From Isurus oxyrinchus (Eukaryota): a stretch of DNA of 64,000 nucleotides. Location: the NCBI GenBank assembly GCA_026770705.1, contig JANJGN010000015.1, positions 118,296,001-118,360,000 of the forward strand, read 5' to 3'. Positions 1 to 64,000 of the stretch are shown one piece after another. Under the pieces are notes generated by a model that was not told where the DNA came from, searched no databases, and saw only the letters and a program-made list of their open reading frames with translations. Made by a program: the position numbers and the translations under genes. The first letter of the stretch is position 1. Each line of letters opens with the position of its first letter.

Positions 1-316
1 AAATTTAAGTTCACTGCTTTTATCATTAAAGAGTTCTAAACCATGGGAACATTTAAAGAATCGACAAATTATGAATTATTTGTAAAATTATAGTTTTGAA
101 TAAGGAGCAAATTACTTATTTTAATTTTAAGCTGAAGTTATGATATTTTAAATCGAGACATACGCGAACAAATTGCTGAACCTGTACATTTAATTTTACT
201 TATGGTGTTCATTTTACCCCTCATAATCGCTCAAGTATATTTCTGATGAGCAGTTTGGTGTTGGGAGTTGGATGCATTCTTTTGTACCCGTGCCTCTGAT
301 CGGGGTCATTGGGGGA

Positions 317-368
317 TTAATTGAGATGAATCGATGCCACGCGTCTGACACGAGCCAGTGAACAGCTG
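317..368 (+). promoter_or_regulatory. bHLH module 1: TAAT site, CACGCG-N5-CACGAG, CAGCTG
   Basis: Motifs at 338, 349 and 363. Confidence 0.5.
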
Positions 369-2239
369 GAGCAGGCAGAGGGTCCAGGAATGAGCGAAAG
401 CAGTCAGCGCAGGGAGCAGCCCCTCTCTACAAGTTCATACCCCTCCCATCCTCTTCTGAAAAGTTCCTTATTCCCATTTCGTTTAGAGAGGTTGTTGTGT
501 CCCAAACAATTTTGGCGTCAGGGTCCCATATGCTCACCTCTCTGGTTGACATGGTGTTTGGGGAACAATTAGACTGACCCGCACGTGATGTACAGATTCG
601 GAAGGAGTTCGGAGCTGGTGTCGCCAGTAGTCAGTCATCAGCAACTGCGTCGAGGTAAGGGCTTCCTCCAAATAAACATAGATTCTTTCCCTTTAACAAT
701 AGGTTTATAGCTTTAAACAGTTTTGTTACGCCATCATTACGATTATTTTGTGATATTTTAATTTTAGTGACTGTAAAATATATTTTAAAGCCATATTAAA
801 GCGCCTTTATATAAATGGACGCCAAAATGCAGGTGTGCACTGTGCTACACTTAAGATTGATTTTTCTAACTGCCCACTCTCTATGAGCATTGATATAGCC
901 CCATTTAATACTGTTTGAGGTCAAATTTACGTCTTAAACTTACATTAGTACACCTTTAGTTTTCTAGCGCGGTATACTGTGTGAACATTATAATTTGTGT
1001 CAATTCTATGCGGTAGAGCAACTGGGCATTCTTTAATGCTGCATCATTATTATTTGGAGTATGTATTATATGTTCTCACAGAAGGCGATGCGTATATTCA
1101 GTTAAACTATTACATACCGGAGGTTGCCAGCATAGAGTATTGAGTAAATTACATGGCCAAAATCAGACACTGTAGTGCACTGTACTAAGAGTGAATTGGC
1201 ATCAGAATATATTGTCATTGTATGTCATCTAATCAGCCCATGTGACTTAATTCAAACACTTGTTAGACTTAAGAAGTGCTCTATGTTGTGTGAAGAAATT
1301 ATGAACTTATTATCGTTTGATGTATTTGCACTGTTATCCATGCCCAGAACACTCCGGAAATAGCATGATATATGTTTCTTTATTCTTATTCCGTTTCCAA
1401 TTATTCGCATTGATTAGATTTTAAATCAGTTATGCGGCTTTGATTCAGTGGGTGATGTCCAGCGGACTGATATAGATGGGAGTTCTTCAGGTAAGAAACA
1501 ATTACAATAGTTGGGTTGAAGGACATATAAAACAGCTTCTTCCTGTGAAAGGATAACAGTCAGAGGATGTTCTCGGTGTGTGATCAAGAAGAGATGTACC
1601 GTGTAAATGTTTTTTTTTATATAAAATAATCAATGCCAATCAAAATAATAGTTTATAGCACCTTGAATCTTCTCAATAAATCACATTTACAAATTAATTA
1701 AAGTATCTTAGGAATAAATGGCGTTTCAAATCAATTCTTGCATTATCTCCCTCGGTAGATTAGATTTGAAATCCCACGTCAGATGTTTTTGAATAATGGG
1801 ATCATTGAGAATGGTTTTCTAGTCCGCTTCCCCATTACACAATTCATTGTACTCTCTGTCCTAGCTCCTGACGGTAAGAAAATCATTAACTCATGCTTGC
1901 TGGTTGACGCGTGCCGCCTTTTTTTTCCCAAATTTTGCTGAGCAGCAGCAGGCCTGGGGAAAGATTGCAGTCAGCGAATGATCTGTTTCCCTACCCGCCT
2001 CTCTCTGTCACTCGATCCTTGCCTATTCATCTCCGCCCTCAGTTGAAGTCCACTTCTTTGTAGGAGTTTATTAAGCTTAACACCAACGGTACAATGGCAT
2101 TAACTGTAAGGTAACACTTGCTGCAGTTTAAAAGCGCCGGAACTCGTGCCAATGCGTGAACGCAGTGGGCCATGTGTGTGAGATGGAAAGTCGAAAGCGA
2201 ACTTCTTTGTAGCTGCGGTTCCAACTTTACGATAATGCA

Positions 2240-2535
2240 AGAATAGGAAGAGAGAGAGAGAGAGAGAAAGAAAACCGGAGAAGTGAAAAAAATAAACACA
2301 ACAGAAAAGGGATGGAGTGAAAGTGTGAAAAAAACTGAATCATAGAAAGAGAGTGAGAAAGAAACTAAACCCAGGAACAGAAGAAGTAAACTGAGAGAGA
2401 GTGGGCAGGACAGAGAGAGAGAGAGAGACAGCAAGGAAAATAACACGGAGAACTTCAGAAAATGAAAAATCCTTCGAGAGAGAGAGAGAGACCGACAGAC
2501 TGCGGGACATCCGGAATAAGGAGACAATCAGAAAA
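2240..2535 (+). repeat. Purine-rich (GA)n low-complexity tract
   Basis: Several (GA)n runs in a strongly A/G-skewed stretch. Confidence 0.85.
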
Positions 2536-2599
2536 ACCTGAACAATCACTGGAATAATTTGTTGGGAAGGGAGACTAAAAACTTGGTCAAGGTCATGGT

Positions 2600-2995
2600 T
2601 TTTTTTTGTCCATTTAGGGGATGTGGGCATCGCTGGCAAGACCAGTATTTGTTGCCCATCCCTAACTGCCCTTGAACTGAATGTCTTGCTAGGCCATTTC
2701 GGAAGGCAGTTAAGAGTCAACCACATCAACCACCATTGGCTGTGGTTCAGGAGTCACATGTAGGCCAGACCAGGTAAGGGCAGCAGATTTCCTTCCCTAA
2801 AGGACATTAGTGAACCAGATGAGTTTTTGCAACAATCGATGGTGGTTTTCATGTCACCATTACTGAGACTAGCTTTATATTCCAGGTTTATTAATTGAAT
2901 TCAAATTTCACCAGCTGTGGTGGGATCTTACTCTGTCCCCCAAGCGTTTGCCTGAGCCTTGGAGCTAGCCCAGTGACGTTAACACTACACCATTG
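2600..2995 (-). mobile_element. Same SINE family
   Basis: Reverse-complement similarity to 12527-12890. Confidence 0.8.
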
Positions 2996-3324
2996 CCCCC
3001 CACCCCCACCCCCACCTCCCCACTTAAAGAATAGTGGGGGGTGGAGAGGTTGAGGAGGGAGTTGCAGGGAATAGGCCTGGGCTGCTGAACTCACAATTCC
3101 CATGGTGGGACAAGGCTGGGATTCAAAAGAGGCCAGATTTAGAGGAGTGGGAAGTGGGGGAGGGTGCTGGTGAGAGTCTAGGGCCGGAGAATATTAAAAA
3201 TACAGATGGATGAGGCCATGATGAAAGGATGTAAACATGAAAATGAAAATTTTAAATTTGAGGTACCAAGGGTATCGGAAACCAATGTCAGTCAGTGAGG
3301 TAAAATCAGGAAATACTGGGAATA

Positions 3325-3935
3325 TTGATGACTGCACAATATTCAGAACCATTCACAACTTCTCAGATACGAAGTAGTCTGTACCTGCATGCAACAAGAC
3401 CTGGTTATTAACTCACCTCCTGACTCCCCAAAGCCTGTCTACCATCTATAAGGCACTAGTCAGGAGTGTGATAGAATACCCTCCACTTGCCTGGATGAGT
3501 GCAGCTCCCAAAACAAGCTCAATGCTATCCAGGGCAAAGCAGCCCACTTGACTGGGACCCCATACACCAACCTCAACATTCACTCCCTCCACCACCAATG
3601 CACAGTGGCAGCAGTGCACACCACCTATAGGATGCACTCCATCAACTTACCAAGGCTCCTTCAACAGCGCCTTCCAAACCCATGACCTCGACTCCCCAGG
3701 AGGACATGGGGGCAGATGCACCACCACCTGCAAGTTGCCCCTCCAAGTCACATACACCATCCTGACTTGGAAGTATATCACCATTCCTTCACTGTCACTG
3801 GGTCAAAATCCTGGAACCCCTTTTCTAACAGCACTGTGGATGTACCTACGCCACCTGGACTGCAGTGGTTAAAAAAGTTGGCCCACTACCATCTTCTTAA
3901 AGACAGTTAGTCAGTGAATCTCACATTCCCATGAA
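3325..3935 (+). mobile_element. Same LINE family, 3' fragment
   Basis: Nucleotide similarity to 28890-29400. Confidence 0.8.
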
Positions 3936-3959
3936 CAAATGGCAAAATAAAACCTCAAG

Positions 3960-4180
3960 AGGCCTGGCAGAACCTGTGGAGAGGGAAACAGGGTTAAGCT
4001 TTCAGGCGATGACCTTCCATCAGAACTGACATTCTGAATTCTGACAAAGGGTCATCGACTGGAAACGTTTATTCTGCTTCTCCTCCCACATGTCCCGTCA
4101 GACTTGTTGAGTATTGTAACATTTGCAGGTTATATTTCACTATTTAATTCAGGTTTCTAGCATCCGCAGTATTTTATTTT
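3960..4180. mobile_element. Two older Penelope-tail fragments in opposite orientations
   Basis: Minus copy CTGATGGAAGGTCATCGCCTGAAAG and plus copy CTGACAAAGGGTCATCGACTGGAAACG, each followed by the family tail. Confidence 0.55.
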
Positions 4181-4632
4181 AATGTTAGGCCAGCAAGGAC
4201 TGGGACCTTGGATTTAGGGTAACACGGGGCAGCAGAGATTGAGATGAGCTGAAGCTGGGGCGTGGGATGTTTGCCAGAGTGGCAGAGTTAAGTGCGGAGA
4301 TGACATAGGCACGGAAGATCAGTGGTAAATAGACTCAGGCGGACAATGTTGCAGAGGTGGAAAAAGGCCACCTTAGCGGTGAAATGGATATGGGGCCAGA
4401 AGATCTGACTGGGAACAGATGAAATGCTGAGGTGTGAACAGTGTGGCCATGGAGCGTGATAATATATCACAGAGTCATAGACTCAGATTTAAAACTGTTA
4501 AAGTCACACTAGCAGATAGACGTGTTATACAGTGTCGTACACACATAACGGTGCCATACAGTTGCGCATTCCCATGTTGTGTCACACAGCCAGTGTTATA
4601 CAGTATCACAGAATTAAGTATGAAACAGTGTG

Positions 4633-4770
4633 AAATAAAAACAAAGAAAACTGCGGATGCTGGAAATCCAAAACAAAAACAGAATTACCTGGAAAAACTC
4701 AGCAGGTCTGGCAGCATCGGCGGAGAAGAAAAGAGTTGACGTTTCGAGTCCTCATGACCCTTCGACAGAA
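4633..4770 (-). mobile_element. Young Penelope-tail-derived short element with hammerhead-like motif and GAAACAGTGTG direct repeats
   Basis: Near-identical to 50287-50420 and (reverse complement) 55795-55927. Direct repeat at 4622-4632 and 4768-4778. Confidence 0.75.
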
Positions 4771-6611
4771 ACAGTGTGGCCTGCTCAGATACAGAAGTGA
4801 TAAAAGTCACACAATGGGGTCTAACGATGCCCTACAGTGTCGCACATCGGATACAGCAGAGTCACACGATCAGTTGCACAGAAGTCATATTGCAGCAGCG
4901 GTAGCAGGAAATGAAGCAAGCATTTGTGAGCATGTTGCTGGAAGTGAAAAGGGGTTTCTTTTTAGCTGAAAGTTAATTCTGAAGACCCAATGCTTCAGAA
5001 AGGATTAAATGGCGCTGGAAGGAAAACCAAGGAAACTTTGACTTCTTAAAACAAAAAAAAAAACAGCCATTTGACTAATTGAAAGTCCTGACATGAAGCA
5101 GGATCTCCTCCAGTGTACAACAGTGACACAAATATTTACAAAGCACCAGGTGCTTGCCCGCTGACCCGATAGGTTTAAATGAGAACACTCCAGGTGATGA
5201 TCATGTGGAGAAGGAAAGGGAAGGGAGTGGAGTATCCATCACTTTGTACGAATTCTATTTATGTCCAATTGGTCTTACATTCCCAGGGTTATATTTGTGC
5301 ATTAAAATTAGTTTTTAGTTCAGTCCCCTCCACACCACCACCCCCACCCCCCCCCCCCCCCCCCCACCCCCACCAAAGTACCCAGTGCCCTGGAGGAAAC
5401 CGTTTGGTGAGTTGAAACACAGACGAGCAGAAATTATTTGACTGGCTTGAAAGGCGCAGGTTTGAAATGTTAAAATGAATTTTTGCCTATGGCGATTGGA
5501 GTCTATTCGGTCTCTTGTGGGATACATTCGGGGCAACAGGAGCCACCCGTTTAACATGGGGAAGAAAACCTAATCAGAGCCAGAGTCTAGTCACTCTGCC
5601 AGGCCAAAGGGAGGTCCGAATAAACCGGGGGCTTTGAATCCATAACAAAGGGGGTTAACTATTACCAGCATTCGCGGTTTACCTGACAACCGAAGATACC
5701 GGAGAATAGCATCGCCCTATTCATAGCTTGTTTCAAATTGGCAAAGACAAGCGAGAAGATTTCGATGACAAGAGGTAAAAGGGGTTATATCACAAACTTT
5801 AGATGTCGGTTTTGTGAGATTAGATTGAGATTCGAAAAGCAAACGCCTCCAGCTTTTAAAAACAGGGAATCTACCGGGGGTCGGGTAGATAGCGCAAGTT
5901 TAAAAAAGGGATGATCTTTCAAATCTTCTCCCCCAAAATAAAGAAGCTACAATGTGCCCCAAACCTCTTGAAAATTGGTTTTCTGATTATGATGCGTGGC
6001 TAAGTCGACGTGGATTGTAATGGGCAGTGCATTTATATCCCAAACAGTTTGGAAGTAGAGGGTCATTTTTTCGATTACTTTTGGTTGAATCCAACTGACA
6101 TCAAATCTGTCCCAGGATGGAAGGACGGCTTCCCAAGCTAAAATCCACGCTATCAGAGCAAAACATCTGCCCCTACAGCCTGCACACAACAGCTTTCTGA
6201 CTTTACATATAGACCTGGATGTCAAAGCATCACCAAATTATACCAAACTTGTACTGAGGGACATAATGCGAAGCTTCTTATAATTAATCGTGCCTTTCCT
6301 AATAGGGACAATTAAAATCAATTAGTTCAAGCATTAAGCCAAAATTTCAAAGCATTATGTGTCCATCTGACTTACTGGGTGATTTAATATCAGCATATTA
6401 AATATTTAGGATGGTCGATTCATAGGATGCTTAATTCAAAACAATTTAATAAAACAAAAATCCCATTTAAAGTATTGCCACTGAATGATCCGATTTTGAA
6501 GTTATATAATGGAATTGAAGTTATCCCCAGATTGTGGTTTATTGAAAACCTTAAGAGTTGACGACATTCTTGTACATTCTCCCTCTCTCTCTCTCTCGGT
6601 CTCTCTGGGAC

Positions 6612-6689
6612 TTATTGAAATGAAAAGCACGCGTCAGGCACGTGTCAGCCTCCGCCTTACCAGATGGGAGCCCCGCAAGTCATCAGATG
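6612..6689 (+). promoter_or_regulatory. bHLH module 2: CACGCG-N5-CACGTG and two CAGATG
   Basis: Motifs at 6628, 6639, 6661 and 6684. Confidence 0.5.
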
Positions 6690-7527
6690 TCGGGAGCAAC
6701 GGCCCAGCCGCTGGAAAGCAGGTTGAGCCCTTCTTTTAACCATATTGATTTTTAATTCGTTTCATGTCACTCGATCAGCGCGAAGCTACTAAGTGCCAGG
6801 TCTGTCTGAAAGATTTCGAGCAAGATGGTGTGGCCACTCCAAGTGCATATCTGTCTTCCACATTTGCAGTATCTACAGTTCTTTGTACTTGGGCATATTC
6901 TGCAGTCCTTGTTTCCAGCCCATTCGTTCATTTTTCATTTTTAAAAAATATGATCTAAAGTCTGGAGCTTCTTAAACCATTTGGCCTCTCTGGCCGCTTT
7001 GTCTTAAAACCTACATCTTTGGTCACCAGTCCTAAAATTTCCTTCTGTGGCTCGGTGCCAATTTTTGTTTGACATCGCTCGGGTGAAGCACCTTGGGACG
7101 TGTTACTACGTTAAAGGCGCTATATAAATGTAAGTTGTTGATGGTGGATTTAATTTTTGTGCGTACCGAAAACGAGATTTTTGATGCCTTGTCACATCCT
7201 CCCAGCTCCCTTGAAATAAAAACTGGGCTCCCTCTGTGGACTTAAAGCGGGCGGCCAGCTTCAGCAAACCTGCCCTGGACCAAACCTGTCCGTTTATCGA
7301 GCGTCGGCCCCAACTCCAGCATGATGTGAGTTTAGGAGAAACTCTGTACATGCTGGAAATGTGAGCTAGAATCTGAGTTCTGGTCGAGACCCACAACCTC
7401 CAACCCCAACCCGTCTCTTCTCTTTCCAGGCGCCAGTGGACAAACTGTGGTGTTTTCTGGTCTTGTCTCGGCACCAAAAAGCTGACAGGCTTTGGAAAGC
7501 AGACGAGTTCCCAAGGAAAAGGGGAAG

Positions 7528-7850
7528 CTTTTTTTTCACCCTTGTCATAGGATGTGGGCGTCACTGGCAAGGCCAGCATTTTCTGCCCATCCCTAATTGC
7601 CCCTTGAACTGAGTGGCTCGCTCAGCCATTTCCAAGGGCAGATAGGAGTCAACAACATTTCTGTGGATCTGGACTCACGTGTAGGCCAGATCAGTTGAGG
7701 ACGGCAGATTTCCTTCCCTCAAGGGCATTAATGAACCAGCTGGGTTTTTATAACAATCAATGATAGTTTCATGGTCAACATTACTGAGACTAAGCTTCAC
7801 ATTCCAACCGCCAGGCTGGGATTTGAACAGTGATATTACCGCTACGCCAC
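7528..7850 (-). mobile_element. Same SINE family
   Basis: Similar to 2600-2995. Confidence 0.8.
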
Positions 7851-9644
7851 TGATGCACAGGGTTATCTTTCCCCCAATTCTACTATTATCCACTAAAGGC
7901 CCGATGCTATTCTTATGATACTTCTTGAAAACTTTCCCATTCATACACATGGTGTCTGAAACTGAACACATCCAGGCAATATACTTGCACGGATATTCTG
8001 AGCTATAGCCCCAAGGGTGTTATTGCAGGAGTCCAACGCTCAGTCTCTCAAGACCTTGGTTACCTTGAGAGCATTGTTGTCCTCCAGACTTCCCTTTCTT
8101 GTCTAAATGGCAGCATCAATGTGTGTTGTCTGTCTGTGTGTGGCTGTCTGTATGGTGTGTGTGTTTTGTTGGGTGGCGGGCGGTCGACGCTTGTGTTCGA
8201 GTAATTATAATTACTTTAGCCCCTCATTCAGCGAGGCTAACGGCGCAAGCTCCAGGAATTTTTGGCGCGGAGTCAATAATGGCCTAAATTGCATATGCTA
8301 TCATTCTCGGAGGCTTCCGCAACTGAGGGGATAGTTGCAACTGCAAAGGCGGGAGCGTTCAAGACATTCTGGGCCAGATGGTAACTTTCCTTACGTTAGG
8401 AAAGTGTGGTGTTTTAGCTTTTGCGAGGGAATGTGGGTGATAACTTGGGATGGAGGCTCTTCTTCCACAGGGTCCTCCATATTTTCAAACTTATGGTTAC
8501 ATTTTAACTTCTTCTGAGGGATGATCTGAGGCATCATTAACCACTGTTAACAGAGACATTCGTTTATTAATTTGCCACTTTGCGCTATTCCTTTCTCTGG
8601 AGTCTGATTGGTTAATGTCGGCCCAATATTACCCCCTTCCCTAATTTTAAGTCACACAATCGTTTCCCTTCGATAACATTTCAGCCCGCCTGCCTGACTG
8701 ACTTTACACTAATACTTAGCAGAAGAAACTCCCTTCTCCAACACGTGAGGAGTTTCTGATAAAGATTAAATTTAAGGTCACCTTATCATAGGAACACGTT
8801 TCTCTCAGCACCTTGGTCCTTGACTGGGTTCTGTGAAAATGCTACAAAAGTAACGAATGCAGGAGAGCGATTCAGGTAGAGACTATTCAGTCAGTGCCCC
8901 AATGTCCTTTCTCCAGCTCAAGGTTCAAAGAAAAATATTGCAAATGTTGGAAACCGCAAAATACAGGAAATGCGCAGGAAGCCAGTCAGCACCTGAAAGG
9001 GAAAGAGACAGGTTAACAGTTCAGGTCCAATGGATTCTGACAAAACGCAAACCAGCTCAATAAGGGAGGATATATTATCTGAATCCGTGCCCATTGCAAG
9101 TGTCTATTGCAAAATCACAGGCCCACCGGGTGTAATTTTCCTTTCACTGATTTAAAAAGAAACGAGAATCAGCTCACAGCCAAGTTTCCAATACTTCCAT
9201 GCCATGATTGCTATTCACCAGCTTCTCATTATTTGATTTGTGATCTTTAGCAACCTCTCCCAGTTTTCACCCTACAGCAACTTTCACTGAGTCTGCCTTT
9301 CACTTGTGTGGGATCTGAACGTCTCATACCTTAGTTACAAACTATTTATGCACTTCATGTTTTCCCTTCCTCACCGTTCTCCTGTCTTCATGATTAATGT
9401 GCTAGTATTTTACTTGTCACACATATTATCCCTTCGTGCTATTATTGCATGCTCATCAAAATGCATCTCAATGGCTCAGCTATTAAATACACTGTTAAAT
9501 GTAGTGTTCAATGTAGTTCTACAGTCCTGAAAAAACTTATGTTTCTTATTTCCTTCCCCAGTTTGCAGATCTGAACCCGGACAGCAGTAAGAATGAAATC
9601 ATTGGCTTCAATGGAGTGGCCATGGAATAAATTAAGATATGAAA

Positions 9645-10082
9645 ATCCAGTGGCTCACTGGTTTTATTTTTCACTGTGCCAGCTTTCCAGTGACCCTCAT
9701 ATTTGCTATGTCTCGCTGGTTTTCACTGTGTCTGCTATCCAGTGGCTCATTAGTTTTTCCTGTGTCTGCTATCCAGTGGCTCTCTGGTTTTTGGTGCCCC
9801 TTCTATACAGTGGCTCACTGGTTTTCAATGCCCCTGCTATCCAGTGGCTCAGTGGTTTTTGATGCCCCTTCTACCCAGTGGCTCACTGGTTTTTGATGCC
9901 CCTGCTATCCAGTGGCTCATTAGTTTTTCCTGTGTTTGCTATCCAGTGGCTCTCTGGTTTTTCCATGTCCCTGCTAACCAGTGGCTCACTGATTTTTGCT
10001 GCACCTGCTATCCAGTGGCTCACTGGTTTTTGCTGCACCTGCTATCCAGTGGCTCACTGGTTTTTGATGCCCCCGCTATCCA
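9645..10082 (+). repeat. 34-bp minisatellite (CTGCTATCCAGTGGCTCACTGGTTTTTGATGCCC), about 12 copies
   Basis: Units start at about 9732, 9766, 9800, 9834, 9868, 9902, 9936, 9971, 10005, 10039, 10073. Confidence 0.93.
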
Positions 10083-10279
10083 TGTGTGAAGACACCAGGT
10101 GAGGAAAGCTTGAACATCAATGCCTCCATGGTTGAATATCCTCTTGACAGTTAGGAGGTTGCTGAAAACAAATGACTCATTGTAAACACACCCCAGAATC
10201 AGTCAGTGCCTTAGTCACTGCAAGAACATGGAGAGGAAAATGGAAAAGTATCACCGCATCATTGAAAGATCTTTGCATC

Positions 10280-10675
10280 AGCTAGAAAGCACCTGCATTT
10301 ATATAACACCTTTCACAAGCTCAGGATGTCCCAGCCAATGAAATTCTTTTGAAGTGCAGTCATTCTTGTAATGCAAGAAACAGCAGCTAATTGCACACTG
10401 CAATGTCCTACAAACAACAATAAAATAATGACAAGCTGATCTGCTTTACTGATTTTGGTTAAGGGATAAATGTTGGTCAGGACACTGGGGAGAAGCCCTG
10501 GACTCTTTCCCTGAACTGTGCTATGGGATCTTTGACATCCCCCTGGGTGAACAGATGGAACCTCAGTTTAATTCACTGTATTGTCAGGCTTGATTTTCTA
10601 CTCAAGCCTCTGCAGTGGAGCTTGAACCCATAATCTCCTAACTGAGAGGCAAGAGTCCTAACAGCTAAGGCTGAA
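10280..10675 (-). mobile_element. Deu-domain SINE (SacSINE1/AmnSINE1-like)
   Basis: Deu-like core AAAGATCCCATAGCAC..CCCAGTGTCCTGACCAACATTTATCCC and L2-like tail GGTGTTATATAAATGCA. Confidence 0.7.
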
Positions 10676-11684
10676 ACCAGTTGTATGTAGTACAGTCATA
10701 AAGGTTGCAAAGGACTGTTTCTCTAATCCACCCCACCCTCCCATGACTAACGCAGTGCATCTTAGAGTTGGCCCCCAACACATACCGGTCCTGGTCCCTA
10801 TAGTCTTTTCCATTTCATTGTGTAATCTGAATATAGGAGCTTCCCTGGGAGATGTCAGGGCAGTTTACTGTTACCTGCCCATTGTAAACAATTCCTTCCC
10901 TATGTGTAAGTGGAAGCCTCCACTCAACATCTCCCTTGAAGATATAGCAGAAATTACTAACTTGGTCTTTGGGAATATGCTGGCTTTCATTTTCTGTTTG
11001 AGTGAAAATGTTTTATATTATTTAAGCACTTGTGTGGTGAACATTTCTTAACTGTTTGAAAAATGTAAAGTATTTTTCCTACAGAATTCTTGTTGAAACT
11101 GTTGCCAGGCACTATCATTTGCAAACAACTTTGTTTACTTGGTGCCCCACTCAACTTTATTTTTTGCTGAGAAAATTTTGCCCCCAACTTTGCCATTTCT
11201 CCCTTCTGTGACCTCCATGCGATCATTGGTGCACCCATTGCTACCAAACTCTGCAGTACAAGAGCCCAACAGGAAATATCCATTGCGAGGAGACATGATG
11301 GATTATGAAGTATTTATTAGATAATAGCCCAGTTTGGTAATAAAAAGCCTTCAGGAAATGGAAGGGGAGACACAGCAAAATAATACGGAATAAGTGGGGC
11401 AAATACTGGCTGGCCCTGTGAAATTGGCCCAGAAAGGAGATTTTAAACTATTGAAATTAAAATAAATTCTAACCCTTAAATGGAAACATAAATGTCATTT
11501 TATCAACAAATTTGATAATTCTAAAGTTCAAAACAAGCAGAACTAACCCAGCTGACATTTAAGTTGCCATGTTACGATTCTTATTAAATGTTATCTTCTT
11601 CCTCTTGGATTGAGTTAAGTGTAAATGTGCAGATGCACACTCTCTCCTCTCTCTCTCTGTGGGCTCATGGTCTCTCTATTGGAA

Positions 11685-11745
11685 TAATTAAGTTCAATTG
11701 AAGCCACGTGCCCTGCACAAGCCAGGAGCAGCTGCACCAGATGGG
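11685..11745 (+). promoter_or_regulatory. bHLH module 3: TAATTA, CACGTG-N5-CACAAG, CAGCTG, CAGATG
   Basis: Motifs at 11705, 11716, 11729 and 11738. Confidence 0.5.
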
Positions 11746-12284
11746 GGTCCCAGGGAGCATCCAAACAGCCTCGACAGGCTGACTGAAAATTACCATTGAC
11801 AGTTCCCCTTGTTAATCGGAACTAATTTCTGTCTCCTGGCACGTGCCATTTCTTCTCATTGTCTGACAACAGATGGTTCCTGCCCCTGAAATTCAATACA
11901 ATAATCAGATCCGAGTCAATGTTACATTTCGTCTGAATCTCTTTGTTCATTCACTTATTTTCTTGCAACAAATAGAATGTTATTCTACATTGCTCCTCTT
12001 TTATTACTCTTAATGGGCTTAAAGCCATGACCTTCTGACTCTGCTTGGAGACTGCTACCCACTAAGCCACAGAAATCTTTTCCATTTGGCAGATGCTTTT
12101 TTTTTAAATGAAGAACATATTCTGTTAAGATTCCCCCTTCCATGATTCCCACTGACATTTGTTTCATCAGAAAATCACATGTCATTTGACTATTGCACTG
12201 CTGGAGGTATTTCGTGAATTGTGACCTCTAGTGGCAGAAAATGAGATTGCGGCATATCCTTGACTAGTTTCTATCTTGGGCTAG

Positions 12285-13500
12285 ATTACAAGGAATGTAC
12301 AGTGCAGAAACAGGCCATTCAGCCCACCTAATTTGTGCTGGTAATTATCCTCTGTACAAGTCTGCTCCCATGTCTTGTATCTCATCTCCGCCTGTCGGTC
12401 TATCTTTCTATTTCCTTTCATTTCGTGTGTTGTCTCACTCATCATGTGCCACTTGTGGTATGCAAATTCCATATTCTAATCACTCTCTGAGTCAAGAAAT
12501 TTCTCCTTATTTTCCTGTGCCACCGGGGATGTGGTGGCGCAGTGGTATTGTCAGCTAGTATTCCAGAGACCCAGGGTAATGCTCTGGGGATCTGGGTTGG
12601 AATTCCACCACGGCAGATGGTGAAATTTGAATTCAATAAAAATCTGGAATTAAAAGACTAATAGTGACTGTGAAACCATTGTCGATTGTTGTAAAAACCC
12701 ATCTGGTTCACTGACGTCCTTTAAAGAAGGAAATCTGCTGGATTTACCTGGTCTGGCCTACATGTGACTCCACACCTACAGCACTGTGATTGACTCTTAA
12801 AATGTCCTCTGAACAAGGGCAATTAGCGATGGGCAATAAATGCTGGCCTAGCCATCAATGCCTACATCCAGTGAATGAATAAAAAAAAAAATAGATTTAT
12901 TAGTAACTATACCATGTATTTATGGCTCCCTAGGTTTGGTTTTTCCCATAAATGAAAGCATTCTCTCCACATCTACTCCGTCCAACATTCATAATTTTAA
13001 AGGCCTCTACATCTTAATTTGTCTAAAGAACAAAAAGCTCCAACCTGTTCCATTGTTCCCAATAACTGTAATCTCTCAGTTCTAGGACCATCCTTGTAAA
13101 TCTCTTTCACACCTTCTTGAGTATTTCAATGTCCTTTTTGTCAATTGGAGAACAGAACCATACACAGTACTCTGTGTTATCTAACAAGGGTCCCATACAA
13201 GTTAAGCATAACTTTACTGCTTATGAATTCAGTACGTCTAGAAATAAATCTGTGTCTTGTCAGCATTTTTAAATGCTTTGCTGACTTGCAATGCTGTTTT
13301 TAATGATCTGTTCATCTGTGCCTCCAGATCCCTTTGCTCATCTATCCCACTAAGTTTCTAATTTTCTAAGGTATAGGCAATGTTTTTCCTACCAAAACTT
13401 CACACCTCACTATTATCGATGTTAAAATTTGCTGGCTACTTAACTGCCCAATCTACAAATTTTGTGATGTCTTCATGTATTATGTTGCATTCTTCGACAG
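12285..13500 (-). mobile_element. Old CR1 fragment interrupted by a SINE at 12527-12890
   Basis: RNFLTQRVIRIWN and the CR1 3' hairpin (GGCTGAATGGCCTG). Confidence 0.65.
12527..12890 (+). mobile_element. tRNA-head SINE sharing its body and tail with the second LINE family
   Basis: A-box-like TGGCGCAGTGG and B-box-like GGTTGGAATTCC. Tail GGGCAATTAGCGATGGGCAATAAATGCTGGCC followed by poly-A. Confidence 0.8.
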
Positions 13501-14585
13501 TGTGGGCTACCCATTAAACTAGGTCCTGTCCATTCCCTCAAGTCAATATTAAAGATTCCATGGCTCTTGGGGACTTGCACGAGTAATGTAGGCAGTCTAC
13601 AGAGGTGGCAAAGAAAGAGGAAATCATGGAGTAAGTGACAATGCCATTATTTACACCATGCCTACATGTAAATGGCATGCAAATATATTTGCAGGTTGGA
13701 TCTTGTTGAAAGGTAGGTTTGTAAGCGTCATCATTATCATGTCAAATAAAGTATCATTAACAATTCATTTCATTTAAGTACATTTTTAACTGTAATTGTT
13801 TTTAAGCATTAATTGTTGCTACAGTATAAACGTTTTGAGATTGAGGTCTTGTGTGGCTATACCTTCCCACACCACTGACATCAAGATGATATGGAGTATA
13901 AGGCAGGAAAATGGTGTTGAGTGCATATGAGCCGTAATCTAATTGCACTGAGTAGGAGGCTGAGGGACTGAATGGCCTACACTTGCTCCTCAATTTTGAA
14001 ACTATGACACAAAAAGACTGGGCTGCAGGGTGCAGCAAAAGATGTTCCAAAGATTATCAATGGAAGTCACAACGTTGATGGACTCCTTGCCCGAACTTTC
14101 CTCTGATAGTTGGATTAATATATTCTATATCTGTATGGAATGTTGGTTTCATGGATTTATTAATATAACAAAGTTTGCTACACTTTATATTCAACATTAG
14201 AAAAGGCCTGGAATTAATTGGAGCTCCAACCTGCTTATATCCAAGGTTTTATGTTGTCTCCAGTGGTAATTGTGAAGATGACAATGCTCTGGGAGATACT
14301 ATTACTTATCACTGCCCCCAAGGTGATGAAATGCTTTGAATCAAATGAATCCATCAAATTGCTGGTAAAATAAATGACTGCACTGCGTCCAGTTCATGCT
14401 GTCATGCTTGCTATGGTGCATTCTAATTAGAAACGTAGGAAACATAAGAAAACATGGAGGAAAATGGCTGTTTCAAACTCTCAAGGTGTAAAATCCATAG
14501 CACAGGATGTATAGTCAAAATAATCACCCACCTTCTTTGGAAAAGAATTTTGAACTTGTGAAAGTCACATAATGCGGAAATCATT

Positions 14586-15161
14586 TGTTATGGTATTTAA
14601 AAAAAATAACAGCAAGAAGCTGTTCTCCAGACAGAGTTCCATCAGAAAGCCCTCAAACTAGCTGCAAGTCATCTAAACAGCCAAAGTAATAAAGAGTAAT
14701 ATCTTGAAAGTGAGAGGGGGACTCCACCAATGTGTCCCAACTTCATGTTCACCTGAGAAGCAACCTCTTAGAAATTCAGCCACAAGAAGCCTTGCAGCTT
14801 ACTGAGAATCCTGTTTTACAAGACCTTTACTTCAATCAAAGTGTCAACCCATCCAAGAAACTATAGGCCTACCAAGAAAGAGACTGAGATAATCTAAATT
14901 GCAACAGTATTGTTTTTCCTTCATTTGTATCTAATCTTTGCGTGTGTGATAGTGTGCATGAGTCGAGTGAATGAGGCATCGCATTTTAAACATCCAGGGT
15001 AAGTGTGTGATAATAAATAGCCTTTAGAACTTACAAACATCTTGCTTCTGGAATAATTTAATTGGGACAATCAATCTGAAGGTAAGAAAACACACATTCC
15101 TTATATGCAAACATATTGATCATGAGCACTAAAAAGGAACTCATACATTCTCCCCATGACA
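14586..15161 (+). mobile_element. Possible solo LTR
   Basis: TGTTATGG...CCATGACA inverted termini, with an internal GT-rich patch and AATAAA. No clear TSD. Confidence 0.35.
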
Positions 15162-15565
15162 CTTGTGACTGTGAAAAACATTCAGGGCTGCACTCACTAG
15201 CTCTGAATTCCAGAAGACTCTTTAATATTGGCAGAAACATCAATCCTGTTGGTTCTTTATGAATGTTAACAATATTTATTTATACCCTCCTTAAACCCAG
15301 TTTGGGTCTTAAGAGAGGAATACTTGTCCAACAAATGCATTGCAGTCTCCTGCCTTTATCCTGCCTACTTGATCTAACATCTGTGCCAGCTGCCAAACTA
15401 TAACCCTTCTGTTCCTCAGGTGCTATTTCCTTATGCTCATGGATTTACACATGCTGTTTTGCACTGATACCATGTAAGCATGATACGTAATACTGCAGGT
15501 GTGATGTGCTTGACCTGTTCAGCACATGCATGGAAAAATAATGCTAGAAAGCGAAGGATGCACAT

Positions 15566-17877
15566 ATGACATGTGTCATAGTGGGGGAACATTTAGGAGA
15601 CAGTGATCATTATATTGTATGTTTTAGGATGATGATAGAAAAGGACGATAAGCAATCCAGAGTAAGAATAATTAACTGGACGAGATCCAACTTTAATGGG
15701 GCAAAAACAGAGCTGGGCCAGACAGACTGGAATGAAAGATTGGCGGGAAAAACTGTAACTGAACAATGAGCTACCTTCAAAAAAATTGGTTCGGTCACAG
15801 TCAAGGTATAGTCCATTGAAAGGGAAAGGTAGGGCAAACAAATCCAGAGCTCGCTGGATGAACAAGTAGATAGAAATTAAGATAAAGAAGAAAAAGTGCA
15901 CTTATGACAGGTGTCAGGTAGAAAATACAATTGAGAACCAAAAGGAATGCCGAAGGTTCAGAGAGGAGGTGAAAAAGTATATTAGAGGAATGAAGAGCGA
16001 TTATGAGAAAAGACTGGCAGCCAACAAAAAGGGGAATCCCAAATTCTTCTATAGACATATAGATAGTAAAGGGATGATAATAGGAGGAGTAGGGCAGATT
16101 AGGGACCTAAAAGGGAATTTACACATGGACAAAGGGGCCATGGCTGAAGTATTAAATAACACTTTTTATCCGTCTTTACTGAGAAGGTAGATGCTACCCA
16201 GGCCATGGTGACAGACGAGGAAACTTTGTCACTAGAAGGGTTCAAAATTGATAAGGAGGAAGTGCTGAATAGACTGTCAGTACTTAAAAGTTGACAAGGC
16301 ACCAGGACCGGATGAGATGCATCCAAGGATATTGAAGGAAGTGACAGTGGAAATTGCAGGGGTACTGACCATAATCTTTCAGTCTTCCCTAGACTCAGGG
16401 GTGGTATCAGAGGACTAGAGAATTGCAAACATTATGCCCTTGTTCAAAAAAGGTTGTAAGGATAAGCCCAGCAATTACAGAACAGTCAGTTTAACTTCAG
16501 TCATGAGCGAGACTCTAGAAACAATTATTTGGGATAGAATTTGTAGTCACATGGAAAAATATGTGTGAATAAGGAAGAGTCAGCATGGATTTCTAAAGGG
16601 GAAATTATATTTAACTAACTTGCTGGAGTTTTTTGATGAGATAACAAAAAAGGTCGATAAGGGTAATGTTGCTGATGTGGTGTACATGGACTTTCAAAAG
16701 GCATTTGATACAGTGCCATGCAACAGACTTGTGAGGAGAGTTATTGCTCATGGAATAAAAGGGACAGTAGAAACATGGATCCAAAATTGGCTGAAAACTT
16801 GGAAGCAGAGAGTAGTGGTCAGTGGATATTTTTTGGGCTGAAGGAAGGTTTGTAGTGGAGTTCACCAGAGGTTGGTATTGGGACCCTTGCTTTTCCTGAT
16901 ATATATTAATGATGTAGATCCCTGTGTGCAGGGGACAATTTCAAAATTTGCAGATGATACAAAGCTTGGGTGTGTTCTGAACTGCGAGGAGGATGGTGTG
17001 TAACTGCAAGAGGATATAGACAAGTTGGTGGAGAGGGCAGATAGATGACAGATGAAGTTCAATGCGGAGAAGTGTGAGGTGATGCATTTTTGTAGGAAGA
17101 ACATGGAGAGACAATATGAAATAAAGGGTGAAATTTTGAAGGGGGTGTAGGAGCAGAAAGATATGGGTATATATGTGCATAGATCATTGAAGCTGGAAGG
17201 ACAGTTGGAGAGAACAGTTAATAAAGCATATAGTATCCTCAGCTTTACTAATAGGGGCATTGAGTACAGGAGCAGGGAGGTTACACTGAATTTATATAAG
17301 ACTAGTTAGACCTCAGCTGGAATATTGTGCACAGTTATGGGTACCACACTATAGGAAGGATATGAACACGTTGGAGGGAAGGCAGAAGAGGTTTACAGGA
17401 ATGGTTCCAGGGATGAAAAACTTCAATTATGAGAATAGATTGGAGAGCTCAGAACTGTTTTCCTTGGAGAGAAGAAGGCTAAGAGGAGATTTGTTAGAGA
17501 TGTTTAAAATCACGATGGGGCTGGACAGAGGTAGGGAGAAACTGTTCCCGCTCGTAAAAGGATCAAGAATGGGAGGGCACAGATTTAAAATGATTTACTA
17601 AAGAAGCAAATGTGACGTGAGAAACAACTTTTTCACACAGCGAGTGGTTCGGGTCTGGAATCTGCAGCCTGGAAGTGTGGTGGAGGTAGGTTCAATCAAG
17701 GAATTTAGGAGGACATTAGATGATTATTTGAATAGAAACAATGTGCAGGAGTTTGGATTAATGGTCGGGCAATGGCACCAGGTCACAATGATCATTTGGA
17801 GAGCCAGTGCAGACACTATGGGCCGAATGGCTCCTCCTGTGCCATTAAAATTCTGTGATTCTGTGATATGATTCTCT
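15566..17877 (+). mobile_element. CR1-clade LINE (HER1-like), 5'-truncated, decayed ORF2
   Basis: HLGDSDH (endonuclease end), NPKFFY, VYMDFQKAFDTVP, KFADDTKLG, FSLERRRLRGDL. 3' hairpin and (ATTCTGTG)n terminus. Confidence 0.93.
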
Positions 17878-19409
17878 AAAGAGGAGATTAAAGCAAAAAA
17901 TGTTTGGAAATCTCTAAACTAAGACAAAAGGATCTAAAACATTAAGGCAATCTAGTAAACCAATTGGGAGTGTTTCTAAGCTGGAGAAATGATAAACCCA
18001 TATACATTATTAAAAGTCATGCATATGGTACCAACTCCTTGGCCACAAATTAATTTCAGCTGGGACTCCTGTGGAGAAGAATCACTAAGATTTCAGTAAA
18101 GCATAATGATGGGCATTGCCACACCTGGAGTGTGAAATATTCACTTTACGTCTGTCTTAGTTCCTTTTAAATTTGTTGCCAATTTGCTTTGTTTCGGGGG
18201 GGCTTCCAAACTGAATAGTTTTGTACCAATTAAGGCAGAGTTTCCCCATTCTCCATCCCATCCTCTCCCTCATCCAAGCACTGACTACTGATCTTTCCCC
18301 TCCTTCTCCACACTGGTCCTCTGCATGGGATCCACCTTCTCCTCCCTTGACCCTTCCTCATCCAAATTTCTGAGCACTCCATATGTTTTCTTTTTGCCTC
18401 TGTGTTTGCTGATATTAATTTGGTTTGGACCCTCATCATCACCATTATCAGCTACCATTATCAATGCTAATTCCTCCATCCTTCTCAACTACCACTCATT
18501 ACCTCCATCTCCTCGAGCCCTCAAACTCATTGTTGCTCTCAAGTTCCTTTGTTGTTTTATGGCATTGTGTTCAGAAATGACAGGTCAGATGCATTTCTGT
18601 GAAATCATTGAGCCTGTCATATCAAAGACATGATTTGAGATAAATCCCTAAAGGCGTAAGATGAGCAGGTCTGTTCATGCAGGATTAGTGGTAGTTGTTG
18701 TGGGCAATGACTCACTCGCTTATGTGTCAATAATGCTGTTCTTTCCCTCACACTGCAGTTGGTTTGCTGAGTAAATATCTTTCAGTTATACCACAGAATT
18801 ATTCAAATAACCTTAGTGAAGCGTTGAGGTGAATCTCTGTTTGCTGGGAATGTGCAGTGAGATCATTTTCCTGAATGGACCATTTCAGGCCACAGGATAA
18901 CCACGCAGAATCAGAGTGCCACAGCTCCACAGGTCCTTGCTTTTGACTTGCAGACCAGGGCTATATGAGTTCCCATCCTTGGGTTGGGTTGGATCTGTCA
19001 GTGAGCAGAGGCCAGGAGATTTCCAACTGAGAGGAATGGGAGAATTGGAGAGTGAATCATCCACATCTGAGGAACCTATTATTAACAAGCTAAAGTATAA
19101 CTAGGTGGTAGCTCAGGAATCAGGCTGACAGCCTTTGGAACAGGGGAATGCTAGGTGAAACCTACAGAGAGGGCTATGCTGGCAACATTGGGATTGTAGG
19201 TGGTGCACATGATGAATATCAAGATTCCAGAGTCAGTTCAGTAAGTTTTAAAAGTTTTCCTACTTCTTCTCAGATTCCAAACATCAAGCCATGAAGCAGA
19301 CTCTTCTCCAGTCAGATCTGGGGCATACAGTGCAGAAATCCAAATGGAAAAAAGATGCAATCTGACTAATTTTCCTAATCCATTTATTGACTTATTTGCC
19401 CTTATTTTT

Positions 19410-21520
19410 ATTCATTCGTGCAATACGCGCGTCACTGCAAGGCTAGCATCTATTGCCCATCCCGAATTGCCTTTGAGAAAGTGGTGGTGAGCTGCTTTCT
19501 TGAACTATGCAGTCTACGTGGTCTAGATGCATCCACAGTACCATTGGGAGGAAGTCCCAGGACTTTGACCCAGTGACAATGGAGGAATGGTGATATTGTT
19601 CCAATTTAGGATTGTGTATGAATTGGAGGAAAACCTGCAAGTGGTGGTGTTCCCATGTGCTTGCTGCCCTTGTCCTTCTGGGTGGTAGAGTCACAGGTTT
19701 GGAAGGTGCTGTCAAAGGAGCCTTGGTGAGTTGCTGCAATGTATCTTGTAGATGGTACACACTACTGCGACTGTGTGTTGATGGTCAAGGGATTAAATGT
19801 TTAAGGTGGTGGTTAAGGTGCCAATGAAGTAGTCTGCTTTGTCCTGGATGGTGTCGAACTTCTTCAGTGTTGTTGGAGAAATGTCCTGGTCCTGTGATAA
19901 TTGTCTTCCAACAACCACAACAATTTTCCTTTGTGTTAAGTATGATTCCAGTTAGTGAAACATTTTCTTCCTGATTCCCATTGACTTACATTTCACTAGG
20001 GCTCCTTGATGCCACGCTTGGTCATATACTCTCTTGACATCAAGGGCTGCCACTCTCACCTCACCTCAGGTATTCAGCTTTTATTAATTTATATATCAGA
20101 TTTCCAGAATCTGCAGTATGTTAGTTTTGTCTCCTGGCCATGATTGGATCAAGGCTGTAGTGATCCTGGTGGAACTAACCTGAGTATCAGTAAGCAGGTT
20201 ATTGGTGAGTGCTGCTTATTGCACTGTTGACAATACCTTCCAGCACTTTGCTGATAATTAAGAGTGAACTGATGGGGCAGTAATTGGTGAGACTGAATTT
20301 GTTTTGCCTTTTGTAGACAGTACATACCTGTGAAAATTTCCAATTTATCAGATAGATGCCAGTGTTGTAGCTGCACTGGACCTACTTGGCTAGGGATGTG
20401 GCTAGTTCTGAAGCACAAAGCTTTGGCAATACAGCCGGGATGTTGTCAAGGTGCATAGCCTTTGCTGTATCCAGTGCACCCAGCTGTTTTTTGATATCAT
20501 GCAGAGTGAATTGAATTGGCTGAAGACTGAAGCATCTGTGTTGGGGAAGCTGGAGATCAAAGAAAGAGGCCAAGATAGATCACCATTTGACACTTTTGGC
20601 TGAAGATCATTGTGACTGCTTCAGCCTTCTCTTTTGCACTCGTTGAGGTTGGGAATATTTAACGAGCCTCCTCCTCTAATTCGTTGTTTAATTGTCCAAC
20701 AGCTTTCACAACTGGATGTGGCAGAACTGCAGAGCTATGGTCTGATCAGTTAGTTATAACATCACTTTGCTCTGTCTATGGCATGCCCCTTCCTCTGTTT
20801 AGCATGAGTGTAGTTCTGTGTTGGTGCCTCATTTTTAGGTACAGCAGGTGCTGCTCCTGGCATGTTGTTACACTCCTCATTGAACCAGGATTGGTCACCT
20901 GGTTTGACGATAATGATAGAGTGAGGGATATTTTGGGCCATGATCTTAAAGCTCGTGGTGGAATACAATTCTGCTGCTGCTCACAGTGTCTCATGGATGC
21001 CCAGTTTTTAGCTGCTAGATATATTCTGAATCTAATCCATTTAGCACAGTGGCAGTGTCACACAACACTATGGAGAGTCCTCATTGTGCAGTTGGGACTT
21101 TGTCTCCACATGGACTATGTGGTGGTCACTCCTGCCAATACTGTCACTGTCATGGACAAATGCAACTGATAATTAGGTTGGTGAGGACAAGGTCTGGTAG
21201 ATTTTCCCCTCATGTTGGTTCTCTCACCCCTTACTACAAATTCAATCCAGCAGGTATGGCCCTCTTAACTGTCTCTCACTGTACTGCTGGCACTCCTGGT
21301 GGTGCCAGTGGGACAGGACATGGCTGGGCTGGTAAAGGAGAAGCCTGAGGTGTTGGCTGAAAGATATGATTCTGTGAGTTTGATTTTGTCAGGCTGCTGC
21401 TTGACTTGTCTGTGGGACAGCTCTCCTAATTTTGGCACATGCCATGAGATGTCAGTGAGGAGAGTTTTGCTGGGCTGACTGGGCTGGCTGTGCCTTTGTC
21501 TTGTCTGAGTCCAATGCATA
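19410..21520 (-). mobile_element. Same LINE family, internally deleted
   Basis: VPKLGELSHRQVKQQPD, KPGDQSWFNEEC, PAVLPKLCASELATSLAK. Family 3' tail. Confidence 0.85.
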
Positions 21521-21779
21521 CATCAATACTGGGTGGTCTGTCCAGTTGGTGGGAGGAGGGCAGCAGGGAGGAACATATAAGCACTTTTGGTGGCCTGCAG
21601 ACAAAGGATGCAATGGGTAAATTTAAAGGTAAGTATCCACATAAAGTAAATTGTTACTATGGAAATAAGAGCCTTTAAAACAGTAAAAATTACAGCAAGG
21701 CAGCATTTATTACCCATTCCTAATTACTCAGGACAACTCAGAGTCACCACATTGCTGTGGAACAGTTGTCACTGTTAAT

Positions 21780-22175
21780 TGGCGAGAGTGGCACAGTGGG
21801 AATGTCCCTGGGCTAGTAATCCAGAGACCCAAACTTATGCCCTGGGAGCATCAGTTCAAATCCAAGATAGCAGCTGATGAAATTTAATTCATTAATAAAT
21901 CCGATTAATAAAAAATCTGGAATTGAAAGCTAGCCTCAGTGATGGTGACCATGAAACTCACCTGATTCACTCATGCTCTTTAGGGAAGGAAACCCGTTGT
22001 CCTTACCTGGTCTGGCCTATTTGTGACTCCAGACCCAGGGCGATGAGATTGACTCTTAGCTGCCCTCTGAAATGGAACAAAAAGCTGCTCAGTTGTAGCA
22101 ATTATGGATTTGCAAAAAAGATGCTGGCCTTGCCAGCAATGCTTGCATCTCATGAACGAATATAAAAAAAAAAAT
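21780..22175 (+). mobile_element. Same SINE family (a further minus-strand copy lies at about 22490-22880)
   Basis: Similar to 12527-12890, with poly-A tail. Confidence 0.78.
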
Positions 22176-22939
22176 AAATTAATGTTAAGGGTTACACTTG
22201 AGGCCTTCGGTGACCAATGGGCACCACAGGGGCTGGAATGCATCATCGACACTGGGAATGTTATTTTAATTTGTTAAGTTTCCTTTCACGATTTTTTGTT
22301 ACAATAATCTGAAACTACCTCTTTAAGGGGTTGGCCTTTTGTTTAACAGTATTTTAAAGAGACACTTATTGACGCCAATGGTGTGTTGTACAGTTAGGAG
22401 TGATACATTTGTAATACCTTGCTTGGTGAATAAATCTAAAACTGAGTAAAGATTGACTTCTGATCTTCTGATGGATTGGCTATAAGAGATTTAACAGTTA
22501 CGTGTAGGCCAGGCTGCCTTAGGACAGCAGGTTTCCTTGCCTAATATCTGAACCTTTGTTAGGGTGGTTTGGGTAACAAAAATGCATGTGTATGCATCAA
22601 GTTTGGGACAAGTGTGTCAAGCTTCCGCCAATCCCTATGGATAGATAAAGCTGCATTGTCCAAGTCTAACACGAGTGTTCTTCCCTAAAGGGCATTAGTG
22701 AATCAGATGGGTTTTTATAACAACAGTTTCATGGTTATCATTAGACTTTTAATTCCAGATTTTTATTGAGCTCAAATTCTACCATCTGCCATGGTGGGAT
22801 TCAAACCCAGGTCCCCAGAGCATTACCCTGGGTCTCTAGAACACTAGTCCAGTGACAATACCACTACACCACCACCTCCTCTTTGTGCAAACCAGCCACT
22901 GGACCGAGTCAGTATGATTTTACTATACATCAGAAAGAT

Positions 22940-23380
22940 GAAGAAAGACTTGGATTTACATAACATCTTGAATGATCTTAGGATGTCCGTAGCACTTTTG
23001 TAGACAATTAAGCATTTTTGAAATGTAATCACTGTTATGATGTAGGAAATCCAGCAGCTAATTTGCATACAATGAGGTTGCATAACAGCAGTTAAACAAA
23101 ATCAGGTGACAGTCAAAATGTTGATCAAGAGATAAATATTGACCAGGACAATTGGGAGAATTCCCCTGCTCTTCTTTGAATACTCCCGTAGGATATTTTA
23201 CATCCACCTGAGAGAGCAGATGAGGCCTCAGTGTTTATACCTCGTCCAATATACAGCACCTTGGACAGTGCAGCACTCCCTCAATCCTGCACTGGAGTGG
23301 CACATTAGATTTCTTGTGACCGTGGAATGGGACACGACTCACAACCTTTGGACTGAGTGCTTGTGCCACAAATGACATTG
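22940..23380 (-). mobile_element. Deu-domain SINE
   Basis: CTCTCAGGTGGATGTAAAATATCC..GAAGAGCAGGGGAATTCTCCC core on the minus strand. Confidence 0.72.
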
Positions 23381-23814
23381 TACCTATTTCAGCCACTGCA
23401 TTGGCCCATAAACCGTGGCATCCACCATTAAGGGCCTCGCTCCTTCTCTGTGCTGCCTCTGTTCTTTGATTTGAAACCCAGACAGGTGCTGGCATCACCT
23501 GAAATGAAGTCACCGAGAAGGTGCGCCCCACTGTTCTGAAATGTCGCTTCTGCTGTCTGTCCTAAAACCACATAAGTCTGTAACTCAATGGAACAGCCAA
23601 GTTTTTATGCCTTCAGGCAACTGAACGTATGACAACAAGCAGTGCCTTGGAACCACCGCAGGGTTTCACCAGTACACTGGAACTCCACTGGTGTGGCCCG
23701 TGACAGCCTCGACTCCACCCAGATCCCTTCCTCACAAGCAGCACTTTAGATAATTGGTTTATTTGCTTTAATTCTGCTGAATAAAATGAAATTTCTTGGC
23801 TGGTTTAACTACAG

Positions 23815-24412
23815 AGTTCACATCCACCTCCAAACATAGCTCGTCTCTGCCCTTTCCTCAGCTGCAGCTGAAACCCTTGTCCATGCTTTTGCTACTCCCT
23901 CGTCTCAGCTATTCTATCTCCCATCAGCTATAAAAGTGAACTTCTCTAAAACTCTGGTGCCCGTACCTTAAGTTGCACCATGTCCCGTTCTCCCGACATC
24001 CCTGTGCTCACTGATTCCCGGTCAGGGAATGCTTCAACTTTAAAATCCTCCTCCTTGAGTTCAAATCCCTCCACGACCTCCCCCTTCCCTATCTCTGCAA
24101 CCTCCTCCAACCCGCTGAGATTTTTGTGTTCTTCCAACTCTGGCATCTTGTGCAGCTCGGACTTCCTTTGCCCACCATTGCCAGCTGTGATGTCAGCTGC
24201 TTAGGCCCTGAGCTCTCGAGTTCCCTCACTAAAACTCCACCATTCCCTCCTTTAAGATGCATCTTAAAACCTACATCTTTGACCAAGCTTTTGCCTGAAT
24301 GTCTGCTTCTTTGACCTGGTGCTGTTATTTTTTTTGTCTGATGTTGATTCTGTGGAGTACCTTGGTGTGTTACTATGTTAAAGGTGCTATATAAATTCAA
24401 GGCGCTGTTGTT
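23815..24412 (+). mobile_element. L2-clade LINE 3' fragment
   Basis: Ends CTTAAAACCTACATCTTTGACCAAGC...AAGGTGCTATATAAAT..GTTGTT. Similar short ends at about 6990-7140 and 32200-32380. Confidence 0.7.
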
Positions 24413-24669
24413 AACTGGCCATGATTTTAATGGAAAAGTGTTTGTCTAAGTCACTGTCATCAGTAAAAATGACACTGTCAGGCTGCTTAATTGTTCCTAG
24501 GTACAAGGTTTAATCTTTTCCAGGCTAAAAAATGTGAAGTCTGTGTAATGACAGAGCCATGCTTGTAGCTATTGATTTATCATGGCAAGCAAGCAGCTAT
24601 TCACATCTAGGGAACTTTCACTTCTACTGAGATCAATTGATTAATATTAAAAACAGGTAGGGATCTCCC

Positions 24670-25030
24670 AAAGGCAGCGTGTGAGTGGCTGAGCCATTAA
24701 GACTGGGAAGGGTCCTGGTCCAAGTTAGCTGATCCCAGCCAGTGTGATAGTAAAGGGGCCAGGAGGATTTAACCCAGAGCAACTGGGCTGTGGAAGGGAG
24801 CAATCAGCTTTTCTTTGTTACCCTGTAACCCCCTGCTGGAATGTGCATGTGTGGGCACTGAGTGAGGATGGGACCAGGCTCGAATTTGAAGCCCCCCATG
24901 GTCAATTAGCCCAAGTCGATGCCGACTGTTTAATTTCACACTTCAAGGGTGACTATTGGATAAGATAACCAATGGTGATCAGTGCGTGTGGAAGTGGACA
25001 CTGGCACAAGTTAGTGCCTTTGCAGCGGAG
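24670..25030 (+). mobile_element. LF-SINE-like ancient SINE (related pieces at about 43900-44290, 49215-49370, 49860-50060, 10080-10230)
   Basis: Shared motifs AGTTAGCTGATCCCAGC, GGGAAGGG, ATGTGTGG, CCATGGTCAATTAGCC, AGTGCCTT. Family name from recall. Confidence 0.45.
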
Positions 25031-25424
25031 ATGATTGTGTAACAGAGAAGGTTGCAGTTGGAGACAGTGAGACATTTTGTAATTACTTGAAGTGAGAAAC
25101 CTGCCCCTTTAAGGTGCATGAAGTAACTCGTTACTAAACATCTCCTGTTGAAGGACCAGGTTTTTCTTGTTTGCTGAGCAGTGTGGGGTCCAGCTGTTCA
25201 CACAAGTTTCTCTCTCCTCCTCCTGGGCACCACTCCAGGTATCAGTCGAACAGGCTCAGTCACTCTGCGGCTGTTCAGCAGCCACACTGCTAGGCTGTAT
25301 GTACACTTCTAATTATTAAATCAGGTAGCAAAACTCCTTCTCCTTCCCTGTGTGTTAGCAGCTAACTGGAGCCAAGGTGATGCATTTAAACAGGGAGCCA
25401 GCTCCCACCGCAGCAATGGAAAGG

Positions 25425-25830
25425 AAGAAAATCCTACATTTATATAATGCCCTTCACAACCTCAGGATGCCCCAAGGCACTTTGCAACCAGTGAGGTGTA
25501 GCCACTATTGTGATGTAGCAAAAGTGGCAACTAATTGGTGCACATCAAAATCCCACAAACATACAGAGAGATAATTTGTGTTAGTGATGTTGGTCAAGGG
25601 ATATATTTGGCGAGGATGCTGGTCTGGAGAACTGCTCTTCTTGAAATATCTTTTATGTCCACCTGAGAGGGCAGATGAGACCCTGTTTAACATTTCATCC
25701 AAAAAGTGATATCTCTGACAGTGCAGTGCTTCCACAGTGCTGAAGAGTTGGCCAAGATAATTTGCTCAACTCTTCAGAGTAGACCACAACTTTCTCTCAC
25801 TCAGAGGTCAGAGATCCATCAACTGAGTCA
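25425..25830 (-). mobile_element. Deu-domain SINE
   Basis: Same core and tail. Confidence 0.7.
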
Positions 25831-26029
25831 TGGTTGCCATCCTGTATGGAACCTTACCTTATCCTTCAGTGTGTCATAATGAACTACTTTCTGCAGTGTA
25901 ATTACATAGGCTAATAGAGTAGCAAATTCTAGCAATTCCAATTAATAACCAGTTAGTCAGTTTTTGGTTAGAGTTCCAAGATTTGGATAGTACCTTGGGG
26001 CCCTTTACACCCACTTGAATATACAGACA

Positions 26030-27525
26030 ATTTATTCACTGTCCATCACTGACACTTCCCTTCCCTTCCTTGACCTCTCTGTCTCAATTTCTGGTGATAG
26101 ACTGTCCACCAATGTTCATTACAAGCCCACCGACTCCCACAGCTACCTCGACTACAGTTCCTCACACCCCCGCTTCCTGTAAGGACTCCATCTCAGTTCC
26201 TTCACCTCTGTCACTTCTGTTCTGATGATATCATTTTTCAAAACAGTGCTTCTGACATGTCTTCTTTCTTCCTTAACTGAGGTTTCCCACCCACTGAGGG
26301 TCCTCAACCGTGTCCGACCCATCTCCAGTGCCTCTGCCCTCACACCTTCCTCTCCCTCCCAGAACCTTGATAGGGTCCTCCTTGTCCTCACTTTTCACCC
26401 CACCAGCCTCTGCATTCGAAGGATCATCTTCCATCATTTCCGCCAACTCCAGCATGATGCCACCACCAAACACATTTTCCCTTCACCCACCCTGTCAGTA
26501 TTCCCTCTGGGACACCCTGGTCCACTCCTCCATCATCCCCTACACCTCAACCCCCTCCCACAGCACCTTCCCATGCAACCGTAGAAGGTGCAACACCTTC
26601 CCCTTTACTTCCCCTGTCCTCACCATCCAAGGGCCCAAACATTCCTTTCAAGTGAAGCAGCACTTCACTTGCACTTCCCTCAAGTTGGTCTACTGCATTT
26701 GTTGCTCCCAATGTGGTCTCCTCTACATTGGAGAGACCAAATGCAGACTGGGTGACCACTGTGCAGAACACCTTCGGTCTATCTGCATGCATGACCCAGA
26801 CCTCCCTGTCGCTTGCCATTTCAACACTCCACCCTGCTCTCATGCACACAAATCCGTCCTTGGCCTGCTGCATTGTTTCAGTGAAGCTCAACGCAAACTG
26901 GAGGATCAGCACCTCATCTTCCGACTAGGCACTTTATAGCCTTCCAGACTTAACATTGAGTTCAACAACTTCAGATCATGAACCCTCTCCTCCATCCTCA
27001 CCCCTTTTTGATCTTTTTTCAATATTTATTTTTAAATTTTTACATATATATATATATTCCTACCTATTTCTATTATTATTTTTAAAGTTTATTCATTGTT
27101 TGATCCCCACCTCTTAGCCTATTTCGTTCTTTCCTCACACACTGTCCCCTCCCCCCACCCCACCCCCACTAGGGCCATCTGTCACTTGCCCATCCTGCTT
27201 TCTACTCTTAATGTCACCATTAGCACCTCCTTTAGCCAGAATCACCACCATCAACAACCTTTCAACCTTTTGTTTATGACATCTTTTGCAACATCTCCTT
27301 TGCCTCCACCTATCACTGGCCTTCTATCAGCTTCATCTGTCTCACCCCCCTTAAACAGTATATGTTTCACCACATTTTTACTTCTCTTTAGTTCTGAAGA
27401 AGAGTCATACGGAATTGAAATGTTAACTCTGTCTTTCTCTCCACAGATGCTGTCAGACCTGAGTTTTTCCAGCAATTTTTGGTTTTTGTATCAGATTTCC
27501 AGCATCTGCAGCATTTTGCTTTGAT
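26030..27525 (+). mobile_element. 5'-truncated Penelope-like element (RT C-terminus, GIY-YIG endonuclease, 3' tail with decayed hammerhead motif)
   Basis: ORF 26310-26939 contains CNRRRCNT..FTCTSLKLVYCICCSQCGLLYIGETKCRLGDHCAEHL..PVACHFN (GIY-YIG). Upstream VHYKPTDSHSYLDYSSSHP is RT-thumb-like. CTGAAGAAGAGTC..GAAA near 27394. Confidence 0.88.
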
Positions 27526-28446
27526 CAATTTAATCTCTCACCTGAATGATGGGACTGCTGGCAATGCACCATTCTGTCATTACTGCACTGAAGCACCAGC
27601 CTTCTGACTCAGCGGTTAGAGTGAGCCAAGCTGATACTTAAGCTGTTATGTGCCTGAACACCACAACCAGCATCACGACTAAGGGCTACAATCCATGGCA
27701 CGACTAATGGCACAACCAGGACCACAATGGCAGTCATAACGGACGATGACATCACTCATCAGGGCCAGGGCCAGCTTCAGCTTTGCCAAACATGAGTGGA
27801 AGTCTCTGGCAGGAATGAGGGGGCGAGACTGCCAGCAAAACTGGCTGATGTGCCGAACTGTTGAATAATGAAGAGCTCGGGTCTTGTCCCTGATTTAAAT
27901 TTTGTTTTATTGTGTGGGCTGGGATCCACTGCAGGTAGTGTGTTTAACAGCTCTATACCAGGTAAACCCATTGTGCATTTAGTGCTGCACAGCTAGTGGT
28001 GCAGCCTCCTCATCCATGTGGACAGAATATGGCAACTAGGCTGCACGCCAGAATTCCCAGCTGCTCCCAACTTTAGATGCTTTTCAAGGAAGCAGCTGAG
28101 GGAGCCCTCAGGGGGCAAAAGTAAACAAATAAGATTGGCACAAATGTCTTACCACCAACTATAGAGCAGATACCTGCAGTAGTGTTCATGTTTTTTTGCT
28201 GTCAATGCTGTGAATACACCTCCTTTTAATCTGGCTTTTTCACTTGTAAAGTGAATTTGCCATTCAGTGATGTCATGGTAATATCCCATATATACCACAA
28301 GTTTAAGTGAGACACACACTCATTAACCAGAGTATTATTGTTTTCCAAACATCCACAGCTGCCCAGAACACTTTACCTATATAGAAAGTATTTGTATTTG
28401 AATAGTGACTTTCACAACCTCAGGACGTCCCAAAGCAATTTACAGC

Positions 28447-29450
28447 CCAGGACATCACTGCAGGAGTTCCTCAGGGTAGTGTCCTCGGCCCAACCATCTT
28501 CAGCTGCTTCATCAACGATCTTCCTTCCATCATAAGATCAGAAGTGAGGATGTTTGCTGATGATTGCACAATGTTGAGCACCATTCGCGACTCCTCAGAT
28601 ACTGAAGCAGTCCATGTTCAAATGCAGCAAGACCTGGACAATATCCAGGCTTGGGCTGACAAGTGGCAAGTAACATTTGCGCTACACAAGTGTCAGACAA
28701 TGACCATATCCAACAAGAAAGAATCTAACCATTGCCCCTTGACATTCAATGGCATTACCATCACTGAATTCTCCACTATCAACATCCTGGGTTTAGCATT
28801 GACCCAGAAAATGAACTGGACTAGCCGTATAAATACTGTGGCTACAAGAGCAGGTCAGAAGCTAGAAATCCTGTGGCAGGTAACTCATCTCCTGACTCTC
28901 CAAAGACTGTCCACTATCTACAAGGTACAAGTCAGGAGTCTGATGGAATACTCTGCACTTACCTGGATGGGTGCAGCTCCAATGGTACTCAAGAAGGTCA
29001 ACACCATCCAGAACAAAGCAGCCCACTTGATTGGCACCCCTTCCACAAACATTCACTCCCTCCACCACTGACGAACAGTGGCAGCAGTGTGTACCATCTA
29101 TAAGATGCACTGCAGGAACTCACAAGGTTCCTTAGGCAGCACCTTCCAAACCCATGACTGCTACCATCTAGAAGGACAAGGATGGCAGATATATGGGAAC
29201 ACCACCATCTGGAAGTTGCCCTACAGGTCACTCACCATCCTGACTTGGAAATATATCACTGTTCCTTCACTGTCCCTGGGTCAAAATCCTGGAACTACCC
29301 CCTTGACGGCACTGAGGGTGTATGTACACCATATGGACTGCTGTGGTTCAAGCTGGCAGCTCAGCACTGCCTTCTCAAGGGCATTTAGGGATGGGCAATA
29401 AATGCTAGCCTAGCCAGCGATGCCCATATCCTATAAATGAATTTTTAAAA
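28447..29450 (+). mobile_element. Same LINE family, 5'-truncated, inserted in a Deu-type SINE
   Basis: ORF 28544-29071 is highly similar to 37140-37734. Confidence 0.9.
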
Positions 29451-29972
29451 GAATTAATTTTGAGGTGTAGTAACTATTGTAATGTAGGAAACAGCCAACT
29501 GTGCAAAGCAAGATTCCACAAATAGCATGAGATAATGACTGGATAACCTGATCTGGCAATGTTGGTTCAATAGTAACTGTCTAAATGGAATTAGATATAC
29601 TTTAGAAGTGAAAACAAACTGCTGAGATTTGGGGGAACGAGTAATGGAACTAAATGATTGGTTCTTTCAAAGTGCCAGCACAGGCTTAATGGGTTGAATG
29701 GCCTCTTTCTATGCTGTAAGCTTCTATGATCTGAGTTCTTCCAAGTGTTGGGCTTAAAATTGACCATTTCCCTTGACCAGGACACCAGGGAGAAATTCCC
29801 TGTTCTTCACATAGTGTCAATTGATCTTTTATGTTCCCTTTTTTTCCAAAAATATACTTTATTCATTAAAAAATTGTAAGATTACATTAAATAGCAGTTC
29901 AAATTGGAAATTACCAGAATTGCAATCAGTTCAATTTCTTTCCATACAGAATGTATGTTAAACTGAGGCTCT

Positions 29973-31219
29973 GGGCTGTATCGTCCCAGATTTGCACTAA
30001 GTGTGGTAGTGGGCGGGTAAAATGTCATTGCTTGCTGCAGTGGTGGCTTTTCATGCCATATCGTCCTAAACCCACCAGATTAATTTCACATTGCCGGGAT
30101 ACATGCCGTTTCGATGGTGGGTGGGCTCTGATTCACCTGTCACGCTATCACCTCATCACGACAGGTACCACATTTAAAGTGTAGCCACACTCAGTGCTTC
30201 CAGCCCAGGACTGCAGCAAGGAAAACACGGCCCCAAAAAGCAAGAAGACTGCAGCCTTGAGTGCCCTTTGGACGCTCTGCAGGCCGCTGTGATGTCCTTT
30301 ATCCCCGCTCTGGCCACAGGAGGGGCAGCTACATCACCACTACAGCTTGGTAGGCGATGGCAGTGGTGATCAGTGCCAATGTTGCACAGAAGAGGTTGGC
30401 CATCCAATGCAGATGGAGGATGAATGATCTCATCTGTGCAGCCAGGGTATGGCAACCATCTCATCATCTAAACTCTCACACTCACACACCCATCACACAT
30501 TCACTGGCATTTCACTCACTGCCAGTTCACTCATTACCAGCTCAAGGGACATCACCACCATTCTCACACACATGGCCTCACCTCCTCTGGTGACTGCCTC
30601 CTCAGCCCTTACCATCTTGAGGCCACTTGCACAGGTCAACATGTATCCCCACAAACACCCTGGGATACCCCCAGTCCCCAGTATAGCTCTCATCCTGCAG
30701 CCTCTTCCTTTGCCTGAGGCCAATTCTCCCCCTTCCCCAAACAAGACCTGCCCTGCAGCCATTGAAAAGCCACCCACATATGACTGATCTGGTAGGTAAA
30801 GATCTACCATGAGTCCCCCTAAAAGTGATGTGGTGCTGTTTCTGAAGCCTGGCGCTGATGACTGAGTGCTGACTGAAGCAAGGTAGGCAAACAAACCTTG
30901 AAGTCCCGAGCGAAGTGCAGCCCGCCAAGCACACCTTATATATGTTGTTGTGAAACACATTGGTATGTTTTCCCACTGACTTGGACAGATGATCCAGTGA
31001 GAGGAGTGGATGAATCTGGCGGGCTGGCCTTATAATGATATGTTGATGTATTACAATGAGGTTCCCGACGACTGGTAGTGGGGAAAGCAGCCCACCATCG
31101 GCAGGTGGAGTGGACGATCGCAATCTGGTTTCATGACATTGTGAAACCGATTTTTGCCCTTCTAGCCATATTGTCCACTCACACCACCGAACACCAGTGG
31201 GCACAGAAAATCCCAGCCC
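29973..31219 (+). mobile_element. PIF/Harbinger-like non-autonomous DNA transposon retaining a decayed Myb/SANT-like exon (about 30225-30447)
   Basis: AW*AMAVVISANVAQKRLAIQCRWRMNDLICAAR followed by AGG|GTATGG resembles Harbinger Myb-like proteins. Short GGGCTG...CAGCCC termini; no clear TSD. Confidence 0.55.
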
Positions 31220-33654
31220 CAGTCTTCCCTCTGACTTGGATGTAAAAGAGCCTATGGCAGTGTTTTGAAGAAGAGCAGGGCATTTATCCATGGTGTCCTG
31301 CCCACTAAATAATTACAATCACAAAAAACAGATTATCTGATCATTATTACATTATTGTTTGTGGGAGTTTGCTGTGCACAAATTGGCTGCAATGTTTCCT
31401 GTACTACAACATTTGGGTGGTTGTGAAAGGAACAAATAAAAAACAAATCCTTCTTCCACTTCTTTTTAGCATTGTCTAGTTTGCCTTTTACTAGTTTGAA
31501 CTTGTGTGTCCCCCCTTGTGCCCACTGTCACGGTACAGACTGATGTAGTGTTCGGGATCCACCCTTTCCATAATAATGACTCTCTTATGTACTATTATAC
31601 CATCACCTATGAATTACTACCTTGCAAGGCTGAACTGCCTAAGGCCTAGGTGCTCGGATTACTCAGTTCCCTTATACTGGGCACTAAATGGTCTCTTGAA
31701 TCTCTAATATGTTGGGTAGGAATCACATGCTCATTACGAACTGGGAGTACGATGCCTGCATATTGGTAAAGGCCAAAATATTGGTGCCTTGGATCCATGA
31801 CTTTAATAGACACATTGCAGGTGCAAATAAAGGAGCTTACTCCTGTTTGAGACCCGCTCTGAAAGATTGTTTTGCCCTGAAGCAGATAGTGCTGCTCATT
31901 ATTATCCCACATATCCACTATTCTTCTGAACTCAAACTTGCTCACAACTGGTTTGTTTAATACTCACGGCCATAGTTGTGCAGTGATATTTCAAGTTAAA
32001 TAATTTATTTCCATCCGTTTTATCTATTCCTATTAGCATTTTAAAAAATCTGGATCATGTCTTCTCCCAATCTGCTCAACGCGATTTTTCATGGTTTAGC
32101 TCCCTACATCCCAGAAAAATCAATTCCATGCTTCCCATTATCCTCTCCAGCTCAGCAATGTCCATTAGAAGATAGTAGGAATCCCCACTCTAAGCCTGTC
32201 AACTTGTCTCTACTCCTTTAGGGCACCCCTAGGTCATTTGCCTTAATATTACCTTATGTGCTCGGTATCAAATTATGTTTGTTAACACCACTGTGGAGCA
32301 GTTTAACTAATCGACCATGTCATAGCACCTTTAGATTTCTTACTATGTTGAAGGCAAAATATAAATGCAAGTTGTTGTGGTTGGTAGAACAGGTGGAAAT
32401 TAGTCTTAGCGGGGTAAGTGCAAAACAGACAATAATGAATCAGCAGCCTCTTTTACAGCCTGCCTGATTTTCTTTTCCATTGGCTTCAATACAACAATTC
32501 ACTGTCACTCATTTTGTGTGATACCATCAAGGACCAATTTCACCCTCAGAATTCAAGAAGTAGGTTCCCATCAATGATGAGTCTAAACTGAGTTTAAACA
32601 TGGTTTGACTTATAGTCAACTGAGTTTGGGATTCATCCCATGATTGATCTTGGGGATAATGGTTCTATACTGACTAGGAGAAGAGGACTCTTGCTTATAA
32701 CAATCTAGCAGTACCAGAAAGAGGGGACTATCCCTTGAGATTAAAGAACCTGGGCTTTGGGACAAAACTGTGGTACATGGCATTGGCTCTCACCTACATG
32801 GTTAACAGAGGATCAGTGATAAACATCAACTACTGCTGAAGGACTATCAACCTGGTAAAAGATGCTCTTTGGCCTGCCTGAAACTTGTTGGTCTTCCAAA
32901 GAGCTATTGGCAATTGAGTATTGTAGACTGGTACATTCCAAGATTCAGGATTAGATGCAGAGGACTGCACTAAAGCTTGGGGCAGCTGCCACAAAACTGC
33001 AATGGGGAAGGACTGTGTAAGGCCCTCCTGCCATGATACACTGAGGGGTTGGAAACTGTTGTAAAACCCCTCAGGCTGTATGTCTGATATGTGATGAATA
33101 TTATAAATATTAAATGTAACTATAAAAGTAATGAGTAACATACAGTATCGATAGAAACTGATCTGTTTTGCACATTATGTAATGTCAACTTCGAACAGTC
33201 ATGCAATGTACCTCATAAATTTTAAGAATAATGTTTATTTTTGGGAAAAATAATCTCAGAGGCCAGTGGTATCCTAAGTACTTTTGTAGGTCAATGCTAC
33301 TATGCTTAGGAGCTGATTTCCTTCTTATCAGCATTCCTACCGACCCAGTCTCAGATTCATTGCAGGGCATGTCACATCAAGAATCATAGAATTGTGCAGC
33401 TTCGAAGGAGACCATTTGACCCACCTTTGAAAGCGCTGTCCAATTAACCCCACTCTTCTCTTTGCTCATAACCCTGCAAATTTAACCTTTTCGTGTACTT
33501 AACCAATTCCCTTTTGAAAGTTCTATTGAATCTGCTTCCATCTCCCCTTTCAGGGAGTGCATTCCAGATCAGAACTCACTGTGCAACAATATTTCTCCTC
33601 ATCTCCCTTCTCTGATTTTTATCCAATTACCTTTACAATCTACTTCTACTTCTC

Positions 33655-33800
33655 CTTAGCTCTGAAGAAGAGTCATACAGACTCGAAACGTTAACTCTGT
33701 CTTTCTCTCCACACACAGATGCTGTCAGACGTGCTAAGTTTTTCCAGCGATTTTTGTTTCTGTTTCAGATTTCCAGCATCCGTAGTATTTTGCTTTTAAC
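33655..33800 (+). ncRNA. Minimal type I hammerhead ribozyme motif in a Penelope-related tail
   Basis: CTGAAGA-A-GAGTC-ATACA-GACTC-GAAAC-GTT-AACT: CUGANGA and GAAA cores, 5-bp stem II, palindromic ACGT in place of stem III. Confidence 0.6.
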
Positions 33801-34979
33801 CTTAATCTGTGTCCTCTGACCTTCTTGCCAGTGGAAACAATTTAACCCCATCAAGGCTGTGGGCCAAGTGCTGGTTAGATGTGATTAGGTAGGTAGGTCA
33901 GGTGTTTCTCACGTGTTGGTGCAGACTCGTTGGGCTGAAGGATCTCTTCTGCACTGTGATTCTGTAATTCTGTGACTTACTCCACCAAAACCCTCATAAC
34001 AAGTTACTTTGAAATGCAGTGTTTGTCACGTAGGCAACAGAAGCTATTTTATAACTTCTCTTAGATAACTATGATATGGTCAACTAGTTAAACTGATTTT
34101 GAGCCAGTCGCATGGTAGCGGTAGTTGAGGGAAAATGTCATCCATGACACGAGGCGAAATCCTGGTTATTTTCCTATATTAAATAGTGACTACACTTCAA
34201 GAGTGCTTCAGTAGCTTTTATCCTAAAGTTGTGAAAGGTGCAATAAAAATGGAAGTCTTTCTCTTTTTCCTTTATTTTTGAAGTAGCATGATGGATCATT
34301 AATTTTCACCTGAACCATTCCCCCTTTCTAGATAATTTCCCCTCTGTCCAAGGGGTGAGAACAGTAATAATGCCATACTTCCTCAGTACTGCACTGCAAT
34401 GTCAGCATTGTTCTCAAATCCTGGAGTGGGACAAGAGGCTAGAATGTTGACACATTGTGCACTTGCTGCAAATTGATGTGTCAAATGTAAGATGAAAGGC
34501 TCCTGTTCAATTAAAGTACAAGCAAAAAGTGATTCGTGGCAGACGATGACAGATATGTGTGCTAATTTTCTTGGTTCCAACTGATGACTCATCTATCCTC
34601 TCAGATTCAGGTCTAGTCAGGAGGTTTCTGTACAGACAATAGCTCCTGGGCAGTGGAAAAAGCTGCCAAACTGCTGATTGTGTCTGTGCCTTTAACTCTG
34701 TTTTCTCTCTCTCTCTCTCTCTTTCTCTCATTCTTTCTCTTGCTCTCTCAGATATGGCAAACTGCTACCTAAGATCAAGGCTCATGAATTTGTGAACCAC
34801 AGAATGAAGAAGATAATTTAGAACACTACCACCTGCAAGGATACTTGGAGGCCCTATCAAAGTATGAACAAGGAGCAGGAGTAGGCCAATTCAGCCCCTC
34901 AAGCCTGCTCTGTCATTTAATAAGATCATAGCAGATCTGATAGTAACCTGAAACCTGCATCCTATCTACTGCTAATAAT

Positions 34980-37900
34980 GTCCCTTAGGGAAGGAAATCT
35001 GGTGTCCTTACCTGGTCTGGCCTACATGTGACTCCAGACCCACAGCAATGTGGTTGACTCTTAACTGTTCTCAGAAATGGCCTAGCAAGCCACTCAGTTG
35101 TAACAAACCGCTATAAAGTCACAAAAAAGGAATGGAACTGGACAGACCCGCCTGGCATCGAACTAGGCACCGGAAAAGACAACGGCAATCATAGCCCTGT
35201 TGACCCTGCAAAGCCCTCCTTACTAACATCTGGGGGGTTAGTGCCAAATTTGGGAGAGCTGGCTCACAGACTAGTTAAGCAACAGCCTGACATAGTCATC
35301 CTCATGAATCATACCTTACAGATAATGCCCCAGAATCCACCATCACCATCCCTGGGTATGTCCTGTCCCACCGGCAGGGCAGACCCAGCAGAGGTGGTGG
35401 TACAGTGGTATAGAGTCGGGAGGGAGTTGCCCTGGGAGCTCTCAACATCGACCCATGAACCCATGAAGTCTCAAGGCATCAGGTCAAACATGGGCAAAGA
35501 AACCTCCTGCTGATTACTATGTCCCGCCCTCCCTCAGCTGATGAATCAGTGCTCCTCCATGTTGAACATCACTTGGAGGAAGCACTGAGGGTGACAAGGG
35601 CACAGAATGTACTCTGGGTGGGGGTCTTCAATGTCCATTACTAAGAGTGGCTCAGTAGCACCACTACTGACCGAGCTGGCCGAGTCCTAAATGACATAGC
35701 TGCTAGACTGGATCTGCGGCAGGTGGTGAGGGAACCAACAAGAGGGAAAAACATACTTGACCTCATCATCACCAACCTGCCTGCTGCACATGCATCTGTC
35801 CATGACAGTATCGGTAGGAATGACCACCGCACAGTCATTGTGGAGACTAAGTCTCGCATTCACATTGTGTGGTACTACCACTGTGCTACATGGGATAGAT
35901 TTCGAACAGATCGAGCAACTCAAGATTGGGCATCCATGAGGCGCCATCAGCAGCAGCAGAATTGTATCGAACACAATCTGTAAACTCATGGCCCGGCATA
36001 ACCCCCACTCTACCGTTACCAACAAGCTAGGGGATCAATCCTGGTTCAATCAAGAGTGCAGGAGGGCATGCTAGGAGCAGCACCAGGCATACCTTAAAAT
36101 GAGGTGTCAAACCTTTGAAGCTATAACACAGGACTACTTGCATGCCAAGCAGCATAAGCAGCAAGTATAGACAGAGCTAAGCAATTCCACAATCAATGGA
36201 TCAGATCTAAGCTCTGCAGTCCTGCCACATCTGGTTGTGTATGGTGGTGGACAATTAAACAACTCACTGGAGGAGGAGGCTCCACAAATATTCCCATCCT
36301 CAATGATGGAGGAACCTAGCACAGCAGTGCAAAGTATATGGCTGAAGCATTTGCAACAATCTTCAGCTAGAAGTGCCAAGAAGATGATTGATCTCAGCTT
36401 CCTCCAGAGGTCCCCAACATCACAGATGTCAGTCTTCAGCCAATTCGATTCACTCCACGTGATATCAAGAAGCGGCTGAAGGCACTAGCTACTGCAAAGG
36501 CTATGGGCCCTTACAATATTCCGGTGATAGTACTGAAGACTTGTGCTCCAGAACTAGCTGCAACCCTAGCCAAGCTGTTCCAGTACAGTTACAACACTGG
36601 CATCTACCTGGCTATGTGCAAAATTACCCAGGTATGTCCTGTACACAATGCAGGAAAAATCCAACCTGGCCAATTACTGCCCCATCAGTCTACACTCAAT
36701 CATCAGTAAAGTAATGGAAGGGGTCATTCAACAGTGCTATCGTGCAGCACTTGCTTAGCAATAATCTGCGCACTGATGCCGAGTTTGGGTTCCACCAGGG
36801 CCACTCAGCTCCTGACCTCAGAACAGCCTTGGTTCAAACATGGAGACAAGAGCTGAACTCCCGAGGTGAGGTGAGAGTGACTGCCCTTGACATCAAGGCA
36901 GCATTTGACCGAGTGTAGCATCAAGCAGCCCTAGCAAAACTGGAGTCAATGGGAATCGGGGGAAAACTCTCCACTGGTTGGACTCATACTGAGCACAAAG
37001 GAAGATAGTTGTGATTATTGGAGGTAGTCAGTCATCAACGCTTCAGGGCTTCAGTGCATGACTTCCTCAGGGTAGTGTCCTCGGCCCAACCATCTTCAGC
37101 TGCTTCATCAATGACCTTCCTTCCATCATAAGGTCAGGAGTGGGGATGTTCGCTGATGATTGCACAATGTTCAGCACCATTCGTGATTTCTCAGATACTG
37201 AAGCAGTCCATGTCCAAATGCAGCAAGACCTGGACAATATCCAGGCTTGGGCTGACAAGTGGCAAGTAACATTCATGCCACACAAGTGTCAGGCAATGAC
37301 CATCTCCAACAAGAGAGAATCCAACCATTGCCCCTTGACATTCAATGGCATTACTATCACTGAATCCCCCACTATCAACATCCTGGGTGTTACCATTGAC
37401 CAGAAACTGAACTGGAGCAGCCATATAAATGCAGTGGCTACAAGAGCTAGTCAGAGGCTAGAAATCGTGTGACGAGTAACTCACCTCCACTATCTACAAG
37501 ACTCAAGTCAGGAGTGTGATGGAATACTCCCCACTTGTCTGGATGAGTGCAGCTCCCACAACACTCAATAAGCTGGACACTGTCCAGGACAAAGCAGCCT
37601 GCTTGATTAGCATTACATCCACAAACATTCACTCCCTCTGCCACCAATGCACAGTAGCAGCAGTGTGTACCATCTACAAAATGTACTGCAGGAATTCACC
37701 AAGGCTCCTTACACAGCACCTTCCAAACCCATGACCACTATCACCTAGAAGGACAAGGGCAGCAGATAGATGGGAACATCACCACCTGGAGGAGCCCCTT
37801 CAAGTAACTCACCATCCTGATTTGGAAATATATCACCATTCCTTCACTGTTGCTGGGTCAAAATCCTGAAACTCCCTTCCTAACACCACATGGGCTGTAG

Positions 37901-37986
37901 TAGTCAAGAAGGCAGCTCACCACCACCTTCTCAAGGACAACTAGGGACGGGCAATATATGCTGGCCCGTGAACCAAGAATAAAAAA
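34980..37986 (+). mobile_element. Near-complete decayed LINE of a second CR1-group family (APE endonuclease and RT, no ORF1 seen)
   Basis: VKQQPDIVIL, VREPTRGKNILDLIITN, GRNDHRTV, ALDIKAAFDRV, PQGSVLGPTIFSCFINDL, MFADDCT, ILGVTIDQKLNW. A-rich tail. Confidence 0.9.
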
Positions 37987-37989
37987 TGG

Positions 37990-38820
37990 TCACCCCTTTG
38001 CTTACCAAGAATCTATCCACCTCTGCCATAAAAATATTCAAATACTCTGCTTCCACTGTCTTTTCAGGAAAAGACTTCCAAAGGCTCAAACCCTCTGAAT
38101 GAAAAATACTCCCCTCATCTCTGTTTTAAATGGGCGACCTCTTATTTTTAAACAGTGACCCCTAGTTCTAGATTCTTCCAGCAGAAGAAACATCCTCTGC
38201 TCATCCACCCTGTCAAGACCCCTCAGGATCTTATAGGTTTCAATCAAATCATCTCTTACTCTTCTGAACTCCAGTAGATACAAGCCTTGTCTGTCCAACT
38301 TTACCTCACAAGACAACCCACCCATTCCAGGTATTAGTCTGGTAAACATTCTCTGAACTGCTTCCAATGCATTAACATCCTTCCTTAAATAAGGTGACTG
38401 ATACCATTCACAGTACTCCAAATGTGGTCTCACTTGTGCCCTGTATAACTGAAGCATATCCTCCTTACTTTTGTATTCAATTCCCCTCACAATAAATTAT
38501 AACATCCTATTAGCTTTCCTATTTACTTGCTGTACTTGCATTCTAGCCTTTTACGATTCATGCACTAGGACACCTAGATCTCTCTGCACCTCAGAGTTCT
38601 GCAATCTCTTACCATTTAGGTAATATGCTTCTCTTTTATTCTTCCTGCCAAAATGGACAATTTCACATTTTCCCACATCACACTCAATCAGCCAGATCTT
38701 TGCCCACTCACTTAACCTATCTATATCTGACTGTAGCCTCCTTCACAGCTCATTTTCCTACCTATCTTTGTGTCATCAGCAAATTTGGCAACCATCCCTT
38801 CAATCCTTTCATCCAAGGCA
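37990..38820 (-). mobile_element. CR1 fragment; its 3' end continues at about 34860-34978, across an inserted LINE
   Basis: ORF 38086-38490: GIEYKSKEDMLQLYRAQVRPHLEYC... Confidence 0.85.
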
Positions 38821-38889
38821 ACAGTCACTTGAGGATATGATTCAGCTTTTCCTATATTGAAGCTGGCAGATTATAAAATACAACATATT

Positions 38890-39400
38890 TGATTCAGTCA
38901 CAGCACTGTTGTCTTTGAATCGAAAGACTTGGTTTCAAAGTCCAATCCAGTGTCCATGCACATAATCTAAGATAAAATTCCAGTGTTATGGTGGGGGAGT
39001 TTCTCCTTGTCAGAAGAGCTGTCTTTCAGATGAGAATATTAAATGAGGTTCTGCATGCTGATTCATGTAAAGGATTCTGTTTGAAGAGGAACAGGAAGTT
39101 CTCCTGTTAACCGGGCCAACATACATCCTTTTAACTAACAACCCAAAGAGGGAGTGTTACGCTTTTGCAGGTGTCGTCTTTTAGGTGAGACGTTAAAGTG
39201 AGATCCTGTCTGCCCTTTCAGGTGAACGTTAAGATATTAGGACACAATTTTGAAGAAAAACAATGGAGTTCACCCCGGTGTCCTGGCCAATGTTTATCAC
39301 TCAATCAATAAAACTAAATTAGATTAATTGGTCATTCATCTCAATTTCTGTTTGTGTGACCTTGCTGTGTACAAATTGGTGGCTGATGCTTTAAAAATAT
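38890..39400 (+). mobile_element. Deu-domain SINE(s), partially duplicated
   Basis: TGAGACGTTAAAGTGAGATCCTGTCTGCCCTTTCAGGTG..CCCCGGTGTCCTGGCCAATGTTTATC. Confidence 0.7.
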
Positions 39401-39639
39401 ACTTATTGCGGGTTACATGAATACCTTATTATTTGGCCCATCATCACACCATGGCAATGCTTGGAGATTATAGGCAGGGTCACCAGTTCCCATTCTTATA
39501 AGAAGCGTTACGTTTTTTTTTATATCAATGCTTTGTTAGAGGTAATCCAATTCTGCAATTCTATGCACTTGCCTATTAAAAATGTAGATTAGTGGCCTTG
39601 GTCATAAGGATAAGTTAAATGGTCAGATCAAAAATTCTG

Positions 39640-40400
39640 AAACAAGATGGAAATGTAGAACCTTTACAGCATAATAAGAGGCCATTCAGCCTATCATGAA
39701 AAACAGCTGACCAGTGTAATCCCACTTCCCAGCTCTTGGCCCATAGCTCTGTAGGTTGCAACATTTCAAGTTCACATCCAAGGACTTTATTTGTTAAATG
39801 CAACAGGGGTTTCTGCCTCTACCACCCTTTAAGGCAGTGAGTTCCAGACCACCCATATGCTCGGGGCGAAAACATTTCTCCTTGAGTCCCCTCTAACCTT
39901 CTGCCAATTACTTTAAATTTGTGCCCTGGTTATTGGCGTACTTATCGAGGGAAATAGATTCTTTCTGTACACCCCCTTGAATTCTTCCCTCATCCTCCTC
40001 TATTGCATACAAATAACAACCCGAGCCCATCCAATCCTTTCTCGTCGCTAAAATTCTCCAGTCCAGGTAAATCCTCATAAACCTCTCCATATACTCTCTG
40101 GTGCAATTACATCCTTCCTGGAATATGGTGATCAGAACTGTGCACTGTATTCGAGCTGTGGCCCAGCTAGCATTTTATGCAATGAGAAAAGCAGAAGATG
40201 CTGGAAATGCTCAGCAGGCCAGGCAGCATCCATGGAGAGAGAAAAAATGTTAATGTTTCAGGTCGATGGCCATTCATCAACATTTTGTACAGGTCTAACA
40301 TAACCTCCCTGTTCTTATATTCTATGCCTTGGCTAATAAGGGAAAATATCCCATATGTCCTCTTGACCACCTTACTCACCTGTCCTGCTATATTCAGGGA
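39640..40400 (-). mobile_element. CR1 3' fragment with a nested Penelope-tail piece (about 40180-40280), abutting the truncated Gypsy
   Basis: GIEYKNREVMLDLYKML. CR1 3' end. Confidence 0.7.
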
Positions 40401-41664
40401 TGAGTGATTTGTCTCTCTCTTCATTAAACGGTCCACATGTTTATGGATGACCTGGTCTTCCACCTCCACGTGGTAAGATAGAGGTCCAGTCACTGCACTG
40501 ATTTCGCCCGGTAACCACTTTGGTCCTACCCCAAAGTTTTTCAGGTACGTCGGCTCTCCCACGGTAAATTTCCTCTCACGACTATGCCAGTTGTGTCTAG
40601 TTTACTGGCTTCCCTGACTCCTTTCCACCTTCCCTTCTAAATTCAGTGTTATCAAGCTCAATCTCGTCCTGAGATGTTGTTTCAACAATAACTCCACAGG
40701 TGTGACACCTGTTGTTGTGTGAGGGGTAGAGCTGTAATGGAAAAGAAAGCGTGCTAGCTTGGTTGCCAAGGAATCGTCAGTTACCTTTCTCATGCCTGCC
40801 TTGAATGTTTGAACTGCCCTTTTGGCCAGTCTGTTTGAGGAAGGGTGGTACGGTGCAGTGTTCACATGAGTGATGCCGTTGAGGCTGATAAACCGTTGAA
40901 ACTCAGCACTCGTAAATGCCGTGCTGTTATTGGAAACGACTACTTCTGGTAGTCAGTGAATGGCAAAAACTCTGACATAGTTTCTCAATTGTAGGCCCGA
41001 TGTTGGTGACATCACCTCATATACGTCCAATCATTTTGAATGGGCATCGACAATGAGCAGAAACACTGTTCCCAGGAAAGGTCCAATGTAGTCAATGTGT
41101 AACCAGACCCAGGGTCTACCTGGCCACTCCCACAGGTGTAACGGAGCTGTCACTCTCAACTTTTGCAGTTTCTGACATTGCACACAGTGCTTTATTAAAC
41201 TCTCTATTTCACCATCCATCCCAGGCCTCCATAGACAGCTGCATGCTACGGTCTTCATTCAGGAAATTCCTGGGTGGGCACTGTGTAGTTCAATTAAAAG
41301 TGACTCCCTTCCCTTTGGAGGAACTATCACTCATGCTTCCCACAATAAGATGCCATCCTGGCTGGTTATTTCATGTCTCCTGTTGAAGTACAATTTCATT
41401 TTGTCAGATATGGGCTCCTGAGACCAACCAAGTAGCACTTGTTCTCGCACTTGAGATAGGACTGGGTTCCGACTTGTCCAGTCTCTGATCTGTTGAGCAC
41501 ATACCTGCAAGGAATCTAAAAAATTTAACAGTAAAACAAGTTCCTGTGGAACTGGGACGTGGTCATCATTTTCTTGTAAAGGCAAACGACTAAGGACATC
41601 GGTGTTTGCAATTTGATTGCCAGACCGGTGTATGAAAGTGTATTCTAACGTTGCCAGAATTAAA

Positions 41665-42272
41665 ATCCTATTAGTATTTCTGCATCATCTTCATACGTGC
41701 CTTCATCTTTCTAGCACAGGCTTTAATCTCCGACTTCTTTTTGACTTCACTATTGGCCAGATTTCTCTCAGATGCAAGCTCAACTTGTCTGAACTCAGTG
41801 ACTGAGTCTCCCAAAATTTCATTATCTGTCTGATTCTTGGAAAATTCTGTGATTTGCTTCCAAAGCCTCTTTGGCTTTATTTAGCTGATTCTTCAGCTCT
41901 TCCATCTCTTTTTTGTATTGTTTGCTGCCTCATGGAAGATTGAACATTGTTGCATCTCCTCTGCCAACTCATTCTTCAGTTTGTTCAGAGAAGTGTTGAA
42001 TTCTTTCTGTTTCTCTTCATACTTTTCCAGAGGTACAAACATTGACTTGAGGGAACCTTGTCGTGTGTGAAGATCTTTCAACAGGTTTTCTTTTTCCCTG
42101 AGAAGGTTGTCCATCTCATCTCGAACTCTGTCATCAAGCAGGGTCTCATTGAGTTCCTTCTGCTGGTCTTCCAAGTTTGGTTTAGGACAGCCTACATTTC
42201 TTCAGGTTGTTGAGTCCTTACACACTCCTTTTCCAAAACAGCAATGCTTCCAGCTTCCTTTTGGATTCCCAG
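41665..42272 (-). pseudogene. Captured host coiled-coil gene fragment (UACA/RAI14/ANKRD24-family-like) inside the Gypsy pol region
   Basis: EMDNLLREKENLLKDL..GSLKSMFVPLEKYEEKQKEFNTSLNKLKNELAEEMQQC resembles the UACA coiled coil as recalled (EMEKLLLENDSLSKDVSRLETVFVPPEKHEKE..LKSNIVELKKQLSELKKKC). Frameshifted continuations on both sides. Confidence 0.6.
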
Positions 42273-43496
42273 TGGCCAATCAAGGTTGACTTCCCTTAGC
42301 CAATTTTGCCCTAGAGGGCTTGGTCCTCTGCCTCTCAATACTAATGCTGGTAGCTTTGCCGATTGGCTTCCATAATGGACAGTTACTCTGCTTATGCCTT
42401 TTACTTGAATGTTCTCATCTGTATACGTTTCTAGTTTGGCAGCTGTTTGTTCCAAACTTAACTGATGTTCACCATTATTCAAATATCTGTAGGTTCCCCA
42501 ATTACTGTAGTGGAAGCTCCTGTGTCCACTTCCATTCTAACAGGTTTGCCATTTACTTTCACTGTGACAAATATTGGTTCTGTCTTTCCAACTTTCAGAT
42601 TAAACGAATAAATGTCAAAATTTGTTGTTTCAGGCTCTTCTACATTGTAGATTTCATTGGGCTTCTTCTTTTGTGTGCAAGCCTGCTTGAATATTTCCTT
42701 ACACTGTCTCATCACATGTCCATTTCTGTGGCAATAGCAGCATTCGATTTTGCATAGGCTGTTTTCCGCTTCTCGGCCGAGTCTCACTTTTTCGCACCAC
42801 TTTCAGCTGAGGTTCCCTGCCCGACGTGGAGGATGGCGCCATTTTTGCGCACCCTGTATTGCTTTCAAATCTCTTACTCCACTTTCCAGCGCTATCTCTA
42901 GCACCTTCTTGAAATCCGGATTCACTTCAGACAATAATGTTTTCTGAATAGTGTCCTCTTTCACACCACACACTAAACGATCTCTGAGCGTACCGTTAGG
43001 AGCTGTACTGAACTCACAATGTTCCGTTAGCTGCTTCAAATTTGCCACATAGCATGCAATTGTCTCACCCGAGGCTCTATTTTGTGAATTAAACCTGAAC
43101 CTCTGCATCGTGACTGAGGGCTTGGATTGAAAGCGACCCTTTACGAGGTCCACCAATTTACTGAGGTTTTTTGAATCTGGGGCATTGGGTGCTGTCAAGC
43201 TTCAAATCAAGCCATAGGTTTTGCTCCCACAAGTACTCAAGAGGATTGCTTGCCTCTTCTCTTCCCCATAATCTCATTCGCTTGAACAAGGAACGTGAGG
43301 CATTCCATGTATTGAGACCAATCGTCTGTGGCTGGTTCAAAAGGATCAATTCTCCAAAATTATGGCATTTTGAGAGGGGATAACTTCTCCAATTCTAACA
43401 GAGCTTGCTGCTTACAATCACTGGGTGAGGTACAGTGCCGAATTCTTTTTAACTTGATTTCTTCTTTTCAATTCTGTTTTATCCTCATTGCCAGTT

Positions 43497-43752
43497 TGTT
43501 GTAAGGTTGTAAGTTATACTATTAATGATGGAGTTGATCTGCAGACACTTTTTGGGGTGGAAATATTAAGTTTATTTACAAAATAGTTAGCAGCAACTAC
43601 AAGTGTGCTTTCAACTCCAGATCTATCTCTACACTGACCGTGGAGATAGCCTGCGCTTCTCTCCTATTGGTTACTACAGATCGTGTGATCTTCCCAAACA
43701 AGTATTATTCTTAAAGATACATTACACACTAAATAAAACCATAATTACTACA
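43497..43752 (-). repeat. 5' LTR of the Gypsy element; adjacent PBS-like TGGCAATGAGGAT at 43493-43481
   Basis: On the minus strand it begins TGTAGTAA and ends TTACAACA (imperfect terminal inverted repeat), contains AATAAA, and is followed by TGG. Confidence 0.75.
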
Positions 43753-44679
43753 AAGAGCAAAGTATAACCAGCACAAGCCAGTGCCTTTCACTTGTAAAAA
43801 TGATGCATCGAGCATTAAGGGTGCCTTCCTTCATCATGGTGTGCACTTGATGAAGCCTGATCTTCCCCAAACACCCATTGTGTAAAAGGAACCTCTGGTA
43901 CTTTGGAAAGATCCCAGGGACGTTTGCTGCTCAGCATTGAGTTGTCTGACCTCAGAGGGGCAGCAGTCAGAGTTTTACACCTGACCTCAGTCTTCCTGTG
44001 TGAGGGAAGGGGAAATCGCTGAGGAGTGACTGCTATCGAGCCATATTACTCAGGAGGGCACATGTGTGGATGAGATCAGCACTGGGCTTTGTTTTGAAGT
44101 CACCTGCAGTTGAATAGCTTAGAATCACTTTCCCGTCTCAGCTGACACACAAAGTAAATTAAACTGGGTGGGATTGGCGGGGTGGCTGTGAGGGATGTTG
44201 TGTCTGCCACAAGTCATGGGACAGTACCCCAATAAGAGTCATCACCTTCACAGGGGTACAGGGGAGGAAGCTGGAAGGAGAGATGTTTAAAAAAGGGCTG
44301 CAGAGTCAGAGCAGCATGCCCTCTCTCATACAGACAGCAAGTGCATCCACGGGCAAGCAGTGTGCTGAATCAACATGCTGGGACAGGAAAGTTTATCTTT
44401 CAGTTTACTGGCACAGAGGGCTGGGCAGTTCCTTCTCTATAGGTGACATCATGTGAAGAAGTCTTTGAAACAATGGAGAGAGAGTTAACCCCATCAGAAC
44501 CACAAAAAAGTTGAAGGTTTTTGCAACATGTCTAGGCAAATATCTGGGTGTTTTGAACATGTGCAGTTCTGAAAATCCTGGGTTAGAAATGATTACATTT
44601 ACCAAAATGATAGCAGGCAGTTCGGCCTGGACATTGACATGTTAGGCTGAGTTTTCACTTTACAGACAGGAAACAGGAG

Positions 44680-45215
44680 GCGGGATTGTTTGCAGATCCC
44701 GAACCCATCCATGTGTGGGGGGGAGGGGGAGGGGGGGAATGGGGAAGGAGCCAGGGACTGCATCAGGGAGCCAAAGGTTTTTAAACTGAAAAATGAAGAT
44801 TCCACAAATAATATAAACATGTCCCTACATGTGACTCAGTCACATGACGAGGGACATGTTAAAAATGATTTTAAAGTTTTTAAATTGTTTTTTTATTTAC
44901 TGTCGGAAACCTCAACCCGCCCTCGGATGAGGTTTCGCAAAAAAAAAAGTGAAGGCTGCCTGGCCTATTCCCTGCCAGCCGACTGTAAGGTTGGACGGGC
45001 AGTGAAATATTCGACTTAACTGCTTGCTTAAGGGCTTTACTAGGCCTCTTAATTGTCGGCAGGCGCGCTGCCAACTCTCACCGTGCACCCGCCGCCTGAA
45101 ATATTGTGCGAGTGCACGATGACATTGGGACGCTCGCCTGACATCATCGTGCGCTATTTTACTCCCGCTTGCACACACACACACACACACACCCACGGGA
45201 CGAAAAATTCTGCCG
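44680..45215. mobile_element. MITE-like GC-rich element with an internal palindrome
   Basis: Terminus GAAAAATTCTGCC resembles the GAAAATCCCAGCC end at 31206-31218. Internal hairpin at 44816-44860. Confidence 0.45.
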
Positions 45216-45247
45216 TGTGTGTGCGTGTGTGTGTGTGTGCAAGCGGG
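45164..45247. repeat. Inverted repeat with 35-bp (CA)n/(TG)n-containing arms and a 14-nt spacer
   Basis: CCCGCTTG(CA)n..CACGG and CCGTG..(TG)nCAAGCGGG pair at 33 of 35 positions. Confidence 0.9.
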
Positions 45248-46656
45248 TGGGCACAGTGTTAGGAAGTACCTCTACAGGGTGGTCTTTGACTGCAGGAAGA
45301 GCAAGAGCCTGTAGGCCTGGCTGGAGTGCTGACATCCTGGCACGTCACCAAGTTCCCAACTCCAAATATTAACCTGCTCCCCATCATGGCAGGAAACTGG
45401 AGGCCGACTGGAAAATCCTTTAATAAAGTTCTTAATGAGCTTAACTGGCTTCCTGCCTCATGGGGTGGTTGGGGTTGGGGTGCGGGGGGGTAGTGGGTAG
45501 TGGGTAGCCCAAACCCACCTCGGCTAAAATGGCCAACGCTGGAAATAGGCTTGGAAAATTGGCACTCTGGCCGGTTCCAGTATTTTTGGCCCTGACCACC
45601 ACCATTCCTGTCCTTAGCAAGGCCCAAATATCCTGACCTTAGCATGTTTGAATAGAAAGGAACTTTAGAGTGAGATTATGGGCCAGCAGAATTGTCTTAA
45701 AGGCACAAAGATGGGTATGGATTGGGCCTTTCCCCTCTGTGCGGTTTAAATCCTGGTCTCTTTCACCCTCCAAACGTGGACAGCACCATTAGATTTGGGT
45801 GCCTACCCAATGGTGGTGTATTATAGTTCATTCAGGGAGACCAAGTTGCTGCATCAACTTGCCCTTCTACATGGAGCTATGGACAGTGATGGCAGAGGGT
45901 CCAACATCCTTTACACCACATGACTGGCCAGACATCTCTCTCACTGCCTCCCAATGGTGTGAGTTGGAAAGTTGATACTCAAACCTGTTTGAACACACCT
46001 TCCTTGGCCATCACATCCTGGGATGGGACTTGAACCCAGAGCCTCTGGCTCAGAGACAGGGACACTACCCATTGCACCACAAGACCCCCTGAGTAGCACA
46101 ATAAGTTGGTCTTCTCCATTTGTCTATTGAACGGTCAGGTAACAGACAGTAAGGAGATTTTAGCTGTGACTCTCCACTCTCCCAGTTCTCTGCAAATTAC
46201 ACTTGGGAAATAAAGGCTTCTTTTGAGGGTAAAGCCATACCCAGTGTATTAACCCATAGAAACTCCCAAGAATCTAAATTCAACCCTAATCTATACTAAA
46301 TTACATAGAAACAGGAGGAGGCCATTCAGCCCCTCGAGCTGCTTTCACCATTCAATTCAATCATGGTTGATCCGTACCTTCACACCTGGAGGACACCAGG
46401 GCCCACAATAATAAATGTTAGCATGTACTTTTTCAGGCTCCTTGTGCCATTCTCATGCTGTGCAACAGACAGTTAAAATGAGTTTGATGCATGTCACAGG
46501 ATAGGACCCTGATATAGAAGCTCCCACTCGAACCAGCCTGGTCACCAACAATTGGGGGGTTTCAACACTTCACCTGATGCTCACAATCTCCCTGCCCTCA
46601 CACTCTGCCATTGGTCACCCAACAGCCAATCGAAAAGCAAACCAATTGTTCCTTAC

Positions 46657-46952
46657 TGTTGTGTTCTTTCTGTCTAGTCGCTTTGCTCAGAGAACAGGGT
46701 TGCACACCTGTCTACTGGTGAGTGAGTTGGCAAACAATATACTGCAGACGCAGAAACCAATGTAAGATGAAGCACATGCAGTTTATTAACACAAGTAACA
46801 GAGCACTAACCCTAGTGTGCTTCTCCAACCAGGCCCTATTCTAAACTACCCATTAACATTGTAGCCTGTGCCTCACAGCCATTGGCTAACACAATCACAT
46901 GGTCAATCTGCTCACATTCTCTTAAAGGTGCACTGCACCTCAGATTACCACA
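46657..46952 (-). mobile_element. Probable solo LTR related to the 43497-43752 LTR
   Basis: TG...CA ends (TGTTGTG...ATTACCACA), flanked by CTTAC/CTTAA (near 5-bp TSD). Shares motif order with the Gypsy LTR (CTGCAGAC, GTTTATT, GTGTGCTT, ATTGG, CTTAAAG, ATTAC.ACA). Confidence 0.6.
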
Positions 46953-47299
46953 CTTAACCAATCAGATCACCCTTAACCACCAATCAAACAACCTTTAAGC
47001 CGCCATCCCTGATATTTTTATGGCTAACAAACAAAGAAGATATAAGAAGCACACAATTTTAACACCAGCGCCACAACCCCCCCACCGCCAGCCCCACCTG
47101 CCCATGAATTTTCTCCCAGGTATTTGCTCATAACAGTGTCCTGGAGATTAATCTACAATTTCTGTAGCCTTCAGGACAGCCCTGGAGGGTTGGCAACCCT
47201 ATGAGTTAGGCGGGCCCCTCAGATGGGCCACTGGGCTCATGGCACTGGAGTGGGAACCAGGCCAGGTCAATCCGCCCATCGCCATCCTTCCAGCTCCAT

Positions 47300-47573
47300 C
47301 TTAGCTCCGCCCCCCCCTCCCCCCCATCTCACTCCCCATTGCTCCTGGGCTTGTTGCCTTGGCGATGGTGGGTGCAGCATTGATTGCTAATTGACTGTTG
47401 CCACGGGAACATTTGTTTAGTGTGGTTAGTCTTCAGCGCGTGGGCGTGAGGAGGAAGGTGTCAAAGCCGCCGAGTGTCACTGTTACACCCATCCCAGAGA
47501 ACGAAGCAGACCTGGGGGAACTGTGCCTTTAATGGGAGTTCCACTGTGAGCTGAGCAATTGGAGAACGTGAGT
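47300..47573 (+). promoter_or_regulatory. Candidate distal promoter/enhancer with a GC box and two RFX X-boxes
   Basis: CTCCGCCCCC near 47304, GTTGCCTTGGCGAT at 47353-47366, GTTGCCACGGGAAC at 47397-47410, donor-like GTGAGT at 47568. Confidence 0.5.
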
Positions 47574-50276
47574 GAGGAGAACTCTCTTTCCGAGTCATGT
47601 TTCCCCGTCGTAAAATCAATAGAAACCCAGGATGCACAGGTACAGAGTGACTGACAATCACTTAAAATACATCTACACACAGCACAATATCAAATATGGA
47701 TCCGCTCAAGAAATTAACCTTTCCTGAAGCCAGAAAGTGAGGGTTTTGGAAATATTCTGTCAGAGAAAAGGCAGCATAACATTTTCAGTGGGGCCTTTTT
47801 GTCCAAACTTTGCACCAGAGTGATTTGTTTTGCCAACTCTTTTTGGCTACGAACCTGCTGTTCACTTCCAACATTTTCTGTATTGATTTCAGATTTCCAA
47901 CATTAGCAGTTTATTTGATAAATACAATGTATATATTATATATCTTTCTGCTGTTCTGGTTAAGATTGTAAACATCCTCAAACTCCTTGGAGGATACTGC
48001 CACCCAGTGGTGAACTTCAGTAACTGCAGGCACCCTTGATATCTGCGCAGGACTTTTCAAAGGTTGCTTCTGAGGTTTCCATAGAAACCCAGTAATTGAA
48101 TCTACCTGCAGCATTGCACTGAGACGCTGATGTGATCCTTTGAGCACTGAACATTATAAGTAACTTAAAGCAAGTCCCTCATTGTCAATCTTTGAGAAGA
48201 GGGCAAAGATAAAATTCTTAAGAGGCCTTGGCTGGGTGGATGCTGAGTTTCCCTGGTTGGATAGTCTAGAACGAGGGTCATATTCTCAGGATAAGGGCGC
48301 AACCATTTGGGACCAAGATGAGGATATATTTTTGGAATTCTTCAGGCAGAAGGTCAGCCACAATCTTATTGAATTGTGGGGCAAGCTTGAAGGCCATAGC
48401 GCCAATTCCTGCGCCAATGTCTGATGCAATGAGCACATCTTTCCTTGGCCAATTTCTCTTGACAAAAGTGCATGTGATTAAAACAGCAAAAACAAAACTG
48501 CACCCATGCTTGTTGACAAAATCTCTTTGTGGAGGAGAAATTTTCCGGATGGAAAACAAGTGCAAGAAATGCCAATTTCACAGGGCAGTGCCCTGTGTCC
48601 TAAGGATGCCTGGTAAACATCTGACTCCATTTCGGGCATCTGGGAAGGCTGCCTAAAACAGGTGTTAGGCCCCTTGCATATGTCAGTTTTCCAGCTCCCC
48701 AACACAAACACAAAACTCCATTAATAAATAAAGCTTACATTTACTGACATGACCAAATGTTACTTATCAAGGAGTGATGAAAAAGGTGCATTCTTCAGTC
48801 AGCCAGCCTGAAACAGTGATTATCCATCTTTAGACAGTGACTCTTAAACAATATGTGTATGTGGATCAGTTATAAGTGCTAGTTAGTATAGTTAGGTAGC
48901 GCTAGTTAGTATTGAAACAATCTAGATGATGTGCTGCACTAATACAATAGACAAACGGTGTTAACCATTTGCCAGTATCCTAGGAGCTCCAATGTATTAA
49001 GTATGCTGGCTGTTTCAAACAGTTCTTTGCATCTCTTTGACTTGCTTGGTGCTTGGTGCAGACTGACGCCACCCTAGGCCACTAGAGGAATGGAATGGAT
49101 TCTGCATCCCAACACCAATTAGTATTTTCATGACCAGCAGGGTTCACAGAGGGTGGAGATTGGCTTCCAATGGATAAAAGTGGTAACACCAATGCACCCG
49201 CTATTCCACAGTAGGGACCATACTCAACCATGAAGGTTCTAGTCTCAATTCCTGGCCTGTACTCAGTTGCTGATCTCAGCTTGGGAACCATAACTGACCG
49301 CAATTCCCCTGGGAAAGGGAGACAATGTGGTCAGGAGGAATTCCTGCATCACTATACAGGAACCTGAGCACAAAACCTCACCTGACACTCCCTGTACGGT
49401 ACTGAGAGAGTGCTACACTGTTGCAGGTGGCATTTTTCAGCTGAGACGTTAAACCAAGATGTTAAAGGTCTGGCCTCTCAGGTGGGTGTAAAAGATCCAA
49501 TGGCCCTATTATACAGAGAGCAATGGAGTTCTCCCCAGTGTCCTGGTTAATGTTTATCTGTTAACCAATATCAATGAAGTACATTATCTGCATGTAATAT
49601 CAATCACAATAAAACTGAGGAATGAAGTCTCCAATCAGACTGTGTATCAATGTTAATGGAAAACCATCTGGGCAGATATTCTAATCAGAGTTTAATACCT
49701 TACAGTTTTCATCACATGGACAACAGCGGTTCATGAAGATGATCCACTACCACCTCCTCGAGGGCACCAGGAAAGGGTGATAAGTTCCAGCCTTGCACAT
49801 CTCGAGAATGAATTCAAAAAAGTAGCGCTTTGTTTTCTTGGCTACTTTTCTGTTTTCTGCTCCTGAAGGGTTCAGTCCCAGAAGCTCCAACCCTACGGTA
49901 CCAAGAGCCATCCTTCACATGTGAATATAAACAGTGAAGGGCAGCACAGTGAAACCTAATCCTGCCTCTACATGACTTGCACATGCATGCATTATCCAAC
50001 AGATGTCACTGGTTAGCAATCAGGCAATGGTGGGGGCTGCAGGCTGATTTTTCTCAGAATGGTTCTGTTGTAACCATTTAAAGCTCCTCTGGTCCCACGT
50101 TTTGTTTTTTGTACGTGTGTCATTATCACCCACTTTTAGCTCTGTACCATGATCACTTCTATCATTCATTCCCCCCTGTTCTTCACCCTATTCCTTTGTT
50201 CAAAGCTCCAGCATCCCACCCCCTTTCCCCTGGCTGTGAGATCTCTCTAATTTCTTCCAGTCCTGATGAAAGGTCA

Positions 50277-50686
50277 AAACAAATATAAAAACAAAGGAAA
50301 CTGCGGATGCTGGAAATCCAAAACAAAAACAGAATTACCTGGAAAAACTCAGCAGGTCTGGCAGCATCGGCGGAGAAGAAAAGAGTTGACGTTTCGAGTC
50401 CTCATGACCCTTCGACAGAACTTGATTTCGAGTCCAAGAAAGAGTTGAAATATAAGCTGGTTTAAGGTGTGTGGGGGGCGGAGAGAGAGAGAGAGAGAGG
50501 TGCTTGTGTAGACAAACAATCTGTGATAGAAGCAGATCATCAAAAGATGTCAGTGACAATGGGACAGAAGAACACATAGGTGTTAAAGTTAAAGTTGGTG
50601 ATATTATCTAAACGAATGTGCTAATTAAGAATGGATGGTAGGGCACTCAAGGTACAGCTCTAGTGGGGGTGGGGATAAAAGATTTT
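50277..50686 (-). mobile_element. Young Penelope-tail element inserted into an older, oppositely oriented hammerhead-bearing element (about 50080-50795)
   Basis: AAAGGTCA duplicated at 50269-50276 and 50687-50694. Confidence 0.75.
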
Positions 50687-51054
50687 AAAGGTCATTGACC
50701 TGAAACGTTAACTCTGTTTCTCTCGCCTGCTAAGTGGTTCCAGCATTTTCTGTTTTTATTTCAGAATCGCAGCATCTGCAGCATTTTATTTTTGTTCCAG
50801 TGGTACTCAACATTGCATTAATTTGGTCTACATTATAACACAGCGGTAAAGGCTATTATTACCCATGTAAAACACAGTCATAAAATCTATCATTAACCTT
50901 GTGTAAAACAGAACTAATTCCTATTTTTGCACCAGGATGCTACAAAGCTAAATTATTGCTGAATACACCACAGGTCATTATTATCCTAATATATCGCCAG
51001 ACTAAAGAATGTCATTGCCCCAGTGTTTCACAATTCTACTGCTTGGGTCAGGTG

Positions 51055-51990
51055 GTCAGAAAGTGGCAATTGGAACTCAATCCAGAAAAGTGTGAGGAGA
51101 GACCTTGGAGTGCATGCCCATAGATCCTTGAAGGCAACAGGACAAATCGATAGAGTGGTTAAGGAGGCATATGGGACTCTTTCCTTTAGTAGCCAAGGCA
51201 TAGAATAAAAGAGCAAAAGGGATTTTGCTAGAAATAAAGTCTTGCATTTATATAGCACCTTTCATCACCCCTTGATGTCTCGACATGCTTTCCAGCCAAT
51301 TAAGTACTTTTGAGGTGTGCTAAATGCTGCAATGTAGGGAACACAGTAACCAATTTGCACACAGCAAGCTCTCACAATTAGCAATGTGATAATGATTAGA
51401 TAGTCTGCTTTTTTGTGATATCAATGATGAATAAATATTGACCAGGACAACAGGGATAACTCCCCTGTTCTTCTTCCAGGTAGTGCCATGTGGGGATCTT
51501 TTGTGAGGGCTGTCAGGGTTCTCAATTTAATGTTTCATCAGCGAGGTGGCACCTCCACAATGCAGTGCGGTACTGTCTTAGGATGCAACACTGATTAGAT
51601 CACAACTACAGTACTGTGTACAGTTCTGGCCACTGCGTTACAGGGTGGATGTGATGGCATTAGAGAGGTACAAAGCAGATTTATAATGATGTTTCCAGAA
51701 ATTTATAAATTTAGCTATGATGAAAGATTGGATAGGCTGGAGTTGTTTTCTTCGAAACAGTGGAGGCTAAAGGGAGACTTAATTAAGGTGTATAAAATTA
51801 TGTGGGGCCTAGTTAGTGGATTGGAAGAACCATTAGCAGGGGGGTCAAAAGCCAGGGGGCATAGATTTAAAATCATTGGCAGAAGGATTAGAGGGAAGTT
51901 AAGGAGTTTTTTTTTTTACCTAGAGGATGGTGGTGGTCTAGAGTTCACTACTTCCAGGGGTGGAAGAGACAGAAACCCTTGTCATATAGC
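51055..51990 (+). mobile_element. CR1 fragment interrupted by a minus-strand Deu-type SINE (about 51235-51575)
   Basis: KWQLELNPEKCE, RDLGV and FSSKQWRLKGDL segments flank the SINE. Confidence 0.75.
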
Positions 51991-52199
51991 TCGGTCCCAG
52001 TACAGACCGCTAACATTTAAGAAGAGATGAATTGCCCAGCGACCAATGGAAAGAAGAGCAGGACAACACTTTACATTTTAAGACTTTTATGGTAACAAAC
52101 TAAAAGCAACCTTGATGAAACATTAATTAACAGGCAACAAATACGACAAGCTAATAAAAAAGATAAAATTTGCATTAACTCATTAACACTTCATCACTG

Positions 52200-52540
52200 A
52201 CAATAGGCCAGTTTTTGTTGCTCATCCCTAATTTCCTTTGCAAACTGAGTGGCTTGCTAGTCCATTTCAGAGGGTAGTTAAGAATCAACAGCATTGCTGT
52301 GGGTCTGGCCAACTGGGTAGGAATAGAAGATTTCCTTCCCTAACGGACATTAGTGAATCAGATGGGTTTTTACAACAATTGATGATGGCTTCATTGTTAC
52401 CATTACTGAGACTAGCTTTATGTTCCAGATTTATTTATTGAATTCACCAGATTTGTGAATACTCTGTGTCCTCAGAGTATTAGCCTGGGCCTAATGGATT
52501 ACTAGTCTAGTGACATTATCACTGCATCACCATCTCCACT
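52200..52540 (-). mobile_element. Same SINE family
   Basis: Similar to 2600-2995. Confidence 0.78.
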
Positions 52541-52814
52541 AATATGTCTTACAAAACCCTTTTGCTGGGCACTGCATTTCTGGCATGTATATAATATTAC
52601 AGGAACAGTCTCACAATCACTCCCAGCTCTCCAGCGGGTTCACTTCTCTTCCCTACGTTAGATCGAAATCTCCACTCAGCCCGTGTTTTCCTGGATATGT
52701 TTAATATCAGCAAGGTACACCTTGCCAACTCTCTGTTCCTGAAATCTTTAAGAGCCCTGCCTGTTCTGTTCCCTTTCTTTTGAACAGGAACCGATCTCAC
52801 ACCAACACCCTGGT

Positions 52815-54597
52815 GTAAATAATAAAAGGGTGGTAAAGGAAAGAGTAGGGCCGATTAAGGACAAAAAAGGGGACTTGCATGTGGAGGCTGGAGAAACAGG
52901 AGAGATGTTGAACGAGTACTTTGTCTCTCTCTTTACAAAGGAAGAACTTGCTCCCTGGGCCGAGGTGAGAGAGGAGGTAACTGGTACACTAGAAGAACTT
53001 ACAATTGAGAGGAAGGAGGTGTTGGAAAAGCTATCTTTACTTAAAATAGATAAGGTACCAGGACTGGATGAGATGCATCCAAGGGCACTGAGGGAAGTGA
53101 GAGTGGAAATAGCAGTGATAACCTTACAGTCTTCCTTAGACACAGGGGAGGTACCAGAGGACTGGAGAACTGTGAATGTTACAGCCTTGTTCAAAAAGGG
53201 GTGCAAGGATAAAGCTGGCAACTACAGGCCAATCAATTTGACCTCAGTGATTGGCAATCTCCTGGAAACTATAATACAGGATAAAATCAATAATCACTTA
53301 GACAAGTGCAAGATAATTAAGGAAAGCCAGCGTGGATTCATCAAGGGAAAATCATGTTTAACTAACTTGCTGGAGTTTTTTGAGGAGGTAGCAGAGAAGG
53401 CTGATAAAGGAAATACTGTTGATATGGTGTACGTGGATTTTCAAAAGGCATTTGATACAGTGCCACACAACAGACTAGTGAGCAAAATTCTAGGTCATGC
53501 AATAAAAGGGAAAGTAGGCTCTTGGATAAGAAATTGGCTGAGTGACCAGGAAACAGAGACTAGTGATAAATGGTTGTTTTTCAGATTGGAGGAAGGTTTC
53601 TAGTGGAGTTCCCCAGGGGTCAGTGTTGGCACCCTTGCTCTTCCTGATATATATTAATGACTTAGACTGTGGTGTACAGGGCGTGGTTTCAAAATTTGCA
53701 GATGATACGAAGTTTGGAAATGTTGTCAACTGTGATGGGGATAGTCTTGAACTTCAAAAGGACATAGACATGTTAGTTTGGGCAGACAAATAGCAGTGAA
53801 GTTCAATGCAGAGAAGCGTGAGGTGATTTATTTTGGCAGAAAAGATATGATGAGATAGTATAAAATAAAGGGAGAGCCTCTAAAGGAATTGCAGTAACAG
53901 AGGGATCTTGGTATATATGTACATACGGTCATTGAAGATGGCAGGGCATGTTGAGAGAGCAGTTAAAGCTTTATTATAGGGGCATTGAGCACAAGAGCAA
54001 GGAGGTTATGCTGAACTTGTATAAACACTAGTTAGGCCTCATCTGGAGCACTGCATTCAGTTCTGGGTGCCATACTTGAGGAAGGATGTGAAGGCATTGG
54101 AGAGAGTACAGAGGATATTCTTAAGATTGATTCCTGGGATGATAAACTGTAGCTATGAGGATAGATTGGAGAGGTTGGGACTCTTTTCCTTGGAGAAAAG
54201 AAGGCTGAGAGGAGACTTGATAGAGGTATTCAAGATCCTGAGGGGTAAGGACAGGGTAGATAGTGAGAACCTGTCCCCACTCAAAAGAGCATCAAGAAGT
54301 ACAGGACAGAGATTCAAAATAATTGGCAAAAGGAGTAAATGTGATGAGAGGAAAAAAAAACTCACCCAGAGGGTGATTGGAGTCTGGAACAAAGTTCCTG
54401 AAAGGGTGCTGGAGGTAGGTTCAATTGAGGTATTCAAAAAGGAATTGGATTGCCACCTGAAAAGAGAGAATGTGCAATGTTAGGGGCTGAAGGCAGGGGA
54501 GTGGGACTAGGTGGAATGCTCTTTCAGAGACCCAGTGCAGACTCAATGGACCAAATGGCCTCTTTCTGCACTGTAAAGATATTGTGATACTGTGATC
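52815..54597 (+). mobile_element. CR1-clade LINE, 5'-truncated RT region
   Basis: PGLDEMHPRAL, NYRPINLTSV, DFQKAFDTVPH, GVPQGSVLAPLLFLIYINDL, FADDTK. CR1 3' end. Confidence 0.93.
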
Positions 54598-55059
54598 AGT
54601 AGCTCACAACAGCTTACCTGTTTCCCCACAGCAGCCGCTTTTTTGTTCCTATGTCTCAAACTGCAGCTGTACTTTTTTTATGAAATACCGTGAAAAAGTG
54701 TTAAAAAATGGCATCTGACACGTCAATAAGTTTTTGTTTGAATTTCTCTCCCCATGGCAACTGGATCACATGGGTATGTCTCCAGGCAGAGATATTTATC
54801 CAGAATTCTCTGTTTTACTTTGAGTTAAAGATATATTTCAAAACATAACCATCTTGTAAAGTTCAGCATTCATGATAGTATTAAAAAATTTGGAAATGCA
54901 CTTGAAGTGCCATAATCGACAGTGCTATGAAACAAGAGCTGGAAAGTGGGATTAGGCTAGATTGCTCTAATTTAGCCTGAACAGAGACAATGGGCTGAAA
55001 GGCCCCTGTCTGTGCTGTAAATTTTCTACATTTCTATATTTTTATGCAATTATTATCTG

Positions 55060-55720
55060 ACAACAACAATAACTTACATTTATATAGCACCTTGAACATC
55101 ATGAACTATCCCAAGGCACTTCATGGGAGTTTTATAAAACAAAGAATGACACCAGGCCACAAAGGAGATGTTGGGTCAGATGACAAGAAGTCTGGTCAAA
55201 GAGGTTGGTTTTAACAAGTGTCTTAAAGGAGAGTGAGGTATAGGCAAAGAAGTGTAAGGAGGGTAGTCCAGAGCTTAGGGCTTTAGCGGGTGAAGGCATG
55301 GCCACAATGATGGAGCGATTAAAGTTGGGGATGCTCAAGAAGCCAGAATTAGAGCAACACAGGTATCTTGGATGGTTGTGGGGCTGGAGGAGATTACAGA
55401 GATAAGGGAGGGATTTGAAAACAAGGATGGGAATTTTAACACCAAGACGCTGCTTGACCGGAAGCCAACATAGGTCAGTGAACACAAGGGTGATAGGTGA
55501 ACAGGGCTTGGGGAGAGTTAAGGACTTGGGCAGCAGAGGTTTGGATGACCTCAAGTTTAGGGAGGGTAGAATGTGGGACACCAGCCATGAGTGTGTTCGA
55601 ATAGTCAAGTCTAAAGGTAATGAATGAGAGTTTCCACAGTGGATGAGCTGAGAAATGAATGATGAGGTTGAATGATATTATGGAGGTTGAACTAGGTGGT
55701 CTTAGTGATGGCACAAATAT
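55060..55720 (-). mobile_element. L2-clade LINE 3' fragment
   Basis: ITFRLDYSNTLMAGVP..KLEVIQTSAAQVL; DLCWLPVKQRL; FKTLVKTNLF. (GTT)n tail. Confidence 0.8.
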
Positions 55721-55764
55721 ACAACGTAATAATATATACCCCAGTGTACTAAAATGCTAGTGTA

Positions 55765-55930
55765 CTTCAACTCTTTCTTGGACTCGAACTCAAGTTCTGT
55801 TGAACGGTCATGAGGACTCGAAACGTCAACTCTTTTCTTCTCCGCCGATGCTGCCAGACCTCCTGAGTTTTTCCAGGTAATTCTGTTTTTGTTTTGGATT
55901 TCCAGCATTTGCAGTTTTTTTGTTTTTACT
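55765..55930 (+). mobile_element. Third copy of the young Penelope-tail element
   Basis: Reverse complement of 4637-4770 and 50287-50450, with few differences. Confidence 0.75.
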
Positions 55931-55974
55931 TCACAGAGAGGTAGTCAAACAGAAATTGACACCGAGTCAAAGGG

Positions 55975-56603
55975 ATACCTACCTTTATTAGGCGAGGCAT
56001 AGAATATAAGAGCAGGGAGGTTATGCTGGAATTGTATAAAACGCTGGTTAAGCCACAGCTAGAGTATTGCGTGCAGTTCTGGAATCCGCATTATAGGAAG
56101 GATGTGATTGCCCTACAGAGTGTGAAGAGGAGATTTACCAGGATATTGCCTGGGCTGGAGAGTTTTAGTTATGAGGAGAGATTGGATAGACTGGGGTTAT
56201 TTTCCCTGGAGCAGAGGAGATTGAGGGGGGACATAATTGAGGTGTATAAAATTATGAGGGGCATGGATCGAGTAGACAGGAAGGAACTTTTTCCCTTGGT
56301 GGAGGGATCAATAACCAGGGGCATAGATATAAGGTAAGGGTCAGGAAGTTTAGAGGGGATGTGAGGAAGAATTTTTTCACCCAGAGGGTGGTGGGAATCT
56401 GGAACTCACTGTCTGAAAGGGTGGTAGAGGCAGAAACCCTCATAACATTTAAGAAGTATTTGGATGTGCACTTGCAATGCCATGGCATACAAGGCTATGG
56501 GCCTAGTGCTGGAAAATGGGATTAGAATAGTTTGGTACTTGTTTGATGGGCTAGATGGGCCAAAGGGCCTTTTTCTGTGCTGTAGCCCCCTATGACTCTA
56601 TGA
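55975..56603 (+). mobile_element. CR1 3' fragment
   Basis: MLELYKTLVKPQLEYCVQFW..FSLEQRRLRGD. Terminal CTATGACT repeats. Confidence 0.88.
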
Positions 56604-56859
56604 CAAAGTAGGAGATACTAGGACACGTGACTGAAGATTTGGTAAAAGAGGCAAGATTTAAGAAGGGTCTTAGAGGAGGAGAGGTTTAGGGAGAGAATTC
56701 CAGAGTTTAGAATCTAGACAGCTGAAGGAATGGTCACTGAAGGGCGGGAGATACATGAGAGTCCAGAGACGGAGAAATGCAGAATTCTGGAGGGGTTGTA
56801 GAACTGGAGGTCATTGGTGGGTGGGGATTTGAGCAGGACGCTGAGAATTTTAGAAATTA

Positions 56860-57322
56860 ACCGGCTAAAAAGCCCCTTGTCGGTTTGCTTTCCCGAAGGG
56901 ACATCAGCTGAAGATGTTGCATTTGCAACTTGGGTTTGACGCAGACGGTTCTTTGAGCACAATTGAACCATCTACTTGGTGTGCGGCTGAAAGCGGGAAT
57001 TGAAACCAAACTTCGAGCAGTTGTGAGGAGCCAAAATTCGGAATCGCCCCTCGATAGCGGGTCCCTGGTCACTGTAAACTCTAGCCAGGTAACGCTGAGC
57101 CAAGGAGAATCAGGGATTGACTGACTGACTGTCTGTGCCTGATGTGGTACCGCCTCTTTCATAGATTATTCAAGTCTCCTGTCATTAAATATTCAGCATG
57201 GTACAGCCCAGTGGGATTTGCCAGGGAGCAGTCGCCAGTGGAAAATGGTCACGCGTAAGAAAGTGAAAGAGGGCAAGAAAATCTGGGAATTAATGATTTG
57301 AAAAAAAAACACCACCCGGAAA
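56860..57322 (+). promoter_or_regulatory. CpG-enriched proximal promoter/5'UTR of ESPN, with a possible 76-nt 5'UTR intron (57089-57164)
   Basis: Non-repetitive and CpG-rich relative to its flanks. Donor CAG|GTAACG at 57089, CTGAC branch-like repeats near 57121, acceptor CTCTTTCATAG| at 57164. Confidence 0.5.
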
Positions 57323-57616
57323 ATGGTTTTGGATCGCGCTCTGGTCGCTGCCAAGAACGGCGATCTCCAAGCGCTGCAAGAGTTACAGAAGCAGGGGTTG
57401 ATCCATCAGAAAGTGACCGACCATCTCGGAGCTTCTCCGGTCCATCACGCCGCCCGCTCCGGCAAACTGAACGCTCTGAAATTCCTGGTGGACGAAGCGA
57501 AACTCCCCGGGAACAAGAAAGCCAAGAACGGGGCAACTCCGGCGCACGACGCGGCGGCCACCGGCAATTTGGTCTGTTTGCAGTGGCTGCTGAGCTCAGG
57601 GGGCTGTCAGTTACAG
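57323..57616 (+). CDS. ESPN: Espin, first coding exon (N-terminal ankyrin repeats)
   Basis: MVLDRALVAAKNGDLQ...PVHHAARSGKLNALKFLVDEAKLP...[32 protein letters not shown] closely matches the vertebrate espin N-terminus as recalled (MALEQALQAARQGEL...PVHHAARAGKLHCLRFL...[32 protein letters not shown]). It ends at a phase-0 donor CAG|GTAAGG after 98 codons. ESPNL paralogy is not formally excluded. Confidence 0.92.
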
Positions 57617-57644
57617 GTAAGGAGGAAATGTGGCTGGTGCCCCG

Positions 57645-57975
57645 GGCGGGGGCAATGGGGCTGGTACTGGGGACTGCAGCTGGGGGGCAGAGGAGCTGGA
57701 GGCAATGGGGCAGGAGCTGGGGGTAATGGGGCAGGAGCTGGGGGTAATGGGGCAGGAGCTGGGTACTGGAGCTGGGGGCAGAGGAGCTGGGGGCAGAGGA
57801 GCTGGAGGCAATGGGGCAGGAGCTGGGGGTAATGGGGCAGGAACTGGGTACTGGAGCTGGGGGCAGAGGAGCTGGGGTCAGAGGAGCTGGAGGCAATGGG
57901 GCAGAGGAGCTGGAGGTAATGTGGCAGGAGTTAGGGGTAATGGGGCAGGAGCTGGAACGGGAGCTGGGGGCAGTG
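57645..57975 (+). repeat. G-rich minisatellite (~21-bp units such as GGGGCAGGAGCTGGGGGTAAT) at the start of ESPN intron 1
   Basis: Directly visible tandem variants of GGAGCTGGGGG/GGCAATGGGGCA. Confidence 0.9.
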
Positions 57976-59329
57976 AGGTGGGCGTGTGGAAAGGTTCTGG
58001 GGCACTGGGGCTGCGGACGTGAGCAGTGGGGCATAGATGGAGAAGAGTAGTGGGGTTGGCTGCAGTGAGACTTGGGTGTGGGGAAGGGGATAGCGGGGCT
58101 GGGGTTGGGGCACTATAGCTTGGGGCTGGGAGAGAGGGTCTGGGAGCTGGAAACTGATTGCTGGAATATGGCTCACTGGATGGGGAGATGTCACTCAAAC
58201 TTTTCCAAAAGGCCTCTGATCATAGGAGTTAGCACCTATGGATGGTGATGGATCTATTGATGGGAATAACTCTCTACACAGTTCTAATGTTTCCCAATTA
58301 TCATAATCACGCTGCTTATAATTCTGAGAACAGTAAAATCATATGCTGAGTAAAGGCGAATTGTTACCATTTAAACCCAAACGCTAAGATTTGAATGTGC
58401 TTCATAATAATTTTAACTGTGTCATGAATGATTTTTTTCAATGTACAACTAGTAGAGCATGAATTGTCTTGACAGAGCCTATGTGAACTTCAGAAAGAGT
58501 TGGGAACATTAAAAGTTGGGTAGTTATTCACAGACTGGCTTCTCCTGTTAATCTCATTTCAATGGATTAGTGTTTGCCTTACAAAGTACAAAACAAATAC
58601 AATACCTTTCACAAGATTCAGACTTTCGGAGCCTGTTGCTATAGGATCTGAGCTCCTACACTGCAGTAAAATCTGGGAAAAATTGAGTAACTGCCCCTCT
58701 TTATTCCTTGTGCAATCTCCTGCTGCTTCCCATTATTCTTTATGTTACCTTCTCTTGCATTTCATTGACCCTGGCACAGTTTGATCCTGTGTTGCATTTT
58801 TCTGGGTGTAATTGCCTTTTGGAATCAATTTCCCTATGTAATTCCTTTTTCTATCCTGTTGATCTCCATGTAATCCTTTCTGAATTTTATTAGTCTCCTT
58901 GTGACTCCTCCAGCTGCCTTGCAAATGTTTCCTCCTACCTAATTTGTGACCCCAAACAACTTTCTATTATTCTTTGTACAATTTTCTTTTATAACCAGTT
59001 AATCAGCTCCTTTATCCTCTCCTACCTGTCCCTTATTTTATGCAGTTCGATCCTTCAATCTTTCTTCCTACCCCTCTTCCTATCCCTTTGTAATTTCCTC
59101 CTGCATTTCCACTTTCTCTTTGAACCTCCCTCTCACCTTCTGCTTCTTTTCACTGAAACATCTTTATGTCTTTATTATTCTCTGCCTTCCTCCTCCCTCG
59201 GTTATTTATTCTGTAACTACCGCCTACAACAAAGAGGGCTAGGGGGAATCATTGAAGTTAAATAGAAAGATTATAAAAAAAAACAGGTTTTAGTACAAGA
59301 ATATGGACTGATTATAAATTAGTATAACG

Positions 59330-59790
59330 TAGTATTCACCGCACAGAAACAGACCATTCAGCCCAATGCTGGTGTTTATGCTCCACTCCTCCAAGCCTCC
59401 TCTCACTTTACTTCATTTAACCCAATCAACATGTGCTATATTTTTCTCTCTGAGGTGCTGAGCTAGCTTCCTCTTAAATGCATCTTTCTATTCACCTCAG
59501 CAATTCCGTGGTAGTATGTTCCACATTCTAATAACTCTCTGGGTCTTTGGACTTCCCACAAGTGGAAACATGTTCTCTCACCTAATCTCTCAAGCCCTTC
59601 ATAATTTCAAAGACCTCAATCAAGTCAGCCCTCAGCCTTCCCTTTTCCAGAGAAAAAAATAACACACAAGCTCTCAGCTCTGGGATCATCCCTGCAAATC
59701 CTTTTCGCATCTTCTCTAATGCCTCTATATCTTTTTTTGGGATATGGAGACAAGAATTGTGTAACGTGTTCTGTGGTTGGGGTTTAAAGC
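59330..59790 (-). mobile_element. Old CR1 3' fragment
   Basis: CR1 hairpin GGGCTGAATGGTCTG and TTTTCTCTGGAAAAGGGAAGGCTGAG motif. Confidence 0.6.
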
Positions 59791-61737
59791 ATATTGTTGA
59801 GTCAATGTCGTGGTCCCTTCCCTCTGCATCTGATAGACCTTCAAATGCTCCTTGTTAAGCGCTTTAAATGGGAACACAGTTCTTTCCATCTTAATGATGA
59901 GCTGTGTGGTCATCTGTGATTGAGATTTACCAGGGAATCAGAGTTTTACACATATTTTCCCCGTTCCCTTAGGCACAAGGACAAGTGGAAATTACTGATG
60001 ATGGGTTATCTCAAAACACTAAGGGCTTGAATTTTAGTCCCCACCTAAGAATAGTGCTGCCAGCCTGCATGCTAATTCCCCAGCTCCATTCTGTCCCTGA
60101 TTGGAGATGGCGGCCTGCTCACAATAGGTAGCCAATCCAACTTGTCAAAGGCCACAAGGCCAAGTGAAGATGGTCAACTGGGATTTTCCCACCAGCCTCT
60201 CGGTTCCACAGGTGGCAGGGGCCAGTTTAGCTGTCTGGAGGCGAACTCCCTGTAGCAGACGGGCAGGAGCTGAGCCAGCATTCCAGACAGGCCTCAAGCC
60301 TCCGTGCCTGCTTGTGTGTGGTAGCAGCCACAGGCCACCCTGTAGGGGGGTTCCCCCTCCCAACCCAGTGGCCCTGCTTCAAATCTCATTTTTAAAAGTT
60401 TAAACGTTGAAAAAAAGTTGGAGAGAGGGCATCTCCATTTTGAAGTGCCGTCTTCCTTACTTATCTCCCATGGCATCCTCCTTTCGAACTGGAAGACACC
60501 TCAATGGCCTTCCAGCTTTAAGAGCCTTAATTGGAACTTGGAGTCATTTTAACCCGTTTCTTTTTAACACTGGGCCCAGTGCATAAATCTGAATCGGTTC
60601 AGCGTTATATTGGCAGCTTCATTTGATTTTATCTACAGGAAGGTTGCTATGGCAAATAGAAGTTTCACACTGGAACAGGATGGGCTGGTAATCTGAAGAT
60701 TGTGGTTGAACACAAAAGGCATCCTGGAACTCATTTTCCCCAAAATGTTGAGGCTGTGGGAAGGAGGGGGGGAGGGGTTGTTTCAATTGAAAATGCTGAT
60801 TAATATTTGTTGGATAAGCGTATTCAGGGGCTTGGAACCATGGCGGGTAGCCGGCAGTAAGATACTGGTCGGCCATGATGTATAATTGAATGGCAGCGGA
60901 TCAAGCATGAGGGGATGAATGGCCTCCTCCTATTCCCCTTTCCTGACAAGCTTTACTTTGTATCGAGCCTGACCTGGGAGTGCTTGGTGCTGACATTGGG
61001 TGACTCCAAGGGGAAAGCATTCTGCTTCTCAACAGCAACATTCTCAAATGCACAAAAAACAACTCAACTGGCTAAGCCCAGTAGCCAATTTGCACGCAGC
61101 AAATTCCCACAAAGCACAATGTGTAAATTGCCAGATAATGTTTACTCGGATGCTGGGGATAATTCCCCTACTCTTCTTCAGAATAGTGCCATGAGATTTT
61201 CACATCCACCTTAAGGGGAAGCCAAGCCCTCAGTTTAACATCTTGTCTCCCTCAGTACTGGCACCGGGAGTGTTGACCTCAAATGGAGGCTCAGGTACCT
61301 GGAATGGGACCCAAACCTGTGACCTTCAGTCTGAAGGCACGAGTGCTACTTACTGAGCCAATGGCTGAGGGGATTGTTTTGTGGATTTATTGGCAATTAA
61401 AACTGTGCTTATGCATGGTTTACGTAATTGCAGCAAAGTCACAAAACACTGTAATGCATGCAAAATTGGTGCAAAATCACTGCTGTGACTTTGCCATTCT
61501 GTGCTGCCTTCAGAGGTACTCCACTGCAGGTCAGCAGTTGTCGCTCTTTCTTTATGGGCTAAGGGTTGAGTCAGGCTGCAGGTCTGTGCAAAATGGCAAC
61601 ACAGCACCAAATACTACCCATGTCTGTTGTGTCTTCTGGAAGTATTTGGAGAGACCAGGCAAATGCCTCCATTTCAAGGGCTTTTGGTCTCTATTGATGA
61701 AAGTGTGTGATCATTTATACATTAATGATGCCACTCT

Positions 61738-61865
61738 TGCATCATTAGCCTTCCCATGTCTAAGAATTGTGCCCTCTTTATATATTACAGATCATCTGTA
61801 AGAGGAGATGATCTGTAATATATAAAGAGGGCACAATTCTTAGACATGGGAAGGCTAATGATGCA
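61738..61865. repeat. Perfect inverted repeat, 60-bp arms, 8-nt spacer
   Basis: 61738-61797 is the exact reverse complement of 61806-61865. Spacer GTAAGAGG. Confidence 0.95.
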
Positions 61866-62909
61866 GCTGTAAAATGTGTTAGTTTGAGTATAATTTCTTT
61901 TCCCTATTGAGCAGGCTCGATGGGCTGAATGGTCTACTCCTGCTTCAATTGTAGTCAACTAAATACAGCTCGCGAAAGCACCAGTAGTGATTGCCTAGCT
62001 GTTGTGCCTGGAACACTTGCTGGATTTCACAATATATTTTGTTATTGAAATCCCAGTGGGACTTTATGACTTAGCTCGATTAGAAGCACTGCGGCCTAGG
62101 CATGAAATTGGTGGTGAGCCTCTTTGTAACTCATTGTCTGGCTCCAAAACATAATTTTAGAAAAAATGTTCTTTGTGCATTGAAAAAAAGATCAAGGGAG
62201 TTCTGCACTGTTGGGGATGGTGTTTTTCGGATAAGATGTTTAGCAGAGGCCTCATTTGCCCTCTTACGTGGGCTTCAGATTTGCCAATGCACTATTCAAA
62301 GAAGAACAGATCATTTTTTTCCCACTGTTCTGACCAATATTCATTCCCCAACCAACACCTAAAACAGATTCTATGATCATGAGACCATTGTTGTTTGCTG
62401 TGCACAATATGGCTGTTGTGTTCCCTATATTACAAATATAAATGCAAACCTTTCTTTTCTTATGATGTCCCAGCCTCCTATTCACAGCTTTGTAATGACT
62501 GGAAAACTGTAGCAATACAGAGCATATGAAACAAAGCATATGGAAACAGGTAAAGTTTCCACCAGCAACAAAAGTGGTGGTGCAGGCTGGATAGGCTGAA
62601 TGGGCTAGTCCTAACCCCAGAACAGGCTGGAAGTCTCCTCCCCACTAGGGGTGCAGACCTGGAAATTCTGGGAGATTTTTGTTCAATGAATGGAAATCAT
62701 GGGCAAGTGTACTCTCAATTTGTGGGTAAGGCTCCCTCTACTGGGAGTGCAAACTGGCAAAATCAACCTGGATATCTGCACCTCCTACGTGAATTCAAAA
62801 TGAGGGCCAAAAACTTTCAGTGGCTGGACCAATTTAAGAAATGAGTTAATAGCGTACAACAACCCTAAACAAGCATTGCCATTGGTTACCTTGATTATAT
62901 GCCCAAGAA

Positions 62910-63290
62910 ACAAAGAAATTGCATTTATGTAGTGCCTTTCACAACCTCAGGACACCCCTGAGACTTTACAGCCAATTAAATACTTTTGAAGTGTAGTCAT
63001 TGACACATCATTTCAGCGAATTTGCACACAGCAAGCTCCTCCAATCAGATAATGCCCAGATAATCTGTTTTTAGTGATGTTGGTGAAGGACAAATATTGG
63101 CCAGAATTCTGGGGAGAACTCCCTCCCCTTCTTTGGAATTGTGCAATGGGATTTTTTTACATCTACTTGAGTAGGCAGAGGGAGCCTCAGTTTAAGGTCT
63201 CATCTGAAGGACGACACTCCTGGCAGCGTAGCATTCCCTTAGTGCTGGAAGTGTCAGTGCAGATTATGTGCTCAAGGCTCTTGAAACCAC
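62910..63290 (-). mobile_element. Deu-domain SINE (further copies at about 31230-31450, 34000-34470, 49375-49600, 61050-61370, 62200-62440)
   Basis: Same core and tail. Confidence 0.7.
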
Positions 63291-63933
63291 GAGTGAAGTA
63301 TTGGAACAATTTCACTGCCCCCATACTTTGCTTGGTGCATGCTCATTCTTGCTGGGAAACACAGGGAGAAACAATTAACAAAGCAGGAAATTTACAGAAG
63401 GTAAAAAGAATGAAGAATCTGACCATTACCTGGGAATTGCTGAGATTTGCTTCTCATGTATAGTTATTTAATAAGCTTCAGAAGGCACAAGAATTGCTCC
63501 CCTGAAATTAAATTTCTGCTTATCGCTGACGTAATTGGAACTGCTGTAATGTGCCCCTGGGGCCAGGTGGCAAACACAAGACTAATAGGAATCTATTTGT
63601 GGTCTCGTCAAGATCTTAATGATACTTTTACGTGCTGTCATCTAAAGCACTCATGCCCTGGCGCATATCTATGGTTATTCCAACATGGCCTAGTGAGTCA
63701 GGAATGCCAAGATGTTAAATATTGTGACTGACTTTGATTCCCTAAATGTTAACACCTTTTGATTCATTACTGTCTCAAAAATTATTTCAGAGATAGAGAA
63801 TCAATTAACCTTTTTAATTTGTTGAAGCCTCAGCATTAGGGCAGAAAAATTAAACGAGAAATAAAATTCGGCAAAGTGTAACTCTGCACTACTGGATAGT
63901 CTCAGCTCATTTAATTATGGTGTACACAGTGGG

Positions 63934-63958
63934 GTGTGTGTGTGTGTGTGTGTGTGTG
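63934..63958 (+). repeat. (GT)n microsatellite
   Basis: Directly visible. Confidence 0.95.
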
Positions 63959-64000
63959 CACGTGTGGTGAACTTATTAATGCACCCTCTACGTCCCAGTC

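Follow-up and report, generated by a model that had tools for sequence, protein, structure and literature searches.

Enhancers with P+R logic, combining proneural E-boxes with sites for bHLH repressors, are described in Drosophila for neur (neur4D and neur1B), phyl, nvy, and sens, and the fly proneural sites are defined in the same source as RCAGSTG or RCAGATG (PMC6070291). Class C, class B, and N-box sites are the classes described for HES proteins, and the optimal E(spl)/Hey site is tggCACGTGcca (PMC1950541). Two E-box-like motifs lying exactly 5 bp apart define the carbohydrate response element (ChoRE), in which a spacer of 6 bp strongly impairs the response and one of 4 bp abolishes it (PMC1761440); its consensus is given as CAYGNG-n5-CNCRTG (PMC3141076). 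Tetramers of bHLH proteins bind tandem E-boxes, as named in one review for TWIST1, MYOD1, NEUROD2, Myc-Max, and MLXIPL-MLX, with no HES/HEY protein among those listed there (PMC8431614), and our literature search for tandem HES sites found no paper on such pairs. Shadow enhancers form another class of multiple elements, with evidence of duplication reported for 18.3% of the sets in the fly and 33.9% in the mouse (PMC13345019).

The window, i.e. the whole 64-kb stretch of Isurus oxyrinchus DNA analysed here, contains three copies of a short module with paired CAC-type hexamers followed by E-boxes (Table 1). The pattern CACRNG-N5-CACRNG, which was picked post hoc, matches three times, at 338, 6628, and 11705, always on the forward strand; in a comparison with shuffled sequence, proposed by the sequence-only reading and run on the scale of the window, the mean was 0.28 and three matches were reached in 0/100 shuffles. 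Spacers of 0 to 15 bases other than 5 gave at most one match each, and a longer consensus with up to three mismatches allowed again retrieved just the three known copies. The motifs thus lie exactly where that reading had placed them, in the same orientation and as the sole matches in 64 kb, and its description of the surroundings is largely correct: a TAAT or TTATTG is found 16–20 bp 5' of every pair, (CT)n precedes copies 2 and 3, and at standard sensitivity no copy coincides with sequence that recurs in other parts of the window. GGGAGCA does occur downstream of all copies, but out of register, 57, 47, and 31 bp past the pair, and owing to these varying distances it was rejected as a homologous part of the module. 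A CpG-retaining setting applies to copies 1 and 2 but not to copy 3, which lies in CpG-poor DNA; the observed/expected CpG ratio is 0.71 at 1–2550, 0.54 at 4120–9600, 0.19 at 10600–12250, and 0.23 at 12251–56800. The low ratio around copy 3 was counted against an enhancer function.

Table 1. Positions of the modules, their sites, and neighbouring features in the window
Feature	Position	Strand	Remarks
CpG-retaining domain with copies 1 and 2	1..9600	.	CpG observed/expected
Module copy 1	265..400 (approximate extent of homology)	+	Homology between copies
Copy 1 paired sites, CACGCG-N5-CACGAG	338..354	+	Class C and N-box; 1 mismatch to the ChoRE consensus
Copy 1 E-box, CAGCTG	363..368	+	8 bp 3' of the pair
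Lone class C site, HES-type flanks	1906..1915	-	
Module copy 2, (CT)n inside	6555..6690	+	Homology between copies
Copy 2 paired sites, CACGCG-N5-CACGTG	6628..6644	+	Class C and class B; sole exact match to the ChoRE consensus in the window
Copy 2 E-boxes, CAGATG (starts 6661 and 6684)	6661..6689	+	
Module copy 3, (CT)n inside	11634..11765	+	Homology between copies
Copy 3 paired sites, CACGTG-N5-CACAAG	11705..11721	+	Class B and N-box; 1 mismatch to the ChoRE consensus
Copy 3 E-boxes, CAGCTG (11729) and CAGATG (11738)	11729..11743	+	
Lone palindromic TGGCACGTGCCA	11837..11848	.	Same sequence as the published E(spl)/Hey optimum; 116 bp past copy 3
E-box AACAGATGG	11868..11876	+	20 bp after the lone site at 11837
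ESPN (espin) first coding exon	57323..57616	+	Ankyrin repeats

The three copies are diverged duplicates of one 100–150-bp non-coding module, homologous beyond the motifs, and not three separate uses of one enhancer grammar, as they had been interpreted. In leave-one-out nhmmer searches the third copy was recovered from the other two at E 1.4e-12, 3.6e-8, and 2.2e-8, and with the motif hexamers neutralised the copy–copy alignments still beat 500, 500, and 496 of 500 shuffles. The copies are non-independent data. Overall identity between them is 54–58% across aligned 150-bp stretches, the motif core being the best-kept part of the module, with the CpG retained in five of the six hexamers; invariant columns amount to 9/12 in the hexamers versus 42/119 elsewhere (Fisher p 0.009, a value inflated by ascertainment). 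A fourth copy better than E 0.11 was not found in the window with nhmmer, nor did any further copy turn up in the remaining 52 kb on the right; a larger duplicated unit around the copies was looked for and not found, and the long intervals following them show no mutual homology at E up to 0.5. Scanning metagenomes with the module pattern gave 0 matches. A search among Hi-C libraries with non-repeat sequence from around copy 2 retrieved no reads of other species, an outcome that has no weight for or against conservation. A weak fourth similarity, with the motifs absent, is located at about 5506–5574 (E 0.11–0.38).

Both the flanks of the paired sites and two lone HES-type sites in their neighbourhood support the reading of the pairs as HES/HEY sites. 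All six paired hexamers are of class C, class B, or the N-box type, and the bHLH-repressor core CACGYG with HES/Hey flanks is carried by all three copies. At least three of the six flank bases of the E(spl)/Hey optimum are present in 6/6 paired sites versus 12/65 other such hexamers, the means being 3.67 and 1.57; in copies 1, 2, and 3, respectively, 8, 7, and 7 of 12 flank bases match tgg/cca (p 0.002–0.011). Outside the modules GNCACGYGNC, a 10-mer which we take to be the pattern of a HES-type lone site, occurs twice against 0.06 expected (0/400 local shuffles). The lone site at 11837 is an inverted match, in 12 of 14 bases, to the second site of copy 3 with its flank, and could have arisen from this site by partial, inverted copying.

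The E-boxes had been considered proneural. By the fly definitions RCAGSTG/RCAGATG, applied here to a shark, copies 1 and 3 contain a match; in copy 2 the two CAGATG motifs are preceded by C and T and thereby fail the strict RCAGATG. E-boxes of both types are kept in copy 3, whereas copy 1 has CAGCTG alone and copy 2 has CAGATG alone, in two places, and these differences fit partly redundant copies. Proneural-type E-boxes are not enriched outside the modules (2 versus 0.63 expected; 49/400 shuffles).

Of the two genes proposed for the locus, espin is confirmed, while no HES gene was seen within the window. The espin exon shows 77–91% identity to its nine top chondrichthyan hits, seven of which are named espin, versus 59–65% to chondrichthyan espin-like proteins, and on these grounds an ESPNL identity of the gene was rejected; the modules lie 46–57 kb upstream of this exon. 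Scanning all 64 kb for peptide motifs revealed no HES-like exon, and a metagenome scan with espin exon 1 returned 10 loci, all coding for distant ankyrin proteins (26–41% identity), with no vertebrate locus. HES2 is considered as a target because of the Acot7–Hes2–Espn synteny in the mouse (PMC9796729), no HES gene lying inside the window. Hes2 and Espin are both among the genes induced by Six1/Eya1 in Xenopus placodes (PMC5035141). A 2022 paper that calls HES2 function unknown also reports that Hes2 mRNA could not be detected in mouse hair cells (PMC9796729), so that in the mouse HES2 as the target does not go with a role in hair cells; in a review HES2 is given as apparently Notch-independent (PMC1950541).

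We regard the three modules, with a confidence slightly better than even, as candidate duplicated enhancers switched on by proneural proteins and off by HES proteins. The earlier proposal of redundant enhancers is thereby kept as to site identity and espin, but not as to an independently repeated grammar, and it had overlooked the ChoRE geometry of the pairs. One ancestral module of 100–150 bp, presumably cis-regulatory, was duplicated twice locally, as shown by the homology, the same orientation, and the presence of three copies within 12 kb with none farther right; its core was preserved while the DNA between the copies lost all detectable similarity. Each copy would most likely work as an enhancer with P+R logic, in which a dimer of a proneural bHLH protein (of the Atoh1, Neurog, Ascl1, or NeuroD type) and an E-protein would activate through CAGCTG or CAGATG, and two HES/HEY repressor dimers on the paired sites, 7–16 bp from the activator site, would silence the module in Notch-receiving or HES-expressing cells. 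Since the paired sites are 11 bp apart, they lie on the same helix face. The likeliest target would be a HES2 gene to the left of the window, as the mouse synteny and the CpG-retaining domain at 1–9.6 kb suggest, with espin in sensory cells as the alternative.

The pairs could also be ChoREs, each bound by two ChREBP-Mlx or MondoA-Mlx heterodimers as a tetramer for a glucose-dependent activation of HES2, ACOT7, or ESPN, with the adjoining E-box for a tissue factor; this seems unlikely. Two E-box-like hexamers with a 5-bp spacer are present in 3/3 copies, and spacer and hexamers fit ChoREs and HES pairs equally well, which counts against the enhancer reading, as do the absence of HES proteins from the tetramer list and of papers on tandem HES sites. 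Copy 2 is the only exact match to CAYGNG-n5-CNCRTG in the window (0.16 expected; at least one in 14/100 shuffles), the count of 2 for this palindromic pattern being a single site scored on both strands; copies 1 and 3 each deviate from it at one position, but matches of this quality are common, with 9 in the window versus 4.4 expected. The second half of copy 1, CACGAG, is that of TXNIP ChoRE-a (PMC2791861), and ATTGG is located 30 bp (copy 1) and 27 bp (copy 3) upstream, but is missing within 60 bp upstream of copy 2. Moreover, the refined ChoRE ChIP motif ChBM1 (CABGTG-nnCnG-nGnSTG) is absent, with 3, 2, and 3 best-strand mismatches in copies 1–3, whereas the flanks of the pairs agree with the E(spl)/Hey optimum, and neither of the lone HES-type sites (1906 and 11837) has a partner at 5 bp. 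Among 1153 human ChREBP peaks, a single one is assigned to HES2, at a distance of 5279 bp from the start of the gene; judging from the coordinates, it would lie 0.6–0.8 kb past the HES2 3' end, away from ESPN, and therefore probably not at the orthologous place. The human list comprises 783 target genes, from which ESPN and ACOT7 are absent, and about 4% of genes carry such a peak. Two supplements of a zebrafish MondoA study were searched for hes2, espn, and acot7, and none of the three is in them. It is rather improbable, too, that two HES/HEY dimers bind the 17-bp pair cooperatively and under a constraint on spacing, which would make it the repressor counterpart of the ChoRE. Such a pair might serve also as a shared switch based on competition of HES repressors with glucose-sensing MondoA/ChREBP-Mlx tetramers, which would couple the HES2/espin sensory programme to the state of sugar supply and would be kept in triplicate in sharks.

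Homology alone accounts for the common spacing and orientation without selection, and the copies could be neutral relics, either old local duplicates or pieces of a low-copy ancient repeat, with unselected motifs inherited from one ancestor. The copy–copy identity of just 54–58% and the motif-free similarity at about 5506–5574 agree with such an origin, but the preferential conservation of the motif core and of the CpG in its hexamers, the absence of copies from the rightmost 52 kb, and the lack of inverted repeats that would frame the modules in register make it quite unlikely. (CT)n has homology on either side and, being internal to the module, is not a retroposon tail; neither dispersed copies nor terminal repeats nor a tail, as would mark a transposable element, were seen within the window. 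Promoters that had been duplicated, serving either non-coding transcripts or tandem genes with decayed bodies, would explain the same orientation and the distances of 5–6 kb, as well as the strong splice-donor-like sites at 655, 1491, and 1874 on the forward strand of the CpG-rich DNA following copy 1 (versus 0.14 per kb on this strand elsewhere in the window). They are nevertheless very unlikely, as no paralogous exons were found after copies 2 and 3, and no Pfam HLH or Orange domain in the 241 open frames of at least 28 residues outside repeats in 1–12600, which gave only five weak sub-threshold Pfam hits. The lack of these domains also led to the rejection of a coding origin; translation of 1–12000 in six frames with stops as X, a search run without a positive control, gave one Pfam hit at E 0.21 and no HLH or Orange. 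A structured RNA or miRNA cluster was rejected on fold z-scores of +0.09 to +1.91 (6/6 folds), and no Rfam match covers the paired sites.

If duplicated enhancers they are, the three natural variants would form an allelic series for on/off control of the HES2/espin locus, allowing one to ask whether HES dimers read fixed-spacing pairs and whether a HES pair can be a ChoRE; should the modules lack either conservation or activity, they would be an ordinary local duplication. The P+R enhancers of the fly share with the shark modules proneural E-boxes beside CACGYG bHLH-repressor sites, and there is more than one element per gene, overlapping function being described in the fly (PMC6070291). The shark modules differ from those of the fly in the fixed 11-bp pairing of their repressor sites, in being paralogous in sequence, and in occurring in a vertebrate; their enhancer role is predicted. 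The ChoREs of TXNIP, L-PK, and S14, bound by ChREBP/MondoA-Mlx tetramers, likewise consist of two CAC-type hexamers with a 5-bp spacer (PMC1761440, PMC3141076, PMC2791861), and the modules match their consensus with 0 (copy 2), 1, and 1 mismatches; nevertheless, in spacer and flanks the modules agree with the E(spl)/Hey optimum and not with ChBM1, and class A E-boxes adjoin them. Tetramers on tandem E-boxes resemble the arrangement proposed for the module pairs, with one dimer on each of two neighbouring hexamers separated by about one turn (PMC8431614), the cooperativity of HES/HEY proteins on the module pairs being suggested by the spacing. Finally, shadow enhancers born by duplication are, similarly to the modules, several homologous elements per locus with binding sites kept (PMC13345019); it is sequence homology that the shark modules share, their common target and overlapping activity being putative.

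The three modules are non-coding, and each carries a pair of CAC-type hexamers placed 11 bp start-to-start and followed by E-boxes. The three motif strings given for them by the sequence-only reading are all present in the window. The pattern CACRNG-N5-CACRNG, chosen post hoc, has just three matches in the whole window, all on the plus strand, a number reached by 0/100 shuffled sequences; spacers of 0 to 15 other than 5 give at most one match each, and allowing as many as three mismatches to a longer consensus retrieves the same three sites and no others. In the alignment, CAGCTG is common to copies 1 and 3 and CAGATG to copies 2 and 3. The downstream GGGAGCA, regarded as a further shared element, is not in register among the copies, and the CpG-retaining surroundings apply to copies 1 and 2 (0.71 and 0.54) but not to copy 3, lying in CpG-poor DNA (0.19). 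The AT-rich block next to copy 2 could be a homeodomain-site part of the same candidate enhancer.

Features of the window (positions and strand as in the window)
Feature	Position	Strand	Description
Copy 1	265-400	+	pair at 338; E-box 8 bp after pair
Copy 2	6555-6690	+	pair at 6628; E-boxes 16 and 39 bp after pair
Copy 3	11634-11765	+	pair at 11705; E-boxes 7 and 16 bp after pair
Weak module similarity	5506-5574	+	no paired sites; E 0.11-0.38
Inverted-repeat pairs	474-568		19 nt at 74% and 14 nt at 86%, ~120 bp downstream of copy 1; nesting is not that of a simple hairpin
Exon-like series	487-2110	+	CpG-rich non-repeat DNA after copy 1; donor-like sites 655, 1491, 1874 (strong), the last preceded by a possible 9-nt micro-exon with pyrimidine-rich acceptor
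Lone HES-flanked site	1906
AT-rich non-repeat stretch	6230-6560		many TAAT/ATTA cores, immediately upstream of copy 2
Minisatellite	9645-10082		units of roughly 34 bp
Lone E(spl)/Hey optimum	11837		exact copy, then AACAGATGG
Open frame	41896-42201	-	102 residues, coiled-coil character, inside LTR retrotransposon region (~40.4-43.8 kb)
espin first coding exon	57323-57616
G-rich tandem repeat	57640-58050	+	right behind espin exon 1 donor

Judged by their similarity, the modules all descend from a single ancestral sequence. In sensitive BLAST the copies align at 64-69% identity across 86-118 columns (54-58% over the full 150-bp alignment), and even once their hexamers and E-boxes are neutralised they outscore 500, 500, and 496 of 500 shuffles. 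A two-copy profile recovers the left-out third copy at E 1.4e-12, 3.6e-8, or 2.2e-8, while its best further match, near 5506, has E 0.11 and is possibly a decayed fourth copy, or chance. Given the single ancestor, the common spacing and orientation represent one inherited event, not three, so that of the "three copies of one grammar" the shared arrangement is real but its independent recurrence is not. The long intervals after the copies show no mutual similarity at E up to 0.5, and no inverted repeats in register were found at the module borders. Invariant columns comprise 9/12 in the hexamers, by which the modules had been found, versus 42/119 elsewhere. That the modules are a neutral relic or a low-copy repeat is rather improbable. 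RNA folding of the modules is no better than that of shuffles (z-scores positive, 6/6), and no Rfam family reaches threshold against them.

For E(spl)/Hey proteins the published optimal site is tggCACGTGcca (PMC1950541). At least three of its six flank bases accompany 6/6 paired sites versus 12/65 other hexamers of these classes. The lone exact copy may, from its sequence, derive from copy 3 via inversion. With a 10-mer that we take to represent HES-type sites, 2 were counted outside the modules versus 0.06 expected (0/400 local shuffles). With a motif presumed to be proneural, enrichment of E-boxes depends on counting in the modules (5 versus 0.66 expected; outside them 2 versus 0.63, 49/400 shuffles). 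The flanks support the proposed HES/HEY identity of the paired sites; the copy 2 E-boxes fall short of strict fly proneural definitions (PMC6070291).

The pair geometry is also that of the published carbohydrate response element (ChoRE), two CAC-type hexamers strictly 5 bp apart (PMC1761440), and copy 2, alone in the window, matches the consensus CAYGNG-n5-CNCRTG (PMC3141076) exactly, copies 1 and 3 being among 9 one-mismatch matches. The pairs are nevertheless unlikely to be ChoREs: their flanks fit the E(spl)/Hey optimum, and copies 1, 2, and 3 miss the refined ChREBP motif by 3, 2, and 3 positions. A supplement table gives HES2 as the assigned gene of a human ChREBP peak; the table's sign convention we derived from presumed strands of comparison genes. 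By that convention, the peak coordinates, and HES2 length and strand (PMC3396596), the peak would lie just past the HES2 3' end, away from ESPN. Duplicated promoters are a very unlikely explanation of the modules; the exon-like series after copy 1, in whose frames Pfam finds no match, may belong to a non-coding transcript or represent distant 5' exons. The remainder of the probability falls to other bHLH proteins reading the pair.

Repeats within the window cover ~31% of the chondrichthyan DNA there, and espin is the sole host gene identified. Its exon shares 77-91% identity with the nine best chondrichthyan hits, seven of which carry the name espin, versus 59-65% with chondrichthyan espin-like proteins, and is therefore ESPN. 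Metagenome scans yielded no locus from a vertebrate, and a search of Hi-C sequencing libraries with non-repeat sequence around copy 2 returned no run, which speaks neither way on conservation. The open frame lies in a region that we take, from its frames, to be a Gypsy-like retrotransposon; its atlas matches are assorted chordate coiled-coil fragments of low recognition value, so that capture from a host gene is no more than a lead. Neither 241 open frames of 1-12600, nor six-frame translation of 1-12000 across stop codons (no positive control), nor peptide motifs searched along the entire window revealed a HES coding exon. HES2 probably lies left of the window, because the mouse locus has Hes2 and the Acot7 5' end no more than ~38 kb upstream of Espn (PMC9796729) and a CpG-retaining domain spans 1-9.6 kb.

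On balance, somewhat better than evenly, we favour duplicated enhancers, proneural-on and HES/HEY-off, for HES2 or, less likely, espin. A proneural dimer would activate each module and two adjacent HES/HEY dimers would repress it via the pair. Sequence, homology, non-coding nature, and the content of motifs and flanks are demonstrated; selection, binding, cooperativity, target, and tissue are what we infer. Xenopus Hes2 and Espin are both among Six1/Eya1-induced placodal genes (PMC5035141); mouse Hes2 is reported not to be expressed in hair cells (PMC9796729).

No description of these elements or of a fixed 11-bp HES pair was found in a search of the HES2/espin-enhancer, HES2-ChREBP/MondoA, and tandem-HES-site literature that reached few subscription papers, and the bHLH tetramers that a review lists for tandem E-boxes include no HES protein (PMC8431614). 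The logic of proneural plus bHLH-repressor (P+R) enhancers, ChoREs, and redundant enhancers born by duplication are all already known (PMC13345019, PMC7093719). The triplicated module is a real candidate enhancer, proposed to combine proneural activation with HES/HEY-type repression on the model of P+R enhancers in the fly (PMC6070291).

Follow-up and report, generated by a model that had tools for sequence, protein, structure and literature searches.

A high-copy non-autonomous Gypsy family of Isurus oxyrinchus with a UACA-derived coiled coil in place of reverse transcriptase, probably obtained second-hand from older LTR elements

The window analyzed here is a 64,000-nucleotide stretch of contig JANJGN010000015.1 of Isurus oxyrinchus (G000:C15:118296001-118360000), within a 4.98-Gb genome. 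Six-frame reading showed that its minus strand carries a Gypsy retrotransposon in which an LTR, gag, protease (PR), a coiled-coil insert, the end of RNase H, and integrase (IN) follow one another in that order. The element is interrupted at 40404 by LINE-like sequence, and no 3' LTR of the element remains in the window. Its parts are listed here in the order in which they are read.

43497..43752, minus strand: 5' LTR of Gypsy family G, TGT...ACA, 81-84% identical to both LTRs of the full-length copies L127 and L135
43481..43493, minus strand: primer-binding-site-like motif directly after the LTR, identical in an autonomous sibling
42600..43368, minus strand: gag, broken in the window copy, with a zinc-knuckle-like end and ~100 nt absent near 42755
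42352..42600, minus strand: aspartyl protease body, with PF13650 above the cut-off in the natural frame P0002
42236..42351, minus strand: diverged tail of the protease with linker, differing from the autonomous siblings in 15 of 60 aligned columns
41889..42235, minus strand: UACA piece 1, host exon L031 3005-3356, about aa 909-1026 of P0004, 70.7% nt and 52% aa identity
41790..41897, minus strand: UACA piece 2, host exon L031 3798-3909, its joint to piece 1 common to U2 elements
41710..41789, minus strand: start of the non-UACA coil X, which extends further in U elements and there connects UACA with TPR in frame
41667..41709, minus strand: stop of the fused frame and short-form joint, with the thumb/RNase H deletion at GGGC(C)
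40404..41666, minus strand: RNase H C terminus and integrase, not in the frame of the fused ORF; PF17921 in the sister copy L004

This anatomy agrees with the original prediction that the protease ends near 42272, that the RNase H C terminus begins at about 41664, and that a coil lies between them on the minus strand. The limits given there for the host-derived segment held in part: a coil is indeed at this place, but UACA homology starts at 42235 rather than 42272, and the last ~80 nt of the insert (~41789-41710) are non-UACA. The interval between protease and RNase H contains no RT motif in an RT context, as had also been predicted; a scan for [YF]xDD over 40400-43800 returned one minus-strand YEDD, in the insert tail and without RT context, and one plus-strand FMDD. 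The tested gag frame gave no match in Pfam, and the protease tail at 42236..42351 likely derives from an older Gypsy lineage. At the short-form joint the RT thumb and RNase H (~600 nt) are missing, and the ends of this deletion overlap by 4-5 nt, GGGC(C); it is the N-terminal part of RT alone that was swapped for the insert, the thumb and RNase H having been lost by a separate deletion. The coil stretch of the window copy contains one stop plus frameshifts, and the window element belongs, as a dead copy, to a non-autonomous Gypsy family with a UACA-derived coil in place of RT. Elsewhere in the window, an ankyrin-repeat exon (Pfam Ank_2) that we take to be espin-like lies at 57302-57620 on the plus strand and is followed by a G-rich tandem repeat (~57690-57990), and a tandem array with a period of 34 nt occupies 9686-10116.

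The assignment of the insert to the host gene UACA, proposed from the letters of the window, was borne out by comparison with both the gene and its proteins. The insert is 70.7% identical at the nucleotide level over 352 nt (E, 8e-55) to the host UACA exon (L031, G000:C25:4881192-4883918), and host UACA and its white-shark counterpart are 99% identical. When P0003, a naturally open insert copy, was compared with 5.8 billion proteins, it matched shark UACA at 52-54% (best E, 1e-27); the four matches among 7,998 scored candidates were three shark UACA proteins and one white-shark gene model containing element sequence. Pfam gave no family for the insert, and protein-atlas searches with it gave only generic coils. 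The two UACA pieces meet across a 441-nt in-frame deletion with 9 nt of microhomology. All of the UACA pieces in elements lie inside one exon, without an exon joint, and UACA sequence from other exons was found in no element locus; because it falls within one exon, the UACA piece itself cannot prove an mRNA origin.

The multicopy, non-autonomous family that the original prediction had envisaged is present throughout the genome. Two junction-side patterns had 612 and 714 genome matches, with none for the controls, giving at least 714 copies and an estimate of ~1,500 from the 12 of 30 position-ordered loci that also held the other junction-side pattern. Protease and insert were found together in all 30 of these loci, of which 6 were of the long form, a chimera keeping the RT thumb and RNase H, and 24 lacked the thumb; the short form is without both. 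The layout was alike in nearly all of the 30 copies fetched after a search with the insert DNA, for which 40 of 3,668 first-look candidates had been scored. Full short copies measure ~4.0 kb and have TG...CA ends and 5-bp target duplications, which were clear at L127, L131, and L137, contained one mismatch at L125, and were unreadable or unscored at the remaining loci. The TG...CA LTRs, the primer-binding site, and the short target duplication are as for a Ty3/Gypsy LTR retrotransposon. Two further copies on the same contig, L002 (G000:C15:119.97 Mb) and L003 (117.47 Mb), are 94-99% identical to the window copy in patches, where 88% is typical, and have the stop codon of that copy without the LINE beside it, a likeness that looks like local gene conversion or duplication. 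Contigs of 4 runs, out of 24 listed, bridge the joint between PR and UACA at ~85-90% likeness, these runs being only presumed to be RNA.

Intact relatives of the family have RT at the place of the insert, as expected if RT had been replaced. Of 30 loci recovered with the thumb piece, 2 were long chimeras, 3 belonged to a form termed GU (described below), and 25 lacked the insert; a YLDD-type motif was found in 12 of the 30, among the 25 without insert. The autonomous siblings have matches to RVT_1 and RNase H, and the domain order gag-PR-RT-RNase H-IN is present. LTR-pair K2P distances, with pairs of <30 aligned bases (L130, L136, and L059) left out, were 0.09-0.195 in chimeras (7 usable pairs) versus 0.13-0.18 in autonomous copies (4 pairs), and from this similarity the chimeric and autonomous copies appear to have spread together. 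Since the chimeric form lacks RT, RT would have to come from a helper, and chimeric copies probably integrated singly via the RT, and probably the IN, of the same-age autonomous siblings. Absence of RT, many independent integrations, and a helper of the same age, features of a non-autonomous LTR family, are found here. Three other readings were also set aside. The insert is not a transposable element of its own with target duplications, as it stands in place of RT and is bounded by recombination joints; it is not a native Gypsy domain, since same-age siblings keep full RT at that place; and a single chimeric copy is excluded by the pattern matches and the 30 loci.

A genome search with UACA found not only the gene but also numerous loci, 29 of them fetched, whose UACA pieces are longer and ~74-86% identical at the nt level and which have no match to the window gag or pol. 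The elements at these loci, U1 and U2, are pol-less, are 3-4.5 kb long, and have their own LTRs and primer sites; 19 of the 29 loci were assigned to U2 by the window's 3356>3798 deletion joint. At the start of L053 and L056 are U2 elements with a doubled LTR end and primer-binding site. Another UACA-carrying form is seen at L096, L104, L113, and L119; UACA is joined directly to the integrase C terminus in the last three, and the LTRs of L096 are only 67-70% like those of the window. Altogether, hundreds to thousands of copies carry the UACA cargo, distributed over five or more element forms whose LTR types differ.

The U elements fuse UACA with two further pieces, and all of the identified cargo is coiled coil. 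The U1 element L140 contains a further coil above the Pfam cut-off for nucleoprotein TPR (PF25481), and the host TPR locus was located with PF07926. The element TPR piece corresponds to ~9 host segments that are spread over 17 kb, have AG/GT edges, and are joined end to end in the element, with exon joints flush within 6 nt in 28/29, 30/30, 23/30, 14/30, and 14/28 copies. A 22-mer across an exon joint had 128 genome matches, versus 3 for the control. Because host exons are joined without introns, these elements demonstrate, at the level of sequence, capture of the TPR piece from a spliced mRNA; the loss of introns by which LTR-mediated retrocopies are recognized is thus seen for TPR in the U elements. 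The TPR piece is present at no fewer than 150 loci: among 2,629 candidates, the 150 that were scored gave 160 matches. Of the 30 TPR-piece loci that were fetched, 21 contain UACA as well. U2 retains a TPR remnant, and the window insert gave no TPR match. Between UACA and TPR in the U elements sits coil X, the first ~80 nt of which are present in the window; its source was not found in Pfam, PDB, the atlas, the shark's own genome, or BLAST against UACA proteins and 200 kb of the TPR locus. A natural 253-aa frame reads UACA-X-TPR.

Comparison of the window insert with these elements points away from the direct switch of the window's Gypsy RT onto UACA mRNA that the original prediction had proposed. 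The window insert and U2 have in common both the joint of the 3356>3798 deletion and the tail that is not UACA, and the insert sides with U2 against the host at 41 sites and with the host against U2 at 16. A protein tree was built from 23 element copies, the host sequence, and 14 UACA proteins of cartilaginous fishes; the element pieces in it all group as a single clade (support, 99), and the window family is nested in U2 (support, 99). On account of the common joint and tail, the nesting, and the site counts, the insert was most likely acquired from older pol-less U-type LTR elements rather than straight from UACA mRNA. A bridging form, GU, has a helper LTR (25 of 30 loci), a U-like body, and helper 3' pol. 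Column majorities of the window family differ from the autonomous siblings, or helper, by 2.9% at the gag end, 0.3% in the protease body (42750-42352), 25% in the protease tail, and 1.9% in the RNase H end and integrase (40404..41666); its 5' insert is 19% from U2, and its 3' insert is 1.6% from GU. Judged by these sequences, the window element is a mosaic in which an old cargo cassette is flanked by the gag-PR and the IN of the helper. The direct donor, with the old protease tail and 5' UACA in older flanks, was absent from the 30 position-ordered loci. Microhomology, which had been suggested as a check on the junctions, was found at the internal deletion (9 nt) and the short-form joint (4-5 nt) but not at the old outer joints, which have only A-runs, these figures being raw overlap lengths. 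LTR-pair K2P distances of U elements (0.14-0.25; 5 usable pairs) overlap those of G, so that the order of events rests on the tree and not on LTR dates. In GU (L091-L120, ~2050-2250 in element orientation), a 30-nt repeat array plus ~90 nt replaces part of UACA, and the ~90-nt segment ends the frame at a stop common to GU copies.

The element UACA clade branches at the lamniform/carcharhiniform split (support of 77 for the trio), which took place roughly 170-190 million years ago. At lamnid-derived columns, U1 has the residue of the other sharks in 15 of 15 cases, and the window insert has lamnid-derived UACA residues at 0 of 8 covered columns. At 8 carcharhiniform-derived columns, U1 and U2 have the carcharhiniform residue at 2 and the other state at 5. 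The G and U2 forms are the best matches of two RefSeq gene models of the basking shark, P0086 and P0087, and the cargo appears to predate the basking-shark split.

In one copy, a natural 438-aa ORF runs through the gag end, protease, and coil and stops just past the coil, and integrase lies outside this Gag-PR-coil frame. The majority codons of G (~150) contain 0 stops, versus 3.2-4.5 expected under drift (P, 0.009-0.037). The ML estimate of omega for G versus U2 was 0.62 (p = 0.068 against 1 and p = 0.006 against the singleton baseline of 1.28), that for U1 versus U2 was 0.66 (p = 0.1), and that for U1 versus the host was 1.10. The within-family selection test was non-significant everywhere, and since this included the RT control, the test was without power. 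A Nei-Gojobori omega of 0.34 was set aside, given a neutral baseline of 0.5-0.6, and the ML values were used; the omega of 0.32 for the TPR majority versus the host includes the host branch and so is no evidence for the elements; and an excess of synonymous shared variants disappeared after CpG sites were removed. There is modest support for the frame having been kept open by selection, and the coil is most likely an in-frame filler under weak selection for openness, not for host function. A second, ATG-led frame (window 41869-41690, minus strand) is open into the RNase H end and integrase in many short-form copies; since GU has this frame open too, without its leading into anything, it is likely due to chance.

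We consider it likely that G is a high-copy non-autonomous Gypsy family that obtained its UACA coil second-hand, via template switching with an older cargo-carrying LTR family. Near the lamniform/carcharhiniform split, a timing taken from the tree, a Gypsy-type element would have gained a segment of the large UACA exon together with spliced TPR mRNA and another, third coil, giving rise to pol-less U elements with a single fused coil frame, the anatomy and splicing of which are observed. Microhomology deletions, whose joints are preserved, would have cut this cargo down into subfamilies. Recombination with a second Gypsy helper lineage would have produced GU, with helper LTRs and 3' pol around the U body, and also the gag-PR-coil form, where the mosaic is observed and RT template switching is its presumed cause. 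Further deletion of the thumb and RNase H would have led to the window's 4.0-kb short form, and copies would have inserted singly with the RT, and probably the IN, of the same-age autonomous siblings.

Direct capture, in which the RT of the window's Gypsy switched onto UACA mRNA and back, follows the published model (PMC5131818) and would account for the sense orientation, the replaced pol, and the real UACA homology. It would, however, require the identical 441-nt deletion and the non-UACA tail to arise twice, and the insert nests in U2, with none of the 8 lamnid-derived residues, despite flanks near-identical to the young helper, which makes this route extremely unlikely. Transfer of the cargo from another shark lineage would make it look ancestral, in keeping with the two carcharhiniform residues of U1 and U2, but the other state at five of the eight columns, the position of the clade at the base of both orders, and the presence of both forms in the basking shark render such a transfer very improbable. 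The same mosaic might also have arisen at the DNA level by ectopic recombination or gene conversion between genomic copies, followed by amplification. DNA repair, too, uses short overlaps such as those at the joints, and two copies within ~1.7 Mb show the patchy identity to the window copy noted above; the spliced TPR piece nevertheless requires an RNA step, and several distinct joints all lie between same-orientation elements, as co-packaged RNAs predict. Recombination between DNA copies is accordingly an improbable source of the mosaic, and second-hand acquisition by template switching is preferred.

A usefulness of the fused coil protein to the elements, whether by oligomerizing with Gag or by decoying TPR of the nuclear basket so that unspliced RNA of the elements can be exported, is a doubtful but conceivable addition. 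Depletion of TPR increases export of unspliced Gag/Pol-CTE RNA (PMC3258255), and the decoy idea would lean on this effect. The identified cargo, all of it coiled coil and fused in one frame, and the lack of a majority stop in G would suit such a role. Yet subfamilies freely delete different parts, the GU frame stops early, the window family has no TPR match, and omega is only ~0.6; the repeated codons of coils favor in-frame joints anyway, and the capture of coil genes may reflect long A-rich mRNAs. Equally speculative is the fuller proposal that a coil from three host genes (UACA, an unnamed gene, and TPR) was kept translated and passed between Gypsy helpers for >100 million years, aiding the export or packaging of its own RNA.

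Oncogene-transducing retroviruses and defective-interfering genomes carry host sequence in place of pol, fused to Gag, and are helper dependent. The shark insert likewise replaces pol, is fused to Gag, and would depend on a helper, whereas neither env nor any sign of a host phenotype was seen for the shark elements and their amplification took place in the germ line over a long time. Among cellular elements, LTR-mediated retroposition in animals, zebrafish, chicken, and mammals included, has been described by Tan et al. (2016; PMC5131818): in the portion of that account used here, pieces of host mRNA replace the internal ORFs of LTR elements, with short overlaps, multigene chimeras, and secondary non-autonomous rounds. 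Host pieces in place of internal ORFs and multigene chimeras are also seen in the shark elements, as are short overlaps at some joints, and secondary non-autonomous rounds are likely. The retrocopies described in that portion are young, two of them, in Drosophila, occupying more than one site, and sharks are not mentioned there; the shark cargo, in contrast, has reached hundreds to thousands of copies in five or more forms and appears to predate the basking-shark split. The maize LTR element Bs1 combines pieces of three host genes in a hybrid ORF and, as summarized in a review (PMC13317346), is a plant chimeric gene that is transcribed and translated. The shark elements similarly join several host-gene pieces in a hybrid ORF; unlike Bs1, they constitute a vertebrate family of dead copies whose cargo would have been handed between Gypsy lineages. 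The mechanism class has already been published, and the new and well-supported aspect is an old, multigene, high-copy capture, probably relayed between Gypsy lineages.

The open-access literature yielded no account of the shark system, and a repeat library may already contain the shark families unnamed. The system represents retrovirus-style gene capture followed by genome-wide amplification in a vertebrate germ line, and because its intermediates are preserved, the hand-over of cargo, recombination between helper and parasite, and selection on a captured ORF can be measured on hundreds of copies. It also carries a risk for annotation, as element pieces are already predicted as genes in the white and basking sharks and can pass for UACA or TPR paralogs. 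One white-shark MHC-class-I-like gene model, P0007, includes a gag piece and an insert piece of the family as predicted exons, which may be an annotation artifact or exonization.
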